A stretch of DNA of 63,148 bases, filler included, from 7 parts of 7 records of this genome joined end to end with filler, not necessarily neighbours in it, one strand, 5' to 3'. Shown: positions 1 to 63,148, numbered from the whole stretch's first letter. The notes: generated from the letters alone by a model not told the origin. A program made the numbers and translations.

Positions 1-558
1 TATGTTACCAACGACCATGGTTCCGAATCAAAAAACGGCCGCATGCTGGAGGATTATCTCAGGCTGGCCAAATCCTACGTGCTTTATTACGACGGCAAGT
101 ATTTCCGAAAAGTATTTGACGGACTGGCCTATGCCAACGGAGTAAATATCAGCCCGGATGGAAGGACTGTTTACGTGGCCGAAACCGTGGGCCGTAAAGT
201 CCATGTTTTAGACCGGGACAAAAAAAGCGGCGGCCTGGCATTGAAGGATTCCATCGAGGTTGAAACAGGAGTCGACAATATAGAAATAGACGCCAAGGGA
301 AACCTGTGGATCGGCGCCCACCCCAAGCTTTTGACCTTTGTGCAATACTCCGGCGACCCTGATAAATTATCCCCGTCCGAAATTCTCAAACTCAATGTCA
401 TCAAGGGACACGGTCATACCATGGTCGCCCAATACCGGGAAAAAGGAACCCGCCTGTCAGGTTCCAGCGTCGCGGCTGTTTATGAAAACAAGCTGTTGAT
501 TGGGTCTGTATTTGACGACAAGTTTCTGATATGTACAATAGCGCCCGCATCGGAATGA
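1..558 (+). CDS. Arylesterase/paraoxonase (SMP-30/gluconolactonase six-bladed propeller) family, 5' partial
   Basis: Frame is open from base 1 (YVTNDH); PON-like motifs ANGVNISPDG, TGVDNI, GAHP, SSVA, IGSV. Confidence 0.85.
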   Translation, partial: YVTNDHGSESKNGRMLEDYLRLAKSYVLYYDGKYFRKVFDGLAYANGVNISPDGRTVYVAETVGRKVHVLDRDKKSGGLALKDSIEVETGVDNIEIDAKGNLWIGAHPKLLTFVQYSGDPDKLSPSEILKLNVIKGHGHTMVAQYREKGTRLSGSSVAAVYENKLLIGSVFDDKFLICTIAPASE

Positions 559-579
559 TTGCGGACATAAGAATATAAT

Positions 580-611
580 CCGCCTGAACCGGACGCCTCC
601 GGTTCGGGCGG
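580..611 (+). terminator. GC-rich hairpin, possible terminator
   Basis: CCGCCTGAACCGGA-cgcc-TCCGGTTCGGGCGG followed by TTATTTT, between two + strand genes. Confidence 0.5.
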
Positions 612-633
612 TTATTTTATCCGGGAGGCGATA

Positions 634-1812
634 GTGAATAAACAGGTTTGGGCCGAAGTGGTCACAATTGGATCGGAACTGGTTCTGGGACAACTTGTGG
701 ACACAAATGCGGCTTTTATAGCCAGGGGCCTGGCAGAAATCGGCGTGGGCCTCGCTTATCATACGACGGTGGGCGACGACCGCGAACTCATGGTCAATGC
801 TTTGCGGACCGCCATGGATCGGTGCCAGATAGTCATTGCCACCGGCGGCCTTGGGCCGACCGAAGACGACCTGACCAGGGAAGTCGCCGCCGAAGTCCTT
901 GGAACCGAATTGGAACTCAGGCAGGATCTGCTCGAATACATAAAAAACCTGTTCGCCCGCATGAGCTATACAATGGCCGACAACAACAAGCGACAGGCTT
1001 ACATTCCCAAAGGCGCCAAGGTTATTCATAACCCGAGAGGAACCGCCCCGGCATTTCTGGCCGAACAGGGAGATCGCGTATTGATATGTCTACCCGGCGT
1101 TCCCTTTGAAACCGAGCCGTTAATCGGCGAGGAAATCCTGCCCTTTATTAAAGAAAAATACAACCTGGCAGGCAGGGTCTGGATCAACCGCGTGCTCAAG
1201 GTTTGCGGAGTAGGCGAAAGCAACGTGGATTCACAAATCAAGGAAATAATCCGTTCCTCTGAAAATCCGATAATCGGTCTGCAGGCATCGCCCGGGGAGA
1301 TAAAAGTCAGGCTGACCGCAAAAGCCGATAGTTCAGAAGAAGCGGAAAAACTGCTGGACCAGGCTGAAGAGCGCGTGAAGGAACGCCTTGGCGATCTGAT
1401 TTTCGGATACGGAGATGAAACTCTGGCCGGAAACGCGGCCGCCCTTATCAGGGAAAAAGGCCTTACCCTGGCCGTGGCCGACGCCATGACCAAGGGGCGG
1501 ACTGCCGCCGAGCTGGGCGGATATCTTGACTCGGAATGGTTTAGGGGCGGCGTCATTACCAACAACGCCCTGCCGGCTTCCCAAATGGCTGAAAACGCTT
1601 TTCAGGATTTCGGCGTAGATATTGTACTGGCGGTCGCCGGATTTCCAACTGATGACGGCCATGTTAACGTGGAAATATACGCGGGCGACAAAAACGGCGG
1701 TAAAATGGAGCGGACGCTGGTCCTGGGAGGGCCGGAAAGATTGACATCCCAGAGAGCGGCGACCATGGTCATGTTTTCACTATGGCGCTTTCTCAACGAA
1801 ATGAACAATTAA
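634..1812 (+). CDS. cinA: CinA-like protein (MoCF-binding/pyrophosphatase domain plus degenerate PncC domain)
   Basis: IGSELVLGQLVDTN, VGDD, GGLGPTEDDLTRE, GTAP, LPGVP, GVGES motifs. Confidence 0.88.
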   Translation: MNKQVWAEVVTIGSELVLGQLVDTNAAFIARGLAEIGVGLAYHTTVGDDRELMVNALRTAMDRCQIVIATGGLGPTEDDLTREVAAEVLGTELELRQDLLEYIKNLFARMSYTMADNNKRQAYIPKGAKVIHNPRGTAPAFLAEQGDRVLICLPGVPFETEPLIGEEILPFIKEKYNLAGRVWINRVLKVCGVGESNVDSQIKEIIRSSENPIIGLQASPGEIKVRLTAKADSSEEAEKLLDQAEERVKERLGDLIFGYGDETLAGNAAALIREKGLTLAVADAMTKGRTAAELGGYLDSEWFRGGVITNNALPASQMAENAFQDFGVDIVLAVAGFPTDDGHVNVEIYAGDKNGGKMERTLVLGGPERLTSQRAATMVMFSLWRFLNEMNN

Positions 1813-1818
1813 AGCAAG

Positions 1819-2610
1819 ATGACCGAATACGGAATAAAAATGGAAAATACGGCGGTCGTCCTTTTTCAGACCAGCCTTTCCGAAAACATCGGCACAACCG
1901 CCAGGGCCGCGGCCAACATGGGCATCGGCAGCCTGATAGTCGTAGATCCATATAGATTTGAAGAAGACATTATCCGGGCCGTGGCCACTAAAACCGCCGA
2001 ATCCCTGGTGGACCGGATTGTCGTCAGGGAAAACCTCCGCGAAGCCCTGGCCGACTTCAATTATGTGGTCGGTACAACAGCCCGCCGGGGGGGGCATCGC
2101 GGCCCCTTTTACAGCCCCAGAACAATGGCTGAAAAACTAGTGGATTTGAGTCATGAGGGAAAAGTCGCCCTGTTGTTCGGTCCGGAACGGTCGGGGTTGA
2201 CCAATGCCGAACTGCGACTTTGCCAGGCTGTTGTCAGAATCCCGACAGCCGATCCGAAATCCAGCTCCCTGAACCTGGCCCAGGCGGTATTAATTCTGGC
2301 TTATGAACTGTTTCTGACTAGTTCCAATCAAAAACCGGCGCCCAAAATCAAACCCGCACCCATATCCGATATTTTGGCCATGTACGACCATTTTTCCGAA
2401 ACTATGGTAAAAATTGGATTTTTGCCCGAAGACAACACCGACCACTGGCTCATGAATTTCAAAAAGATTTTCAACCGGAGCGGCCTGACCCACGGCGAGT
2501 GCAACCTTATCAGAGGCATGTGCCGGCAAATAAACTGGGCGATAAAAACAGGCGGGCGACCGGATGTCTCTTCCATTCCCACAGAAACAGACCAGGCGGC
2601 CGAAGGCTGA
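1819..2610 (+). CDS. trmJ: tRNA 2'-O-methyltransferase, TrmJ/LasT (SPOUT) family
   Basis: ENIGTTARAAANMG, VGTTAR, LFGPERSGLTNAEL, SSLNLAQAV; true start may be 1840. Confidence 0.85.
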   Translation: MTEYGIKMENTAVVLFQTSLSENIGTTARAAANMGIGSLIVVDPYRFEEDIIRAVATKTAESLVDRIVVRENLREALADFNYVVGTTARRGGHRGPFYSPRTMAEKLVDLSHEGKVALLFGPERSGLTNAELRLCQAVVRIPTADPKSSSLNLAQAVLILAYELFLTSSNQKPAPKIKPAPISDILAMYDHFSETMVKIGFLPEDNTDHWLMNFKKIFNRSGLTHGECNLIRGMCRQINWAIKTGGRPDVSSIPTETDQAAEG

Positions 2611-3483
2611 TCAGGGCACGACTACGCTTAAGGCGCCGGGCCTGATTTCCAGGGTGACGGGAACCGGCTGCATGTACTCGCCGTCTCCGTACAAATCCAT
2701 CTTGTCGGGGGAAGTTATTTCCGCCCTGGTGGTCCGTAAAGTCCTTATGTTGGGATGAGGCAGGTGGCTGCCCGAAAAAACCTTGGGCATGGTGGTCAGA
2801 AGGACTTTTAATCCTACTTTTTCAATAATAACAACATCTATAAGGCCGTCGTCCATTTCCGCGTATGGGGAAATCTTCATCCCGCCGCCATAGCTTTTTG
2901 AATTGCCGAACACCGCGAACATGACCTCGCCTTCAAAAGTCCCTTCATCATGCACGACCTTGAGCCATTTGGGCTTAAAAGCGAAAAGCTTGTAAAAAAC
3001 AGCCGCTGTATATGCCGGGGCTCCGGTCAGAAAAGGGATCTGCGTGTTGGCGCATTCAGTTACTTCCGAATCAAATCCCACACCGCCCACGCTAATATAA
3101 TGACGCAATCCCGTCCAAACCAGGTCCAAATCCTTTATTTTGCCGTTCAAGGCCACCTGGGCGGCTTCCTCTACCTTTTGAGGCAGGTTTATATTGCGGC
3201 GGAAGTCATTTCCCCTTCCGCAGGGTATCAGGGCTGCCGGCATGCCCGTGCCGGCCAAACCGTTAAGGGCGTAATGCCAGGTACCGTCCCCGCCGACCAC
3301 GACAACCCTGTCAAAAAGGTCAGGAGTAGCCTGGCTGGTCAATTCCGTCACATGCTCCGCCGACCGGCTGATTACCTGCTCAACATTCGCTCCGTTGGCC
3401 TTAAAATAATCCGTGACCGCTTTAATGCTCTTTTTTGCTCTGCCGCCCCCAGCGCTGGGGTTTAACAAAACCAGTAATTTCAT
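2611..3483 (-). CDS. Diacylglycerol/lipid kinase, YegS/BmrU family
   Basis: NPSAGGG, VGGDGT, PCGRGNDF, GFDSEV, YGGGM, DDGLID, GDGE. Confidence 0.92.
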   Translation of the reverse strand: MKLLVLLNPSAGGGRAKKSIKAVTDYFKANGANVEQVISRSAEHVTELTSQATPDLFDRVVVVGGDGTWHYALNGLAGTGMPAALIPCGRGNDFRRNINLPQKVEEAAQVALNGKIKDLDLVWTGLRHYISVGGVGFDSEVTECANTQIPFLTGAPAYTAAVFYKLFAFKPKWLKVVHDEGTFEGEVMFAVFGNSKSYGGGMKISPYAEMDDGLIDVVIIEKVGLKVLLTTMPKVFSGSHLPHPNIRTLRTTRAEITSPDKMDLYGDGEYMQPVPVTLEIRPGALSVVVP

Positions 3484-3597
3484 TTGTTTTCAACCTGAGA
3501 ACGCATTTATCCATACCAATCGCCAAATCATAATAGCCGGAATGAATATGATCAACTCGACCTGGATTTTAAATATGGCAACCGGGACGGCCGGATG

Positions 3598-3813
3598 TCA
3601 GTCGCCTGATTTTCGCTTGCCTCGCAATGCTTCAAACGTGTAGGCCACAATCAACATGAAAGCGGCCAGAAGTACAGTTTTACCCCAACCGACATCCCCG
3701 AAATACATCCGGGTTACCACAAACGATGCCGCAAATGACATAACGGCTCTTAAAATAAAAACAGCGCCTGGATTCAAAACAAACCTACTATTGACCGAAT
3801 AAATTTTCTGCAA
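3598..3813 (-). CDS. Small two-TM hypothetical membrane protein
   Basis: Two hydrophobic stretches and a basic C-terminal tail; start uncertain. Confidence 0.5.
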   Translation of the reverse strand: MQKIYSVNSRFVLNPGAVFILRAVMSFAASFVVTRMYFGDVGWGKTVLLAAFMLIVAYTFEALRGKRKSGD

Positions 3814-3893
3814 TACATTTAGCAGGTCTGGCCGCCCGGGTCAACTCTCGGCGCCGCCCGGAATGCTCTTTAGGAAAATGTAAAAAGAAAGGG

Positions 3894-4616
3894 GTGCACA
3901 TGCCCGTTTTACCAAATGAAGTGTTGTGGATTTGCTTTTTATTGATCGATTTTACCGCCGCCCTGGTCATTTTCAGACTTTTCGGCCGGTACGGCCTTTA
4001 TGGCCTCATTGTCATGAATATTATCATCTGCAATATGCAGGTTATGAAAATAATACATCTTTTTGGCGTAACCACCACTCTGGGCAATATTCTGTACGCC
4101 AGTATCTTTTTTTCAACAGACGTTATCGGCGAACTTTACGGTAAAAAAGAAGCCAGAAAAGGCGTTTGGCTGGGCTTCGGCATGCTGGTCCTGGCCACTA
4201 TTTACATGCAGATCGCCCTTCTTTTCGTCCCGGATAAAACAGACTTTATTCATCCGGCCCTGGAACAGATATTCACCATGTATCCCAGGGTGGTTGTGGG
4301 ATCCCTGGCCGCGTACCTGATCAGCCAGCTTCACGATGTCTGGGCCTACGATTTCTGGAAGGTCAGGGCCCGAGGCCGCTTCCTCTGGCTCAGAAACAAT
4401 GCCAGCACCATGGTCAGCCAGGCTATTGATTCAGTCCTTTTTTGCACTATCGCCTTTTGGGGCCTTTTCCCCGTAGCCGTTTTTATGCAAATCCTGATTA
4501 CGACCTATGTCCTCAAATTCGCCGTGGCCGCGGCCGACACTCCCTTTATCTATATCGCCCGCAAACTGAAAGCTCCGGATTTGCCTCGGGAAAACGAGGA
4601 AGCCGACATGTCGTAA
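3894..4616 (+). CDS. yhhQ: Queuosine precursor transporter (YhhQ/Vut_1, DUF165)
   Basis: TDVIGELYGKKEARK, GSLAAYLISQLHDV, LWLRNNASTMVSQAIDS, DTPFIY. Confidence 0.92.
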   Translation: MHMPVLPNEVLWICFLLIDFTAALVIFRLFGRYGLYGLIVMNIIICNMQVMKIIHLFGVTTTLGNILYASIFFSTDVIGELYGKKEARKGVWLGFGMLVLATIYMQIALLFVPDKTDFIHPALEQIFTMYPRVVVGSLAAYLISQLHDVWAYDFWKVRARGRFLWLRNNASTMVSQAIDSVLFCTIAFWGLFPVAVFMQILITTYVLKFAVAAADTPFIYIARKLKAPDLPRENEEADMS

Positions 4617-4693
4617 TGTAAAATTCTTTTTTAGCGGCGCCCCCCTGCGGGCGCCGGCTGTTCCTGGTCAAATTATCAATGGAGTAGATTCTT

Positions 4694-5818
4694 ATGAGAG
4701 AAATAGTTGTAATAGGCGCCGGATTTCATCCCTACGGCATTTTCCCTGATAAATCCATCAATGAAATCGGAAAGACCGCCATTCAGAATGCGCTCGGGGA
4801 CGCCGATATGAAGTGGGAAGATATAGAAACGGCGTACTGCGGAACCGTTCAACCGCATATGTCCACCGGACACCAGGTTTGCCAGCAAATGGATCTGACC
4901 GGCATCGGCATTACCAACGTGGAAAGTGCATCGGCCAGCGGATCCGCGGCTTTCCGCGAGGCCTGCCTGGCCGTTGCTTCGGGCGACTGCAACATCGCCC
5001 TGGCTTTTGGCGTGGATAAGTCTTTGATAAAACAAAAAATTCCGTCGCCTGAAGCCAACGGCCCAAAAGAATCGGCTCCCAAATCGGAAAAATTCGTGCC
5101 CGCCCAATTTTTCGCCGCCATGGCCCTCAATCATATGAATCAATACGGGACGACCTTGGATCAATTGGCCAAGGTTTCGGTAAAAAGCCATTTCAACGCC
5201 GCCCAAAATCCCAATGCCCATTTTCAAAAAGCCGTGACCCTCGAAGAGGTTCACAATGCCCGTATGGTTGCCGATCCCTTGACCGTGCTGCATTGCTGTC
5301 CCTGGGATGACGGCGCGGCCGCGGTAATTGTCTGCGCCAAGGATGTCGCCGGCAAATACACGGACAAGGTCTGCCCGACCGTCGCCGCTTCCGTCCTTAA
5401 AAGCATGCTCGCTGACGGCGATCCACTATTGGAATTGACCAAAAAAACCGCGAAGGCGGCGTACGAAAAGGCCGGTGTCGGACCGGAAGACCTGGATCTG
5501 ATTGAACTTCACGATGCCTTCACCATCGAGGAAATAATCTATACGGAAGCTCTCGGCCTTTGCGCCGCGGGCGAAGGCGGAAAACTGGCCGAAGACGGGA
5601 CGACATCCCTGAATGGAAAGCATCCGGTCAACAGCAGCGGCGGCCTTATTTCAATGGGGCATCCCATCGGCCCTACCGGTGTCGGACAGGTAGCTGAAAT
5701 TCTTTGGCAAATGAGAGGTGAAGGTGGAAAACGCCAGGTAACCAAACCCGTAAACCTGGCCATGGCCCATATGGTCGGCGCAGGAGGCGTTTGTATAATT
5801 CACTTGTTTAAAAAATAA
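4694..5818 (+). CDS. Thiolase-superfamily protein (SCP-x/Ltp type) lacking the nucleophilic Cys
   Basis: NVESASASGS, NPNA, DGAAA, ELHDAF, GGLISMGHPIGPTG. Confidence 0.88.
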   Translation: MREIVVIGAGFHPYGIFPDKSINEIGKTAIQNALGDADMKWEDIETAYCGTVQPHMSTGHQVCQQMDLTGIGITNVESASASGSAAFREACLAVASGDCNIALAFGVDKSLIKQKIPSPEANGPKESAPKSEKFVPAQFFAAMALNHMNQYGTTLDQLAKVSVKSHFNAAQNPNAHFQKAVTLEEVHNARMVADPLTVLHCCPWDDGAAAVIVCAKDVAGKYTDKVCPTVAASVLKSMLADGDPLLELTKKTAKAAYEKAGVGPEDLDLIELHDAFTIEEIIYTEALGLCAAGEGGKLAEDGTTSLNGKHPVNSSGGLISMGHPIGPTGVGQVAEILWQMRGEGGKRQVTKPVNLAMAHMVGAGGVCIIHLFKK

Positions 5819-5881
5819 TAAACCGCACCCCCTGCAACAAACCTGCATTCGAGTGATTACAACCGTAAAAGGCGGGGATAA

Positions 5882-6805
5882 ATGAGTGAAGATAATATAA
5901 TTCAATGGCTACTGGCCGGAGATATCTCCATTCAATATCAGGTCTACAGGGACCTGCTCGGCTCACCCGGGCGGGTTCCGCAAGAAAGGATCGCAGAAAC
6001 CGGATGGGCGGCACGGCTACTTTCCTTGCGTAACCAAAACGGGCATTGGGGCCGCGCCTTCTATTCTCCGAAATGGACTTCAACACACTATACCCTGCTC
6101 GACCTGAAAAACCTGGGCGTCTCGCCGGACATCAAGGAAATAAAGCAAACCCTCTGTCTAATTTTGGAAAACAATAAAGGACCGGTCGGCGAGATTGTAA
6201 CGTCTCAAACATCCACAGTCAGCGACGTTTGCATCAACGGCATGTTTTTGAATTATGCTTCGTATTTCCAGGTTAATGAAATCGATCTGCATTCCATTAT
6301 TGATTATATTTTGTCTCAGCAAATGGACGATGGCGGATTCAATTGTCTTTTAAATACAAAAAAAGGCGCCGTCCACAGTTCCCTGCATTCAACACTTTCC
6401 ATAATCGAGGGAATCCTGGAATATGCGGAAAACGGGTATAAATACAGGTTGAAGGAACTCCGGTTAGTGGAACAAGAATCCAGAGAATTTATTCTTAGAC
6501 ACAAGCTATTTAGATCCGACCGAACCGGAGAAATTATAAATAAAAATTTTTTGATGCTTTCTTATCCGTCTCGTTGGTATTACGATATTTTGCGTGCTCT
6601 GGAATATTTCCGGCTTGCCGGAGCTTCCTATGACGATAGAATGGAAGAAGCAGTTGATATTTTAAAACAAAAGCGGCGAGCGGACCAAACATGGCCTGTA
6701 CAGGCCAGGCATCCCGGTCTAACCCATTTCGAAATGGAACAGCCCGGTCGTCCCAGTCGCTGGAATACGTTGAGGGCGCTTCGTGTGTTGAAACACTTTG
6801 CCTAA
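5882..6805 (+). CDS. Hypothetical protein, prenyltransferase/squalene-cyclase-like alpha-alpha barrel
   Basis: QW-like repeats (NQNGHW, QMDDGGFNC), HSTLS, RWYYDILRAL, GRPSRWNTLRALRVL. Confidence 0.7.
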   Translation: MSEDNIIQWLLAGDISIQYQVYRDLLGSPGRVPQERIAETGWAARLLSLRNQNGHWGRAFYSPKWTSTHYTLLDLKNLGVSPDIKEIKQTLCLILENNKGPVGEIVTSQTSTVSDVCINGMFLNYASYFQVNEIDLHSIIDYILSQQMDDGGFNCLLNTKKGAVHSSLHSTLSIIEGILEYAENGYKYRLKELRLVEQESREFILRHKLFRSDRTGEIINKNFLMLSYPSRWYYDILRALEYFRLAGASYDDRMEEAVDILKQKRRADQTWPVQARHPGLTHFEMEQPGRPSRWNTLRALRVLKHFA

Positions 6806-6925
6806 GCAAGGCGAATTAAGAATAATGTATAATGTAGGAACGAAGGAATATTAAGCCTTATGCGGCCGGCAAGCCTTTGGGCGGTTTAAACATCTAATGT
6901 ATCTGCTATACAAGGGAATTGTAAA

Positions 6926-7138
6926 ATGAAGGATGAACGATCCAATAATGGAGATCCAAAAGGGTTGATATGCTCCCATTGCCGGAAAGATATCAAGGCA
7001 GGGGAAGAACATGTACACGATTCCAAGATATTATGTGAAGATTGCTGTTTCGACATTCGGATGCCGCGAACTCGTAAAACTCACTGGCAATACATAGGCT
7101 CTGTAAAATCGGATTATTTACAACCCCGAAAAGAATAA
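6926..7138 (+). CDS. Small zinc-finger-like protein
   Basis: CxxC...H...CEDC pattern; AAGGGA RBS upstream. Confidence 0.6.
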   Translation: MKDERSNNGDPKGLICSHCRKDIKAGEEHVHDSKILCEDCCFDIRMPRTRKTHWQYIGSVKSDYLQPRKE

Positions 7139-7186
7139 AATCCGCCCGAATGACCGGCGGTCTGTTTTAGGCTAGGAGTCCCGATA

Positions 7187-9717
7187 GTGTTCAAGCCCAG
7201 GTTAATTTTCTTAATTATTTTTCTATGTTGTGTTTCCATTTCAATAAATGGTTTAGCTTCTGATAATGGCCGTAAGGCGCTTTTAATCGGAAACGCCGCT
7301 TACCCGTCCGGGAAACTGGTTACGCCTCCGGCTGATGCCAGGCGCCTGACAAGAATGCTCAGAAGTTACGGTTTTTCAGTTAAACTCATCCAGGACGCCG
7401 ACCTGCGCCAGATGGAAAAGGCCGTTAACGATTTTGTAAAAAGTATAGAAGAGAGCGATATAGCCTTTTTCTACTATTCGGGGCATGCCATTCAATTAAA
7501 TGGAAAAAACTATCTGACGCCGGTGGATGCAGCATATGAGTCCGGCCATGACATCCCCTACATGGCTTTTAGCGTTGACACACTTCTGGAAAAACTGTTG
7601 GACTCGCCTGCTGGTTTAGGCATCGTCATGTTGGAAGCCAATCGAAAACATGAATTTACCGACTTGGAAGGCGTTAAAACGGGTTTGGCCGAAGTTAAAA
7701 CGCCTCCTGAAACAATTTTCGCCATGGCCGCTCAACCCGGTGAAGTTATAGACGAGAGAGAATCGGGCGGCAGCCTGTTTACCAGCCGTTTCATGTCAAT
7801 GAGCCGGTATAGAAACCTTTCCATATACAATATATTCAGGATGGCGCAGGCTAAGACCAGGCAGACGTCTATTAATAAACAGAATCCCTGGATAGCCGGG
7901 AAGGCGTCCGACAAGTATTATTTTATTGCTGAAAAGCCTGCGGCAATCGGGAAGGATCATATAAGGCCGAATGTTCAGTCGGACCTGCGGGATCGGCTCT
8001 TGAAAAAAAGCAAAATTGTCAATAAAAGCAGGGTTCCCAAGTCCGCCAATGTTTCTGTCGGTAAAATGCCGACTAATCAAAAACAACCGACCGGAGCAGC
8101 CGGGATAAAAATAAAAAATTCCAAAATCGGCGGCGGAAAAATCGTCAATAAAAGCAATGTTAAAAATTCGACAAATATCGCTATAGGGAAAGGCTCGAAG
8201 CCCAAACCTCCGCCCCCGCCCCCGCCCCCGGCGCCCGCCCCGGCCTCGGCGCCCGCCCCGGCCCCGGCCCCTGAACCCGAGCCGGTTTCCGATGTCCAGC
8301 CTGAATCCGATGACATAGCTCCCGCACCTGAAGCAGCGCCTGAACCCGCGGCAGTTGAACCCGCTCCGGTTGCTCCGGTCGCGCCTGCTCAGGCTGCTGA
8401 AAGCAAACCGGAAGAAAAACCTGAACCACGGGGCGCTGTTGAAAAATACCCGACCATGGAATGCCCGGACCAGGTAAAAGCCGAAAACGAGTTCGCCGTC
8501 ATGGTTTCCCTGACCGACGATCTTATATCCCCGGAAGTAAAAGTTAAAACGGGAAAAACCACCGAGGATGGAAAGCTTGTCCTGGATCTGCCCGATGAAA
8601 AGAATATGTGGGAGATCCAGGTTATCCTTTCCGCTCCGGGCATGAACTTTGCCAAAGGATCCAATATCGGTAAAATAAAATTGCCAAGGGACGGCGATTC
8701 AACCCCGGCCCTGTTTTACCTGGCTTCGAAAAAAAGGCCCGAGCAGAACAAGGATTACAAAATTTTCGCAACTTTTTGGTATGAAGGCGCGTTTTTAGCC
8801 AAAATAATGAAAAAAGTGACAGTGTTGGGCGAAAAGCCGGCTTCCGCCCAACCAGAGCCTGCGAAAAAGAAAAAAACTATTCAAACAGCTGATAAAAAGA
8901 CAAAAAACGTAGCGCAGTCAAATTCAACCGATATTCGGTTATCAGCCAAAACCGCGGATTTGACAATATATTTGCTGGAAGGTTTAAATCCGGATAATCC
9001 TAAGCAGGCCCAAATGATTATTTCTTCTCCGCACCTGCCTCCGTCGGTTCAGATACATGAAACCAGTACCGAATTGTCTTTATGGCTGGGCCTGCAATAC
9101 GACAAGCTCATGCGCCGGTCCGCCAAGCTGCAGGAAGCACGCATAAGAGGGACGTCTTCCGGCGGCGCAAAAACAAGGGCCGAAGCCGTACTGAGGGGTT
9201 TCGGCCGGGAACTCTACAAAAAGTGCGCTCCCGATGGCTTCAAAAAGGCCTTTTGGAAGGTTCACGATCTGTTGGGCGCGGAGTTCAAAACCATTCAGAT
9301 CTATTCCAACAATCCGGTCATCCCTTGGGAATTGATGAAGCCGGTCCGCCCGGACGGTTCGGCGGAAAAGGAGTTCCTGGGGCTTGAATTCCAGGTCGGC
9401 CGCTGGCATGTCAATCAGGATACCCAGCAGCTTGAAAGACCGCCGCAAAAATTACCCATGAAAGAACTTGTTGTCATCGCTCCCAAATACGAGGGTAAAA
9501 TGGATTTGCCCGGCATAATGGAAGAGATCAAGGCCTTGCAGTCCATTTCAGGTTACCGGAAAGTCACGGGAAGTTTTGATGAACTCGAAGATCTGCTGGC
9601 CGATCTGCCCGACGGCATTGTGCATTTTTCCGGTCATGGCCAGGTAAAAGCTTCCGCACAGGGACCGTCTTTATATGTAATTGGATTGGAAGACGGTTAC
9701 CTGGATTCCATGACCTG
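7187..9717 (+). CDS. Secreted caspase-like (C14) domain, Pro-rich linker and C-terminal CHAT domain, 3' partial
   Basis: Signal peptide; ALLIGNAAY, FFYYSGHA; polyPro/PA linker; IPWELM and VHFSGHG (CHAT); runs into the N-spacer. Confidence 0.8.
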
Positions 9718-9817
9718 NNNNNNNNNNNNNNNNNNNNNNNNNNNNNNNNNNNNNNNNNNNNTTAATTAATTAANNNNNNNNNNNNNNNNNNNNNNNNNNN
9801 NNNNNNNNNNNNNNNNN
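9718..9817. other. Artificial contig spacer
   Basis: N44-TTAATTAATTAA-N44 (stops in all six frames). Confidence 0.99.
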
Positions 9818-10402
9818 CCCGGCGACAGGGCCCGCTTTGAGGTCTGTGCCCATAAATGGGCTTCCCTGGCCGATCCGGGATGCCGTATCGCCCTGATGTC
9901 GGATTGCAAGTACGGCTACAGGGTGGAAGGCGGAGAGCTCTCCCTTACCCTGCTGCGCGCTCCCGGGGCTCCCGATCCCGAGGCCGACAGGGGAGCGCAT
10001 GAGTTCACCTACTCCTTCCTGCCCCTGGATGAGGATGACCTGGACAGGGTTGTGAAGGAGGGATGGGATCTCAATATTCCCGCAGCCGCCGGAATGCTTT
10101 CCCCCGGAGAGGGGGAGCCCGTCTCCCTCTTCGGGTTCTCGTCGGAGTCGCTGATGGCCGAGTCAGTAAAGGTCGCAGAGGACGGCGAGTCGATTATCCT
10201 GCGCGTCTGGGAAACCCGGGGAGCCCCCCTCAGGGCGGAAATCACTCCTGATTCCGGATTCGGCTTCAGGAGCTGGGAACTCTGCAATATGCTGGAAGAT
10301 CCCGAGGGGGCGAGAGGGACGCTGGATGCCGGCGGAGATGCCGTGTCCCTTGACTTCAGGGGATTCGAGATCAAGACGGTCAGGTTCAGCCGCCGTCCCT
10401 GA
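9818..10402 (+). CDS. Alpha-mannosidase (GH38) C-terminal part, 5' partial
   Basis: ARFEVCAHKW, DCKYGY, LTLLRAP, DPEADRGAHEFTY, VKVAEDG, FEIKT. Confidence 0.9.
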   Translation, partial: PGDRARFEVCAHKWASLADPGCRIALMSDCKYGYRVEGGELSLTLLRAPGAPDPEADRGAHEFTYSFLPLDEDDLDRVVKEGWDLNIPAAAGMLSPGEGEPVSLFGFSSESLMAESVKVAEDGESIILRVWETRGAPLRAEITPDSGFGFRSWELCNMLEDPEGARGTLDAGGDAVSLDFRGFEIKTVRFSRRP

Positions 10403-10441
10403 GACAGGAGCCCTGGAGTGCTGATCCCAGGGTGCAAAAAA

Positions 10442-10463
10442 CAGGCTGCCCGGGGGCAGCCTG
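10442..10463. terminator. Bidirectional intrinsic terminator
   Basis: CAGGCTGCCC-gg-GGGCAGCCTG with an A-run before and GTTTT after, between convergent genes. Confidence 0.6.
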
Positions 10464-10503
10464 CGTTTTCCGATGCCTTCCCGCATCGCCAGCTTATGGT
10501 CTG

Positions 10504-11649
10504 TCAGATCCTTTCCTTCAGGCCTGCGATCCTCTCCATGACCCTGCTGTTCCGTATCCCCTGCTTCAGAAACTGCTTGAGGATATCCAGAGCGTCTTCG
10601 GGAGACCTCAAACCCTCGTAACAGTCGGCCGCTTCCATATAGAGGCGGTAGTTTCTCGGATCGTTGCTGATCAGATCCTTCAGCGAGGTGATGGCGTCCT
10701 GATAGTTGCCCTTCTCCTTGTTGATCATGGCCAGGCCGAGGATGGCGTAGGTATCGAATTCTATGTTCAGAGCCTTGCGGTAATACTCTTCCGCTCTCTC
10801 CGGCTCGCCCAGGCTGCGGTAGGCGTCTCCCGCTCGGGTCAGGATGACCTTGTTTTTTCTGTCCATAGCCAGGATTTTGTTCCAGTAGATCAGGGACTTA
10901 TCAGGCTTGTTCAGGCCGCGATAGCAGTCGGCAAGCCCAAAAAGGGCATAAAAATTAGAGGGCTGCAGCTTGAGGGCATCCTGGAAGTAGGGGACACCGT
11001 CGTCGAAGGTCTTCAGCTTGCGATGGCAGTTCCCCAGGGAGGTGAGCACCCTTATGTCCACATGGCCCCTGTTGATTTCAAGCATCCTTTCCCAGTAGGA
11101 GAGGGCGTCCTTGTACTCCTTGAAGTCATAGTAGAGATGGCCCAGGCCGATGATGGCGTAGGAGTTATCCTTCTCCATCTCAAGCACGCGCTGATACAGT
11201 TCGTAGGAGCGCTTGAAGTTTCGCACTTTCCTGTAGGCGTCGGCTATCCTGGTCAGGACCGTGATGTTCCGGTCGTCATGGAGAAGGTACTCCTCCCAGA
11301 TATCTATGGCCCTGTTGAACTGATTCAGGGCCTTGTAACAGTCTGCCAGACCGAAGAGGGCGTAGTTGTTTCCGGGATGGGATTTCAGGCATTTCTGATA
11401 GTAGCCGACGGCGTCTTTGAAGCGTCTTTCCTTTCTGTAGCAGTCGCCCATGCCCACCAGGGCATAGTTGTTGTCTCCGTCTATGTTCAGAATCTTGCTG
11501 AATGCTTCTCTTGCTCTTTCGGTAAGGTTTTCTTTCAGGAGCTGATAGCCTCTTTTCGAGAGTTCGGATATTTCGTTTAGCGTTTCGGGGCCCAGTTCTT
11601 CTGACAAACCCTTGGCAAGTTCATCCAAATTCAGTTTGTCCTTCAGCAT
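10504..11649 (-). CDS. Tetratricopeptide repeat protein
   Basis: Repeated NYALFGLADCY-type TPR motifs at about 34-aa spacing. Confidence 0.9.
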   Translation of the reverse strand: MLKDKLNLDELAKGLSEELGPETLNEISELSKRGYQLLKENLTERAREAFSKILNIDGDNNYALVGMGDCYRKERRFKDAVGYYQKCLKSHPGNNYALFGLADCYKALNQFNRAIDIWEEYLLHDDRNITVLTRIADAYRKVRNFKRSYELYQRVLEMEKDNSYAIIGLGHLYYDFKEYKDALSYWERMLEINRGHVDIRVLTSLGNCHRKLKTFDDGVPYFQDALKLQPSNFYALFGLADCYRGLNKPDKSLIYWNKILAMDRKNKVILTRAGDAYRSLGEPERAEEYYRKALNIEFDTYAILGLAMINKEKGNYQDAITSLKDLISNDPRNYRLYMEAADCYEGLRSPEDALDILKQFLKQGIRNSRVMERIAGLKERI

Positions 11650-11674
11650 TTTTTAATCCTTTAAAATACATTTA

Positions 11675-12007
11675 TTACTTACTTTCCAGCCAGTTCCGGA
11701 TCACAAGGGCCATCTTTTCCGTAATCATGTCGACCTTATCCTGGGCGGGAGCCGCTTTGTACATCCTCAGGGCTTCGAGAGCTTCGCCCTTCTGATAGTA
11801 GCTGTCTCCCACGCGGATCAGACCGTCTGAATACCCGATGGTCATGAAGATCCTTCCGGCTGTTTCGATGTCCCCTTCATTGAAAAGCTGATTCCCCTTG
11901 CGCATAAGAATCACTTTCCTTTCGGGAGAGAGGGTGACGCCGCCGGGCTCCGGAATCTTAAGAAAACCCTTTTCCGGAATACCTTTAAGAACGTCATCCC
12001 TGTTCAT
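11675..12007 (-). CDS. Small TPR-like hypothetical protein
   Basis: LMRKGNQLFNEG, GYSDGLIRVGD; GAGGG RBS; co-oriented with the TPR gene. Confidence 0.75.
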   Translation of the reverse strand: MNRDDVLKGIPEKGFLKIPEPGGVTLSPERKVILMRKGNQLFNEGDIETAGRIFMTIGYSDGLIRVGDSYYQKGEALEALRMYKAAPAQDKVDMITEKMALVIRNWLESK

Positions 12008-12136
12008 CGTTACATCCCTCTATTATAAGATTAAAAAATCCGCATTTCAATAAAAAATGAACATTATCTTTTATTTGTAAATAAAATATGAGCCATTCCC
12101 CGCCCCGGGGGGATTGCCGAATGAATGCAGCAAGCG

Positions 12137-12225
12137 GATGGAACAGGTTCCGAGGCAAAGCCTCGGAACGAGCCGCGAAGGCGACTCGGCTCCGGAGCCT
12201 GCTCCGGAGCGTTGGGCTGTTCATC
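12137..12225. other. Multi-hairpin structured intergenic element
   Basis: Outer stem GATGGAACAG/CTGTTCATC enclosing three hairpins. Confidence 0.5.
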
Positions 12226-12804
12226 TTATATGAGCCCTTTTGTGGACATCTGCTCCGATCTCCCCTCTGCCGGCCGGAAAGCGGCGCAAAGCGAACGCCC
12301 CAGTGCCTTGTAGAGGGCCTCGGCCATATGATGGCTGTTCTCCCCGTAGAGGCAGCGGGCGTGAATGTTCAAGCCTCCCCGGTTGGCCAGGGCCTGAAGG
12401 AATTCCTTGATCAGAAAGAAGTCGAAGTTTCCCGCGCTCTGCTGGGGCCAGTCGGCCTGAAGGACAAGGTAGGGGCGGCGGCAGACGTCTATGGTCACGT
12501 CGCTCAAGGCGTCGTCCATGGGGATGACCGCGTGGCCGTATCGGGCCACGGCGCCGGTCTCCTCAAAGGTCTTCATCAGGGCGTCGCCCAGGACAAGGCC
12601 GGCGTCCTCTATCAGATGATGGGGATCCACCTCGATATCTCCCCGGGCCTCTACGTTCAGGGTGAATCCCCCGTGAAAGGCCATGGCGTTCAGCATGTGA
12701 TCGAAAAAGGGAAGCCCCGTATCCACCTTCACAGAGGGACCGCAATGCATGTCCAGCTCCAGGTGGATGGAGGTCTCTTTGGTTTCCCTGTTGATGATTA
12801 CCAT
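12226..12804 (-). CDS. hisB: Imidazoleglycerol-phosphate dehydratase
   Basis: RETKET, FFDHML, DPHHLIED, PMDDAL, NSHHMAEALYKA. Confidence 0.97.
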   Translation of the reverse strand: MVIINRETKETSIHLELDMHCGPSVKVDTGLPFFDHMLNAMAFHGGFTLNVEARGDIEVDPHHLIEDAGLVLGDALMKTFEETGAVARYGHAVIPMDDALSDVTIDVCRRPYLVLQADWPQQSAGNFDFFLIKEFLQALANRGGLNIHARCLYGENSHHMAEALYKALGRSLCAAFRPAEGRSEQMSTKGLI

Positions 12805-12805
12805 G

Positions 12806-13423
12806 TCAATCCTCCCGAATCTGCTCGATGAACGAGTTGATGGCCTTGTAATGGATCTTGTAGTAGGCGGGGTTGGCGATCAGATGCACCTTGATATCCT
12901 GTAATTTCTGGATGACCTCCAGGTTGTTGGCCTTCAGGGTGCTTCCCGTCTCCACAAGGTCGACGATGCAGGGCGCCAGACCCAGTACGGGGGCCAGCTC
13001 GACCGATCCGTTCAAACGGATGATCTTTACGGGGACGCCCTGGTCGTGGAACCACTTCCTGGTCATCTCGGTATAGCTGGTGGCGATGGTCAGGGGACCC
13101 GTATGGTTTTCCAGGGAGAAGTCTTTAAGCCCCGCGATGCTGAGGGAGGTCCCTCCGAAGGAGAAGGGCAGGAGCTTGTGGAACTGATGTCCCGATTCGT
13201 AGATGACGTCTTCGCCGCAGATCCCGAGGCCCGCGATGCCGTGGGCCACATAGGTGGGGAGGTCGCTGTTTTTCACCAAATAGATTTTCAGGTTCTCTTC
13301 TTTGTCGAAGGCGACGAGTTTTCGCTTCTCGAATTCGAAATAGATGCCCTTGGCTTCGAAGTGCTTCTGTACTCTGTCAAAAAGTCTGCCCTTGGGAAGG
13401 GCTATGGTCAAAGGGGTGCTCAT
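12806..13423 (-). CDS. hisG: ATP phosphoribosyltransferase, short form
   Basis: IALPKGRL, DLPTYV, LNGSVELAP, IVDLVETGSTLKANNL. Confidence 0.97.
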   Translation of the reverse strand: MSTPLTIALPKGRLFDRVQKHFEAKGIYFEFEKRKLVAFDKEENLKIYLVKNSDLPTYVAHGIAGLGICGEDVIYESGHQFHKLLPFSFGGTSLSIAGLKDFSLENHTGPLTIATSYTEMTRKWFHDQGVPVKIIRLNGSVELAPVLGLAPCIVDLVETGSTLKANNLEVIQKLQDIKVHLIANPAYYKIHYKAINSFIEQIRED

Positions 13424-13451
13424 TGTGTCTCCTCATTCAGCCCGAGGGGCC

Positions 13452-14525
13452 TTACTTTCTTGTCTCCGCCAGCTTCTGGGCAGCGCTTTTGGATTCGTCA
13501 TTCTGGCCCAGAACTTCGCTACCCGAAATCTTCAGGGCGCTGAGCTTCTCCAGCTTCCGCAGAAACATGGAAAAACCAACGGATGAGGCGGGTCTGCCTC
13601 CGCTGTATCCGAAATGGTCGAGCAGTCCGTCGTACCGTCCGCCGGAGGCGACGGAGGAACCGCTGCCCTCCGTAAAGGCTGTGAAGACGATCCCCGAGTA
13701 GTAGGGCTGGTTTCCGGTCTCCGACAGGTCGATGTTGAAGAACTCGTCAAAGCCTTCCACCGCGGCCCAGCCGTCGCTTATCTCTTCGAGGTAGGAGAGG
13801 GAGTCCTTCAGGCTGCCGTCAAGCAGGCTGTTCCACTCGTCCAGCTTCGCGTGAAACTCATCCCGTGAGCCGATGAACAGAAGCAGCTTCGTCAGGGCGG
13901 CGGCGTCCTCTTTCCTGTAAACCCGTCCCAGGGTCTTGCGGATCTCCCGTTCCTCCCGGGTCTGAAGGAAACGGCTCAGCTCGCTCTCGCCTTCCCTGTC
14001 CAGGGCGCCGGCGATGGTCCGGAAAAGGGGGGTGGAGCCCACATGGATCCTGCTTTCCGGAAGCTTGACGCTCTTCAGGAGTTCGGCCAGCAGGAAGAGG
14101 ATCTCCAGGTCCCCTTCGAGGCCGGGTTTTCCAATCAGCTCGCAGCCGGTCTGGAAGAACTCATGGCTGGCGATGTCCTCATGATCCTTGTAACGGAGGG
14201 TGGAGTCGGCGTAATGGACCCGTACGGGGAATTCGTCCTCGCTCAGGGTCATGCCCATCTGCCTGGCAAGGAAGAGGGTTATATCGGAACGGAGCATCAA
14301 AAGTTCTCCATCACGATCAATGAGCTTGTAGGTCTGCTGTTCCAGATTGCTGTCCAGCAGGTTCCTGTAGTTGTCGTAGAAATCGAAAACCGGCGTCTGT
14401 ACGGGAAGATAGCCCCAGCGCTCGGTCAGGTCTTCCATTTGCCGCAGGATCCTCCGATGGCGAAAGGTCTCTTCCAGATAGAGTGATTCCGTTCCCTGGG
14501 GAAGGCGCAGCAGGTTATTCTTCAT
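13452..14525 (-). CDS. hisZ: ATP phosphoribosyltransferase regulatory subunit
   Basis: HisRS-like LRSDIT, EFFQTGCELIG, YYSGIVF, SGGRYDGL; adjacent to short hisG. Confidence 0.93.
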   Translation of the reverse strand: MKNNLLRLPQGTESLYLEETFRHRRILRQMEDLTERWGYLPVQTPVFDFYDNYRNLLDSNLEQQTYKLIDRDGELLMLRSDITLFLARQMGMTLSEDEFPVRVHYADSTLRYKDHEDIASHEFFQTGCELIGKPGLEGDLEILFLLAELLKSVKLPESRIHVGSTPLFRTIAGALDREGESELSRFLQTREEREIRKTLGRVYRKEDAAALTKLLLFIGSRDEFHAKLDEWNSLLDGSLKDSLSYLEEISDGWAAVEGFDEFFNIDLSETGNQPYYSGIVFTAFTEGSGSSVASGGRYDGLLDHFGYSGGRPASSVGFSMFLRKLEKLSALKISGSEVLGQNDESKSAAQKLAETRK

Positions 14526-14615
14526 GTGTATTCTTCTCCACAAATGTTTTGCCCGAATAGTATAGTATGATATGGATTATGCAAAAACCCCGTATATCAC
14601 AATAAGGCGACTCTT

Positions 14616-16190
14616 TTATTGCGAATCGCAGTATGACACGATGCCTCTGACGATTCGGTCGGCGTCATCCTGGCGCAGGCCCTCGTTCCGGATGGCCCAG
14701 GCGTTGTTGGTGTAGGCCAGGTTGCGGACCTCCACCAGTACGGACGCGGAAGCCGGATTGTCCTGCAGAACCCTGACCTCCTGGGCCCTTGAGGCCGAGC
14801 CGAGGCCCATATGGCGGACGAGACCGGCGGCCAGCTCCTCCGACCTGGTTCCCGCTTCCTCGGGGTGGAAGAGGATGCGGGTGCCCGCTCCGTCCCCCGG
14901 ATTGTTGTCCGCATGGATACTGATGAAGATGGTTTTTCTCCTTCTCCTTCCCAGGATTTCTGAGGTCACGACCTTCCTCTGGTCCAGACCCCATGAGTTC
15001 CCCACGGGCCAGACATAGCTTCTGTCCTGTGCATTGACTGTCCGGCTGTTGTACACCTCGTTCTTCTCGTTCACATAGGTGATCGAGGCGTCTTCCGTGG
15101 GGCGGATGGTGTGGTTGGGGCTGATCACCGTCAGGCCCACCTCCGCGCCGTGGCGCACCAGGTCCCGGTAGACCCGCAGGGATATATCGTAGGCGTATTC
15201 GTCTTCCACCACATAGACGGTGTTTCCGTTTCCGTCGCTGTTGGAGACGACCGCTCCCGGATCCAGTCCTCCGTGGCCGGGATCGATAACGATGGTATAG
15301 CCTCTGAGTTCCCGTCCCAGGGCGGGAAGTTTGCGGACCGCTGCGTCGAAATCATCCAGCAGAGCCCTCGCCCTGACGTAATTGTTCATCGAGTCGTCCA
15401 GATCCTCCTCCGAGTAAGAGGCGCTGGGCTGGGTGCGCCGCCTTGTGGGGAGGGCGTAGTAGAGAGCCGGGCTGAGGTCCAGGGAGGCCAGCTTCAGATC
15501 GGGACGGGGCATCTCCTTTTCGGCGTCAGCGCCAGCAGAAGCGTTCGATCCCGTTCCGGAGGAGGCCGATGAGGAGGCGATGACGGGTGAGCCCGTGAGC
15601 ACCCGGCTGTCTCTCTCGTCCAGCTCCAGCACCCGGGGGTAGAGCTGCAGGGCCAGGCCGTTTCTCAGAAGGTCCGAATCGAGATCGTTCCAGGTCTTCA
15701 GCTCTTCCACGCTGACTCCGTAGCGGCGGGCGATGCCCCAGAGCGAGTCCCCGGTCCCGACGGTGACGGTCTGGGGACGGGAGTCAGTGAGCCTCAGTTC
15801 CTGGCCCACCCCCAGGGCGGCGGATTCCATGGCGTTGATCTGCTTCAGCCTCTCCTGGGATATATCGAATTTCAGGGATATCCAGCTCAGGCTGTCCCCC
15901 CTGCGGACCGTCCAAGTCTCGTCCTCCCGGGGGGGCCGGATCAGCTCCAGGATCTGGCCGGTTTTCAGGATGGAGTGGTTCATCCGGTTCAGGGAAACCA
16001 GCTTGTCCTGGTCGATCCCGTAGCGGAGGGCTATGCCCGAGATCGTATCGCCGGGGACGACCTTATGGCTGTTCGGAAAGGAGTGAGGAATCTTCAGCTC
16101 CTCTCCGCTGTAGAGCAGATCCCTGTCCAGCCCATTGAGTTTTTTGAGGTCTTCCATGCTGCAGTCGTAGATCCTCGACAGGACGCTCAG
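14616..16190 (-). CDS. Multi-LysM N-acetylmuramoyl-L-alanine amidase (Amidase_3), 5' partial
   Basis: At least four LysM repeats (GDTISGIA, GDSLSWIS, GDSLWGIA); IDPGHGGLDPGA, FISIHAD, VLVEV. Confidence 0.9.
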   Translation of the reverse strand: MSVLSRIYDCSMEDLKKLNGLDRDLLYSGEELKIPHSFPNSHKVVPGDTISGIALRYGIDQDKLVSLNRMNHSILKTGQILELIRPPREDETWTVRRGDSLSWISLKFDISQERLKQINAMESAALGVGQELRLTDSRPQTVTVGTGDSLWGIARRYGVSVEELKTWNDLDSDLLRNGLALQLYPRVLELDERDSRVLTGSPVIASSSASSGTGSNASAGADAEKEMPRPDLKLASLDLSPALYYALPTRRRTQPSASYSEEDLDDSMNNYVRARALLDDFDAAVRKLPALGRELRGYTIVIDPGHGGLDPGAVVSNSDGNGNTVYVVEDEYAYDISLRVYRDLVRHGAEVGLTVISPNHTIRPTEDASITYVNEKNEVYNSRTVNAQDRSYVWPVGNSWGLDQRKVVTSEILGRRRRKTIFISIHADNNPGDGAGTRILFHPEEAGTRSEELAAGLVRHMGLGSASRAQEVRVLQDNPASASVLVEVRNLAYTNNAWAIRNEGLRQDDADRIVRGIVSYCDSQ

Positions 16191-16191
16191 G

Positions 16192-16291
16192 NNNNNNNNN
16201 NNNNNNNNNNNNNNNNNNNNNNNNNNNNNNNNNNNTTAATTAATTAANNNNNNNNNNNNNNNNNNNNNNNNNNNNNNNNNNNNNNNNNNNN
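16192..16291. other. Artificial contig spacer
   Basis: N44-TTAATTAATTAA-N44. Confidence 0.99.
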
Positions 16292-16425
16292 TTTCTCTAA
16301 AACTTTCGGAGGCTAGTGAAATTTTGTAATAAAATATCGTGGATATTTTACATTCTTTCAATTATTCAAAACTATTTAACGGGCGATTATTTCTAAAAAA
16401 AAGTAAATATGAGTTGTTACAAGAC

Positions 16426-16461
16426 AAAAAGGGTTGACCTAAAACACTTTAGATCAACCCT
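16426..16461 (-). terminator. Intrinsic terminator after lysA
   Basis: AGGGTTGACCTAAA-acac-TTTAGATCAACCCT with an A-run (U-tract on minus). Confidence 0.75.
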
Positions 16462-16483
16462 CATCATTGTATATTTATTCTTA

Positions 16484-17644
16484 TTAAATCTGATCGGAAT
16501 ATATCGCCTGAGGCAATTGCCTTAAGTTGTATTGATTAGCCATTACTTCACCGTAAGCTCCTGCAGAACGAATAGCAATTAAATCGCCTCTTCCTATTTT
16601 AGGTAAACTTACCGCCTTTCCGAAGCAATCGGACGATTCACAAATAGGACCTACTACATCGTACTTATCACTTTCTTGAGTTGAGCTTAGGTTTTCTATT
16701 TTATGATATGCCTGATATAAAGCCGGACGAATTAAATCACTCATACCTGCATCTACAATGGCAAAATGCGTATTTACACCTTCTTTTACATATAATACCT
16801 TGCTCATTAAAGTCCCACTTTGGCAAACAACAGAACGGCCTAATTCAAAGTGTAATTCCTGTCCTTCCTTTAACTCTAAAAACTCATCGAAAATGGCAAA
16901 GAATTTTTCAAAATCAGGCATTGGATTTTCATCCGGGTTTTCGTAATCAATACCTAATCCACCACCCACATTAACAATTTTAGGAATAGCTCTCTTTTCA
17001 ACAAAAAGTTCCTGTAACTCATTTACGCGTGTACATAGTTGCTTAAAAGAATCTAAATCGTTGATTTGAGAACCAATGTGAAAGTGGATTCCCACAAACT
17101 CTACATTTGGTAGTTCCTTTACTTTATTCAGTACTTTTTCTAAATCCCAGATGTAAATCCCAAATTTATTTTCCTCAAGCCCTGTCGTAATATATTTATG
17201 CGTATTGGCCTTTACATTTGGATTAATGCGCAGTGCAATGCGAGCTGTTTTATTAAGACGAACTGCAATTTCACTGATAATCTCTAATTCCGGTATGGAT
17301 TCTACATTAAAGCAAGCAATATCATTTTCTAATCCGGTAATGATTTCTTTATCCGCTTTACCTACTCCGGCAAAAACCACTTTATTAGATGGAAAACCGG
17401 CATCTAAAGAAGCTGACACTTCATTACCACTCACGCAATCGGCACCAAATCCATATTCATTAATTTGTTGCAGAATGCGTTTATTGGCATTTGCTTTTAC
17501 AGCATAATGAATATGATATCCATATTTATCAGATTCTTGCTTAATGACATTTAAGGTATCGTTAAGCAATTGCATATTATAATAGTAGAAAGGCGTTTCT
17601 ATCTGGTTTAGTTTTTCAACAGGAAATTGATTGTACATCTTCAA
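16484..17644 (-). CDS. lysA: Diaminopimelate decarboxylase
   Basis: YAVKAN, HFHIGSQ, NVGGGLG, ELGRS, VGPICESSD, AGAYG. Confidence 0.97.
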   Translation of the reverse strand: MKMYNQFPVEKLNQIETPFYYYNMQLLNDTLNVIKQESDKYGYHIHYAVKANANKRILQQINEYGFGADCVSGNEVSASLDAGFPSNKVVFAGVGKADKEIITGLENDIACFNVESIPELEIISEIAVRLNKTARIALRINPNVKANTHKYITTGLEENKFGIYIWDLEKVLNKVKELPNVEFVGIHFHIGSQINDLDSFKQLCTRVNELQELFVEKRAIPKIVNVGGGLGIDYENPDENPMPDFEKFFAIFDEFLELKEGQELHFELGRSVVCQSGTLMSKVLYVKEGVNTHFAIVDAGMSDLIRPALYQAYHKIENLSSTQESDKYDVVGPICESSDCFGKAVSLPKIGRGDLIAIRSAGAYGEVMANQYNLRQLPQAIYSDQI

Positions 17645-17650
17645 AAACCA

Positions 17651-18961
17651 TTAAAATAAATTATCACTTAAAGCGTTTAGTGCTTCTTTTTTATAACTCT
17701 CATCAATTAGAATGGAAATATTGTGGTTACTTCCACCATATGAAATCATTCGGATTGGAATATTTTTTAAGGCTGTAAAAATACGATTGGCATAACCTTT
17801 ATGCGTTGCTACCAAATCACCTACTACACAAATAATAACCTGTTTTGTATCTACATCTACAGTTCCAAACTTCTTTAAATCATCCACAATATCATCAAGA
17901 TGACGATTATTATCGATGGTTACAGAAACACCAACCTCTGAAGTGGTAATCATATCAATTGGTGTTTTATATGTTTCGAAAATTTCGAATACCTTACGCA
18001 GGAATCCGTAAGCCAATAACATTCGACCCGATTTAATTTTAATAGCCGTAATGTTATCTTTTGCAGCAACAGCTGTAATTCTTTCTTTTTCCTGACTCGA
18101 TGAAATTAAGGTACCCTGTGCTTTTGGTTCCATTGTGTTTAGAAGTCGAACCGGTGTATTGCTTAGTTTAGCTGGTAGAACACTGGTTGGGTGCAGAATT
18201 TTAGCCCCAAAATAAGCCAACTCAGCCGCTTCATCAAACGACAAATTAGCAATGGAATGTGTTTTTTCTACAAAACGAGGGTCGTTATTATGCATACCAT
18301 CAATATCCGTCCAAATTTGAATTTCTTCGGCCGAAATGGCTGCTCCAATTAAGCTGGCTGTAAAATCACTTCCTCCTCGTTGTAGATTATCTATCTCGCC
18401 AAAAGCATTTCTACATATGTATCCTTGTGTTATATATATATCAAAACCATCATTATCAGCTAATACCTTATTAGTGTTTTCCTTAATATATAAAGTGTCC
18501 GGCTCATTATGTTTGTCAATACGCATAAATTCAAGCGCTTGCAACAAAGTGGAGTTCTTACCTTGTTCTTCCAGATAAAACTGAAACATGGCTGTTGAAA
18601 TAAGTTCTCCTTGTGCAAGAATTGCTTTTTCTTCGTGCGCTGTAAACATATCCTTCGTAAAAGATCTGATGTAATCGAAATGTGTTTCAATCAGCTCTTT
18701 TCCTTTTTGTTTGAATTCAGGTGTAGAATAAAGCGCGTCTATTTCACCAAAATACTTTTGTTGTAACGAAGTAATCAACTCATTCGCACCATCATTGTTC
18801 TTTTTATAAAGATAATTGGCTATCTCAACTAAGCTGTTTGTGGTGCCAGACATTGCGGATAAAACGACTAGATTTTTATCGCCATTGCAAACCAAATTGG
18901 CTACTTCCTTTATTCTATCTGCAGAACCTACTGAGGTTCCTCCAAACTTGAGTACTTTCAT
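17651..18961 (-). CDS. lysC: Aspartate kinase
   Basis: MKVLKFGGTSVG, RGGSD, WTDIDG, EAAELAYFGAKILHP, ACT domains. Confidence 0.96.
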   Translation of the reverse strand: MKVLKFGGTSVGSADRIKEVANLVCNGDKNLVVLSAMSGTTNSLVEIANYLYKKNNDGANELITSLQQKYFGEIDALYSTPEFKQKGKELIETHFDYIRSFTKDMFTAHEEKAILAQGELISTAMFQFYLEEQGKNSTLLQALEFMRIDKHNEPDTLYIKENTNKVLADNDGFDIYITQGYICRNAFGEIDNLQRGGSDFTASLIGAAISAEEIQIWTDIDGMHNNDPRFVEKTHSIANLSFDEAAELAYFGAKILHPTSVLPAKLSNTPVRLLNTMEPKAQGTLISSSQEKERITAVAAKDNITAIKIKSGRMLLAYGFLRKVFEIFETYKTPIDMITTSEVGVSVTIDNNRHLDDIVDDLKKFGTVDVDTKQVIICVVGDLVATHKGYANRIFTALKNIPIRMISYGGSNHNISILIDESYKKEALNALSDNLF

Positions 18962-19184
18962 AAGTTTATAGTTTCTTTTCATAGTTCATGAAATGCCCTT
19001 CATATTAATTGGTGAGTATTTCATTTGTCAACGCTAAAGCAATTTACTATTAAACAGTTATTTCAGAAAAAATTGCAGGCGTAAAAGTAGAACAATGTTT
19101 TATTATTTCACAAGAAGTAATAATATATAACAAAAAATGCCCAATTTGTTAAATTAGGCACATATTTGTGATATTTTACTAAAA

Positions 19185-20168
19185 TTATTCTTCTTTAATA
19201 AAAACCTCAATCAACTTAGCTTCTCCATCAGGTATGATTTCAATATTATCAATTGCAGCAGGAATTAAGATGGTTTCACCTTTTGATATACTTTCTTCTT
19301 CGCCATTATCACATTTAATCACAGCTCCTCCCTCTAAACACATGTATACAACAAAAGAGTTTAACACATATACATCTTTATTGTAAGCTCTGTCAATATT
19401 TAACAGGTTAGTTGTAAAATAAGGACAGCTGGCCAAATTAACAGATGCATTAACCTCGCTTTGGTAATCTACCTTTTCGGTAACTTCAGTAAAATTAATG
19501 GCATCCAATGCTAAATCGGTATGTAACTCACGCGTGTTTCCATTACTATCTTTTCTATCGTAATCATAAATACGATATGTTACATCTGATGTCTGCTGAA
19601 TTTCGGCTAATAAAACACCTGCTCCAATAGCATGTACATTTCCTGCCGGAATAAAAAAAGTATCTCCTTCGTTTACTTTGTGGGATCTTAATATCTTCAT
19701 TAAGTTACCACCTTCTAATGCCTTTAGATATTCTTCTTTATTAGATTCTTTTACAAACCCGGAAACTAAATGACTTTTAGCATCCGCCTGCAATACGTAC
19801 CACATTTCTGTTTTTCCATAGGCCTGATGTCTTTCTTTTGACAAAACATCATCCGGGTGTACCTGAATGGATAAATCCTGGTTGGCATCAATAAACTTAA
19901 ATAGTAATGGAAACTCATTGCCAAATTTCTGGTAAACAGGTTCGCCAACCAAATCAGCCATGTAAACCTCAATTATTTCATCAAGTTCGTTACCTTCTAA
20001 AAAACCATTAGCCACTACAGAAACATCACCTTTCACACCAGATATTTCCCATGATTCACCAAGGTTATCAAGATCACTTTTTTTATTGAGAACGGTTTTT
20101 AATTTATTTCCGCCCCAGATTTTATCTTTTAAAATGGGATTAAACTTAATTGGATATAGCTTACTCAT
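19185..20168 (-). CDS. manA: Mannose-6-phosphate isomerase, type I
   Basis: IWGG, GESWE, LSIQVHP, GKTEMWY, EIQQTSDVTYR. Confidence 0.93.
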   Translation of the reverse strand: MSKLYPIKFNPILKDKIWGGNKLKTVLNKKSDLDNLGESWEISGVKGDVSVVANGFLEGNELDEIIEVYMADLVGEPVYQKFGNEFPLLFKFIDANQDLSIQVHPDDVLSKERHQAYGKTEMWYVLQADAKSHLVSGFVKESNKEEYLKALEGGNLMKILRSHKVNEGDTFFIPAGNVHAIGAGVLLAEIQQTSDVTYRIYDYDRKDSNGNTRELHTDLALDAINFTEVTEKVDYQSEVNASVNLASCPYFTTNLLNIDRAYNKDVYVLNSFVVYMCLEGGAVIKCDNGEEESISKGETILIPAAIDNIEIIPDGEAKLIEVFIKEE

Positions 20169-20356
20169 ATTTGAAATTGAATTTGACGACAAATTAAAGA
20201 AATTCAAACAGTAGAAAAAGAAAATTAATGTATTTATAAAATCATTAAAATTTTAAATAGTCGAAATTGTTCAATTCTGATTCGCATTCTGAACATCAAT
20301 TCTTTCTAAAATCAGTATAAAACACCGATGAAGTTTTGTAATCGCTCTGTGAAATG

Positions 20357-20364
20357 TACCTTTG
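20357..20364 (+). promoter_or_regulatory. Bacteroidota housekeeping promoter -7 element
   Basis: TACCTTTG matches TAnnTTTG, just upstream of engB. Confidence 0.6.
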
Positions 20365-20373
20365 CAAAAAAAA

Positions 20374-20970
20374 ATGGAAATTAAAAAGGCATCTTTTCTC
20401 ACTTCCAGTTCAAAACCGAATCAATGTCCGGAGGCCGACAAACCGGAATATGCTTTTATTGGAAGATCCAATGTAGGCAAGTCTTCTTTAATTAACATAC
20501 TGTGTAATCAAAACGGTTTAGCTAAGACTTCATCTACTCCAGGAAAAACCCAGTTAATAAACCATTTTAATATTGATGATAGCTGGTATTTGGTTGATTT
20601 ACCCGGATATGGTTATGCCAAAGTTTCTAAAACACAACGCAAACAATTTAAACTACTCATTGATACCTATCTGAGACATCGTTCCAATTTAATGTGCTTG
20701 TTTGTTTTGGTTGATATCCGCCATAAACCACAAGCTGCCGATTTGGAATTTATGCATCAAATGGGGGTTTGGGGAATTCCTTTTGTCATTGTTTTTACTA
20801 AAGCCGATAAACTAAAACCCACTGAAATTGAAAAAAATACAGAAATTTACAAAAATACATTACTCAAAGAATGGGAGGATTTACCACAATTTTTCATCAC
20901 CTCAAGCGAAAAAGGAGATGGAAAAGATGAAATTCTGTCATTTATAGAACAAGTTAACGAACAATGGTAG
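20374..20970 (+). CDS. engB: Ribosome biogenesis GTPase YihA/YsxC
   Basis: GRSNVGKSS, PGKTQ, DLPGYGYA, TKADK. Confidence 0.96.
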   Translation: MEIKKASFLTSSSKPNQCPEADKPEYAFIGRSNVGKSSLINILCNQNGLAKTSSTPGKTQLINHFNIDDSWYLVDLPGYGYAKVSKTQRKQFKLLIDTYLRHRSNLMCLFVLVDIRHKPQAADLEFMHQMGVWGIPFVIVFTKADKLKPTEIEKNTEIYKNTLLKEWEDLPQFFITSSEKGDGKDEILSFIEQVNEQW

Positions 20971-21067
20971 TAGTTTGCTTCTAAAAATGATAAAACTAAC
21001 CTTTAGTTAATAATAAGGAAACGTTTTAAATAATAGCAATACTGAGATAAATCAGTAATAGATTTTA

Positions 21068-21075
21068 TATCTTTG
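21068..21075 (+). promoter_or_regulatory. Bacteroidota -7 promoter element
   Basis: TATCTTTG(CACCG) upstream of prs. Confidence 0.65.
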
Positions 21076-21117
21076 CACCGTCTTACTAAATAATAAACAG
21101 AAAAACAACTATTTACG

Positions 21118-22056
21118 ATGCCACCAAAAGCGCCCATTAAAATTTTTACGGGAACTTCAACCAGGTACTTAACCGAAAAAATTAGTCACTATTCCGGAAG
21201 GGATCTTGGCAAGATTAAAAAACTAAATTTTAGCGATGGCGAATTTGCTATGGCTTTTCAGGAAACCATTCGTGGATCACACGTTTTTCTGATTCAATCA
21301 ACATTTCCACCAGCAGATAACTTGCTGGAATTGTTAATGATGATTGATGCCGCCAAAAGAGCCTCGGCCTATAAAATAGTAGCCGTTATTCCTTACTTTG
21401 GTTTAGCCCGTCAGGATCGAAAAGATCAGCCACGTGTATCTATTGGTGCCAAATTGGCTGCCGATATGCTTACTGCTGCCGGTATAGACCGATTAATTAC
21501 CATGGATCTACATGCTGATCAGATTCAGGGATTTTTTAATTTACCGGTAGATCACCTGTATGCGTCATCAATCTTTTTACCACATATTAAAGGTTTAAAT
21601 TTAGATAACCTGGTTATTGCTTCACCTGATGTTGGTGGTAGTAAAAGAGCCAATACATATGCTAAATTTTTGGGTACACCTATGGTTATTTGTCATAAAT
21701 CCAGAGCAAAAGCCAATGTGGTTAGTGAAATGCGCATTATTGGAGACGTAAAAGGTAAAAATGTAATTATTGTTGATGATATGATCGACACGGCAGGTAC
21801 CTTAACTAAAGCTGCAGATATGATGAAAGCTGAAGGTGCCTCCAGTGTGAGAGCTGTTGCTACGCACCCCGTTTTATCCGGTACAGCGTATGATAACATT
21901 AAAAATTCACAGTTGGAAGAATTATTCGTAACAGATTCGATTCCATTGAAACAGGATTGCGATAAAATTAAAGTTTTATCCATTGCTGAGCTTTTAGCTG
22001 ATACGATTGAAAAAGTTTATTACTACAAATCAATTAGTAATCAGTTTTTAATATAA
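21118..22056 (+). CDS. prs: Ribose-phosphate pyrophosphokinase
   Basis: FSDGE, PYFGLARQDRK, DLHADQIQGFF, SPDVGG, VDDMIDTAGT. Confidence 0.97.
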   Translation: MPPKAPIKIFTGTSTRYLTEKISHYSGRDLGKIKKLNFSDGEFAMAFQETIRGSHVFLIQSTFPPADNLLELLMMIDAAKRASAYKIVAVIPYFGLARQDRKDQPRVSIGAKLAADMLTAAGIDRLITMDLHADQIQGFFNLPVDHLYASSIFLPHIKGLNLDNLVIASPDVGGSKRANTYAKFLGTPMVICHKSRAKANVVSEMRIIGDVKGKNVIIVDDMIDTAGTLTKAADMMKAEGASSVRAVATHPVLSGTAYDNIKNSQLEELFVTDSIPLKQDCDKIKVLSIAELLADTIEKVYYYKSISNQFLI

Positions 22057-22062
22057 TTTTAT

Positions 22063-22070
22063 TATCTTTG
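22063..22070 (+). promoter_or_regulatory. Bacteroidota -7 promoter element
   Basis: TATCTTTG(CACCG) upstream of rplY. Confidence 0.65.
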
Positions 22071-22153
22071 CACCGCTTTTAGCAAAAAAGTGTGATGGGG
22101 AGTAAATCTTTCATTACTTGTGATTTATTTTGAGTAGCACAAAAAATTTAGAC

Positions 22154-22729
22154 ATGCAAAAGATTGAATTAAGCGGTTCCATTAGAGAATCCATTGGCAA
22201 AAAAGCCACAAAAGAACTTCGTAGTGAAGGTAAAGTACCTGGCGTACTTTATGGAGGTAAAGAAGTAAAACACTTCGTAATTGAGGAAAAGCAATTAAAT
22301 GCACTTGTGTATACACCAAATGTGTACATTATTAACCTTGATGTTGACGGAGAAAAAGTAGAAGCTATCTTAAAGGATATTCAATATCATCCTGTTACAG
22401 ATAGAATTTTACACGTTGACTTCTTACAAATCTTCGAAGATAAACCTGTTGTAATTGCAATTCCAGTTAAACTAGAAGGTTTCGCAGAAGGTGTAAGAGC
22501 AGGGGGTAGATTATCTCTTGAGCAACGTAAACTTCGTGTTAAAGGTTTACCAGCTAACTTACCTGATACATTAAACGTTAAGATCGACCACCTTAAATTA
22601 GGTCAGTCTATTCAGGTTGGAGCTTTATCATTCGATAACCTTGAGTTATTAAATGCTAAAAACTCTGTAGTAGCAGCTGTTAAGCTTACAAGAGCGGCTC
22701 GTGCTGCAGCTCAGGAAGCAAAAGAGTAG
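22154..22729 (+). CDS. rplY: 50S ribosomal protein L25/Ctc
   Basis: VPGVLYGG, QYHPVTDRILHVDF, EGVRAGG. Confidence 0.96.
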   Translation: MQKIELSGSIRESIGKKATKELRSEGKVPGVLYGGKEVKHFVIEEKQLNALVYTPNVYIINLDVDGEKVEAILKDIQYHPVTDRILHVDFLQIFEDKPVVIAIPVKLEGFAEGVRAGGRLSLEQRKLRVKGLPANLPDTLNVKIDHLKLGQSIQVGALSFDNLELLNAKNSVVAAVKLTRAARAAAQEAKE

Positions 22730-22751
22730 GAAACTATTTTATAGCATATCA

Positions 22752-22782
22752 GGCCTCCATATTGAAAAGTATGGAGGCTTTT
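22752..22782 (+). terminator. Intrinsic terminator after rplY
   Basis: GGCCTCCATAT-tgaaaa-GTATGGAGGCT then TTTT. Confidence 0.8.
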
Positions 22783-22801
22783 TATATTATTTTGGTTTTA
22801 T

Positions 22802-22963
22802 ATGAGCGTTTTTCGTCGTTTATTTAATTGGAAAAAATCACCTCAATTTAACGAGATGAAACGAGCCATGAGAAAATCTTTAGCTCATGCTAATCCTCAA
22901 TTCTCAGACAAAGTGGTGTTCAAAATTGGCGAGTTCCATGTGGCAATAAAAAGAAATATTTAA
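22802..22963 (+). CDS. Putative 53-aa basic small protein
   Basis: ATG..TAA ORF (MSVFRRLFNWKK...AIKRNI) fills the rplY-pth gap and ends 4 nt before pth. Confidence 0.4.
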   Translation: MSVFRRLFNWKKSPQFNEMKRAMRKSLAHANPQFSDKVVFKIGEFHVAIKRNI

Positions 22964-22967
22964 ACAC

Positions 22968-23531
22968 ATGAAATATTTAATAGTTGGTTTAGGAAATATA
23001 GGTTCAGAATACGAAGATACCCGGCATAATATTGGTTTTAATGTGTTGGATGAATTAGCCAAACAGGAAAAACTATCCTTTGAGAATTTACGTTATGGAG
23101 CTGTTGCTGAATACAAATTTAAAGGGAAGACATTAATTCTGCTTAAGCCAAGCACCTATATGAACCTGAGTGGCAAAGCCATTCGATACTGGATGCAAGA
23201 GGAAAAAATTAAACCTGAGAATTTACTGGTTATTGTAGATGATTTGGCTCTGCCATTTGGAGCTATTCGTATGCGCCAGAAAGGAAGTGATGCGGGACAT
23301 AACGGGTTGAAAAATATTCAGGAAATATTTGGCCATAACAACTACAGCCGAATTAGATACGGTATTGGCAATAACTTCTCCAGAGGAAAACAAATTGACT
23401 ATGTGTTGGGCAAATGGTCCGACGAAGAAATGGCTCAATTACCATTGGATATTGACCATGCCATTAACATGATTAAAGGATTTGTTACCATTGGTGCAGC
23501 AAGAACCATGAATCAATACAACAAAAAGTAA
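22968..23531 (+). CDS. pth: Peptidyl-tRNA hydrolase
   Basis: LIVGLGN, TRHNIGF, TYMNLSG, AGHNGLK. Confidence 0.97.
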   Translation: MKYLIVGLGNIGSEYEDTRHNIGFNVLDELAKQEKLSFENLRYGAVAEYKFKGKTLILLKPSTYMNLSGKAIRYWMQEEKIKPENLLVIVDDLALPFGAIRMRQKGSDAGHNGLKNIQEIFGHNNYSRIRYGIGNNFSRGKQIDYVLGKWSDEEMAQLPLDIDHAINMIKGFVTIGAARTMNQYNKK

Positions 23532-23536
23532 GCATT

Positions 23537-23926
23537 ATGGACGAAAGTGTAAGGGTAGATAAATATTTATGGGCCGTTAGAGTATTTAAAACCCGCAGCA
23601 TTGCAGCCGAAGCCATTAAAAAAGGTCGCGTTTTAATCGGTGGCCTACCGGTGAAAAACTCCAGAATGGTAAAGGTAGGCCTGGTTATCGACGTTAAGTT
23701 CCCACCTATTACACACTCTTATAAAGTACTGGCCATAAGTGGCAAAAGAATGGGTGCTAAACTGGTTCCTGATTTTATGACTGAAGTCACCAGTGATGAT
23801 CAGATTGAACTGTTTGAACTAACTAAAATGGCCAATGCCATGGGACGCCGCAAAGGATTAGGCAGACCAACTAAAAAGGATCGTCGAGATATAGATAAAA
23901 TGGAACAGGACGACTGGGACTTTTAA
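23537..23926 (+). CDS. hslR: Ribosome-associated heat shock protein Hsp15 (S4 domain)
   Basis: RVDKYLWAVRVFKTRS, GRPTKKDRR. Confidence 0.93.
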   Translation: MDESVRVDKYLWAVRVFKTRSIAAEAIKKGRVLIGGLPVKNSRMVKVGLVIDVKFPPITHSYKVLAISGKRMGAKLVPDFMTEVTSDDQIELFELTKMANAMGRRKGLGRPTKKDRRDIDKMEQDDWDF

Positions 23927-23976
23927 GCGAACCTAATTAGTATATTGATTTTTTTAATACCCATAATTACGACATC

Positions 23977-24528
23977 ATGATTGTAGCTAAAGAAAAACGC
24001 AAAACCAATATTATTGAATATATCCTTTATATGTGGCAGGTAGAAGACCTGATAAGAGCTTATCAGCTAGATATGAATGCCATCAAACAAAATATCATTC
24101 CACAATATAACATGAGTGGTGATATACTCATTGAAACCTACGAATGGTACGATAACCTGATTGAGATGATGAAAGTGGAGCAGATTCAGGAAAAAGGCCA
24201 TCTGCAGGTGATTACCAATATTGTTAATGATGTAAATCGTTTACATCAGGAGTTACTAAATGACACCAAAGAAATCGCATATCGCCATATTTACAATGCC
24301 ACCTTACCTTTTATTAGAGAATTCCACGAAAAAACAGGTAAACAAGCCAGCAACGAAATAGAATTATGCCTAACTGGTATTTATAGTCATTATTTGCTAA
24401 AGCTGCAGAATAAAGAAATATCAAAAGGTACGCAAGAAGCCATTAAGGCGTTCAGTAGCTTTTTGGCTTTTGTGGGTGGTAAATACCACGAAGAAGAAAA
24501 GAATGAGCAGACTGCCGGGGACGATTAA
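23977..24528 (+). CDS. Conserved Bacteroidota protein (DUF4924-like)
   Basis: N-terminal IAKEKR..NIIEYILYMWQVEDLIRA-type motif, EKGHLQ. Confidence 0.8.
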   Translation: MIVAKEKRKTNIIEYILYMWQVEDLIRAYQLDMNAIKQNIIPQYNMSGDILIETYEWYDNLIEMMKVEQIQEKGHLQVITNIVNDVNRLHQELLNDTKEIAYRHIYNATLPFIREFHEKTGKQASNEIELCLTGIYSHYLLKLQNKEISKGTQEAIKAFSSFLAFVGGKYHEEEKNEQTAGDD

Positions 24529-24535
24529 CAAAATT

Positions 24536-24620
24536 CAGTTAACAGTATACAGGGATCGGTTAACAGTAAACAGTTAGCAGTTGGCAGTATGATAGTAAAA
24601 AGTGATCAGAAATCAGATTG
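24536..24620 (+). repeat. Degenerate heptamer tandem array (CAGTNNN)
   Basis: cagttaa cagtata cagggat cggttaa cagtaaa cagttag cagttgg cagtatg, then decaying copies after a 1-nt shift. Confidence 0.8.
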
Positions 24621-24789
24621 GATGGTTAAATTGCAAAAGCTTAATATCTCGTAAAGTAAAGTTGCTATGTTATTTATTGGAGGCCTTTGGCCTATTCAAT
24701 TGTTTTAATTTTATTTATATAAATTCCGACTCAAATAATAAATGGTTTTTAATTGAGCATTGTAATGCGTCGGGTTTATGCGTATAGTG

Positions 24790-24832
24790 TACCCGGAGCT
24801 AGCGCACCGGGCTATGTTATACAAGTCCTTTG
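24790..24832. repeat. REP-like palindrome
   Basis: CCCGG-a-GC-tagc-GC-a-CCGGG hairpin with a GCTATGTTAT tail; the tail recurs at 24664. Confidence 0.45.
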
Positions 24833-24861
24833 GTTTTGATTAATCCCTTACTACTACTGAT

Positions 24862-25135
24862 AGAATACCTATTCCGATCAAAAAAAGACCTATTCGGAGT
24901 ATAAAAACACCTAAAAACAGTGAAAAAAGACCTGTGGACTACCAGCTGAATACCTAATTTCACCTGAAATACACCTACAAATGCTGACGAAACACCTAAC
25001 GGGAGCTAAAAAACACCTAATCTCTCTGCTTAAACACCTAAATCGCATAAAAAAAGACCTAAAACTACCGGATTTATACCTATAGCTCAGTAAAACCTAC
25101 CTAATCTCCTTAATGATACACCTTTTTATGGGCTA
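24862..25135. repeat. 21-nt-period interspaced motif array: 13 x ACCT(A) (TAGGT on minus) with unique spacers
   Basis: ACCT starts at 24867, 24888, 24909, 24930, 24952, 24973, 24994, 25015, 25036, 25057, 25078, 25099, 25120; no open frame spans it. Confidence 0.92.
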
Positions 25136-25163
25136 ATTATTCCTTAGTAAGGGCGGTATTTAC

Positions 25164-25206
25164 AAAGAAAAAAGCCTGCTATCCACCCTCCAATGTGATA
25201 ACAGGC
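25164..25206 (-). terminator. Intrinsic terminator of the 232-aa gene
   Basis: Minus strand GCCTGTTATC...GATAGCAGGC followed by TTTTTTCTTT. Confidence 0.75.
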
Positions 25207-25228
25207 CCAAATGAAACCCTAACAGTTA

Positions 25229-25927
25229 TTAGTTATAATACGATTCCGAATACAAAGCTGCACGGCTTGGATTATCACGGAAGGCGTATTTTCCATATTT
25301 TCGTATATAATCTATTAAATTCTTTAGATAATAAAAGGCTTTATTGCGATTTATTATCAACATGTTATCTTCTGCTTTTTCTCCATTTAACTTACCCAGC
25401 AATAGCATTAATTCAGAACTCAATTCCTCACACCTGTCGAATAAACTCATATCGTATTGTAAAGGTTCAAATACAGAAGTATCTTTTTTGCACAGGAAAG
25501 CAATTTCGTGCAGATCCTGAATTAAATCGTCGTAACCGTCGCCAGCAGTAATAAGCGATATTTTTGCCAGTGTTGCCTGATCTTCGCTATAAACAAAGCG
25601 AAGTGTGGTAAGCAGTTCTTTTTTTAGAGCCTGGCCTTCGGGATATAAGATATTCCATTGCTTACGGGCTTCTTCTTCCTCTTTTTTGCTATCCTTCCAT
25701 ACGGTTTGGTAATCGCGAAGTCCTTCAATAGCCGGCTCCAGTTTTAAAACATAATCCTGATTTATTCCTATTTGAATAAATGCCGACATATCGTTTTTTA
25801 ATAATTCCAACAAGTCGCTGCCTTGATGTACCAAATTGACAATAGGCGTGTAAGGAGCCTTTGCCATATCAGCAGACAAAGCCTCAATTTCGCTTTTTAA
25901 AGCTTGTAATGTTTTTTGTGTCACCAT
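25229..25927 (-). CDS. Hypothetical all-alpha protein (232 aa) adjacent to the 21-nt array
   Basis: Clean ORF with amphipathic helices; C-terminal RNKAFYYL..IRKYGKYAFRDNP..Y; no signal peptide, TM or catalytic motif recognised. Confidence 0.85.
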   Translation of the reverse strand: MVTQKTLQALKSEIEALSADMAKAPYTPIVNLVHQGSDLLELLKNDMSAFIQIGINQDYVLKLEPAIEGLRDYQTVWKDSKKEEEEARKQWNILYPEGQALKKELLTTLRFVYSEDQATLAKISLITAGDGYDDLIQDLHEIAFLCKKDTSVFEPLQYDMSLFDRCEELSSELMLLLGKLNGEKAEDNMLIINRNKAFYYLKNLIDYIRKYGKYAFRDNPSRAALYSESYYN

Positions 25928-26415
25928 GATTTTAAGGTTAGAAGAAGCACAAAAAGGTGGTTTTTATGCTTCATTTGTTAAACTATATATTATACAAAAA
26001 TTAATTGTTGTTGTTTTATAAAATACAAATTCATAAAGTCAAGTACGAATCTTGTACATCCATATATATTTGTTATAATAGCATTTACGCGACTAAAAAC
26101 TTACAAGAGAAATACTGATTTGTCTGTTTAAGTGAGAGAAAGTATGTATTCATGATTAGGTTTTTTGTTAAACATACTATCTAAACTAAAGCATATTTTT
26201 CAAACAAACAAATCATCATTCATTTTTTAAGGTGTACTTATGCCTATTATCTCGCTTATAATGAATATTTTTCATTTGCTAACACCTGCATTTACTAGTA
26301 AAACCACCTTGTGAAAATATTTTTCGAATAATTTACAATAGTTGCATTTTATGATTAGTATATTGCCCATCTATTCTTCGGAAAAACAAACACTAACATC
26401 TTAACCAAACTCATT

Positions 26416-27264
26416 ATGAAAGAAACAATAAACTATCCAAACCCTAAAAAAGAAACTGTCCTTGGCTTTTGGCATGCACTATTATTAATGATAGGGATTA
26501 ATTTAGCGGATCTATTCATTTCTATACCTATTGCCTTGTTATTTAAAGATTCATATAATACAGAACCTATAAATACTATTTACAAGTACTTTAGTATCTT
26601 GATATATATACCTTTTATTTATTGGTATGCTAAAAAGACCAATGCCAATATTAAAAGTACTATGCATGTGCCTGATTTATATTCAGTACTTAAGGTTCTG
26701 CTAATAACAATACTTGCTTTTATTGCCTTAGCTCCTACTATAATGAGTGATGAATTCTTTAGCTTTTTAATAGATTTTAAGCTAAGGATTATAGGTGGTT
26801 CCATACGTCCATTAGATCCATTCATCGATTTTAAAATGATGATTATTGGCCCCATTGTAGAAGAGTTATTTTATCGGGGTATTATACTAAAGAGTTTCCT
26901 AAAAAAATACTCACCACTTACAGCCTTATTCCTGTCGAGTATATTATTTGGTATTCATCATTACACTAATTTCTTTGGTCTGCATGCAGATAGCTATTAT
27001 AATATCATTTTTTATATCTGTCTAGGATTACTTTTGGGTATTATATATTACGCTAGCAATTCCATTATCATTGCTTCCTTGGCACACATATGTTGGAACA
27101 TACTTACCATTTACCAATACGAAATTATAGAACTGGATAGTACTAATTGGATATTACATTTATCTGTGTATACTATTGCTACAACAGGCCTGATATATAT
27201 GTTGTGGAAAGGTTATAACAATAAACGAAAGAATGAAATGACTACTGAAGCAGAACTGGTTTAA
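26416..27264 (+). CDS. CPBP (CAAX/Abi) intramembrane metalloprotease
   Basis: GPIVEELFYRG, SSILFGIHH, AHICWN; multi-TM. Confidence 0.9.
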   Translation: MKETINYPNPKKETVLGFWHALLLMIGINLADLFISIPIALLFKDSYNTEPINTIYKYFSILIYIPFIYWYAKKTNANIKSTMHVPDLYSVLKVLLITILAFIALAPTIMSDEFFSFLIDFKLRIIGGSIRPLDPFIDFKMMIIGPIVEELFYRGIILKSFLKKYSPLTALFLSSILFGIHHYTNFFGLHADSYYNIIFYICLGLLLGIIYYASNSIIIASLAHICWNILTIYQYEIIELDSTNWILHLSVYTIATTGLIYMLWKGYNNKRKNEMTTEAELV

Positions 27265-27352
27265 AACTACTATTCGATGTCACAATTCTTTTACTTGCAA
27301 TATCTTCTTAAATATTCGATGAATATATCTTATTAAAAAAAGTACTATAAAG

Positions 27353-27380
27353 CGGGAGCGTTTTCTACACATTTGTTGTT
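27353..27380 (+). promoter_or_regulatory. Putative ECF sigma promoter, copy 1 (autoregulatory)
   Basis: CGGGAGCGTTTT..ACAC..TGTTGTT, repeated at 29634 with identical spacing. Confidence 0.65.
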
Positions 27381-27433
27381 GTTGATATAAATCCTAAAAG
27401 AGTATTAATCATATATCAATCATTATTTAATTC

Positions 27434-28006
27434 ATGAATGAAGAAAACTTAGTGATTAAGTGTAAAAAAGGCAAAAGATCCGCTCAGTTTGAGGTATATA
27501 AAAAATATGCTCCAATACTAAGAGGCGTTTGTTGTCGTTATATTTCTTCTCCGGATGAGGCAGAAGATGTACTTCAGGAAGGTTTTTTTAAAATTTTTAC
27601 CCAAATAGAAAAGTTTACCTATCAAGGTGAAAATTCGTTTTTGTATTGGATGAAAAGGCTCATGATTAATGATTCTTTAAACTACCTGAAAAAAAACAAG
27701 AAAAACCTATTTGATAAATCTTATACCGATGAGTATTTAAATGTACCGGAAGAAAACCCCGACATTATATTCGAGGCTGATTATTCCAAATACTCCAAGG
27801 AAGATGTAATAAATGCATTGGAGCAATTACCCCTGCCTTTTAAAACGGTATTAAACCTGGCTGTTATAGATGGGTTAAAACATCGCGAGATAGCAGAAAT
27901 TACTGGTGTTGCCGAAGAAACTTCACGATCGCGTTTAACCCGAGCTAAAAAAATGCTGCGTAATAATCTTGCCATTGTATCATCACAGGTAGAGACGAAT
28001 GTATAA
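27434..28006 (+). CDS. ECF RNA polymerase sigma factor
   Basis: Region 2 AEDVLQEGFFKIF; region 4 HREIAEITGVAEETSRSRLTRAK. Confidence 0.93.
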   Translation: MNEENLVIKCKKGKRSAQFEVYKKYAPILRGVCCRYISSPDEAEDVLQEGFFKIFTQIEKFTYQGENSFLYWMKRLMINDSLNYLKKNKKNLFDKSYTDEYLNVPEENPDIIFEADYSKYSKEDVINALEQLPLPFKTVLNLAVIDGLKHREIAEITGVAEETSRSRLTRAKKMLRNNLAIVSSQVETNV

Positions 28007-28802
28007 CTGGTTTAAAAAATATAACCATTTTATTGTATATGCTATGTCAATAAATCATACAAATCAAACAGATCCATTAGAACAATTACTTACTCATGCT
28101 TATTCGGATTATTCTATACCGGAAACGAGTGGAAGTTCCTGGACAAAAATTAAATATAAAGTAATTAAGCACAATTTCCTGAAATTTAATGCCTTTACTT
28201 TTAATGCCTATTATGCCGTAGCAGTATCTGTTTTTACTGTTATTGGTGTCAACATATATAACCGTTCAACACAAAACCCAGAAGATAATCAGCTTTCTTC
28301 GCCCAAAGAACAGTTTATACCGATCAATCAGGAGGAATTAGAGATTCCGCAAACTACAGATACCCTAATTGTAGAGCCTGTTATAGATTCAGATCAATCT
28401 AATAAGTATCCTGTCGCGACCAAGGAATTAAATCAAATAAGCAATTCTGAACCATTGCACTTAGATACCAATACACCTAAGTCTGTTAATATTAAATCTC
28501 AAACAACAGAACCAGCTCCGGCAAATACATCTTCATTAAAGCTAAAGAAGCTAACTGAGAAAAATAAGGAACTGCCTAAAGACAGCTCTTTAATAAATGA
28601 CGGAAGTGCACCTAAAATCATACAAATACATCCGGTAAATGAAACCGTGGATAATCGATTAAAAAGTTCAACCGATTCTACTTTGATAACTACTCCTATA
28701 GTAGATTCAATATCTGTACCTACTAATATCAGGCAACAGCCTGTTGTAATCACAGATACCATTGTCAAAGTCATTAAAAAGCGAAGGAAAAGAAAAAAAT
28801 AA
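27999..28802 (+). CDS. Putative anti-sigma-like single-pass membrane protein
   Basis: Overlaps the sigma stop; one TM (YYAVAVSVFTVIGV) then a low-complexity S/T/P tail; start may be 28044. Confidence 0.6.
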   Translation: MYNWFKKYNHFIVYAMSINHTNQTDPLEQLLTHAYSDYSIPETSGSSWTKIKYKVIKHNFLKFNAFTFNAYYAVAVSVFTVIGVNIYNRSTQNPEDNQLSSPKEQFIPINQEELEIPQTTDTLIVEPVIDSDQSNKYPVATKELNQISNSEPLHLDTNTPKSVNIKSQTTEPAPANTSSLKLKKLTEKNKELPKDSSLINDGSAPKIIQIHPVNETVDNRLKSSTDSTLITTPIVDSISVPTNIRQQPVVITDTIVKVIKKRRKRKK

Positions 28803-28815
28803 CCAAGCGAAATAT

Positions 28816-29628
28816 ATGAAAATATTTTACACAGCTGTTTTACTGTGCTCCATATGCATCATGCCAATTGCGGCAAAAAAGGGATTGGCAGATCAAAACA
28901 TAACCATACAGCAAGATACCATTAGAAAAGTGATGGAAGTTATTCGTTACGAATACGAATATTACGACCCCGTACCAATTCAGTTATGGATAGGTACGGG
29001 TATCAATTTTCAGAGCACCGAGATAAAGAGTAATTCGTTTAATGCCTCCTACAATCAGCCTAATATACCCTTGGAAATAAGATTACAAAAGGGTCGCTTT
29101 TATGCCAGGAGCGGATTTAGTTTTCAGAACGCATCTTTTTTTACACCATTTAGCGAAACTATTGAAAGTACTATCGAGCATCTGATAACACAAACTGTTG
29201 TAGTAGATACTTTTTACAGGTATAACAACGGTAATCCACAAGCCGAGATCGTAACAAAAGAAATTGAAGTTGCAGAATATGAAACGATAGAAAAAGATAC
29301 GACTTATCAAAAGAAAAGAAATTACAGTACCTATCAAATCCCCTTAAGTATTGGTTATAGTCAGCCTTTTAATAAGTTTTCCCTGCGGGGAGATGTGGGT
29401 GTATGCCTGCATTTTTTCACCCATGAAGCACGCAAATATGTGGCAGCAGATTTTCCTGAAGCCGACCATAGTTTTTATACCTATCAGCTGGCTTTAGGAG
29501 CCGGGTATACTTTTAGTAAAAGATTGCAGGTGGATTGCAGTATCGCGTTAAGTCAAACAATAAATAACAACTCATTTGATTTGGCCGGGCGAAATGTGGG
29601 TTTTCGACTTTTTTATAAATTATTTTGA
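28816..29628 (+). CDS. Outer-membrane beta-barrel protein (PorT-like)
   Basis: Signal peptide, YQIPLSIGY, C-terminal GFRLFYKLF aromatic end. Confidence 0.65.
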   Translation: MKIFYTAVLLCSICIMPIAAKKGLADQNITIQQDTIRKVMEVIRYEYEYYDPVPIQLWIGTGINFQSTEIKSNSFNASYNQPNIPLEIRLQKGRFYARSGFSFQNASFFTPFSETIESTIEHLITQTVVVDTFYRYNNGNPQAEIVTKEIEVAEYETIEKDTTYQKKRNYSTYQIPLSIGYSQPFNKFSLRGDVGVCLHFFTHEARKYVAADFPEADHSFYTYQLALGAGYTFSKRLQVDCSIALSQTINNNSFDLAGRNVGFRLFYKLF

Positions 29629-29633
29629 AAAAT

Positions 29634-29661
29634 CGGGAGCGTTTTTACACCGTGTGTTGTT
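29634..29661 (+). promoter_or_regulatory. Putative ECF sigma promoter, copy 2
   Basis: CGGGAGCGTTTTTACACCGTGTGTTGTT upstream of the T9SS cargo gene. Confidence 0.65.
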
Positions 29662-29754
29662 TACAGGTTGAAATACATAATTAAACAACTAAGCAATACC
29701 ATTTCAAATATCCGGCCGGTAAAATGTTAATGTGTTTGCCCTAAAACAGATAAA

Positions 29755-31713
29755 ATGAAAAAGATAATATTTACTATAGCAATTTTAATCACAGCCTGCA
29801 CAGGTATTCTGGCTAATACTATTACTGTTACTAATAATAATGAAAGTGGAGCGGGTTCTTTACGTCAAGCCATTATTGATGCAAACGATGGAGATGTAAT
29901 TGTATTTGATCAGCCCTATACCATCTATCTTACTTCACCAATAGCATTCGGTGATAAAAATATTACAATTGAAGGCAATGTAAATGGAGAATTGGTAAAA
30001 CTTGATGGTAATTTTCTGGATGAGGATAAAGATTGGGTTGATGATGATGGCGTATTTACAAACTTATTGTTAGTTATATCTTCAGGCGACTATACCGTTA
30101 ATATTAATAATATGGTTATACAAAATGGATCTGTATCTGATGATGATTGGGGTGGTGCCTGGGGAGGTACTGATATGTATTTTGGTGGAGGTATATATAT
30201 TGATTTAACAGAGGGAGGGTCATTAATAATGACAGGCTGTAGCATTCAAGATAATATACTTTCTCAAATGGATGAAGGTTATGATGGTGTTAATCAGGCT
30301 TACCTGCGAGGAGCTGGTATTTATTCTGTAAATGGTGGCAGTTTTGTGGATTGCACCATTAAAAACAATACAGCTATTGCAACTAACTTTTTTATTACCA
30401 ATTTTAACGGAGCAGGTGCTTATATCGAAGAAGGAGGGTCTTTTTCAAATTGCCTGATTGCAGGAAATCAAATGCTTTTAGCTCCCATAAATAATCTAAA
30501 TTCATTTATCGCAACAGGAGGTGGTCTTTATTTATCGGATAGAGCAGACGTAATAAACTGTGCAATTGTTGGTAATAATATAAAAAATATATCTGATGAA
30601 TTAACCGCGTATTCCACTCAAGCTGTTGCAGGTGGTATTTTTGCCCAAAATGCACATGTATATAATACAACAGTTGCTAAAAATGGGATATACAATATTT
30701 ATGAAAGGAGTGATCAGGATCTTATAATATGCGGTGGTGCAATAACTTCATATCTTACTATTGGAAATACAGCATATAACGATTATTGTAGTTATCAGAA
30801 CAATATTATATATAGTAATTACTGTTCTTCTGGTGATTATAACGATGGCACTTCTGCTCCTGAATTTACAAAATATATAGCGATATCAGATACTAGTGAT
30901 TTTGAAGGTACACAATTAGATGAAACCTGTATAATTCTTGAAGAAAACCCTTTCTTTGAATTACCTTCTGAAGGAGATGATGGCGAATGGGGTACTGATG
31001 ATGATAATTATGGTGATTTACGTCTTAAACAGAGTTCTCTATGTATCGACGCTGGCAATCCGGACGAAACGCAATTTGATGTATTATCTGCCGATTTCTA
31101 TGGCCGTCAGCGAATTGCCAATAGCATAATTGATATGGGCGCTGTAGAGTCGGCTAATATAGATTTTACCTATAATTTAAGCGGTTCAATTTGGGAAGGA
31201 ATAGACAAAAGCACATCAGGCAAAGTTTACGCGATTGATATTAATAATACAGGGGAATACGCAGCTGTTTGCGATTGGGATGAAGATGGAACTTTTGAGT
31301 TTAAGTATTTAGCATCAGGGGAATATTATTTGTACGCTGTACCCACTAATTCACAGGCATATCAGGAAACTTATTACGGAGATGAAACAAGCATTCAAAG
31401 TGCCATTTCAATAGCTGTGGATGATATTATTTATGATGTGGATATTCATTTGGTTGAAGCATTATCTACAAGCAATAATAACATCACATCTATGTCCATT
31501 CAATTATTCCCCAATCCTGCCAGTAGCTATTTGAATATTAAGTGCAAAGATGAAATAGAAAAAGTGGTTATTTATAACAGTTTTGGTAAAATAGAAACAA
31601 GCTACTTGGGGAATATTAAACAGTTAAATATTGATGAATTACGAAATGGTATTTACATTATATCTGTATTTCTTGAGAATGAAACCAAGAATCTTCAGTT
31701 TGTAAAAAAATAA
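29755..31713 (+). CDS. T9SS type A cargo protein, beta-helix / choice-of-anchor Q-like
   Basis: Signal peptide, GAGSLRQAI, GGGIY repeats, SLCIDAG..DMGAVE, C-terminal LFPNPA..GIYII..FVKK. Confidence 0.88.
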   Translation: MKKIIFTIAILITACTGILANTITVTNNNESGAGSLRQAIIDANDGDVIVFDQPYTIYLTSPIAFGDKNITIEGNVNGELVKLDGNFLDEDKDWVDDDGVFTNLLLVISSGDYTVNINNMVIQNGSVSDDDWGGAWGGTDMYFGGGIYIDLTEGGSLIMTGCSIQDNILSQMDEGYDGVNQAYLRGAGIYSVNGGSFVDCTIKNNTAIATNFFITNFNGAGAYIEEGGSFSNCLIAGNQMLLAPINNLNSFIATGGGLYLSDRADVINCAIVGNNIKNISDELTAYSTQAVAGGIFAQNAHVYNTTVAKNGIYNIYERSDQDLIICGGAITSYLTIGNTAYNDYCSYQNNIIYSNYCSSGDYNDGTSAPEFTKYIAISDTSDFEGTQLDETCIILEENPFFELPSEGDDGEWGTDDDNYGDLRLKQSSLCIDAGNPDETQFDVLSADFYGRQRIANSIIDMGAVESANIDFTYNLSGSIWEGIDKSTSGKVYAIDINNTGEYAAVCDWDEDGTFEFKYLASGEYYLYAVPTNSQAYQETYYGDETSIQSAISIAVDDIIYDVDIHLVEALSTSNNNITSMSIQLFPNPASSYLNIKCKDEIEKVVIYNSFGKIETSYLGNIKQLNIDELRNGIYIISVFLENETKNLQFVKK

Positions 31714-31785
31714 TTTCGTGATAAAAAGTGTAATTTCTTAATGGATTCATCTTTAATAGAATGAACCGAAAGTTAAAATAATGCA

Positions 31786-31812
31786 TAAAGCCCCGGCAAT
31801 ACCGGGGCTTTA
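31786..31812. terminator. Bidirectional terminator
   Basis: TAAAGCCCCGG-caata-CCGGGGCTTTA between convergent genes. Confidence 0.85.
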
Positions 31813-31847
31813 ACAATTCACATAAAAAATGTGTATCTAACCTAAAC

Positions 31848-34427
31848 CTATTTACTTTCTTCTTTTACAGGACTCATAACTACCTCTATCGAATCATAGT
31901 TTTTAAACCATTTTTTGGCAAATTTTTGTACACTTTTAGGAGTCATGCTATTAATTAATTCATTGTAGCTTTGGGTATCAGCAATTGGTTCTTCGTTTAT
32001 TAATGAGCCATACAATACAGATAACCAAAAGCTGTTTTCATGTTCGGCTTCTTCCCTGCTTTTAATATTATTTTTCTGAATCTCTTTTAAATCACCTGCC
32101 TTCACACCCTCTTTGATCAACTTATCAATTTCAGCCTTTAAAATAGAGGTCAGCTTTTCTCTTTTTTCAGGATCACAATCAAAATTCATTGTAATGGTAG
32201 CATGCTCATAATTACGCTTGGATATACTTGGACGCACTCCAACCCCGTAACTACCACCTTCTTCTTCCCTGATAGTTTCTAAATATCTTTTATCTAATAA
32301 ACTGGCAATAGTTCTGATATATATGCGAGTTTTTAGGCTGTAATTTACGTCATTATAAATGGTATAATATACCGTTGACTTGGGTACCTCCATTGGTCTG
32401 TAAATCTCTCTCTTGGTATGACCATTTGCTGGTTTGATTCCATAGTCTTTCCAGGTTTCCTCACGGTTTTGAGAAGATAAACTACCAATGTATTTTTGAA
32501 TCAAGGTCAAATCCTTCTCCATATCTAAATTACCAACGAAAATAAAAGTGAAATCGCTGGCATCCTGAAAACGATCTTTATAAACAGCCACTGCTTTATC
32601 AAAATCAATATTGTTTACAAACTGCTGATTAAACAACAAGTTACGAGGATGATAATTGGCCGATACCATGCTAATGGTATCTTTAAAGGCATTGCCATTA
32701 TCAGCATCTTTATACAACAAGCTGTTATTAATAGAAGCCATTACGGTTTCAAACATCTCTTTTTCGAAACGAGGATGTTCAAATTTCAAATACAATAGTT
32801 GCAACATCGTTTCAAAATCTTTAGGAGAGGCACTTCCGCTAAAACCTTCGGTATTTGTACCTAACACATTTTGAACACCCACGTGCTTACCTGTCAGCTT
32901 TTTCTCTAGTTGAACACCACTGAATTTACCTACACCGGACATACTAGCAATAGTAGTGGCCAAATCCGCGGACTCCAACTGATCTTGTGCCAGTACAGAA
33001 CTACCTCCTAAACTATAGGCACTAAAAATAATTTCATCCTTAGCATAATCCGTAGGAAGCAATACAACTCTGGCTCCATTTTCCAATGTATATAATTTTG
33101 CATCTGTACCTTCTACTGGTTTTTTACTTACAATCTTTTTTACTGCTAAATCCTCTTCAACCAAAGGACTCTCATCAGCATCATCTTCATAAGCTTCAAC
33201 TTCTGCTTTTTTAACTTCATCAAGTACACTTAAAAGCTCCTCTTTCGTTGGAAACTGAATTCCTTCCTTATCTGGTCCTGTAATAGAAAATAAACTATTG
33301 TTTATATTACTAAACTGGCTAAATAAGCTTTGAACCTCTTCTAAAGTAATAGTTGGAATTGTTTTCTGAGCAAAGTCTAATTCCCAATTCAGTGAAGGAA
33401 ATGGACTAGCTTCTAAAAAGTGATCGCCAAGTTGTTTTGCCCATGTTTCATTATCAATTTTATCATAACCATCCTGATAGCTCTCATAACTACGCAATAA
33501 TGAAGTCTTTGCTCTCTCGAATTCCGATGCCGTGAAACCGTGTCTTTGTGCACGTTCTATTTCAGTCATAATTAAAGCAAAAGCTTCCTTTTCCTTGTTT
33601 TCTTTTGGACTTACACTAATGTATGCACCATTTTTTGTTCGCGCCATTGTAAAATCACCAACCCACATACCTAAGGCTACACAATCCGGCTTACGTGTTA
33701 ATTCACCGAAACGGTTATTCATCATACTGTTAAAAATATTCTGAACAAGATTGTTACGTACGTAACTTTCATCTCTTAAGGTTTTAGTATCATGTCTGAA
33801 AATCCAGTTTAAAGATACGCCTTGGGCTTCTTTATCAGTAGCTACCACATAACCTAATTCTTCAGAATCCTCGACAGGAAAATAAACTCTTTCCGGAACA
33901 TCGGTTTTTACCGGTATTTTTGAAAACAGCGTCTTAATTTTATTTACCATCTGATCGGCATCCACATCTCCAACGACAACAACCGCCTGCAATTCCGGAC
34001 GATACCACTTGCCATAATAATCCTTTAACTCCTGATGCTCGAAATTATTAATTACATCCAACGAACCAATAACATCGCGCTTCGCATACTTTGAGTAATT
34101 ATAGGTCAACGGTCTGGTTTGTGCATTTAATCTGAATCGAGAGTTTCTTCGGGTTCTCCATTCCTCACGAATTACTCCTCTTTCCGGTTCAATTTCTTCT
34201 CCTTCCAACAGTAAACCTCCTGACCAATCTTGCAACACTAAAAGAGCAGAATCCAGCAAGTTTTCACGAGTAGTTGGAATATTACTTAGATTATAAACCG
34301 TTTCATCCAAGGCAGTATAAGCGTTGATATCACGTCCAAAAGCAATACCATTGGCTTCTAAATAATTTAACATTGATTTCCCGGGATAGTGCTCTAATCC
34401 GTTAAAAGCCATATGCTCTAAAAAGTG
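31848..34427 (-). CDS. M16 zinc metallopeptidase (PqqL-like), 5' partial
   Basis: HFLEHMAFNG (HxxEH) at the contig edge, INAYT, ERGVIREEWR, IREEEGGSYGV. Confidence 0.93.
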   Translation of the reverse strand, partial: HFLEHMAFNGLEHYPGKSMLNYLEANGIAFGRDINAYTALDETVYNLSNIPTTRENLLDSALLVLQDWSGGLLLEGEEIEPERGVIREEWRTRRNSRFRLNAQTRPLTYNYSKYAKRDVIGSLDVINNFEHQELKDYYGKWYRPELQAVVVVGDVDADQMVNKIKTLFSKIPVKTDVPERVYFPVEDSEELGYVVATDKEAQGVSLNWIFRHDTKTLRDESYVRNNLVQNIFNSMMNNRFGELTRKPDCVALGMWVGDFTMARTKNGAYISVSPKENKEKEAFALIMTEIERAQRHGFTASEFERAKTSLLRSYESYQDGYDKIDNETWAKQLGDHFLEASPFPSLNWELDFAQKTIPTITLEEVQSLFSQFSNINNSLFSITGPDKEGIQFPTKEELLSVLDEVKKAEVEAYEDDADESPLVEEDLAVKKIVSKKPVEGTDAKLYTLENGARVVLLPTDYAKDEIIFSAYSLGGSSVLAQDQLESADLATTIASMSGVGKFSGVQLEKKLTGKHVGVQNVLGTNTEGFSGSASPKDFETMLQLLYLKFEHPRFEKEMFETVMASINNSLLYKDADNGNAFKDTISMVSANYHPRNLLFNQQFVNNIDFDKAVAVYKDRFQDASDFTFIFVGNLDMEKDLTLIQKYIGSLSSQNREETWKDYGIKPANGHTKREIYRPMEVPKSTVYYTIYNDVNYSLKTRIYIRTIASLLDKRYLETIREEEGGSYGVGVRPSISKRNYEHATITMNFDCDPEKREKLTSILKAEIDKLIKEGVKAGDLKEIQKNNIKSREEAEHENSFWLSVLYGSLINEEPIADTQSYNELINSMTPKSVQKFAKKWFKNYDSIEVVMSPVKEESK

Positions 34428-34527
34428 NNNNNNNNNNNNNNNNNNNNNNNNNNNNNNNNNNNNNNNNNNNNTTAATTAATTAANNNNNNNNNNNNNNNNN
34501 NNNNNNNNNNNNNNNNNNNNNNNNNNN
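34428..34527. other. Artificial contig spacer
   Basis: N44-TTAATTAATTAA-N44. Confidence 0.99.
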
Positions 34528-35508
34528 AAGTGTTGGGCCGTCTTCAACAACCAAAACACGTTTTCCTTTTATCGCTTCAGGTTTTTCAACTATTATAGGG
34601 CTGGCTCCGTCGATGACTACTGCATTCGGATTAATTTTTAGAATGTTCTCGCGCAATTGTTGCACATTCTCCGGATGTGCTGTTTCTATTTTATTTATAA
34701 TAATAACATCAGCATTCAATACATTAACTTCACTCGGATAATAGGTCAACTCTGCACCAGTTCGGTGCGGATCGGCAACGGTTATGGTAAGGTCGGGCTT
34801 GTAAAACGGGAAGTCATTATTTCCTCCATCCCAAAGTATAACATCGCAACCATTTGGATCATTCTCAGCTTCACGTAAAATTGCTTCATAATCAACACCA
34901 GCATAAATAACGTTGCCTTGTTCTACATATGGTTCATATTCTTCCATCTCTTCAATGGTGCAATTATGCCTGGTTAAATCTTTGAGGGTAGCAAACCGCT
35001 GTATTTTTTGTTTTACCAGATTTCCGTAAGGCATTGGGTGACGTATGGCAACTGTTTTTAATCCTTTTGCCGTCAGTTCCTGTACAATTTTCCTACTGGT
35101 CTGACTTTTCCCACATCCGGTTCGGGTAGCACAAACGGCTATTACCGGTTTAGTACTTTTAAGCATGGTTTGATTGGGACTTAACAGCAAAAAATTTGCC
35201 CCTGCAGCATTCGCTTTGGCACACATTCGCATAACGTATTGATTGGGTACATCACTATACGAGAATACGCAAGTATCCACTTCGTTGTTCTTGATCAGCG
35301 AGTTCAGTTCTTCCTGTGCATAAATTGGTATGCCTTGGGAATAATGGCTTCCGGCAAGTTCTGCCGGATATTTTCGATCTTCAATATCCGGAATCTGTGC
35401 GGCAGTAAAAGCTACCACTTCGTAATCAGTATTATCCCTGAAAAAGGTATTAAAATTATGGAAATCCCTACCGGCTGCACCCATAATTATAACGCGTTTT
35501 TTATTCAT
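34528..35508 (-). CDS. Cyclic 2,3-diphosphoglycerate synthetase-like P-loop protein, 3' partial
   Basis: GAAGRDFHNFN, RTGCGKS, RHPMPYG, WDGGNND, VEDGPTL. Confidence 0.85.
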
Positions 35509-35653
35509 GCTGTTTAAGTTTTGTTTGCTATAAAATGTAGTTATCTTATGATGAATAAAAAAGGACAAATCTCATCCTTGAAGTAAGATCCCGGACAACA
35601 GGTATCAGTTACTTCTAACCGGATATTTGTAACAAGAGCTCAGATCTTGCAAT

Positions 35654-36457
35654 TTATAGTTCACCTGAATTTGAGTTAACCGACCTTATATCCTCAATCA
35701 ACGTACATATTTTCCTGTAGTGTGTTCCCTTCCAATAAAATTGGCCACAGCCTGTACATTGCCAGAAATCGTTGCACATTGTAAATGTATCGTTAGGAAC
35801 TTTGTCAATTACTTCTTCTTTGTTCACTGCTTTTAAGCCACTGTTACAGGTCGAACAACGCGAAAATGGGTTAAAAATGTTTTGTAACTGTAGTCGATCA
35901 ACTACCTCATGTAACTGATTCTTTGGTATAGCATTCCTAACCCAGTAGCCATGTTTTACAACTGAATGTTTTAAAATGCCTTTGTCTCTGGTTAAAATAA
36001 TTCGTTTCTCTTGCAACGAAATGTCTACAATTTCATCATCCGCGAGGTTATTTCGAAACAAGGTGTCGAAACCCAGCAATCGCAATTTCCGGGCAAGTTT
36101 CCCAAGGTTAACATCAACGATAAACCGAATAGTCCGTAAAGGTTTTGGCCGAAGTTTTACAATGGGCGAAATGTCGAGTGATTCAAACACCGGGTACACT
36201 GCAACTTTTTCTCCTCCTTTTAATAAAAAATCGAAACCCACCGATACTCCTTCTATCACAATCAAATCTACTTCAGAATGAGGTATGCCAATCGTTTCGA
36301 TGATATTTTTTACCGATGGAGTACCGGTAAATTCACATGCAACCGTATTTTTTCTACTTGATTTTGGCAGAAAATCATTCAACTCTTCATAAAACCTGAA
36401 CCAGGAAATCCGTTTTATGGGTTCATGTTTATTATGGTTGGCCGAATTATTCATCAT
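35654..36457 (-). CDS. Mut7-C ubiquitin-like plus PIN-like RNase domain protein
   Basis: RFYEELNDFL, GIPHSEVD, DVNLGKLARKLRLLGFDT, RCSTCN, CTGCGQFYWKGTHY. Confidence 0.9.
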   Translation of the reverse strand: MMNNSANHNKHEPIKRISWFRFYEELNDFLPKSSRKNTVACEFTGTPSVKNIIETIGIPHSEVDLIVIEGVSVGFDFLLKGGEKVAVYPVFESLDISPIVKLRPKPLRTIRFIVDVNLGKLARKLRLLGFDTLFRNNLADDEIVDISLQEKRIILTRDKGILKHSVVKHGYWVRNAIPKNQLHEVVDRLQLQNIFNPFSRCSTCNSGLKAVNKEEVIDKVPNDTFTMCNDFWQCTGCGQFYWKGTHYRKICTLIEDIRSVNSNSGEL

Positions 36458-36590
36458 AAGTAGTAGGATTGGATTTCCATAAAGGTACTACAAATACAAA
36501 ACGTATTGCTATACCTTATAGAATTATATGTGCCAGGGGGCGAAAACGAAGGAGGTTAAATCTTACAAAAATTGATAAATATAATTGTTC

Positions 36591-38552
36591 TTAAAAGTTA
36601 GACGGATGAGCTATCTTTGGTTTTAAAGAGGTGAAATTACGGAATAGTTCATAGTCTTTAAATACTACTTTAAACTGAAAACGCGATTCACTCCTGATCT
36701 CATTTAAGTAATATCCCATGTGAATGTGCATAGCAGGAAAAATCAAACTTTCATTTTTCATGCTCGTAGTAAATCCAATTAGTGAATAAGAATCGTACTC
36801 ATCCTGGAAAGAATCGGCATCTTTTATCCAGCCAATGTTAATAAAAGGATTAAATGAAAACCGGAAACCTGCAACTTCGCCCGGTGCATAAAACACCGGA
36901 TGGTAGTTTAGTTCCAGTTTGGCATCGCCAAAGATTCCAAATTCCTCCGGGTCGAATTCAAAATTGTCATAAACAATTGGTATAAGGTAACGAGGATTTC
37001 GAACGGCGGTATAGGCTATTTCGAAGAGGTTTCTTAGTTCAAATCGTCCTGCTTTACTTATGGGACTCAAGTAGTTCAACTTTAATCCGGTTACTATGTC
37101 TTCAAAATCAGAATTATAACGATAGAATCCAAGGTCGATTGCAGTTGAGAAAATACCTGCATTTTGGTAAAATTTTGAATAATTAAACCTGATTCCGGAA
37201 TAAGGCCGATCAATAAAGGAGGTATGTTCCCAGCCAAAGTTAAAATTCAGGTTAAAGCCTACCGGCACATCCTCTATGTTACCGAATTGAAACAGTTTAC
37301 TGGTTTTTATGTAGGAAACCTGTTGCAACGACAATGAAGCCAGGTATAAATCTTTATCGTGAAAAAGGTAATTGTATTCATATCCTTCATCCGGTATTTT
37401 TTTGTAGTTTTCTGAATAAAACCTTCCGGCAATATTCAGAAATGGTTTGGTTAGACTATTTTCAAAAAAAAATGAATACCCCAACCACAAATCAAACAGA
37501 TTCATATTGTATCGTTTATCCAGCGGATAGAGTTTTTCATTCGTATATCGTTTCGCTGACATTTTTTCGGAAAGTGATTCAAATATCAATTCTCCTCCAT
37601 ATTTTGTATTTGTTGTTATAAATGGCTTTTCTAATTCTGTTCTGAAAAAATCCTTGTCAAGTCCCTTGTTAAACCTTATTTCACTGTTTACAAATTGTCC
37701 GCCCATATTGTTTACGGCGTAATAAGCTCCGGAACCTACTTTCTTATCGGCATCACCGTCGTACTGAAAGAGTATTCCGGCTTTGTGTCCTAATCCCAGT
37801 AAATTCCGGGTATACGGCTCAATCTCAAAAGCATTATAATCCGTAATATCTCCTCCTATTCCAATAGGATACCTGTCTTTAACAATTATCAAAACATTAA
37901 CAGAATCTTCTGAACCTTCAACAGGAGTTATCTTTATTCTTGCATCTTCTATATAGGATAAATCCCGAAGCAGCCTTTCATTATCCGATAAAATTCGGGG
38001 ATTTACCTTCTGGTTGGCTTTAAAGGTTAAGTTGTTTCTTATTATTCGTTCTTTTGTAGGGCTGTAGGTTTTATTTAAAAACTTTCCTAGGCCAGACATC
38101 TCTACATCTGTGGTATCGAACAAATTTCCGTCAAGTATGGGAACCCCGTCAATGTATATTTCTTTAATAATACGGTCTTTATAAAATGTGTAATAATTAT
38201 CAGAGGGATTAAAGTCTTCCGGTAATTCTTCATTTAAACTATGAATTTGTCCCATTAAAAACCGAACATAGCGATTATGTAGACGTCTGACTGATTCTTT
38301 TTTTTCAGGTTTTCTTTTATAATATTCCGGTTTACGAACAAGAATATTCTTTACCAGCTGGTATTCCGTTCCTGTTTCAAGCAAAATAAGGGAATCATTA
38401 ATACCGTAATAAATCGTATCCTTGAGCATTAATAATTGATCGAATCCTATTCTTATACTGTCATGTTGCTGAGCTTTTAACAACAAGCTTGGATATAGCA
38501 GGATGAAGAGTAAAAAACCGTAGATAATATGTTTTTTTAAGGAACAATTCAT
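36591..38552 (-). CDS. Outer-membrane BamA/TamA-like protein
   Basis: Signal peptide, POTRA-like DNERLLRDLSYIEDARI, FGNIEDVPVG, barrel-like C-terminus. Confidence 0.65.
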   Translation of the reverse strand: MNCSLKKHIIYGFLLFILLYPSLLLKAQQHDSIRIGFDQLLMLKDTIYYGINDSLILLETGTEYQLVKNILVRKPEYYKRKPEKKESVRRLHNRYVRFLMGQIHSLNEELPEDFNPSDNYYTFYKDRIIKEIYIDGVPILDGNLFDTTDVEMSGLGKFLNKTYSPTKERIIRNNLTFKANQKVNPRILSDNERLLRDLSYIEDARIKITPVEGSEDSVNVLIIVKDRYPIGIGGDITDYNAFEIEPYTRNLLGLGHKAGILFQYDGDADKKVGSGAYYAVNNMGGQFVNSEIRFNKGLDKDFFRTELEKPFITTNTKYGGELIFESLSEKMSAKRYTNEKLYPLDKRYNMNLFDLWLGYSFFFENSLTKPFLNIAGRFYSENYKKIPDEGYEYNYLFHDKDLYLASLSLQQVSYIKTSKLFQFGNIEDVPVGFNLNFNFGWEHTSFIDRPYSGIRFNYSKFYQNAGIFSTAIDLGFYRYNSDFEDIVTGLKLNYLSPISKAGRFELRNLFEIAYTAVRNPRYLIPIVYDNFEFDPEEFGIFGDAKLELNYHPVFYAPGEVAGFRFSFNPFINIGWIKDADSFQDEYDSYSLIGFTTSMKNESLIFPAMHIHMGYYLNEIRSESRFQFKVVFKDYELFRNFTSLKPKIAHPSNF

Positions 38553-38783
38553 TGGGATGATATTCGGTAAACACTTTACTCCTCAAAGGTAAAAAAATAG
38601 AATGGAGACTATTGGATTTGATACAAGCATACCAGTTAATACTTTACAAAACAACGAAAATATATTAATTGCTCAAGGATAAGTCAGAATTCTTTGAAAA
38701 AAAATTATGTTTTATCCAATATGTTTATGGCGTTTAAAATTAATTGCCTTAAATTTGGTAAATCACAAACTAAACAACTAACT

Positions 38784-39875
38784 ATGAGACGATTTATTCC
38801 TATTATTCTACTGGCATTTTTAGCGGCCTGTAGCACTGAACAACAATCCGTTTTTACTTTCGATTCGTTCGCAAAACCAGAAACCAATCCAATTGTTCAG
38901 GCAGATTCGTCATTAACTTTTGTTTGTCCGGTTATAAATGACACGGTACAATGGCAAAAAGCCGATGTATTTAATCCTGGTGCTGTTGTAAAAGATGGTA
39001 AGGTACATTTGCTATTGCGCTGCGAGGATAATCCTGCTGCAATTCTGGGGGGCAGAACATCGCGATTGGGATTGGCATGGAGTGACGATGGTATTCATTT
39101 TACCAAACATCCGGAACCTGTTCTTTATCCCGGTAATGACCATATGAAGGCGTTTGATTATCCGGGTGGATGCGAAGACCCACGTGTCGTAGAAACTGAG
39201 GATGGCCGTTATGTAGTGGTTTACACCTCGTGGAATAACGATGTTGCGCGTATTAGTGTCGCAGTATCAAACGATTTGTTTAAATGGGAGAAAACCGGAC
39301 TGGCATTTGCAAAAGCGCACGATGGTAAATTTGTTGATTATTGGTCGAAGTCGGGCTCTATTGTTACAAAAATGAAAGGTGACCGACCTGTTGTGGCAAA
39401 GATCAATGGCAAATACTGGATGTATTGGGGTGAACAATTTGTAAACCTGGCCTGGTCGGAAAACCTCACAGACTGGACACCACTTCTGGACGAAAACGGA
39501 GAATTAAAGAGGGTTGCGTCTGTACGTTCTGGCAAATTCGATAGCCATTTGGTGGAATGTGGTCCACCGGCCTTACTAACCGATGAAGGAATTGTGCTGC
39601 TTTATAATGGAAAAAATTCTACCGAAGATGATTCAGATCCTAAGCTTCCCAAAGGCATGTACTCGGTGGGTAAACTCGTGTTTGATGCAAAAGATATGGA
39701 AAAAGTAATTTTTCGCTCAGAAGAGCCTTTCTTAAAACCATCGTTGCCGCACGAAATTACCGGACAATATGCTGCCGGAACAACCTTTGCCGAAGGGTTA
39801 GTGTATTTTAAAAATAAATGGTTTTTATATTACGGCACCGCAGACTCGTTTGTGGGAGTTGCGGTTTCGGAATAA
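38784..39875 (+). CDS. Glycoside hydrolase family 130 lipoprotein
   Basis: Lipobox LAAC; VFNPGA, GCEDPRV, SKSG, VECGPP, FAEGLV, YYGTAD. Confidence 0.9.
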   Translation: MRRFIPIILLAFLAACSTEQQSVFTFDSFAKPETNPIVQADSSLTFVCPVINDTVQWQKADVFNPGAVVKDGKVHLLLRCEDNPAAILGGRTSRLGLAWSDDGIHFTKHPEPVLYPGNDHMKAFDYPGGCEDPRVVETEDGRYVVVYTSWNNDVARISVAVSNDLFKWEKTGLAFAKAHDGKFVDYWSKSGSIVTKMKGDRPVVAKINGKYWMYWGEQFVNLAWSENLTDWTPLLDENGELKRVASVRSGKFDSHLVECGPPALLTDEGIVLLYNGKNSTEDDSDPKLPKGMYSVGKLVFDAKDMEKVIFRSEEPFLKPSLPHEITGQYAAGTTFAEGLVYFKNKWFLYYGTADSFVGVAVSE

Positions 39876-39902
39876 TACTCGGTACTTTACGTTTTTCACA
39901 GT

Positions 39903-40502
39903 CTAATCAATCCCTTTAATCTGGTCAATGGGTAAAACCGGCATGTCATCCATGTTTTGAAGAGCGTTGATCAATGCAACTTTTTGGTATTTTGAGAGAT
40001 CATTGATTGTAATACGACAAACCGAAATTTTACCTTTTTCTATAAGATTTGTTCTTTGGGTACCAGGGAGTAGGGGAGTGTCAGGAGTCCACCATTTTTC
40101 TCCGTCGTAAAAAATAATATTGGCAGTAAACGTGTCGGTAATGCATCCGTTTTTTACAATTATTACATCGTCGCAGTCGCCACGTTGTTCAAACAGTAGT
40201 TGTAAAGATGTACGGTCGGTATATTTATGTTGATAATTGATATCATCATTCTCAATCAATTTCAAGCATTTTATATTCCGAATCTCATGTGGTAAGAATT
40301 CGATTTTTTCTATAACATCGGAATACAGCACCCGGCAACGAAACAACCCTTTTTTATAATCTTCAGGAATTTGGATCTGATTTGATAAATGGATTTTTGC
40401 TTCATTGGAGAAATATTTTATTCGGGCTACATTTAATCTCGACTGATGATATTCCAGATTATGTAGTTTCCCGTTTTTACATTTTATCGTTTCCAGTAAC
40501 AT
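39903..40502 (-). CDS. pabC: 4-amino-4-deoxychorismate lyase (aminotransferase class IV)
   Basis: LLETIK, YHQSRLN, ANIIF, TPLLPGTQR, INAL; follows the pabB 3' end. Confidence 0.8.
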   Translation of the reverse strand: MLLETIKCKNGKLHNLEYHQSRLNVARIKYFSNEAKIHLSNQIQIPEDYKKGLFRCRVLYSDVIEKIEFLPHEIRNIKCLKLIENDDINYQHKYTDRTSLQLLFEQRGDCDDVIIVKNGCITDTFTANIIFYDGEKWWTPDTPLLPGTQRTNLIEKGKISVCRITINDLSKYQKVALINALQNMDDMPVLPIDQIKGID

Positions 40503-40593
40503 GTATTAATTGTTTTCAAAATCAGTTCTAATAATCGATGTTTTTATTTATTCGATTAAAACCAATTATTTTCAACTTATTATTTTTATCTAT

Positions 40594-40659
40594 CTATTTG
40601 AAAACCGGTATATATACCTTTTTAAGAAGTTCTTCGTATTCGCTTTTTGCATCGCTCAT
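40594..40659 (-). CDS. pabB: 3' end of aminodeoxychorismate synthase component I
   Basis: SDAKSEYEELLKKVYIPVFK-stop is a typical Bacteroidota PabB C-terminus, upstream of pabC. Confidence 0.7.
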   Translation of the reverse strand: MSDAKSEYEELLKKVYIPVFK

Positions 40660-40759
40660 NNNNNNNNNNNNNNNNNNNNNNNNNNNNNNNNNNNNNNNNN
40701 NNNTTAATTAATTAANNNNNNNNNNNNNNNNNNNNNNNNNNNNNNNNNNNNNNNNNNNN
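40660..40759. other. Artificial contig spacer
   Basis: N44-TTAATTAATTAA-N44. Confidence 0.99.
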
Positions 40760-40761
40760 AA

Positions 40762-40899
40762 AAAGGGATATCCAGGAGCCTTGAATCGATCCCGGAGCGC
40801 TTGAACCTCCCCAGCAAAAAAGATATGGAAAAACTCTCAAAAACCGTGCGAACCCTGAATACCAAACTCAACACCCTGACCAAACAATGTGCTGCCTGA
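40762..40899 (+). CDS. Phasin-like protein 3' end
   Basis: RLNLPSKKDMEKLSKTVRTLNTKL resembles the PhaI/PhaF LPS..D..L motif; next to phaR. Confidence 0.6.
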   Translation, partial: KGISRSLESIPERLNLPSKKDMEKLSKTVRTLNTKLNTLTKQCAA

Positions 40900-41002
40900 T
40901 ATTTATCTGAGTTCCAGGCCCACACTTCAAAAAGTTGGCCTGGAAACGGTAAATTTTCATTTTGAAAACCCCCTGAAAACTCACTCAACCTCGGAGGCAG
41001 TC

Positions 41003-41758
41003 ATGCACAATATCAAACGATATGCGAATCGTAAATTATACGACACCAAAACCAAGAAATACATCACCCTGGACAAAATCGCAATTCTTCTCAAGGGAGG
41101 CGAAGAGGTATCGGTTCTGGATAATAAAACCGGGGAAGACATCACAGCTGCCACGGTTTCCCAGATCCTTGCCCGGACCAAAAAGGGGCAAACGGATAAT
41201 GGCGCATCGAACGTCATGATCCAGCTCCTTCGAAAAGGTCCCGGCACACTGGTGGACTATGGGAAAAAATATATCTCATTATGGGATCGAGCACTCACCA
41301 TGGCCGATGAAGAAATCGACAGACTGGTGGAAAGACTCGTTAACGAAAAAGAAATCACACCCAGCGAAGGGAGCAGGCTCAAAAGAGATATGTTGAACCG
41401 GGCTGAGGACCTGAAAAAATGGATTTCGGAAAAGACCGACCAGAGGGTCAATGAAGCCCTCGATCTCATGAACCTGGCCAGCAGGGAACAGGTTTCCCAG
41501 CTCACGGAAAAGATCGATGCATTGACCCGTAAAGTCCAAAGACTTGAAAAAAAGCTGGCCCGGAAAGCCAGGGAAGAGACCGCCAGGAAAGAGGCGGAAA
41601 TGATGAAAAAGGATGCGGACCGCCTCACCGAGGAATCCCAGGCAAAGGTGATTCCCATCAGTAAAGAGGAACTTAAACCGGCAAAAGCATCCCAAGAGCC
41701 GGAGACGCTCAACCATACGGCATCATCGGACGACCGCACACAAAACATAAACCTTTAA
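41003..41758 (+). CDS. phaR: PHA accumulation regulator DNA-binding domain fused to a phasin-like coiled coil
   Basis: IKRYANRKLYDT..YITLD, DNKTGEDIT; C-terminal LASREQVSQLTEKIDAL; GGAGG RBS. Confidence 0.8.
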   Translation: MHNIKRYANRKLYDTKTKKYITLDKIAILLKGGEEVSVLDNKTGEDITAATVSQILARTKKGQTDNGASNVMIQLLRKGPGTLVDYGKKYISLWDRALTMADEEIDRLVERLVNEKEITPSEGSRLKRDMLNRAEDLKKWISEKTDQRVNEALDLMNLASREQVSQLTEKIDALTRKVQRLEKKLARKAREETARKEAEMMKKDADRLTEESQAKVIPISKEELKPAKASQEPETLNHTASSDDRTQNINL

Positions 41759-41875
41759 TCTTACATATCCTTTAAACTTTCTTCGAGGCTTCCCAAAACC
41801 AATCTTCATGGAGAAGCGGCCTTGTGTGAAACATCTCAGGCCGCTTCCCGTCTTCTATCCGTTTCGGCCTTATCC

Positions 41876-42020
41876 GGATCACGGGGATTTTACCCACCCC
41901 ATTGAACTTAGACTCTATCTTGAACCGGATGTGGCCAGGACAGCGGCCCGGTTCCGGACATCCGACGATGTGGATGCATTGACCGATCTTCTGGATCGCG
42001 CAGACATGTCCTTAATCTGG
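41876..42020 (+). pseudogene. FadR/GntR FCD-domain fragment
   Basis: IELRLYLEPDVARTAARFRTSDDVDAL without an HTH or the rest of the domain. Confidence 0.5.
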
Positions 42021-42138
42021 GCAAATACAGCCGGGAGTTGGGGGTCAGGGTGTGGGATATGGGCGAGCTTTTGTACGCAGCATTGGCCAAAGATGAAAAT
42101 GATGAGGAAACCAACCCATGCTGTTAAAACAAGACCGA

Positions 42139-42836
42139 ATGACCCCTTTCGAACGCATGGATGCCCTCTTCCACTACAAAACCCCCCACCGGGTGCCGTT
42201 GGGCGCCATGAGCACCGGGTTCAACACCCGTAACGCGGGATACTCCGTGGCGGACGCCTATAATGATCCTGAAAAGAGTTTCCGTGCCATCGTTTGATGG
42301 ATTTGGCCCTGGACCATATATTCGCCGTTCTGGGCTACTGGGTGGGACGTTCGGTGCGGACCGCACCTTCGCCTGGATGAGTTCCCCCGGTGAGTCCAAT
42401 CAGGTGGTCACCGAAACATGTGCAAGATTTTGCCCTCCCCTACCATATGGCGTACCATGAACGGTTAACGGCTTTGGGGGTCAAGCGGTTCGGGCTTCAT
42501 ATCTGCGGGGAGCAGAACCGGAACCTCCCCTTCCTGGCGGAGGCTTCTCCATGGCCTCATCCCAGCGTGCTCAGTTTCGGTCACGAGGTGGATCTGGAGA
42601 TCGCCGGAAAAACCTTTCCCCGGGATATCATCTTTGGAAATATCGAGCCTTCCGTCATTCAGTTGGGCACCCCCCGAAAGATCTATGAACTCTCAAAAAC
42701 CGCCATCCGGAAAGGGAGAAAAACCCCCGGCGGCTTCATTCTGGGGCCCGGCTGCGGACTTCCCGCAACGGCACCCCCGACAAATGTATATGCCATGACC
42801 AAAGCGGTTCATGACTTCGGGTGGTATGACGCATGA
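42139..42836 (+). pseudogene. Uroporphyrinogen decarboxylase / MtaA-CmuA family pseudogene
   Basis: N-terminus MTPFERMDAL..RVP stops at about 42297; middle deleted; frameshifted pieces lead to LHICG, FGNIEP, GFILGPGCG. Confidence 0.75.
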
Positions 42837-42903
42837 TGATACGGTAAAAGTCTAACGAGTAAACCAATCACCACTTCCCCCCCTATTCCCGTGAATATTT
42901 CCC

Positions 42904-42933
42904 TTGACTTCACTAAAATTTAAATATTATCAT
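42904..42933 (+). promoter_or_regulatory. Sigma70-like promoter
   Basis: TTGACT-N18-TATCAT. Confidence 0.4.
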
Positions 42934-43490
42934 AAATGCGTTTTTGTTCCATCAACATGAACCCTGACCGATCCCACTAGGTTTTCATATGGAGCACCCC
43001 CTCAAAAACTGCCGGCCCATCTTCTAAAATGTGATCTTTTCCTGTTGGTAGTGACCCGAAACCTGAAACGTCTCCCCTTACATTTCACAGCCAAACCTTT
43101 TAACGGCGAAGTGCCAAACAGCCACTTATGAACACCAGTTCTTTACAATCATTGGCAAACCTGATTCCAAGTCTTTTTTGATATAAAAGAGGTTTTGTTT
43201 TTTTGGAAGCTGAATTTTTATCGGCACCCCGTCGCCAGAGAGTTAGCGAATAATCCATAATCGGTCTGTTTGTGGAATGGAGTAGAGATGTTATTTCAGG
43301 AACAGCCGAACTTGAACTCACAAAAAACCGGATTTTATACATTTCCCACAAGATCACCGTTATCATGCAATAGTTGGAAAATTATCCATCTATTGTAACT
43401 GCCAGGCTCATACATGGCGGAAATTCCTCTATGACCCTGCAAAACAATAGATTGATACAATATGAAATTATGAAAATGAGGAGGCGGGTA

Positions 43491-44018
43491 ATGATTTTTC
43501 GATTATTCACAGGGTTGTTCATGCCAATTACGATTTTGCTGCTGTTGTGTGCTACAGCATTTGCTCAGGGTACACCTGGCAGCGACAGCATTTCCAACGG
43601 ACTCGACCTATTGCTCAAATTCTTTATGTTGGCGGTTGTTATAGAAGTGGCTTTTGCAACCATATTCCAATGGAAAGTCTATTTGAAATATCTCCATGAC
43701 AAAGGTTTTAAAACGCCCATAATTGTTGTCATGTCGTATATTTTTTGTAAAACCGCAAACTTGAACATCGTTGGGGAACTCGTTATGGTCCTCTTCGGCA
43801 CAGGCCATGAATTTAACAATGACATCGGTCTGTTCATAACCGCTCTGCTTCTGGCAGGAGGCAGTAGCGCAATGCACACCCTTTTCAGCAAACTCAAAAT
43901 CAGGGATCCAGATGCGGTCCAAAAACGAGCTGAGGACTTGCAGACTTCACTGGAAAAGAAAAAAGCCGTGGCAAACACTACCACTGAAGGAGTTTGGAAA
44001 TGGATACCGCGTCGTTGA
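43491..44018 (+). CDS. Hypothetical membrane protein (signal peptide plus about 3 TM, holin-like)
   Basis: GAGGAGG RBS; ATAFA-Q cleavage site; ITALLLAGGSSAMHTLF motif; charged C-terminal tail. Confidence 0.75.
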   Translation: MIFRLFTGLFMPITILLLLCATAFAQGTPGSDSISNGLDLLLKFFMLAVVIEVAFATIFQWKVYLKYLHDKGFKTPIIVVMSYIFCKTANLNIVGELVMVLFGTGHEFNNDIGLFITALLLAGGSSAMHTLFSKLKIRDPDAVQKRAEDLQTSLEKKKAVANTTTEGVWKWIPRR

Positions 44019-45859
44019 TCCTGTTTGGAATTCGTGCAGTAGTCAGATTGGGTGAAGCAAGCTTCAAAGCATATGTCGATATGACTAGAAATCGTGATCT
44101 AGTAATGCCCTTACCGGACGATTTCCTTCAGCCGCCACCGGAGCTGGCCTACGGATTCTTTTACGACACTCGCGGGGATGGTCGTCAGTTCTATGATCCG
44201 AATCTGTTTGACGACCCGATATTCGATAAACCCTGGCCGCGCGTCGTTGCGCTAAAAAAAGAGTTTTCCGACCTCACAGAGGAGCAGAAAGCTGAATTGG
44301 TCTCACTGGCCCAGGAGGGGAAACGCCTTATTGCAGTTGCAAAAAAGAGTTATGCCGTCCTCGATAAGCAACCCATCCCTGTCAACGACATGATTGCATT
44401 GACGACAATCACTGGTTGGCAGGAGGGGCAATCAAGCCTGACAGCGATACAACACGTTGCCGGAACCCTTATCGAGATAGGGGTTGATTATGCTGTTCAA
44501 GATCCCAGCTTGTTTGACACCAAGTCAACTGTTGGAAAAACCCTCTATATGTTTATTAATAAACTCGATGAGATTCCATTCTCGGATGTTGACCTTGACG
44601 AGCTGTCGGCCCGATTGTTCGTAGCAGTATTGGAGACTGCCTCCACAAACCCCGAAATTTTTACAGGAGACAAGCGGACCCAAACCCTTGTCAGTAGTGC
44701 TGGGAAAAAGGTTGCCTTGCTCGTATCCGAGCGGATTAAATCCATCAACGAACTGGATTTAACCGTCACAGAGAAACGCGCACGCCGAAAAGATATGGAA
44801 GAGTGGGGAGAATTGGTCTTCCGAGGTATATTAGACTCAGCGGGGCGGCTAGCCCTATCGGAGCCGGGGCAGTTTTTAGAAATAGAGGACATTGGTACAC
44901 AGGAATTCATAAGCCGGGTAGGAAAAGATGTCATCGATTTCATGCTCGGTCAGAATAATGTGAGCTTGGATCCGGTTTTCAGCCGAGAGGGTACCGAACG
45001 ATTGATGCGAACTGCCCTCGATGTAGTGGCCAAACACCCGAAACTGGTGACGGGATCGGCGGACAAGACCGCTTTAAACAACATCCTGACCGGAGTGGCG
45101 AAAGAACTGTGCATATCAGAAGACAAGCTTCTCAGGAATGACCTCCTTCCAGACGTCGTTTGCCTGGTTCTTGAAAAGACCGGAGATAACCTAAGCCTCC
45201 TGTGGCCCACAGCCCCGAATTCGCCGGAAAGGAATGTTCTCCTTGTTGCCGCCAAGTCGATTCTCAAGTCGGTCAGCCAGTCAACGGCTGATGGAACTTG
45301 GCCCCCTGACTTTTCCGAGGAGGAAATGTTGTTCGTCCTAGAATCGGTTTTTAATGAGGTAAAAAGAAATCCTGCATGGATCTCAGATGAGATCGCATTT
45401 CTAGAGTCAGCTCTAACAAGAGTGTTGGACGAGACCTTGAAGACGATTCAAAATCAAAAGGTCTCCCTGACCAGGAAGACCCGTGTCGCCATCCTTGGGA
45501 ATGTCGTCAAAGGAGTTGCACTTCGAAGGGAATTTTTTGCTGACTTCGTTCACGGAGGCACGGTGCAACCAATAGTCGTTGCCGCAGTTGATGCGGTACT
45601 CTCAACCGTATTTGAGACGGATGACGCAAACGTCAGATGGCAGCTTTTTCGCGATGATTTGCTGGAGGGCCTGATGGAGGTCACCATATACGAGCTGGCC
45701 AAGTCCAGAGCTGATGCGGGCGCTATCGAAGAATTGAAACAGGTGCTCTCAGACTTTATCGGAGAGATTAAGAAAGGCAAGACCATCAATCTGGATGTGC
45801 TCCGAAATGCGCTTAACAGCCGCCTGGGGAGCGGCATCGCAATGGAGGTTAACCAATGA
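44000..45859 (+). CDS. Large hypothetical helical protein (about 620 aa)
   Basis: GAAGGAG RBS; long ORF overlapping the upstream gene; no motif recognised. Confidence 0.85.
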   Translation: MDTASLILFGIRAVVRLGEASFKAYVDMTRNRDLVMPLPDDFLQPPPELAYGFFYDTRGDGRQFYDPNLFDDPIFDKPWPRVVALKKEFSDLTEEQKAELVSLAQEGKRLIAVAKKSYAVLDKQPIPVNDMIALTTITGWQEGQSSLTAIQHVAGTLIEIGVDYAVQDPSLFDTKSTVGKTLYMFINKLDEIPFSDVDLDELSARLFVAVLETASTNPEIFTGDKRTQTLVSSAGKKVALLVSERIKSINELDLTVTEKRARRKDMEEWGELVFRGILDSAGRLALSEPGQFLEIEDIGTQEFISRVGKDVIDFMLGQNNVSLDPVFSREGTERLMRTALDVVAKHPKLVTGSADKTALNNILTGVAKELCISEDKLLRNDLLPDVVCLVLEKTGDNLSLLWPTAPNSPERNVLLVAAKSILKSVSQSTADGTWPPDFSEEEMLFVLESVFNEVKRNPAWISDEIAFLESALTRVLDETLKTIQNQKVSLTRKTRVAILGNVVKGVALRREFFADFVHGGTVQPIVVAAVDAVLSTVFETDDANVRWQLFRDDLLEGLMEVTIYELAKSRADAGAIEELKQVLSDFIGEIKKGKTINLDVLRNALNSRLGSGIAMEVNQ

Positions 45860-45875
45860 AAATAAAAAAAATTCA

Positions 45876-46724
45876 ATGTCTTGCAGAATTCTTGTAATCA
45901 TCGTCCTCCTGGCCTGGTTTACCTGTATTACTCTCGGATGCGAAAGCATCGGCCATTTGCGCCAAGCGCAGGATGCATTCAACAATGCAGCGATAATCGA
46001 ATGGCAGATGAACTATGATGATTCCTTAGCTGGGAAGGACTCGAACGATTTAATCGATGCGGTGAAAACGCGCAATCAGGCCCGAACCCTATATGCCGCC
46101 TCCTTGGCGCATTTGGACCTTATTTCTCAAAAAGAAGAGGAATCCCTGAAAAAAAACCGGTTATATGGAACCGTCCTGACGCTGAAAGCACTCTGCTACT
46201 GGAAATTGAAGGAGTACGAGAAAGCGCTGGAAGTTAAAAAGGAAGCCGATACTTTAGACGACAAACAGATAATTCCCCGAGACAAGCAGATCATCCGACT
46301 CTTGACAGCCCTTATTGCCATCGACGAAACACTTCCGATTGTAGAGGGAATGTCCGGTAAAAAGGAAACCATTAAAAAAGAGGATTTTAATCGAATTAAA
46401 GAGATTCTCCTGGAAAGTGATGAGAAAGATTGTGCTGCAGTATGTACTATCGACTCTGTACTGAATAATCCAACCCTCGACAAAGCAATGAGAATATACG
46501 CCCAACAAATCAAGCTTATGGCGCTTAAGCGCTATTTCGACGCTTACCGGGTATTGAACGTGGGTGAATGCCCGCCTGAGACAAGCAATCAATGGATAAT
46601 GGCTAGAAAGACCTTGAGCGAACTGCAGAAAACAGCGGGTGGCAGCGCCAATGCTGCCCCTGTGAAAATTGTGGACTCGTGGATCACGAAAATCGGTTGC
46701 GGTATAAGTATTAATAGTGAATAG
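45876..46724 (+). CDS. Hypothetical TPR-like lipoprotein
   Basis: Hydrophobic stretch and lipobox TLG-C; TPR-like LKALCYWKLKEYEKAL; alternative start at 45856 is out of frame across an A8 tract. Confidence 0.75.
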   Translation: MSCRILVIIVLLAWFTCITLGCESIGHLRQAQDAFNNAAIIEWQMNYDDSLAGKDSNDLIDAVKTRNQARTLYAASLAHLDLISQKEEESLKKNRLYGTVLTLKALCYWKLKEYEKALEVKKEADTLDDKQIIPRDKQIIRLLTALIAIDETLPIVEGMSGKKETIKKEDFNRIKEILLESDEKDCAAVCTIDSVLNNPTLDKAMRIYAQQIKLMALKRYFDAYRVLNVGECPPETSNQWIMARKTLSELQKTAGGSANAAPVKIVDSWITKIGCGISINSE

Positions 46725-46788
46725 GACCCTTTATTACTTCTGTTTCACAAATGCCAATTCGTTACGCAAACTTAAGGAGGAGAGCATC

Positions 46789-47610
46789 ATGGCTAAACCT
46801 AGTAATAAGTTTGAGAAACTCGCTGGTGTACCCGTCCACTACGATAGACTGGCTCCACCAAACAACTACGGTACAAGGGGAAGACCAACCAATTTCCATG
46901 CCACAGAAGAATTTCAGAATAAACTTGACAAGTGCTTTACTGAATTATGGAGATTGTGTCCTTTAGGAATGCCTGAAGTGATTACTTCAGCCGGAGCATA
47001 CACGGCAAAACCTGGTTGGCATGGTAAAGGAAGAGCTTTCGATCTTGATGGGATATTTTGGTCAAACAAATCGTTCGTTACGCTTCAGTACCCAACTGAT
47101 CCAAAGTTCTACTTAGGGGTGGACGCTGTCCTTAGAAAACATTTTGGCACAGTATTAAATTATCACTATAACGCTTCTCACAAAGATCATTTTCACATTC
47201 AAGATGACGGTAAGACCGTTGGGTTTAGGAAAGTTCGATCTATCATCGTATTTCTTCAAGCGGCTTTGTTAGAAATCTTCAATGATGATGTCGAAATTAA
47301 TGGCAGGTGGGACTTTAAGACTGAAGTGGCAATTGGTCGGAGTTTTGAAATATTGGATATTGACGGCGATTTCTCAGAGATAGAAAACTGGTTGGGATTT
47401 CTAACAAAAACAGCAGCGCGAGCTTTTGGAACATCATTTAGGGCTCCAAGTGATGCTGAAGACACTCCATTAGAACTTATTGAAGAATTGTACCATGTCC
47501 TTGACGAAGAATTAGCCAACTCGGAATCACGGAAAATCGTTGAGAGCGTGTTGAATCGATTTGCTGAACATGAGGAAACAGAGAAATGGTTAGACACTTT
47601 CAGAATTTAG
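46789..47610 (+). CDS. LAS-type zinc peptidase (extensin-like/M15) with putative PG-binding domain
   Basis: AAGGAGG RBS; H-x6-D (WHGKGRAFDLD) and HxH (HKDHFHI); FLQAAL..INGRW..T PG-binding-like helices. Confidence 0.75.
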   Translation: MAKPSNKFEKLAGVPVHYDRLAPPNNYGTRGRPTNFHATEEFQNKLDKCFTELWRLCPLGMPEVITSAGAYTAKPGWHGKGRAFDLDGIFWSNKSFVTLQYPTDPKFYLGVDAVLRKHFGTVLNYHYNASHKDHFHIQDDGKTVGFRKVRSIIVFLQAALLEIFNDDVEINGRWDFKTEVAIGRSFEILDIDGDFSEIENWLGFLTKTAARAFGTSFRAPSDAEDTPLELIEELYHVLDEELANSESRKIVESVLNRFAEHEETEKWLDTFRI

Positions 47611-47697
47611 AAAAAGGGCTCAGAGTACGGGCTTAAGATTTTGCATTTGTATTTGTCCCGACTCCGACAACCTCGACAATAACTGAAAGGATGTATC

Positions 47698-48999
47698 ATG
47701 AAAATTGCTATTGTAAGTGATATACATGTTGGCGATGAGCAATGCGCTCTTGTTGATAGCAAAACGTATCAGTTGACGAACGACTACCAAAAGTTTCGGG
47801 ATGGTGTTGGCCATGGTAATGATTTTCTTGTGCTGACCGGTGATATCCTTGATTTTTCTGTTTCGCTCTACCAGGGAACCTATGAATGCGCCCGAACATT
47901 TTTTAAAAAGGTTTTGGAAGATGATTTAGCCAAAGAATTCATCTATCTTCCTGGAAACCATGACACTAATGTTTGGCATACCATTGAGCACGAGACCAAC
48001 ATCATCAATCAGATGGGACATGGCCAGCAGGTCCGTCGATTTCGCCACTCAGTGCCAGCCATTCTTGACGACCGGCAACAGGACGACTGGGATAAATTTT
48101 TACTTTATGGGGTTAATCCGAAACACAGGGGGGCCAATGCCAAATATGGCGGCTTATATTTGGATCAACTTATTGATGGTGATTCTGTCTTTAATGTTGC
48201 TCATCCAAACCTCTATCTCATTTCGGATGATGGCAAAGGGACACTTATAACACATGGTCACTATTTCGAGCAATACTGGACGATGGCAAGCTGGCTTGCA
48301 CTGGCCGTTGCCTCCGATGATCTTGCCATCGGCGCACTAGATGTTAATGAGTTGGTCGGCATTAATTTTCCCCTCGTTCAATTGGCCTGTACGGGAGTCG
48401 GTCAGTCAGGCCCGCTGAATCCCGCTATAAACGACGTACAGAAAGATGTAAAAAGCGGCGAGCTTAAATTGGTTAGTAAATATCTTTCCAGACTAAAAAA
48501 GACTATCGATGATTACTGGGATTTCGAACGTTTTGATAATTGGCTAAGATTTCTGAATATTAAGGAAAAACTGTCAGATAAGCTTCTCGATTTCATGGAA
48601 GATTATATCAAGGATAAGGTGAAGGAAATTGCGGAAAATGAAGGTGGTGGCGCGCGTGGAGACGCGAAATTCCAATATAAGCAGGATGTTCAAAAAAGGA
48701 TGGGGACCTTTTATCTGGCTTCCCTGGTAGAGCTCAAGGAGATTAACGATGATGCAAAATGCAATTTGTCGGGCTTGCCTGATCCTGAAACTATCGTGTT
48801 CGGCCATACTCACATTCCGAATCCCTGGGAGGAAAACCAAAAGCTTTCTACTCTTCCTTTCGAAGTGACAGGGGGGCGGATCATCCAGCTTATGAACTGC
48901 GGTGGATGGCTTAAAGACGAAAACGGAGACTTTCGCGGTGCTAATGTCTTCAAGTATGAAACGGGAATGCCCCGACCCGAAACAATAATGGTGAGATAG
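47698..48999 (+). CDS. Calcineurin-like metallophosphoesterase
   Basis: SDIH, TGDILD, PGNHD, THGH, FGHTH, NCGGW. Confidence 0.88.
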   Translation: MKIAIVSDIHVGDEQCALVDSKTYQLTNDYQKFRDGVGHGNDFLVLTGDILDFSVSLYQGTYECARTFFKKVLEDDLAKEFIYLPGNHDTNVWHTIEHETNIINQMGHGQQVRRFRHSVPAILDDRQQDDWDKFLLYGVNPKHRGANAKYGGLYLDQLIDGDSVFNVAHPNLYLISDDGKGTLITHGHYFEQYWTMASWLALAVASDDLAIGALDVNELVGINFPLVQLACTGVGQSGPLNPAINDVQKDVKSGELKLVSKYLSRLKKTIDDYWDFERFDNWLRFLNIKEKLSDKLLDFMEDYIKDKVKEIAENEGGGARGDAKFQYKQDVQKRMGTFYLASLVELKEINDDAKCNLSGLPDPETIVFGHTHIPNPWEENQKLSTLPFEVTGGRIIQLMNCGGWLKDENGDFRGANVFKYETGMPRPETIMVR

Positions 49000-49294
49000 G
49001 GATGATCATTGTGAATCGGGTGATGCTATTCAGTACCCACCTTGCAAAGACATACATCATCAGGTGTGGGATGTGGTGACGCCCTTAACTTATGAATGTG
49101 ACGAGTTGGCCGGGGTTGGAGCAAGTTGGATGCCCTATTATCGCAGGTTTAAGTTAAAAACAGGGACATTCTTCGGTCTTAAGTTGATGTTTTTGTGGTG
49201 GAAAAGAGCGGTTTGAGAAAACATATTGCAAAGGCCCAACATAGAAGGCTAATTATTGTTGGATTTCAAAGGAAGAGAGACGGTTTGAAAGGGT

Positions 49295-50041
49295 ATGGAT
49301 ATGACAACACCAAAGGACAAGTTGCAGCAACTGCTTGAAAAGGCACCAGATGACAGCTCTTATGAAGAACTGTCACATGTGTTAGCGTCTGGTGGCGGCA
49401 TGGTGCGGCGCGGACTGGTCGAAAACATCATTCAGTTCGTAGAACCGAAATCACGAAGAGAAAAAAACACTCTGTTTTACTCATGCCTAATTCTTGTCGT
49501 TTTCATGCTAGCCCCCATAGGCGTTCTACTTTGGAGTCTACTAATTGGAGGAGGCAAAATGCAGGCCGAGTATCCCGGGGGGAAAATCTTGATAGAGTTG
49601 CCTATACAAAATGAAACAAGCGCCTACGGGAGGCTTAGATACACACAGAATCTTTTACCTATAGGAAACGCGGCAATCCAATTTGGCTCTATTGAAATGA
49701 ACATCACCGGCTCACCAACAAAAGGATGGCAGAGAATCAGTTTTGAAAAACCATTTTCTAGTGATGACGTTGCTGTGTCGGTTTCCACTAGCAACCAACC
49801 GGATAATGACTACGCAATCCAGACGAGGGATATTGATCGATTTGGTTTTGATGTAAAGTACGCCATAGATGAACATGATCGCGTTTTCAAGGATTGGCTG
49901 AAAAAAAATGCTGCAACCATCCCCTCTAATGTTCCTCCGATAAAAGGCGCGTGGGAACAAAGGATTACTAAAAATCTACGTATGACATATATGGCCTTCG
50001 GGCCATTTAAAGATTTAAAAATACCAGGTACCGGAACTTAG
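49295..50041 (+). CDS. Hypothetical single-TM protein with a beta-rich (H-type lectin/gp53-like) C-terminal domain
   Basis: One TM (LILVVFMLAPIGVLLWSLL); IQFGS..ISFEKPFS..VSVS..GF..YMAFG pattern. Confidence 0.6.
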   Translation: MDMTTPKDKLQQLLEKAPDDSSYEELSHVLASGGGMVRRGLVENIIQFVEPKSRREKNTLFYSCLILVVFMLAPIGVLLWSLLIGGGKMQAEYPGGKILIELPIQNETSAYGRLRYTQNLLPIGNAAIQFGSIEMNITGSPTKGWQRISFEKPFSSDDVAVSVSTSNQPDNDYAIQTRDIDRFGFDVKYAIDEHDRVFKDWLKKNAATIPSNVPPIKGAWEQRITKNLRMTYMAFGPFKDLKIPGTGT

Positions 50042-50192
50042 AGGGAATCTGATTACACATTTGTACTTGGCCAGCAAGCGAAATTTTCCGGAAATTCAAA
50101 AACGAATTATACTCGTTTTAAGCTTGTTCCCATTGGAAAATTTGAATGCAGGTTATTGGCTGTAAATTTTGAACTGGGCAGGAGGGCATATC

Positions 50193-50776
50193 ATGGGTAT
50201 GGTCAGTGTCAACGGGATTGAATTATACAGAGAGGTACACGGAAATGGGGAGCCTTTGGTCCTGATTGCAGGGTTGACGGCACACAGCCAACATTGGTCA
50301 AACCAGGTTCCTGTCTTTTCAAAGCATTTCAAAACCATCCTGCTTGACAACCGGAATTCGGGTCGCAGTGATGTGACGGATCAAGGCAGTATCAAGTTGA
50401 TGGCAGACGATGTGTTGGGCCTGATGGATGCCCTCCAAGTTGACCGTGCCCACCTGGTTGGCCGCTCCATGGGGGGCTACATCGCACAGCAGGTCGCCAT
50501 CAGCCATCCGGAAAGAGTGAACCGGCTGGTTCTGGAGTCAACGGCACCGGTGTCTTCCACGCGAAACAACCTCCTCTTATCACATCTTCTCCAACTAAGA
50601 GAGCAAGGCCTTGGCATGAGGGACCTCTTGAAGGATTTTCTCTTCTGGATGAACCCGCCTCTCGTCATAAATGATCCAAAGGCCTTTGAGCAGACCATTG
50701 AAGAAATTCTCTCAGATCCCTATTTTCAGTCGTTGGAGGGCTTTAGAACTTACATTTCGCACGATTGGAGCATAGT
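50193..50776 (+). CDS. Alpha/beta hydrolase (enol-lactonase-like), 3' partial
   Basis: HGNGEPLVLIAG, DNRNSGRSD, GRSMGG nucleophile elbow. Confidence 0.9.
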
Positions 50777-50876
50777 NNNNNNNNNNNNNNNNNNNNNNNN
50801 NNNNNNNNNNNNNNNNNNNNTTAATTAATTAANNNNNNNNNNNNNNNNNNNNNNNNNNNNNNNNNNNNNNNNNNNN
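50777..50876. other. Artificial contig spacer
   Basis: N44-TTAATTAATTAA-N44. Confidence 0.99.
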
Positions 50877-51224
50877 CAAACAGCTCCTTCAGTTGCCCGA
50901 TCTTCGGCTGTTAACCTATACGGAGATGGGTTGGGACAATCACCAGGATGTGGTTTCGTGTATTAACGAACCCTTTGATTTGAGGATAAGACGCGTTCTT
51001 TGAACAAGAGTATCGGGATGTTTTGCGTGGGGACCATTTTTTTCTGTTTATAAGATGCGTTTATGAAGATCCTCCAGGCGACTTCGAGTTCCTTTTAGAA
51101 AAAAACAGAATTTTAACTTTTGAAACCGCTGTGGCATTTCTTCAATCCGGGGCTTGACCCCTCGCCCATTCAACACTCACATGAATTTCATTCATTACCT
51201 ACGAAAAGCGTTCCCCCAAATACC

Positions 51225-51461
51225 TTATAATGAGCAGGCTTCTGCTACACTATCATGATTCAATGTCAATATTTTTTTTATCAAAGACAGGAAGGATGGG
51301 TAAAGAACACGATTCCCATAAGCGCTAAGATGGTCCCCATCAAAAAACAAGGGTTTGTCTTGATCGAATGCAGAGCATAGATCAGTTTGGCATAGTATTG
51401 GGAATGGATCCCAAACAACTAAGCTCGGAAACTCATTCGTCAAAATATTCAATGAATGCAT
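51225..51461 (-). pseudogene. C-terminal fragment of an SGNH domain (OafA/OatA acyltransferase type)
   Basis: WDPFPILC..C..LFFDGDHLSAYG (DxxH) with no upstream catalytic Ser block. Confidence 0.6.
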
Positions 51462-51635
51462 CTAAAGTGGATGAATGAATACCACCAGTAAACGGGTGGT
51501 TTCGTAAGCCCTTAAAGGGGTTTTCATACTGGGCCAAGGGCCTCGGCAAAATGGGAGTGAACCGAGAACCGTTCTCCCCGTTGACACGGTTTTCCAGGCC
51601 TGGAAAGGTGCCCGGTTTCAAATGGAAAGAAACCG

Positions 51636-51677
51636 TTGACAGTCAGTTCCGAGACCTGTATGCTCGTATGCAAGTTA
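51636..51677 (+). promoter_or_regulatory. Sigma70 promoter of marR overlapped by a putative MarR operator
   Basis: TTGACA-N17-TATGCT; TGCTCGTATGCAAGTTA overlaps the -10 element. Confidence 0.7.
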
Positions 51678-51698
51678 ATTTTATGCAAGGAAATTGCA

Positions 51699-52115
51699 AT
51701 GGAAGCTCGGGAGTGTATTTTTTTTCAACTGGCAAAGACAAGCCAGGCCGGATCGCGTTTCTGGGGCCGGAAGGTTTCCCAAATAGATTTAACCGCGGTG
51801 CAGGCCATGGTCATTCGCTTTTTATACGATGGCGACCGGCTCACCTCAAGCGAACTTGGCAAACGCACCAAACTGGACAGTGCGACCCTGACCGGATTAA
51901 TCGACCGCCTTGAAACGGCGGGTCTTGTTGAGCGAAGGCGCAATCCAGAGGATCGAAGGTCCATACGACTTCACCTGACCCAAGAGGGCAGGAAAAAGGG
52001 TGAAATCGTGAAACGACTCATGGAAGAAGCCAATAAAGAATTTTTACACGAATTTAACGAAAGTGAAGAAGTGGCCCTGAGAACCCTTTTAAACCGAATA
52101 ATTCTGAAAGCCTAA
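51699..52115 (+). CDS. MarR family transcriptional regulator
   Basis: LDSATLTGLIDRLE..GLVERR..DRRS..LTQEG. Confidence 0.93.
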   Translation: MEARECIFFQLAKTSQAGSRFWGRKVSQIDLTAVQAMVIRFLYDGDRLTSSELGKRTKLDSATLTGLIDRLETAGLVERRRNPEDRRSIRLHLTQEGRKKGEIVKRLMEEANKEFLHEFNESEEVALRTLLNRIILKA

Positions 52116-52128
52116 TTTTTTTCATATA

Positions 52129-52146
52129 TAACTTGCATGCAACTAA
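52129..52146. promoter_or_regulatory. Putative MarR operator palindrome
   Basis: TAACTTGCATGCAACTAA; core TTGCATGCAA is a perfect palindrome. Confidence 0.65.
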
Positions 52147-52202
52147 CTTGCCTGGAAAACAGTTTTAATGGTCCTGAACGACAACCCTCAAAGGAGATGA
52201 AC

Positions 52203-52769
52203 ATGGAAACAGGCGATGCAATCAAAGGAAGAAGGACTATCCGCCGATTTAAGCCCGACCCGGTCCCGCGGGACTTGATCGAGCGACTTCTCGATCTTGC
52301 CATGTGGGCGCCATCTGCCATGAATCGGCAGGAATGGTATTTTGTGGTTTTGCAGGGGAACAAAAAAGACGATTTCCTCAACATTTCAGAGAGGGCATTC
52401 GAGGCATTCCGACCCCTTCTTGAAAAAAAATTCAAGGACAAACCGAAAATCGTTCAGGGGATGAAACGTTTCTTTCAAACCTACGGAGATGCTCCGGTCA
52501 TCATATTCGCCTATGCGGGAAAAGCGCCTGACGGCCGTGACGACATCTGCAGTACGGCCGTGGCGGTTCAGAATCTTCTGCTCGCCGCACACGATTTGGG
52601 CCTGGGCGCGGGATGGACGGATGGCGCACTGTCGGAAGAAAAGGGTATTAATGAATTGCTGGGCATTGAGGGGAAAAAACTGGTCTCGATTATTCCATTG
52701 GGATATGCCCATGAAGAACCCAAGGCGCCGCCCAGACGTGAGGACAGGGTCAAATGGATCGGTTTTTAG
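52203..52769 (+). CDS. Nitroreductase family protein
   Basis: RRTIRRF, APSAMNRQEW, QNLLLAAHDLGLG, IPLGY. Confidence 0.93.
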   Translation: METGDAIKGRRTIRRFKPDPVPRDLIERLLDLAMWAPSAMNRQEWYFVVLQGNKKDDFLNISERAFEAFRPLLEKKFKDKPKIVQGMKRFFQTYGDAPVIIFAYAGKAPDGRDDICSTAVAVQNLLLAAHDLGLGAGWTDGALSEEKGINELLGIEGKKLVSIIPLGYAHEEPKAPPRREDRVKWIGF

Positions 52770-52835
52770 ATGATGGGTCGGATCCGCTTCCGGCAAAGTG
52801 TGAATACATGCAAAAACCGAGACAAGGGGAAGAAG

Positions 52836-53936
52836 ATGAGTGATGTGTATACCGCATTAAGAGAACATTTGGACAGCTTGCCGGCAGGGTTTCCGCCCAC
52901 CAAAAGCGGCGTAGAAATCCGTATCCTTAAACGTCTGTTCAGTCCGGCCGAGGCAGAGCTGGCCTTACATCTCAGGTCGAAGTTGGAACAGGCCGCGGCC
53001 ATTGGGAAACGGGCAGGCATGGCCGAGCAGGAAATAGCGCCTCTACTGGAGAAAATGACAAGAAAAGGATTAATCTTCAGCATTGAGACTGAGAAAAGAC
53101 CTCCCGCTTACATGGCGGCACAGTTCGTTGTGGGCATCTGGGAATATCATGTGAACGATCTGGACGAGGAATTCGTCAAGGATATGGAGGAGTATACGCC
53201 TTTTTTGGCAAAGGAAGCCTTTGATCATGTGCCGCAACTTCGCACCGTCCCGGTGGGGAAAAGTATCAACGCCGGCATAGAAGTTCTCCCTTACGAAGCG
53301 GCCGAAGAAATGGTCAGGAAACAGAAGAAGTTTCTGGTGGCCCCCTGCATCTGCCGCAAGGAGTATCAGCTAAAGGGCGCCGGGTGCGACAAACTCATGG
53401 AAGCGTGCCTCGTCTTCGGCTGGGGCGCCGACTACTACGAACGTAACGGGCTTGGTCGGGTTATTACCATGGAAGAGACACTTGAAATTCTCAGGGAAGC
53501 GGATGCGGAAGGCTTGGTACTTCAGCCTAGCAACGCGCGGGAAATTGTTAATATCTGTTGTTGCTGCGGAGACTGCTGTCAGATCCTCATAAATCTCAAA
53601 AGACATCCATCGCCTGCCGCCATGGCCGCTTCAGCATTCGTTGTCCGTATGGACATTGACGCCTGCATCGGTTGTGAGACTTGCCCGGATCGTTGCCAGA
53701 TGGAGGCCCTGAGCATGGGGGATGAGCACGCTGTTTTGAATGCGGACCGCTGCATTGGTTGCGGTCTGTGCGTTTCAACCTGCCCGAGCGGGGCGCTGGC
53801 GTTGGAGCGAAAACCTCAAGAAACACAATTGGAGATTCCCAAAAACCAAATGGAAGCCCATGCCCTGCGCCTCAAGGAACGGGCAAGGGCCAAGGCGGAT
53901 CTGAACGATAAATTGCTGCGCCATAAAAAAGCGTGA
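52836..53936 (+). CDS. 4Fe-4S dicluster protein with N-terminal HTH-like domain
   Basis: CICR, ICCCCGDCC, CIGCETCPDRC, CIGCGLCVSTCP. Confidence 0.88.
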   Translation: MSDVYTALREHLDSLPAGFPPTKSGVEIRILKRLFSPAEAELALHLRSKLEQAAAIGKRAGMAEQEIAPLLEKMTRKGLIFSIETEKRPPAYMAAQFVVGIWEYHVNDLDEEFVKDMEEYTPFLAKEAFDHVPQLRTVPVGKSINAGIEVLPYEAAEEMVRKQKKFLVAPCICRKEYQLKGAGCDKLMEACLVFGWGADYYERNGLGRVITMEETLEILREADAEGLVLQPSNAREIVNICCCCGDCCQILINLKRHPSPAAMAASAFVVRMDIDACIGCETCPDRCQMEALSMGDEHAVLNADRCIGCGLCVSTCPSGALALERKPQETQLEIPKNQMEAHALRLKERARAKADLNDKLLRHKKA

Positions 53937-53986
53937 GTGTGAATGGCAACATAAATTGGACAATAGCCCATAAAAGGAGGTATGTT

Positions 53987-54331
53987 ATGGAAAAAAAAGA
54001 TCATCTCTACATTCTATGGACCAATGGCGACCCGATTACCGCCGAGAAAATGGTTTTTATGTACGGCATAAATTCCCTGCTTAAGGGGTGGTGGGAAAAG
54101 GTGACGTTGGTTATTTGGGGTACGCCTGCAAAATTGTCCGCGGAGAACATTGAAATCCAGGAAAAAATCAAGGCTGCGCTGGACGCGGGTGTGCACGTAA
54201 CCGCCTGCAAGGCGTGCGCGGACCAGCTGGGGGTGACCGAGGCCTTGGAGAACATGAATGTAGAGGTCATATATTGGGGTGAGCCGCTTACAAAGATTTT
54301 GAAAAGCGGCGAGACGCTTTTGACCATTTAG
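53987..54331 (+). CDS. DsrE family protein
   Basis: AGGAGG RBS; LYILWT, VTLVIWG, ACKACADQLGV. Confidence 0.85.
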   Translation: MEKKDHLYILWTNGDPITAEKMVFMYGINSLLKGWWEKVTLVIWGTPAKLSAENIEIQEKIKAALDAGVHVTACKACADQLGVTEALENMNVEVIYWGEPLTKILKSGETLLTI

Positions 54332-56206
54332 TTATAGATAATATCGCTGGATCTCATCACGCTGCTCTTCATAAGAACGCCTGAGATCCTGTACCTTCGG
54401 ATCTTTCGACACCATCGGTGGTGCAATATCCCAGAAGCTGTTTTTCGTCCCCACCGACATTTCGTAAGGATCCACTTCGATGACCACCACGGAAGGACCG
54501 TCCTCGTTTTTCGCTTGCTTGAGAGCCAGGCTCAGCGCTTCCCCGGTCCATGCCTTGTGGACCTTGGCACCGAGGCTTTCCGCATGTTTCGCGAAATCGA
54601 TGGGGAGAAAATCGCCCTTCTTCTCCCCTTCTCCCTCCCGTTCCCGGAACTCCACATCAAAATCGCTTCCGGTGGTCATAACCTGTAAAGCCCGAATAAT
54701 CTGGTATCCGTGATTCACGAACAAACAGACGGTCATATTGATTTTTTCGCGGGCGGCCACAATCAAATCGCTGGGATTCATCAGGTAGGTGCCGTCTCCA
54801 ACACACACGAAGACGTTCTCTTCACCCGCCATGGAAAGACCGATGCCGGAGGGAATTTCGTAGGTCATACAGGAATAGCCGAAATCCAGGTGGCACTTTT
54901 TGTCGCCCCGGGTGTCCCAGAGCTTGTGAACATCCCCCGGCAAGCTACCCGCCACGGCCACCACATAAGAGTTTTCAGGGATGGTATGGTTTATGATTTT
55001 GAGGGCCTGGGCCTGGGTCATGGGTTCCCCGTCCTTTACAAGCAGGGTCGGTGCAGCCAGATCGTGCCATTCTTTTTTGGCCCTTTCGGTTGTCTTAACC
55101 CACGCCTCATTGGGTGAAATCCCCATCTTTTGAGCCGCCGCAGCCAGTTTCGAAATCCCTTCCCTGGCGTCGGCCAAAATCGGTTCTGCGGCAAATTTGA
55201 ATGCGTCCTTACCCAGAATATTGATGGAAGCAAATCGAACATCAGGGTTTTGGAAAGCGGTCTGAGCACAGGTTGAAACATCCAGCATGCGGGTTCCCAT
55301 GGCAATCACCAGATCCGCCTGTTCCGCCAGGTGGTTGGCCGCGTAATTGCCGGCCACCCCCAATCCGCCGGCCCCCATGGGGAGTGCGTCGCCCATTGTA
55401 CTCCGCCCCGCAATGGTTTCCACCACGGGGATGCCGAAGGTCTCCGCAAAATGGCGCAGCGCACCCTCCGCTTCGGAATAATATACCCCTCCCCCGCTGA
55501 TGATGAGCGGTTTCTTGGCATCTTTGAGCAACCTCACAACCCGGGCCACCTGTGAATCCGCCGGGGGCCGCCGATCCACGTGCCAGACACGCTTTTCAAA
55601 CAGTTTTACGGGAAAGTCTCCGGCCTCGCTCTGAACCCCCTGGCACAATGAGAGAGTGACCGCACCGGCTTCATCGGGGCTTGCCAGGACCCGCGTGGCT
55701 TCCATGAGGGAAGCTGTCAGTTGCTCCGGCCGCACGATTTTATCGAAGAAAACGCTCACCGGACGCAATCCGTCCGCAATGCTGAAGTCATATTCGATCA
55801 TGTGTTCAAGTTGCTGCATGACGATTCCCTGACGCCGTGTACCGTAATGATCGGACGGCAGAAGCAGGACGGGAACCCTGGTGATGGTGGCACCGGCGGC
55901 GCCCGTGTACATGTTGGCCGTCCCGGGCCCGATGGAGGCGGTACACGCCATGGTGGAAAGCCGCCGCTTGGCACGGGCAAAGCCCACGGCCATATGCACC
56001 ATGCTCTGTTCGTGAAAGGGCTGGTGAAATTCCATGTCCCGGCCGCATTCCAAAAAACCCTGCCCCAAGCCTGACAAATTGCCGTGGCCGTATATGCCGC
56101 AGGCCTTGGGAATCAACCGCTGTTCCACCCCGTCACGTTCGCTCCATTGATTTTGCAGGAATAAAGCCACTGCCTGTCCAACGGTAAGCCGGATTGTTTT
56201 TTCCAT
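54332..56206 (-). CDS. iolD: THcHDO acylhydrolase (TPP-dependent, myo-inositol catabolism)
   Basis: TIRLTVGQA, GHGN, SIGPG, GSLPGDVHKLW, GYSCMTYEI, GDGTYLM. Confidence 0.88.
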   Translation of the reverse strand: MEKTIRLTVGQAVALFLQNQWSERDGVEQRLIPKACGIYGHGNLSGLGQGFLECGRDMEFHQPFHEQSMVHMAVGFARAKRRLSTMACTASIGPGTANMYTGAAGATITRVPVLLLPSDHYGTRRQGIVMQQLEHMIEYDFSIADGLRPVSVFFDKIVRPEQLTASLMEATRVLASPDEAGAVTLSLCQGVQSEAGDFPVKLFEKRVWHVDRRPPADSQVARVVRLLKDAKKPLIISGGGVYYSEAEGALRHFAETFGIPVVETIAGRSTMGDALPMGAGGLGVAGNYAANHLAEQADLVIAMGTRMLDVSTCAQTAFQNPDVRFASINILGKDAFKFAAEPILADAREGISKLAAAAQKMGISPNEAWVKTTERAKKEWHDLAAPTLLVKDGEPMTQAQALKIINHTIPENSYVVAVAGSLPGDVHKLWDTRGDKKCHLDFGYSCMTYEIPSGIGLSMAGEENVFVCVGDGTYLMNPSDLIVAAREKINMTVCLFVNHGYQIIRALQVMTTGSDFDVEFREREGEGEKKGDFLPIDFAKHAESLGAKVHKAWTGEALSLALKQAKNEDGPSVVVIEVDPYEMSVGTKNSFWDIAPPMVSKDPKVQDLRRSYEEQRDEIQRYYL

Positions 56207-56470
56207 GGGTCCCCCTTTCAATTTTCAGATCAATTGAAGCCGTTTCCTTGCAGTTGTCTTTTGCGGCCGCTCCTCTTTTCTATCCGGCATCCTGTCTGTG
56301 TGTTTACACATTAACGCCATCGCATAAAATGTGTTTTGCGATTGCCCAACCCGGTGTAATTAACTGATGCTGCTCAGTTTTTTTGTTGCATATAAAACCA
56401 CAGCATTTTATATTTGGCAACTCAAAAATCTTTTTGATTACACAATTGTTCATATGCAAGGGAGGTAAAA

Positions 56471-57239
56471 ATGAAAATTGGTTTTAACATGTTTCTGTGG
56501 ACGGGACACGTCACCGAAGAACACCAACCGATTATGGCCGCCCTGAAAAAGCAGGGGTACGACGGTGTTCAAATACCCGTATTGGAAGGAGATCCATCCC
56601 ATTACAGTTATTTAAAAAAAATGCTTGGGGACTTGGAACTCGATTGTACTGCACTGACCATTATTCCGGAAATTGAGATGAACCCCATTTCAGAAGACGG
56701 AAACTGTCGCCAAAAAGGGCTGGACTATCTCAAATGGGCACTTGACTGTACGGCTGCTCTGGGTACGGATCAATTATGCGGTCCGCTCCACCAGACCCTG
56801 GGGTATTTCAGCGGATCCGGTCCCACGGATGATGAAGTGAATCATGCCGTCGACTTTCACCATCAGGTGGGGGATTATGCCCATGCCATGGGTATCACAA
56901 TCTGTCTTGAAGCGATCAATCGCTTTGAATGTTATTTTGTCAATACCATGGCAGACCTTTGTGCATATCTAACGCGCGTTGACCACCCGGCCGTTACCGG
57001 CATGTATGACACGTTCCATGCCAATCTTGAAGAAAAACATGTGACCGACTGCATCGGACCGGCGGCCCCATGGATCAAGCATGTCCATATTTCGGAAAAT
57101 GACAGAGGCACTCCCGGAAAAGGCCATATTGACTGGACCGCGGTCTTTCGTGAATTGAAATCGATTGGCTATGATGGGTGGTTGACCATTGAAGCGTTTA
57201 GCCGCGCTTTGCCGCAACTGGCCGCTGCCACCCGGATCT
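56471..57239 (+). CDS. D-psicose/D-tagatose 3-epimerase-like sugar epimerase, 3' partial
   Basis: EAINRFE, YDTFHANLEE, HVHISENDRGTPG, IEAF. Confidence 0.88.
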
Positions 57240-57339
57240 NNNNNNNNNNNNNNNNNNNNNNNNNNNNNNNNNNNNNNNNNNNNTTAATTAATTAANNNNN
57301 NNNNNNNNNNNNNNNNNNNNNNNNNNNNNNNNNNNNNNN
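57240..57339. other. Artificial contig spacer
   Basis: N44-TTAATTAATTAA-N44. Confidence 0.99.
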
Positions 57340-57465
57340 AGCGAAATAAGCTAAGTCTGTCCCCGTCTATTTTACCCCTTGCCAACAGACTGCCGATATC
57401 CTAAACTTTTCCTGTCGGGCTTGAAAAACAGATGAATGCCGGAACGGAAAAAGACGGGAGCGGAC

Positions 57466-58896
57466 ATGGCGGAAGAGGCGGAAGAGAAAAAGAAAAAGTG
57501 GCTGATATTTGTTTGCGTGGCCCTGGGGGTCTTCATGTCGACCCTGGATTCGAGCATCGTCAACATCGCCCTTCCCTATATCATGCAGGACATGGAAACC
57601 CGGATCGGAACCATCCAGTGGGTGGTCCTGATCTACCTGCTCACCATCTCCTCCCTGCTCCTCACCTTTGGCAGGCTGAGCGACACCCGGGGAAAACGGA
57701 TCATCTACACCGCCGGCTTCATTGTATTCTCCATGGGTTCCCTCTGCTGCGCCATGGCCGAGACGCCCCTGTTCCTTGTGGTCTCCCGGGCCGTGCAGGG
57801 ATGTGGCGCCTCCATGCTCATGGCCTGCTCCCCGGCCCTCATCGTGGACACCTTTCCCGCCAAGGAACGGGGCAAAGCCCTGGGCATGGTGGGAGCGGTG
57901 GTGGCGGCGGGCCTGACCGCGGGACCCGTGGCCGGGGGCGTGCTCCTGGACCTGTTTTCCTGGCGGTTCATCTTCTACATCAACATCCCCATCGGCATTG
58001 CATCGGCCCTGGCCGGCACCCGCATCCTCAAGGGAACCCGGGCCGACCAAGGCAACCAGGAACCCCTGGACAAGACCGGCAGTCTCCTGCTTGCCATCTG
58101 TCTTGTCTGCCTGCTGGTGGTCCTGACCCATTTGAACAAGTGGCAGCCCCTGTCCGCCAAAACCATGGGATTCTCCCTGGCCTGCGCCATGGCCTGCCTG
58201 GGATTCATCCGGAACGAGGCCAAGTCCATCTACCCCTTGTTTGATCCCGGCCTCCTGCGGATTCGCCTGTTCATGCTGCCGGTAATCACCTCGGCCGTCA
58301 TGTTTGCCGCCCTGTTCATCATCGTCTTCATGATGCCCTTTTTCCTGGTCCACCCCTGCGGTTTGTCCGCCTCGGCCACCGGGCTTGTCATGATCACCCC
58401 CTTTTTCATGCTCTTCTTCATCAGCCCGGTATCGGGCGCCATGTACAACAAGACAGGCTCCAGGCTCCCCTGCACCCTGGGAATGAGCCTTCTTTCCGCC
58501 GCCCTGTTCTCTTTTACCCTGATCGAGCCCGCTTCCCCGCTGGTATCGATCCTCTGGCGCCTGGCCCTGGCCGGCACGGGCACGGCCATCTTCATCTCCC
58601 CCAACAGCACGGCGGCCATGGGGGCGATCCCGGCCAACCGGCGGGGCATTGCCTCGGCAACGGTGGCCACGGCCCGGAACCTGGGCATGGTGATCGGGGT
58701 GGCCATTGCCGGATTGATCTTCAGCACCACCTTTTGCAGCCTCAGCCAGGGCACCCCTTTCAAGAGCTACTCCCCGGCCGTGGAGCCGTTTTTCATGGCC
58801 GGTTTTCACAACGCCATGACGGCCGGCGGGGTGCTGGCCGCCCTCGGAACCGTCCTCGCCTTTCTCCGGGGGGATGACCGTCCCCGCACCCGATGA
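57466..58896 (+). CDS. MFS efflux transporter, DHA2 (EmrB/QacA) family
   Basis: LDSSIVNIALP, GRLSDTRGKR, GPVAGG, WRFIFYINIPIG; about 14 TM. Confidence 0.93.
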   Translation: MAEEAEEKKKKWLIFVCVALGVFMSTLDSSIVNIALPYIMQDMETRIGTIQWVVLIYLLTISSLLLTFGRLSDTRGKRIIYTAGFIVFSMGSLCCAMAETPLFLVVSRAVQGCGASMLMACSPALIVDTFPAKERGKALGMVGAVVAAGLTAGPVAGGVLLDLFSWRFIFYINIPIGIASALAGTRILKGTRADQGNQEPLDKTGSLLLAICLVCLLVVLTHLNKWQPLSAKTMGFSLACAMACLGFIRNEAKSIYPLFDPGLLRIRLFMLPVITSAVMFAALFIIVFMMPFFLVHPCGLSASATGLVMITPFFMLFFISPVSGAMYNKTGSRLPCTLGMSLLSAALFSFTLIEPASPLVSILWRLALAGTGTAIFISPNSTAAMGAIPANRRGIASATVATARNLGMVIGVAIAGLIFSTTFCSLSQGTPFKSYSPAVEPFFMAGFHNAMTAGGVLAALGTVLAFLRGDDRPRTR

Positions 58897-59100
58897 ATGC
58901 CGCCTCTACTGCAATTGTTTTACAAAGTGTAATCGAAGCTGACAAAGAACGCCTTACAGATAGAATGTTTTCCACCATGAAGGACATGAAGACCATGAAG
59001 TTTTACATGCGCTGCCATGGCGATAAAACAGTCATCAGCATCGTCCCAATCCGGCAGCCAGGATTTTCTTCCTGTACTCCATGATGAATAATTATTTCAA

Positions 59101-59116
59101 TGGCACACAATTCGCA
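59101..59116 (+). promoter_or_regulatory. Sigma54 -24/-12 promoter upstream of ycaO
   Basis: TGGCAC-acaat-TCGCA (GG-N10-GC). Confidence 0.55.
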
Positions 59117-59274
59117 ATAACCAGACAATAACAGGCTGGCCGGACACCAAGCGCTTTAAATGACGGAGCAGAAGAGAATCCTATTCACTTGTGGCCTGCC
59201 ACATGGTAGTATGTGCGCCTTCAAAGAAGTCCCCCATGGGTCTTGGGATCATAACTAACAATAGGAGATTTGGT

Positions 59275-60981
59275 TTGACAGAGACACTGGAATATAAATT
59301 GGAGTTATCCGACACACAACTTGCCACGGGATTCTTCACCACGGTCCCCTCTACCCCCCTGTCCCTGGAACAGGGCCTGGCGCTGTTGAAGGAACGGCCC
59401 ATGGACCAGTTTCTGCACCGGTATGTTCTGGATCTCATGGCCCGGCTGGATGAAGGGGAGATCGCCCGGCTCATCAAACAGGCAAAGGCCGACGGGGACC
59501 GGGTGCTCCAGGCCCTGGCCTGTGAGCAGCTCCTGTTATCCAACAGCCTTGCAAAGGTCGAGCAGTTCTTCTCAAGGGAAACCCTCTCCGAGTTTTGCAA
59601 CCATACGCCGCTGGTGGACATCCGGGCGGCCCTGCAGCCGAACACCCGGCTACACGCCCAGTGGATCGACATTTTCAAATCCAACATTGTGGAGAACAAA
59701 CCCCTGCCAACCGTGGAAGAGACGGGCCTTCCCCCCATCTGCGCCGGAGATTGCATGGTTCGCTGGGAAAACAGGGCCAAGATCGACGACCTGATCTCCC
59801 GGGATGAAAATATCCCGGACACCAAGGGAAGGTTCAGCGCAGAGCAGACCGCCCAAACCGCCATGGAGCGGCTGGAGCGGGCAGGCATCGAGGTGGCGGA
59901 AGAGATGCGCCACGAATCGAGCCTCAGCCCCTTTGCCCTGCTGCGAAAATGGCGGTTTACCACAACAACGGACAACCTTCGGAACAGGTTCACCCTGTCC
60001 GGGCCCCAGACCAGCTACGGCAAAGGGCTTACGTTGGAAGACGCCCGGGCCTCCCTTTCCATGGAGATCGTGGAGCGCTGCTCCTCATTCGCCTCCATCT
60101 CAGCCACCCGGGTGGAAGGGTATGCCAATGACTATCCCCTGGTGCGGGCCACCTACCGGGAGCTGATCGACCAGGGCAAAAACGCCCTCAACCCGAACGA
60201 TCTCTCCCTCGAGGTCAGCTACGGCAACGAGCCCCTGCACTGGATCGAAGGGGAAACCCCGGGGGACAACGGCCCGGAACCGGCCATGGTGCCGGTCCAG
60301 CCCCTGTTCCTCTTCTGCAACCTGGATGAGATCGCCCTGTTTTCCGGCCTTGGATCCACCGGGCTGGCCTCGGGCAACACCATGGAACAGGCAAAGGTGT
60401 CGGCCCTTCTGGAGGTGATCGAGCGCCACCAGGAGGCGACGGTCCCCTTTGACAGACAAAGCTGCTTCCGGGTGGTGCCGGGGGAAAGCGAGATCACCCC
60501 CCTGCTGGAAACCTATGCCGGCCTCGGCATCCAGGTCCAGTTCCAGGACATCACCCCGGCATCGGGCATTCCCTGCTGCAAATGCTTTGTAAGGGGACAG
60601 GACGGCACCATCCACAAGGGGGCGGCCGCCCATCTCGACGCCAGGCGGGCCCTGGTCTCCGCCATGACAGAGACCACCTATCCCTTTCCCTCGGGCCCAC
60701 CGTCGGCAAAGGGGATGGCCGACCTGGTCCTGGTGGGGTACGACAACCTGCCCGATTACTCCACCCCGGATCACGGCAAGGACCTGGCCCTGCTGGAGCG
60801 TCTGCTCCTGGCCAACGGCCAGCGGCCCTATTACGTAGACCTGACCCGAAAGGACATCGGCCTGCCCGTTGTCAAGGCCCTTATCCCGGGCATGGATATC
60901 CTTGGCGACTTTGACCGGTTTTCAAGGGTTCACCCTGAACTGTTCAGCAACTACATGAACAGCTTCAGCACAAACAATTAA
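59275..60981 (+). CDS. YcaO-like family protein with N-terminal extension
   Basis: SYGKG..A..S..MEIVER, STGLASGNT..A..ALLEVIER, E(AMTE), PVVKALIPGM; AGGAG RBS before a TTG start. Confidence 0.88.
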   Translation: MTETLEYKLELSDTQLATGFFTTVPSTPLSLEQGLALLKERPMDQFLHRYVLDLMARLDEGEIARLIKQAKADGDRVLQALACEQLLLSNSLAKVEQFFSRETLSEFCNHTPLVDIRAALQPNTRLHAQWIDIFKSNIVENKPLPTVEETGLPPICAGDCMVRWENRAKIDDLISRDENIPDTKGRFSAEQTAQTAMERLERAGIEVAEEMRHESSLSPFALLRKWRFTTTTDNLRNRFTLSGPQTSYGKGLTLEDARASLSMEIVERCSSFASISATRVEGYANDYPLVRATYRELIDQGKNALNPNDLSLEVSYGNEPLHWIEGETPGDNGPEPAMVPVQPLFLFCNLDEIALFSGLGSTGLASGNTMEQAKVSALLEVIERHQEATVPFDRQSCFRVVPGESEITPLLETYAGLGIQVQFQDITPASGIPCCKCFVRGQDGTIHKGAAAHLDARRALVSAMTETTYPFPSGPPSAKGMADLVLVGYDNLPDYSTPDHGKDLALLERLLLANGQRPYYVDLTRKDIGLPVVKALIPGMDILGDFDRFSRVHPELFSNYMNSFSTNN

Positions 60982-61044
60982 CCGGAACACAAGGATGCCG
61001 ACCCCGGAACCCATCCGGAGATTGACACCCTGAAGCGAGGAACG

Positions 61045-63129
61045 ATGCACCATTTTAAACATTCCTGGCCCTGCATGACAGGGATCATTGTGTTGGCATT
61101 AATGACGGCAGTAACCGCAAATTCAACAGAAATAGAGAGCCAGGCAGGAACCAATGACCTGAAAAAACTCGACACCATGGTGGTGACGGCCCGGGGCAGG
61201 GAGAGCCTTGCCTCCCAGACCCCAGGCGGCGTAGGAATTGTGGACATGGAGGAAATCTCCGCCCTGAATCCCGTCAGCCTCACCAACGCGGCCACCCGCA
61301 TTCCCGGGGTGGACAAATCCTCGGATTCCCTGTGGGGATCCGCCATCAACATCCGGGGCCTGGGCCGGAACAGCGTGGTGTTCCTGGTTGACGGATGCCG
61401 GGTCAACACGGCCACGGACATCAACGCCCAGTTCGGCACCATTAATCCCCTGGATATCCGGCAGATCGAGGTGCTCAAGGGTCCCATCACCGCGCTCCAC
61501 GGCTCGGGGTCCCTGGGCGGGGTGGTCAACGTGATCACCCAAAAGGGGCGATTCACCCCAAGCCCCGTCTGGGAAGGGGAGATCACCACCGGGATCGCCT
61601 CCAATCCCAAGGGGATCGACACCCATGGCCGGGCCACTTACAACAGCCGGGATTTCTGGATATCGGCATCCGCCGGGTACCGGGACCGCAACAGCTATGA
61701 GGCCGGCAACGACAAGGATATCCATAACAGCCAGTACCGGGATTTCTCCTTCAACACCGCCCTGGGCGCAAAGATCAACCCCATCAACACCACCCAGGTC
61801 CAGGTCCAGCACTTTGAGGGGGACGAGATCGGCATTCCCGGAAAGGGCCTGTCCCTGCCAACGGGACCGGATGTGACCTATCCCGAAACCAGCCGCACCC
61901 TGGTCAACCTCACCCATACCCTGACCCCGGACACCCCCCTGATCCCGGAATCCAGGGTCAACCTCTTTTACCAGAAGATCGAGCGCCGGGTTCGCCTGGA
62001 CAATTTCCCGGGTGGGCCCATGGCCGAAATCCGGCCCCAGGCCGACCATGAGACCTGGGGGCTGAAGTGGCAGACCATCTTCCAGCCCCGGGACCACCGG
62101 ATCGTTGCTGGGGTGGACCTCTGGAACTGGGAGATCTCAAACTCCCACCGGTATAAGGAGTTCGCAAACGGCCGTGTGGGGGTGGACGCCTCCCTGGGCG
62201 ATGTGGAGCAATTTTCAGGGGGAATGTTTGCCGAAGATGAGTGGCGGCTTACCGACACCATCAGCCTGAACCTGGGCGGACGCCTGGACGCCATCCGGGC
62301 GGAGAGCGACGACCTCTACAACTGGATCACCCCGCCCGCGCCCACCATGCCCGTAACGTTGAAACAGGCGGGCGAAGACTACAGTGACACCAGCTGGAAC
62401 GCCCATGCCGGCATCACCTGGGGCTTCATGCCCGACTGGACCATGACCTTTATTACGGCCTCCAGCTACAGGGCCCCGGACCTCATGGACCGGTTCAAAT
62501 ACATCAACCTGGGCGGCGGCGTGGAACTGTTCGGCAACCCCGATCTCGATCCCGAGCGCTCCCTGTTTTTCGAATACGGTTTCCACTACACCGACACGGA
62601 CCTGCGGTTTTCCGCCAGCGCCTATCTCAACTGCCTGGACGACCTCATCACGGAAACCATTGTGAGCGCCACCGAGCATCGCATGATGAATGTGGACGAG
62701 GCCCGGATCTATGGGGGAGAGATCGAAGCGGAGTATTTTATCACCCCCCGTCTCTCCACCCTGGCCTATGTGGCCTACACCCACGGCGACAACACCAAGA
62801 CTGACGAGCCCCTGCCCTTCATCGCCCCCCTGAACGGCCTTTTCGGCATCCGTTACGACACTGCCACCGGCTTCTGGACCAGCCTGGAACTCGAGTGGGC
62901 CGCGGACCAGGACAGAACGCCCCGGGGCGCTCTGGAAAGCGATGGCTGGGACCGGCTCAATTTCCGCATGGGGCACCGGTTTACCCTCTGGGGAAAACGC
63001 CAGGAGCTGATGGTCGGCATCGACAACTTCTTTGACGAAGAGATCACCAACCATCTCTCCACCTCCCGGGGCATGGAGTTAATGGAGCCAGGCGTCAATT
63101 ATCTTTGTGTTTGGAAAATAAAACTGTAA
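61045..63129 (+). CDS. TonB-dependent receptor
   Basis: TonB box DTMVVTA, NIRG, IEVLKGP..GSGSLGGVVN, GNPDLDPE, IDNFFD. Confidence 0.95.
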   Translation: MHHFKHSWPCMTGIIVLALMTAVTANSTEIESQAGTNDLKKLDTMVVTARGRESLASQTPGGVGIVDMEEISALNPVSLTNAATRIPGVDKSSDSLWGSAINIRGLGRNSVVFLVDGCRVNTATDINAQFGTINPLDIRQIEVLKGPITALHGSGSLGGVVNVITQKGRFTPSPVWEGEITTGIASNPKGIDTHGRATYNSRDFWISASAGYRDRNSYEAGNDKDIHNSQYRDFSFNTALGAKINPINTTQVQVQHFEGDEIGIPGKGLSLPTGPDVTYPETSRTLVNLTHTLTPDTPLIPESRVNLFYQKIERRVRLDNFPGGPMAEIRPQADHETWGLKWQTIFQPRDHRIVAGVDLWNWEISNSHRYKEFANGRVGVDASLGDVEQFSGGMFAEDEWRLTDTISLNLGGRLDAIRAESDDLYNWITPPAPTMPVTLKQAGEDYSDTSWNAHAGITWGFMPDWTMTFITASSYRAPDLMDRFKYINLGGGVELFGNPDLDPERSLFFEYGFHYTDTDLRFSASAYLNCLDDLITETIVSATEHRMMNVDEARIYGGEIEAEYFITPRLSTLAYVAYTHGDNTKTDEPLPFIAPLNGLFGIRYDTATGFWTSLELEWAADQDRTPRGALESDGWDRLNFRMGHRFTLWGKRQELMVGIDNFFDEEITNHLSTSRGMELMEPGVNYLCVWKIKL

Positions 63130-63148
63130 CCGGTAAGATAGCCAAGAC

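Follow-up and report, generated by a model that had tools for sequence, protein, structure and literature searches.

The gene for a 232-aa protein, predicted to be all helical, is linked to an array of a short word that returns every 21 bp, and this linkage between gene and array is real and recurrent among the relatives of the gene. Judged by comparison of these relatives, gene and array appear to form a small, self-contained accessory module, known in many paralogous versions that each have a word of their own. The locus was studied in a stretch of 63,148 nt made of seven parts joined with filler, hereafter the window, in which the 232-aa gene (25229..25927, minus strand) is the sole gene of its family. 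The host of the locus is a marine Bacteroidota genome. Comparisons were run via a 97%-identical sister genome, G001, whose corresponding locus, L001, comes from an uncultured Saccharicrinis MAG.

The array occupies 24859..25145, with no strand assigned, and consists of 13 in-phase units and a degenerate one at a period of 21 bp. Inspection of 23800-26400, together with a list of all ACCT, gave 13 in-phase starts, from 24867 to 25120, separated by eleven intervals of 21 nt and one of 22 nt; the degenerate unit, TCCT, follows in phase at 25141, and 11 of the 13 units read ACCTA. This agrees in every number with the first-pass annotation, which had been made from the sequence alone. Two more ACCT, at 24962 and 25095, are off phase. 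The motif had been given as ACCTA, usually after an A-rich patch; when the units were stacked, both elements were found again, but the conserved word proved to be longer. It is approximately AAAAAAcACCTAA, with the plus-strand consensus aAAAAAAcACCTAatc, in which a run of A precedes ACCTA and A or T follows it. Thus, about 13 of the 21 nt of each unit are kept, and the remaining ~8 nt are variable. The array is statistically real: the longest chain reached 5 units in 200 dinucleotide-preserving shuffles of 20 kb and 4 units in 1000 shuffles of the intergenic stretch, as against the 13 observed, and, N runs aside, no other chain of at least six units of any 4-mer at periods of 6-60 was found in the 63-kb window. 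An AT-rich stretch adjoins the array.

The array is non-coding, as had been stated at first reading, with at least 4 stops in each of the six frames over 24862-25145 and a longest open run of 61 codons. A further statement, that it is not a slipped tandem repeat, had to be reversed. TRF reported a period of 21 and a likeness of 80% among the first 2.2 units, and in another array two near-identical relatives differ by a whole unit, with seven units in L004 and six in L006. Together, these two observations indicate that the array is an old, decayed tandem repeat in which only the word has been kept.

Single copies of the array word, inverted relative to the array, were found by a PWM scan of the window at two places upstream of the 232-aa gene, namely TAAAAACCACCTTTTT at 25951..25966 (minus strand), 24-39 nt upstream of the ATG, and AACAAAAAACCTAATC at 26154..26169 (minus strand), ~230 nt upstream of it; the relevance of both is uncertain. 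Across 15 family loci, array words were not generally enriched upstream of their own genes (3 in 6000 nt versus 18 in 43,964 nt, a ratio of 1.2), and for this reason we do not claim the two copies as operators and have dropped autoregulation through them. Heptad (7-nt) repeats as a second component of the module were rejected as well, being present at few loci only and also elsewhere in G001.

The 232-aa gene stands alone; a DUF4924 gene on one side converges on it, and an Rce1/CPBP-type gene on the other diverges from it. These are the two neighbours that the first-pass annotation had named. Four local proteins were tested against Pfam (S4, DUF4924, the 232-aa protein and the Rce1-like protein), with no cas family among these four; the 232-aa protein itself gave neither a cas nor a Nop-domain signal, in keeping with the earlier remark that no such gene is present. 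Between the stop of the gene and the array lies a terminator-like element on the minus strand (25161..25208), composed of a 37-nt hairpin at 25172-25208 and then a T-rich run at 25161-25171. The 78 nt of the minus strand at 25155-25232, which comprise the hairpin and a small 5' stem, fold with -22.1 kcal/mol (z -2.29), and 3 of 200 shuffles were as stable. The hairpin is absent from the consensus-scan listing; hairpin and T-run are unchanged in the sister genome. Lying between stop and array, the hairpin places the array outside the likely transcript of the gene. In all five congeners compared, whose DUF4924 proteins are 74-77% identical, the Hsp15-DUF4924 pair is kept, the genes that follow it are different in each, and the 232-aa gene is absent there. 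This shows that the patch is accessory, as first supposed.

By its sequence, the 232-aa protein belongs to a large, unannotated Bacteroidota family. A profile search returned 1685 cluster representatives at E<=1e-3, with 415 at E<=1e-30, and a word-indexed search returned 6 relatives; the named members are each a 'hypothetical protein', in Bacteroidales, Draconibacterium, Ancylomarina and Reichenbachiella. No Pfam family scored above threshold with the 232-aa protein, for which only a sub-threshold DUF2802 was seen. For seven family proteins, PHROGs and PADLOC gave nothing meaningful (no match at all in PADLOC). The ESM Atlas held unnamed Bacteroidota clusters only, together with a weak DUF6261 lead at 0.83, and literature on DUF6261 consisted of unrelated Streptococcus work. 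The NCBIfam model NF052641, 'PQLLE family protein', matched with E 4.8e-6 and 26.4 bits; as this is below the curated cut-off of 80 bits, the 232-aa protein is not a member. Alignment by hhalign of a 134-sequence family alignment against nine PQLLE proteins gave a probability of 95.6% and E 1.3e-8 over 177 columns, which makes the 232-aa family and PQLLE distant homologues. PQLLE proteins resemble the 232-aa family in being helical, ~215-240 aa long, multi-copy in the same genomes and accompanied by 21-bp arrays, but their arrays lie mostly upstream, whereas those of the 232-aa family lie mostly downstream. The term PQLLE was not found in the literature searched, and two PQLLE members tested had no Pfam model.

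Structure prediction, which had been suggested as a check, gave an AlphaFold2 model (12 sequences) with a pLDDT of 87.9 that is made of helices throughout, the longest covering residues 63-112 (50 residues). Foldseek found no match to the model in the PDB at E<=1e-3. The best VIA score was Z 8.8, for talin R4 alongside other helical bundles, which is generic and in a range common for helical proteins; in neither search did the model match a known DNA-binding fold. In the 134 sequences, most of the near-invariant residues are structural ones (P, L, W, G, F), and no catalytic set is obvious among them. With a pI of 4.84 the protein is acidic, and it has no K/R-rich C-terminal tail of the kind found in many relatives.

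The recurrence of the pairing rests on these relatives, which do carry 21-nt-period arrays with locus-specific motifs, the outcome that the first-pass annotation had named as support for a system. The sister locus L001 has the matching array, with 11 substitutions, none of them in an ACCTA core (P ~0.06 for avoidance, by simple arithmetic). The family is patchily distributed: it is present in 9 of 201 genomes of the order sample, often in multiple copies and with up to 9 per genome, and in 4 of 401 genomes of the phylum sample. We counted 27 family loci from the nine genomes, leaving out the fragmentary matches L019, L024 and L030, and applied a detector that chains any 4-mer at 21±1 nt over at least five units. 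Arrays were detected at 15 of the 27 loci, all downstream and none upstream of or inside the gene; 14 of these start 109-294 nt past the end of the match and one at +952. The 12 loci at which the detector found no array include 9/9 of genome G097, where two loci, L035 and L036, show by eye arrays of 9-10 units upstream of the gene. At L009, two to three units are followed by an abutting transposase-like ORF. By eye, L021 has a short run of units. Furthermore, in genome G470 an array lies 29-87 nt downstream at 3/3 loci having downstream sequence, and among six metagenome loci (28-45% protein identity; three lineages) the detector found three arrays, with 5-6 units seen by eye at two more and none at L007, in which the gene is broken.

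Each array has its own word. In L004, L005 and L006 the stop is immediately followed by TCWATCCGAAGGGGTCA, in 7, 7 and 6 units respectively, and L002 and L003 carry 5-6 units of AAAAnnnnGTCYGAY. Examples of the private words are ATCCGAAGGGGTCA, GTCCGAC, GGGTGCGAAGGGG, TTGTTCCGGA, GCGCTGAA, GTTGTGAA and YAGATGA, and the period is always 21. In the array of L112, a G470 locus, two inverted sub-arrays of GTTGTGAA are joined at a 16-bp palindrome, TTCACAACGTTGTGAA. Two G470 words, searched in G470, are present solely at their gene-linked arrays. The 5-mer similarity of arrays in the same or in the opposite orientation relative to their genes showed no clear difference either way. PQLLE genes above the cut-off number 7 in G001 and ~26 in G097; at nine PQLLE loci, the detector flagged five arrays (four upstream, one downstream), and L081 has an upstream array recognised by eye.

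To judge the background, 400 kb of G001 were evenly sampled, and the detector flagged six stretches, three of which are by eye real 21-bp arrays; other flagged stretches were a (TATAAAG)n microsatellite and an unconvincing case. At this density, simple arithmetic gives ~0.06 arrays expected in the 27 downstream stretches, as against 14 seen. One of the three real arrays lies ~230 nt upstream of a PQLLE gene, and two are without an adjacent family gene. Orphan arrays are located between convergent genes; one orphan in G001 is upstream of an NA37 nucleoid-protein gene. By comparison, 400 kb of G259, which has one superfamily gene, contained no array, and G001 has at least 11 such genes (four of the A3 family and seven PQLLE). 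It is suggestive that more superfamily genes go with more arrays in this comparison, although the numbers are too small to count.

The word of the gene-linked array is also found at a second array. The pattern ACCTA-N15-17-ACCTA-N15-17-ACCTA occurs at only two places in G001, and its reversed control at none. The second array, at ~1.690 Mb and ~1.6 Mb from the gene-linked one, has 18 exact ACCT over 23 unit positions, and its consensus, aAAAAAAcACCTAAta, is the same word. It adjoins a ParD antitoxin gene. Likewise, the YAGATGA word of the array of the paralogue L010 recurs at one unlinked array. Among the array words of G001 are ACCTA, YAGATGA, GAACCT.. and AATGAYTTTGTA, all at 21 bp.

In our estimate, the chances are about even that copies of the 232-aa protein bind next to one another along the array linked to their gene. 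The array would provide 13-14 docking sites on double-stranded DNA, each site being the word AAAAAAcACCTAA, and the protein would recognise this 13-nt word on the duplex. Because the spacing equals two helical turns, all sites would face the same side of the DNA and bound proteins would lie side by side. Neighbouring proteins may be in contact, head to tail, and would then coat ~290 bp just past the terminator of the gene; the unlinked array with the matching word would be occupied by this protein as well. The longest helix of the model (~75 Å) is close in length to 21 bp (~71 Å), which suggests that the footprint of the protein could set the period. We infer that this protein is the binder, that DNA and not RNA is its target, and that binding is cooperative. 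As for the cellular role, we would guess at a nucleoprotein complex that locally blocks or anchors where the transcription unit ends, or at a cis site used in maintaining the module itself. The docking reading is weakest in that the protein is acidic, that its model resembles no known DNA-binding fold and that no array was detected at 12 of 27 loci; arrays without an adjacent family gene, two of the three real ones in the G001 sample, also speak against it.

A different account, which we regard as rather unlikely, is that gene and array make up a small mobile or selfish module whose protein does not simply bind sites, the repeats being a cis end or maintenance site or else a by-product of spread, with either host factors reading them or the protein itself making them. 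The patchy, multi-copy distribution of the family, with ~26 PQLLE genes in one genome, is consistent with this, and so are the absence of the gene from the equivalent spot in 5/5 congeners, the side of the array relative to the gene, which differs among subfamilies, and the short array of one paralogue that abuts a transposase-like ORF. An acidic protein without a known DNA-binding fold and the existence of orphan arrays point the same way. However, the module contains no recombinase, transposase or terminal inverted repeats, the mostly structural near-invariant residues of the protein include no obvious catalytic set, and tblastn with this protein returned nothing from 72,556 plasmids and 50,697 phages. 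Moreover, the word of an orphan array is also that of a gene-linked array, a match that a trans-acting binder would lead one to expect.

It is improbable, in our view, that the array acts as RNA, in a UTR-borne or read-through transcript, which would hold UAGGU(G)UUUUU 13 times on the gene strand and would titrate or scaffold the protein or be cut by it. The arrays of L004-L006 and of G470 are not set apart from their genes by a terminator and so must be transcribed; at L004-L006, a terminator follows the array. Arrays upstream of PQLLE genes could also sit in long 5' leaders. Small RNAs have been considered for 20-21-nt repeats in the literature as well (PMC8161180). Against this, hairpin and T-run lie between gene and array not only here but in at least five other loci, with a terminator hairpin recognised by eye ahead of the array in L010, L013, L014, L020 and L025. 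Folded as RNA, the array was no better than shuffles on both strands (z +1.30 and -1.22), and Rfam had no match over it. On duplex DNA both inverted halves of the L112 array present a single word, whereas an RNA copy would contain two different ones, which favours DNA. Taken together, arrays past terminators and on either side of the gene, orphans between convergent genes and inverted halves all favour DNA.

The first-pass annotation had offered two readings, an RNA array cut into 21-nt guides and phased DNA sites on which the protein polymerises. The former found no backing: a guide would need more than the ~8 variable nt of a unit, the array does not fold above shuffles, and the proposed search against phages and plasmids yielded only single 31-35-nt matches (E 6e-3) in unrelated hosts, which we take as chance. 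For the latter, phased DNA sites are better supported, by the terminators, the arrays on either side of genes, the inverted halves and the second array, and binding by the protein is the part that stays a prediction. In particular, phased DNA sites agree better than a guide-RNA array with the second, unlinked array, the inverted halves and the lack of a significant RNA fold.

Like CRISPR and TIGR-Tas arrays, the array alternates a fixed element with variable sequence at a constant period. It is unlike CRISPR in having a 13-nt word in place of near-identical repeats of 23-47 nt, and ~8 variable nt in place of unique spacers of similar length; it is unlike TIGR-Tas in that no Nop-domain Tas protein lies beside it, the adjacent protein having a sub-threshold DUF2802 only; and it differs from both in that its units arise by tandem duplication. 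In type III toxin-antitoxin systems (ToxIN), near-identical repeats of ~36 nt (range ~34-40) lie upstream of an endoribonuclease toxin gene, with a terminator between them. In the present locus, too, a terminator stands between the tandem repeats and the gene, but its units are 21 nt long, diverged and downstream, its protein is a helical bundle, and the seven family proteins had no PADLOC match.

A remnant of an iteron-type replicon or partition locus integrated in the chromosome is very improbable, although the layout is reminiscent of both. Iteron origins (RK2, R6K, pPS10) have direct repeats ~21-22 bp apart together with a Rep initiator, which is a winged-helix protein, and centromere arrays (F sopB-sopC, R1 ParR-parC, pSK41 ParR) combine a small-protein gene with helically phased direct repeats, where assembly is thought to be cooperative. 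Two-turn direct repeats beside a small-protein gene are thus the classical arrangement, and the present array shares with iteron replicons direct repeats of ~17-22 bp in two-turn phase beside a gene, two inverted word copies upstream near the gene start and an AT-rich stretch beside the repeats. However, neither the protein nor its neighbours gave a match to a Rep, ParA, ParB or ribbon-helix-helix family (Pfam, NCBIfam), the all-helical model is a long bundle with no Rep structure among its fold matches, and the plasmid and phage search described above, made with this one protein, was negative. The copies, up to dozens per chromosome, sit among housekeeping genes and are too many per genome for a replicon. 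Unlike plasmid centromere loci, the module has no ParA/ParM/TubZ-type NTPase partner; it encodes an unrelated helical bundle, is chromosomal and has many paralogues, and a role in segregation is not indicated. Finally, it is hardly credible that the array is what is left of a heptad-repeat ORF, in which 7 codons would make up 21 nt: the period is a multiple of three and one frame of L004 is by eye open through five units, but all six frames here are interrupted by at least 4 stops, likewise in the sister genome by identity, arrays of unrelated words all keep 21 bp, arrays follow terminators, and no relative with an intact heptad-repeat ORF, a finding that the first-pass annotation had said would refute its proposal, was seen in the loci examined.

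The closest published counterpart is the class of constant-size 20-21-nt tandem repeats, described as non-coding, of variable sequence and enigmatic in a study centred on Bacillus and other groups (Subirana & Messeguer, Int J Mol Sci 2021; PMC8161180). For these, a protein that polymerises along the DNA or small RNAs were suggested, and the part of the text available to us names no partner protein and makes no mention of 'adjacent gene', 'neighbouring gene' or 'intergenic' (PMC8161180). The present array is like these repeats in the head-to-tail order of its units, with a length of 20-21 nt (eleven intervals at 21 nt and a single one at 22; TRF period 21), in its non-coding nature (at least 4 stops in each frame), in the presence of several arrays of equal period and different sequence per genome (four words in G001) and in the short characteristic words inside units. 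It is unlike them, as far as the available part of the published description goes, in that it is tied to one gene family and a 13-nt word is kept in each unit. Repeats of this kind are reportedly also the subject of a J Bacteriol paper of 2020 by Subirana and Messeguer. No description of the gene-array pairing was found in the literature searched, the supplementary tables of the repeat papers lying outside that search, and as far as could be found the pairing is unpublished.

Extending the docking reading to all relatives, we tentatively consider it possible that sequence-specific 'ruler' proteins of a new class make up the A3/PQLLE superfamily, in which each paralogue would polymerise head to tail on a private two-turn array. 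There would then be dozens of orthogonal address pairs per genome, and the superfamily would be the missing partner of the constant-size 21-nt repeats. Catalogues from many bacteria list repeats of 20-21 nt that differ in sequence between loci and have neither function nor partner assigned, to judge from the accessible part of PMC8161180, and here they are tied to one protein family. Should the pairing of protein and word fail, a strong positional linkage would still have to be explained, most likely by a small mobile module. If the pairing is true, the family would bring a new fold for DNA recognition, diversified in its specificity to many private words, and it would offer a natural set of orthogonal protein-DNA pairs that bears on how chromosomes are organised or marked in these bacteria.

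Two arrays of the 21-bp period are present in the sister genome G001 at sites where no gene of the 232-aa protein family was found. The first, an orphan array at G001 ~1.690 Mb (locus L059, ~1490-1990), has the same word as the window array, with exact ACCT at 18 of its 23 unit positions, and no family gene was found near it. It adjoins a gene for a ParD antitoxin (Pfam E 3.5e-29). The second (~1.513 Mb; locus L043, 13363-13552) consists of ten units with the word GAACCTYWMTG and does not adjoin any family gene; ~290 nt downstream of it is a gene whose product is a nucleoid-associated protein of the NA37 type (Pfam E 5.3e-35), the array being on the upstream side of that gene. G001 also contains a near-identical stretch at 2435628-2435676 and 4877219-4877289, in which AGATG is spaced 22 nt, and these look like two copies of another repeated sequence.

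Further features of arrays were observed at several family loci. In G470, the array at 2201-2421 of locus L112 is composed of two sub-arrays of one word, inverted relative to each other, and their junction is a perfect 16-bp palindrome, TTCACAACGTTGTGAA. In G097, the paralogues L035 and L036 have upstream arrays, and a conserved stretch (~1384-1480) containing the palindrome GGTGATATATATCAC is common to both, between the array and the start codon. Two further paralogues lie in G001. At ~3.400 Mb (L011, ~2150-2900), the paralogue gene carries an in-frame TGA, and after it a ~260-nt repeat with heptamer-like runs inside occurs three times; a 21-bp array lies beyond these repeats, at +952. At ~5.022 Mb (L009, 2360 onward), just 2-3 units (CGAGGACG) lie past the terminator of the paralogue, with a transposase-like ORF next to them; the array looks as though an insertion had cut it short.

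Two small intergenic hairpins were read from the sequence of the window. The one at 24681-24693 (AGGCCTTTGGCCT) is followed by T-rich sequence and may be the terminator of the DUF4924 gene, the convergent neighbour of the 232-aa gene; the other, at 24792-24811 (CCCGGAGC..GCACCGGG), has no T-run. A match to the Rfam L10 leader at 22647-22793 scored 28.3 bits (E 0.12), below the gathering score of 44; it falls at the 3' end of an L25-like gene and is probably due to chance. The runs of N at ~40665-40756, 50777-50873 and 57240-57336 are masked or unresolved stretches.

Eight degenerate heptamers lie immediately 3' of the DUF4924 stop codon (window 24536-24588), reading as CAGTTAA-type on the plus strand and ACTGnnn/TAACTGA-type on the minus strand. 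They are similar in appearance to the intergenic direct repeats of the heptamer TAACTGA that are reported from Beggiatoaceae, Cyanobacteria and five Bacteroidetes (PMC4679880). A comparable run is also present in G001 (locus L040, 19161-19200), and the heptamers were not found at the corresponding spot in the congeners compared (5/5). A different heptamer, AACTTTY, occurs in 8-9 copies in two metagenome loci (L003 1637-1691 and L002 3712-3766), ~130 nt past the 21-bp array that accompanies a distant member of the family. In the other loci, heptamer runs are not a regular component of the module formed by the family gene and its 21-bp array.
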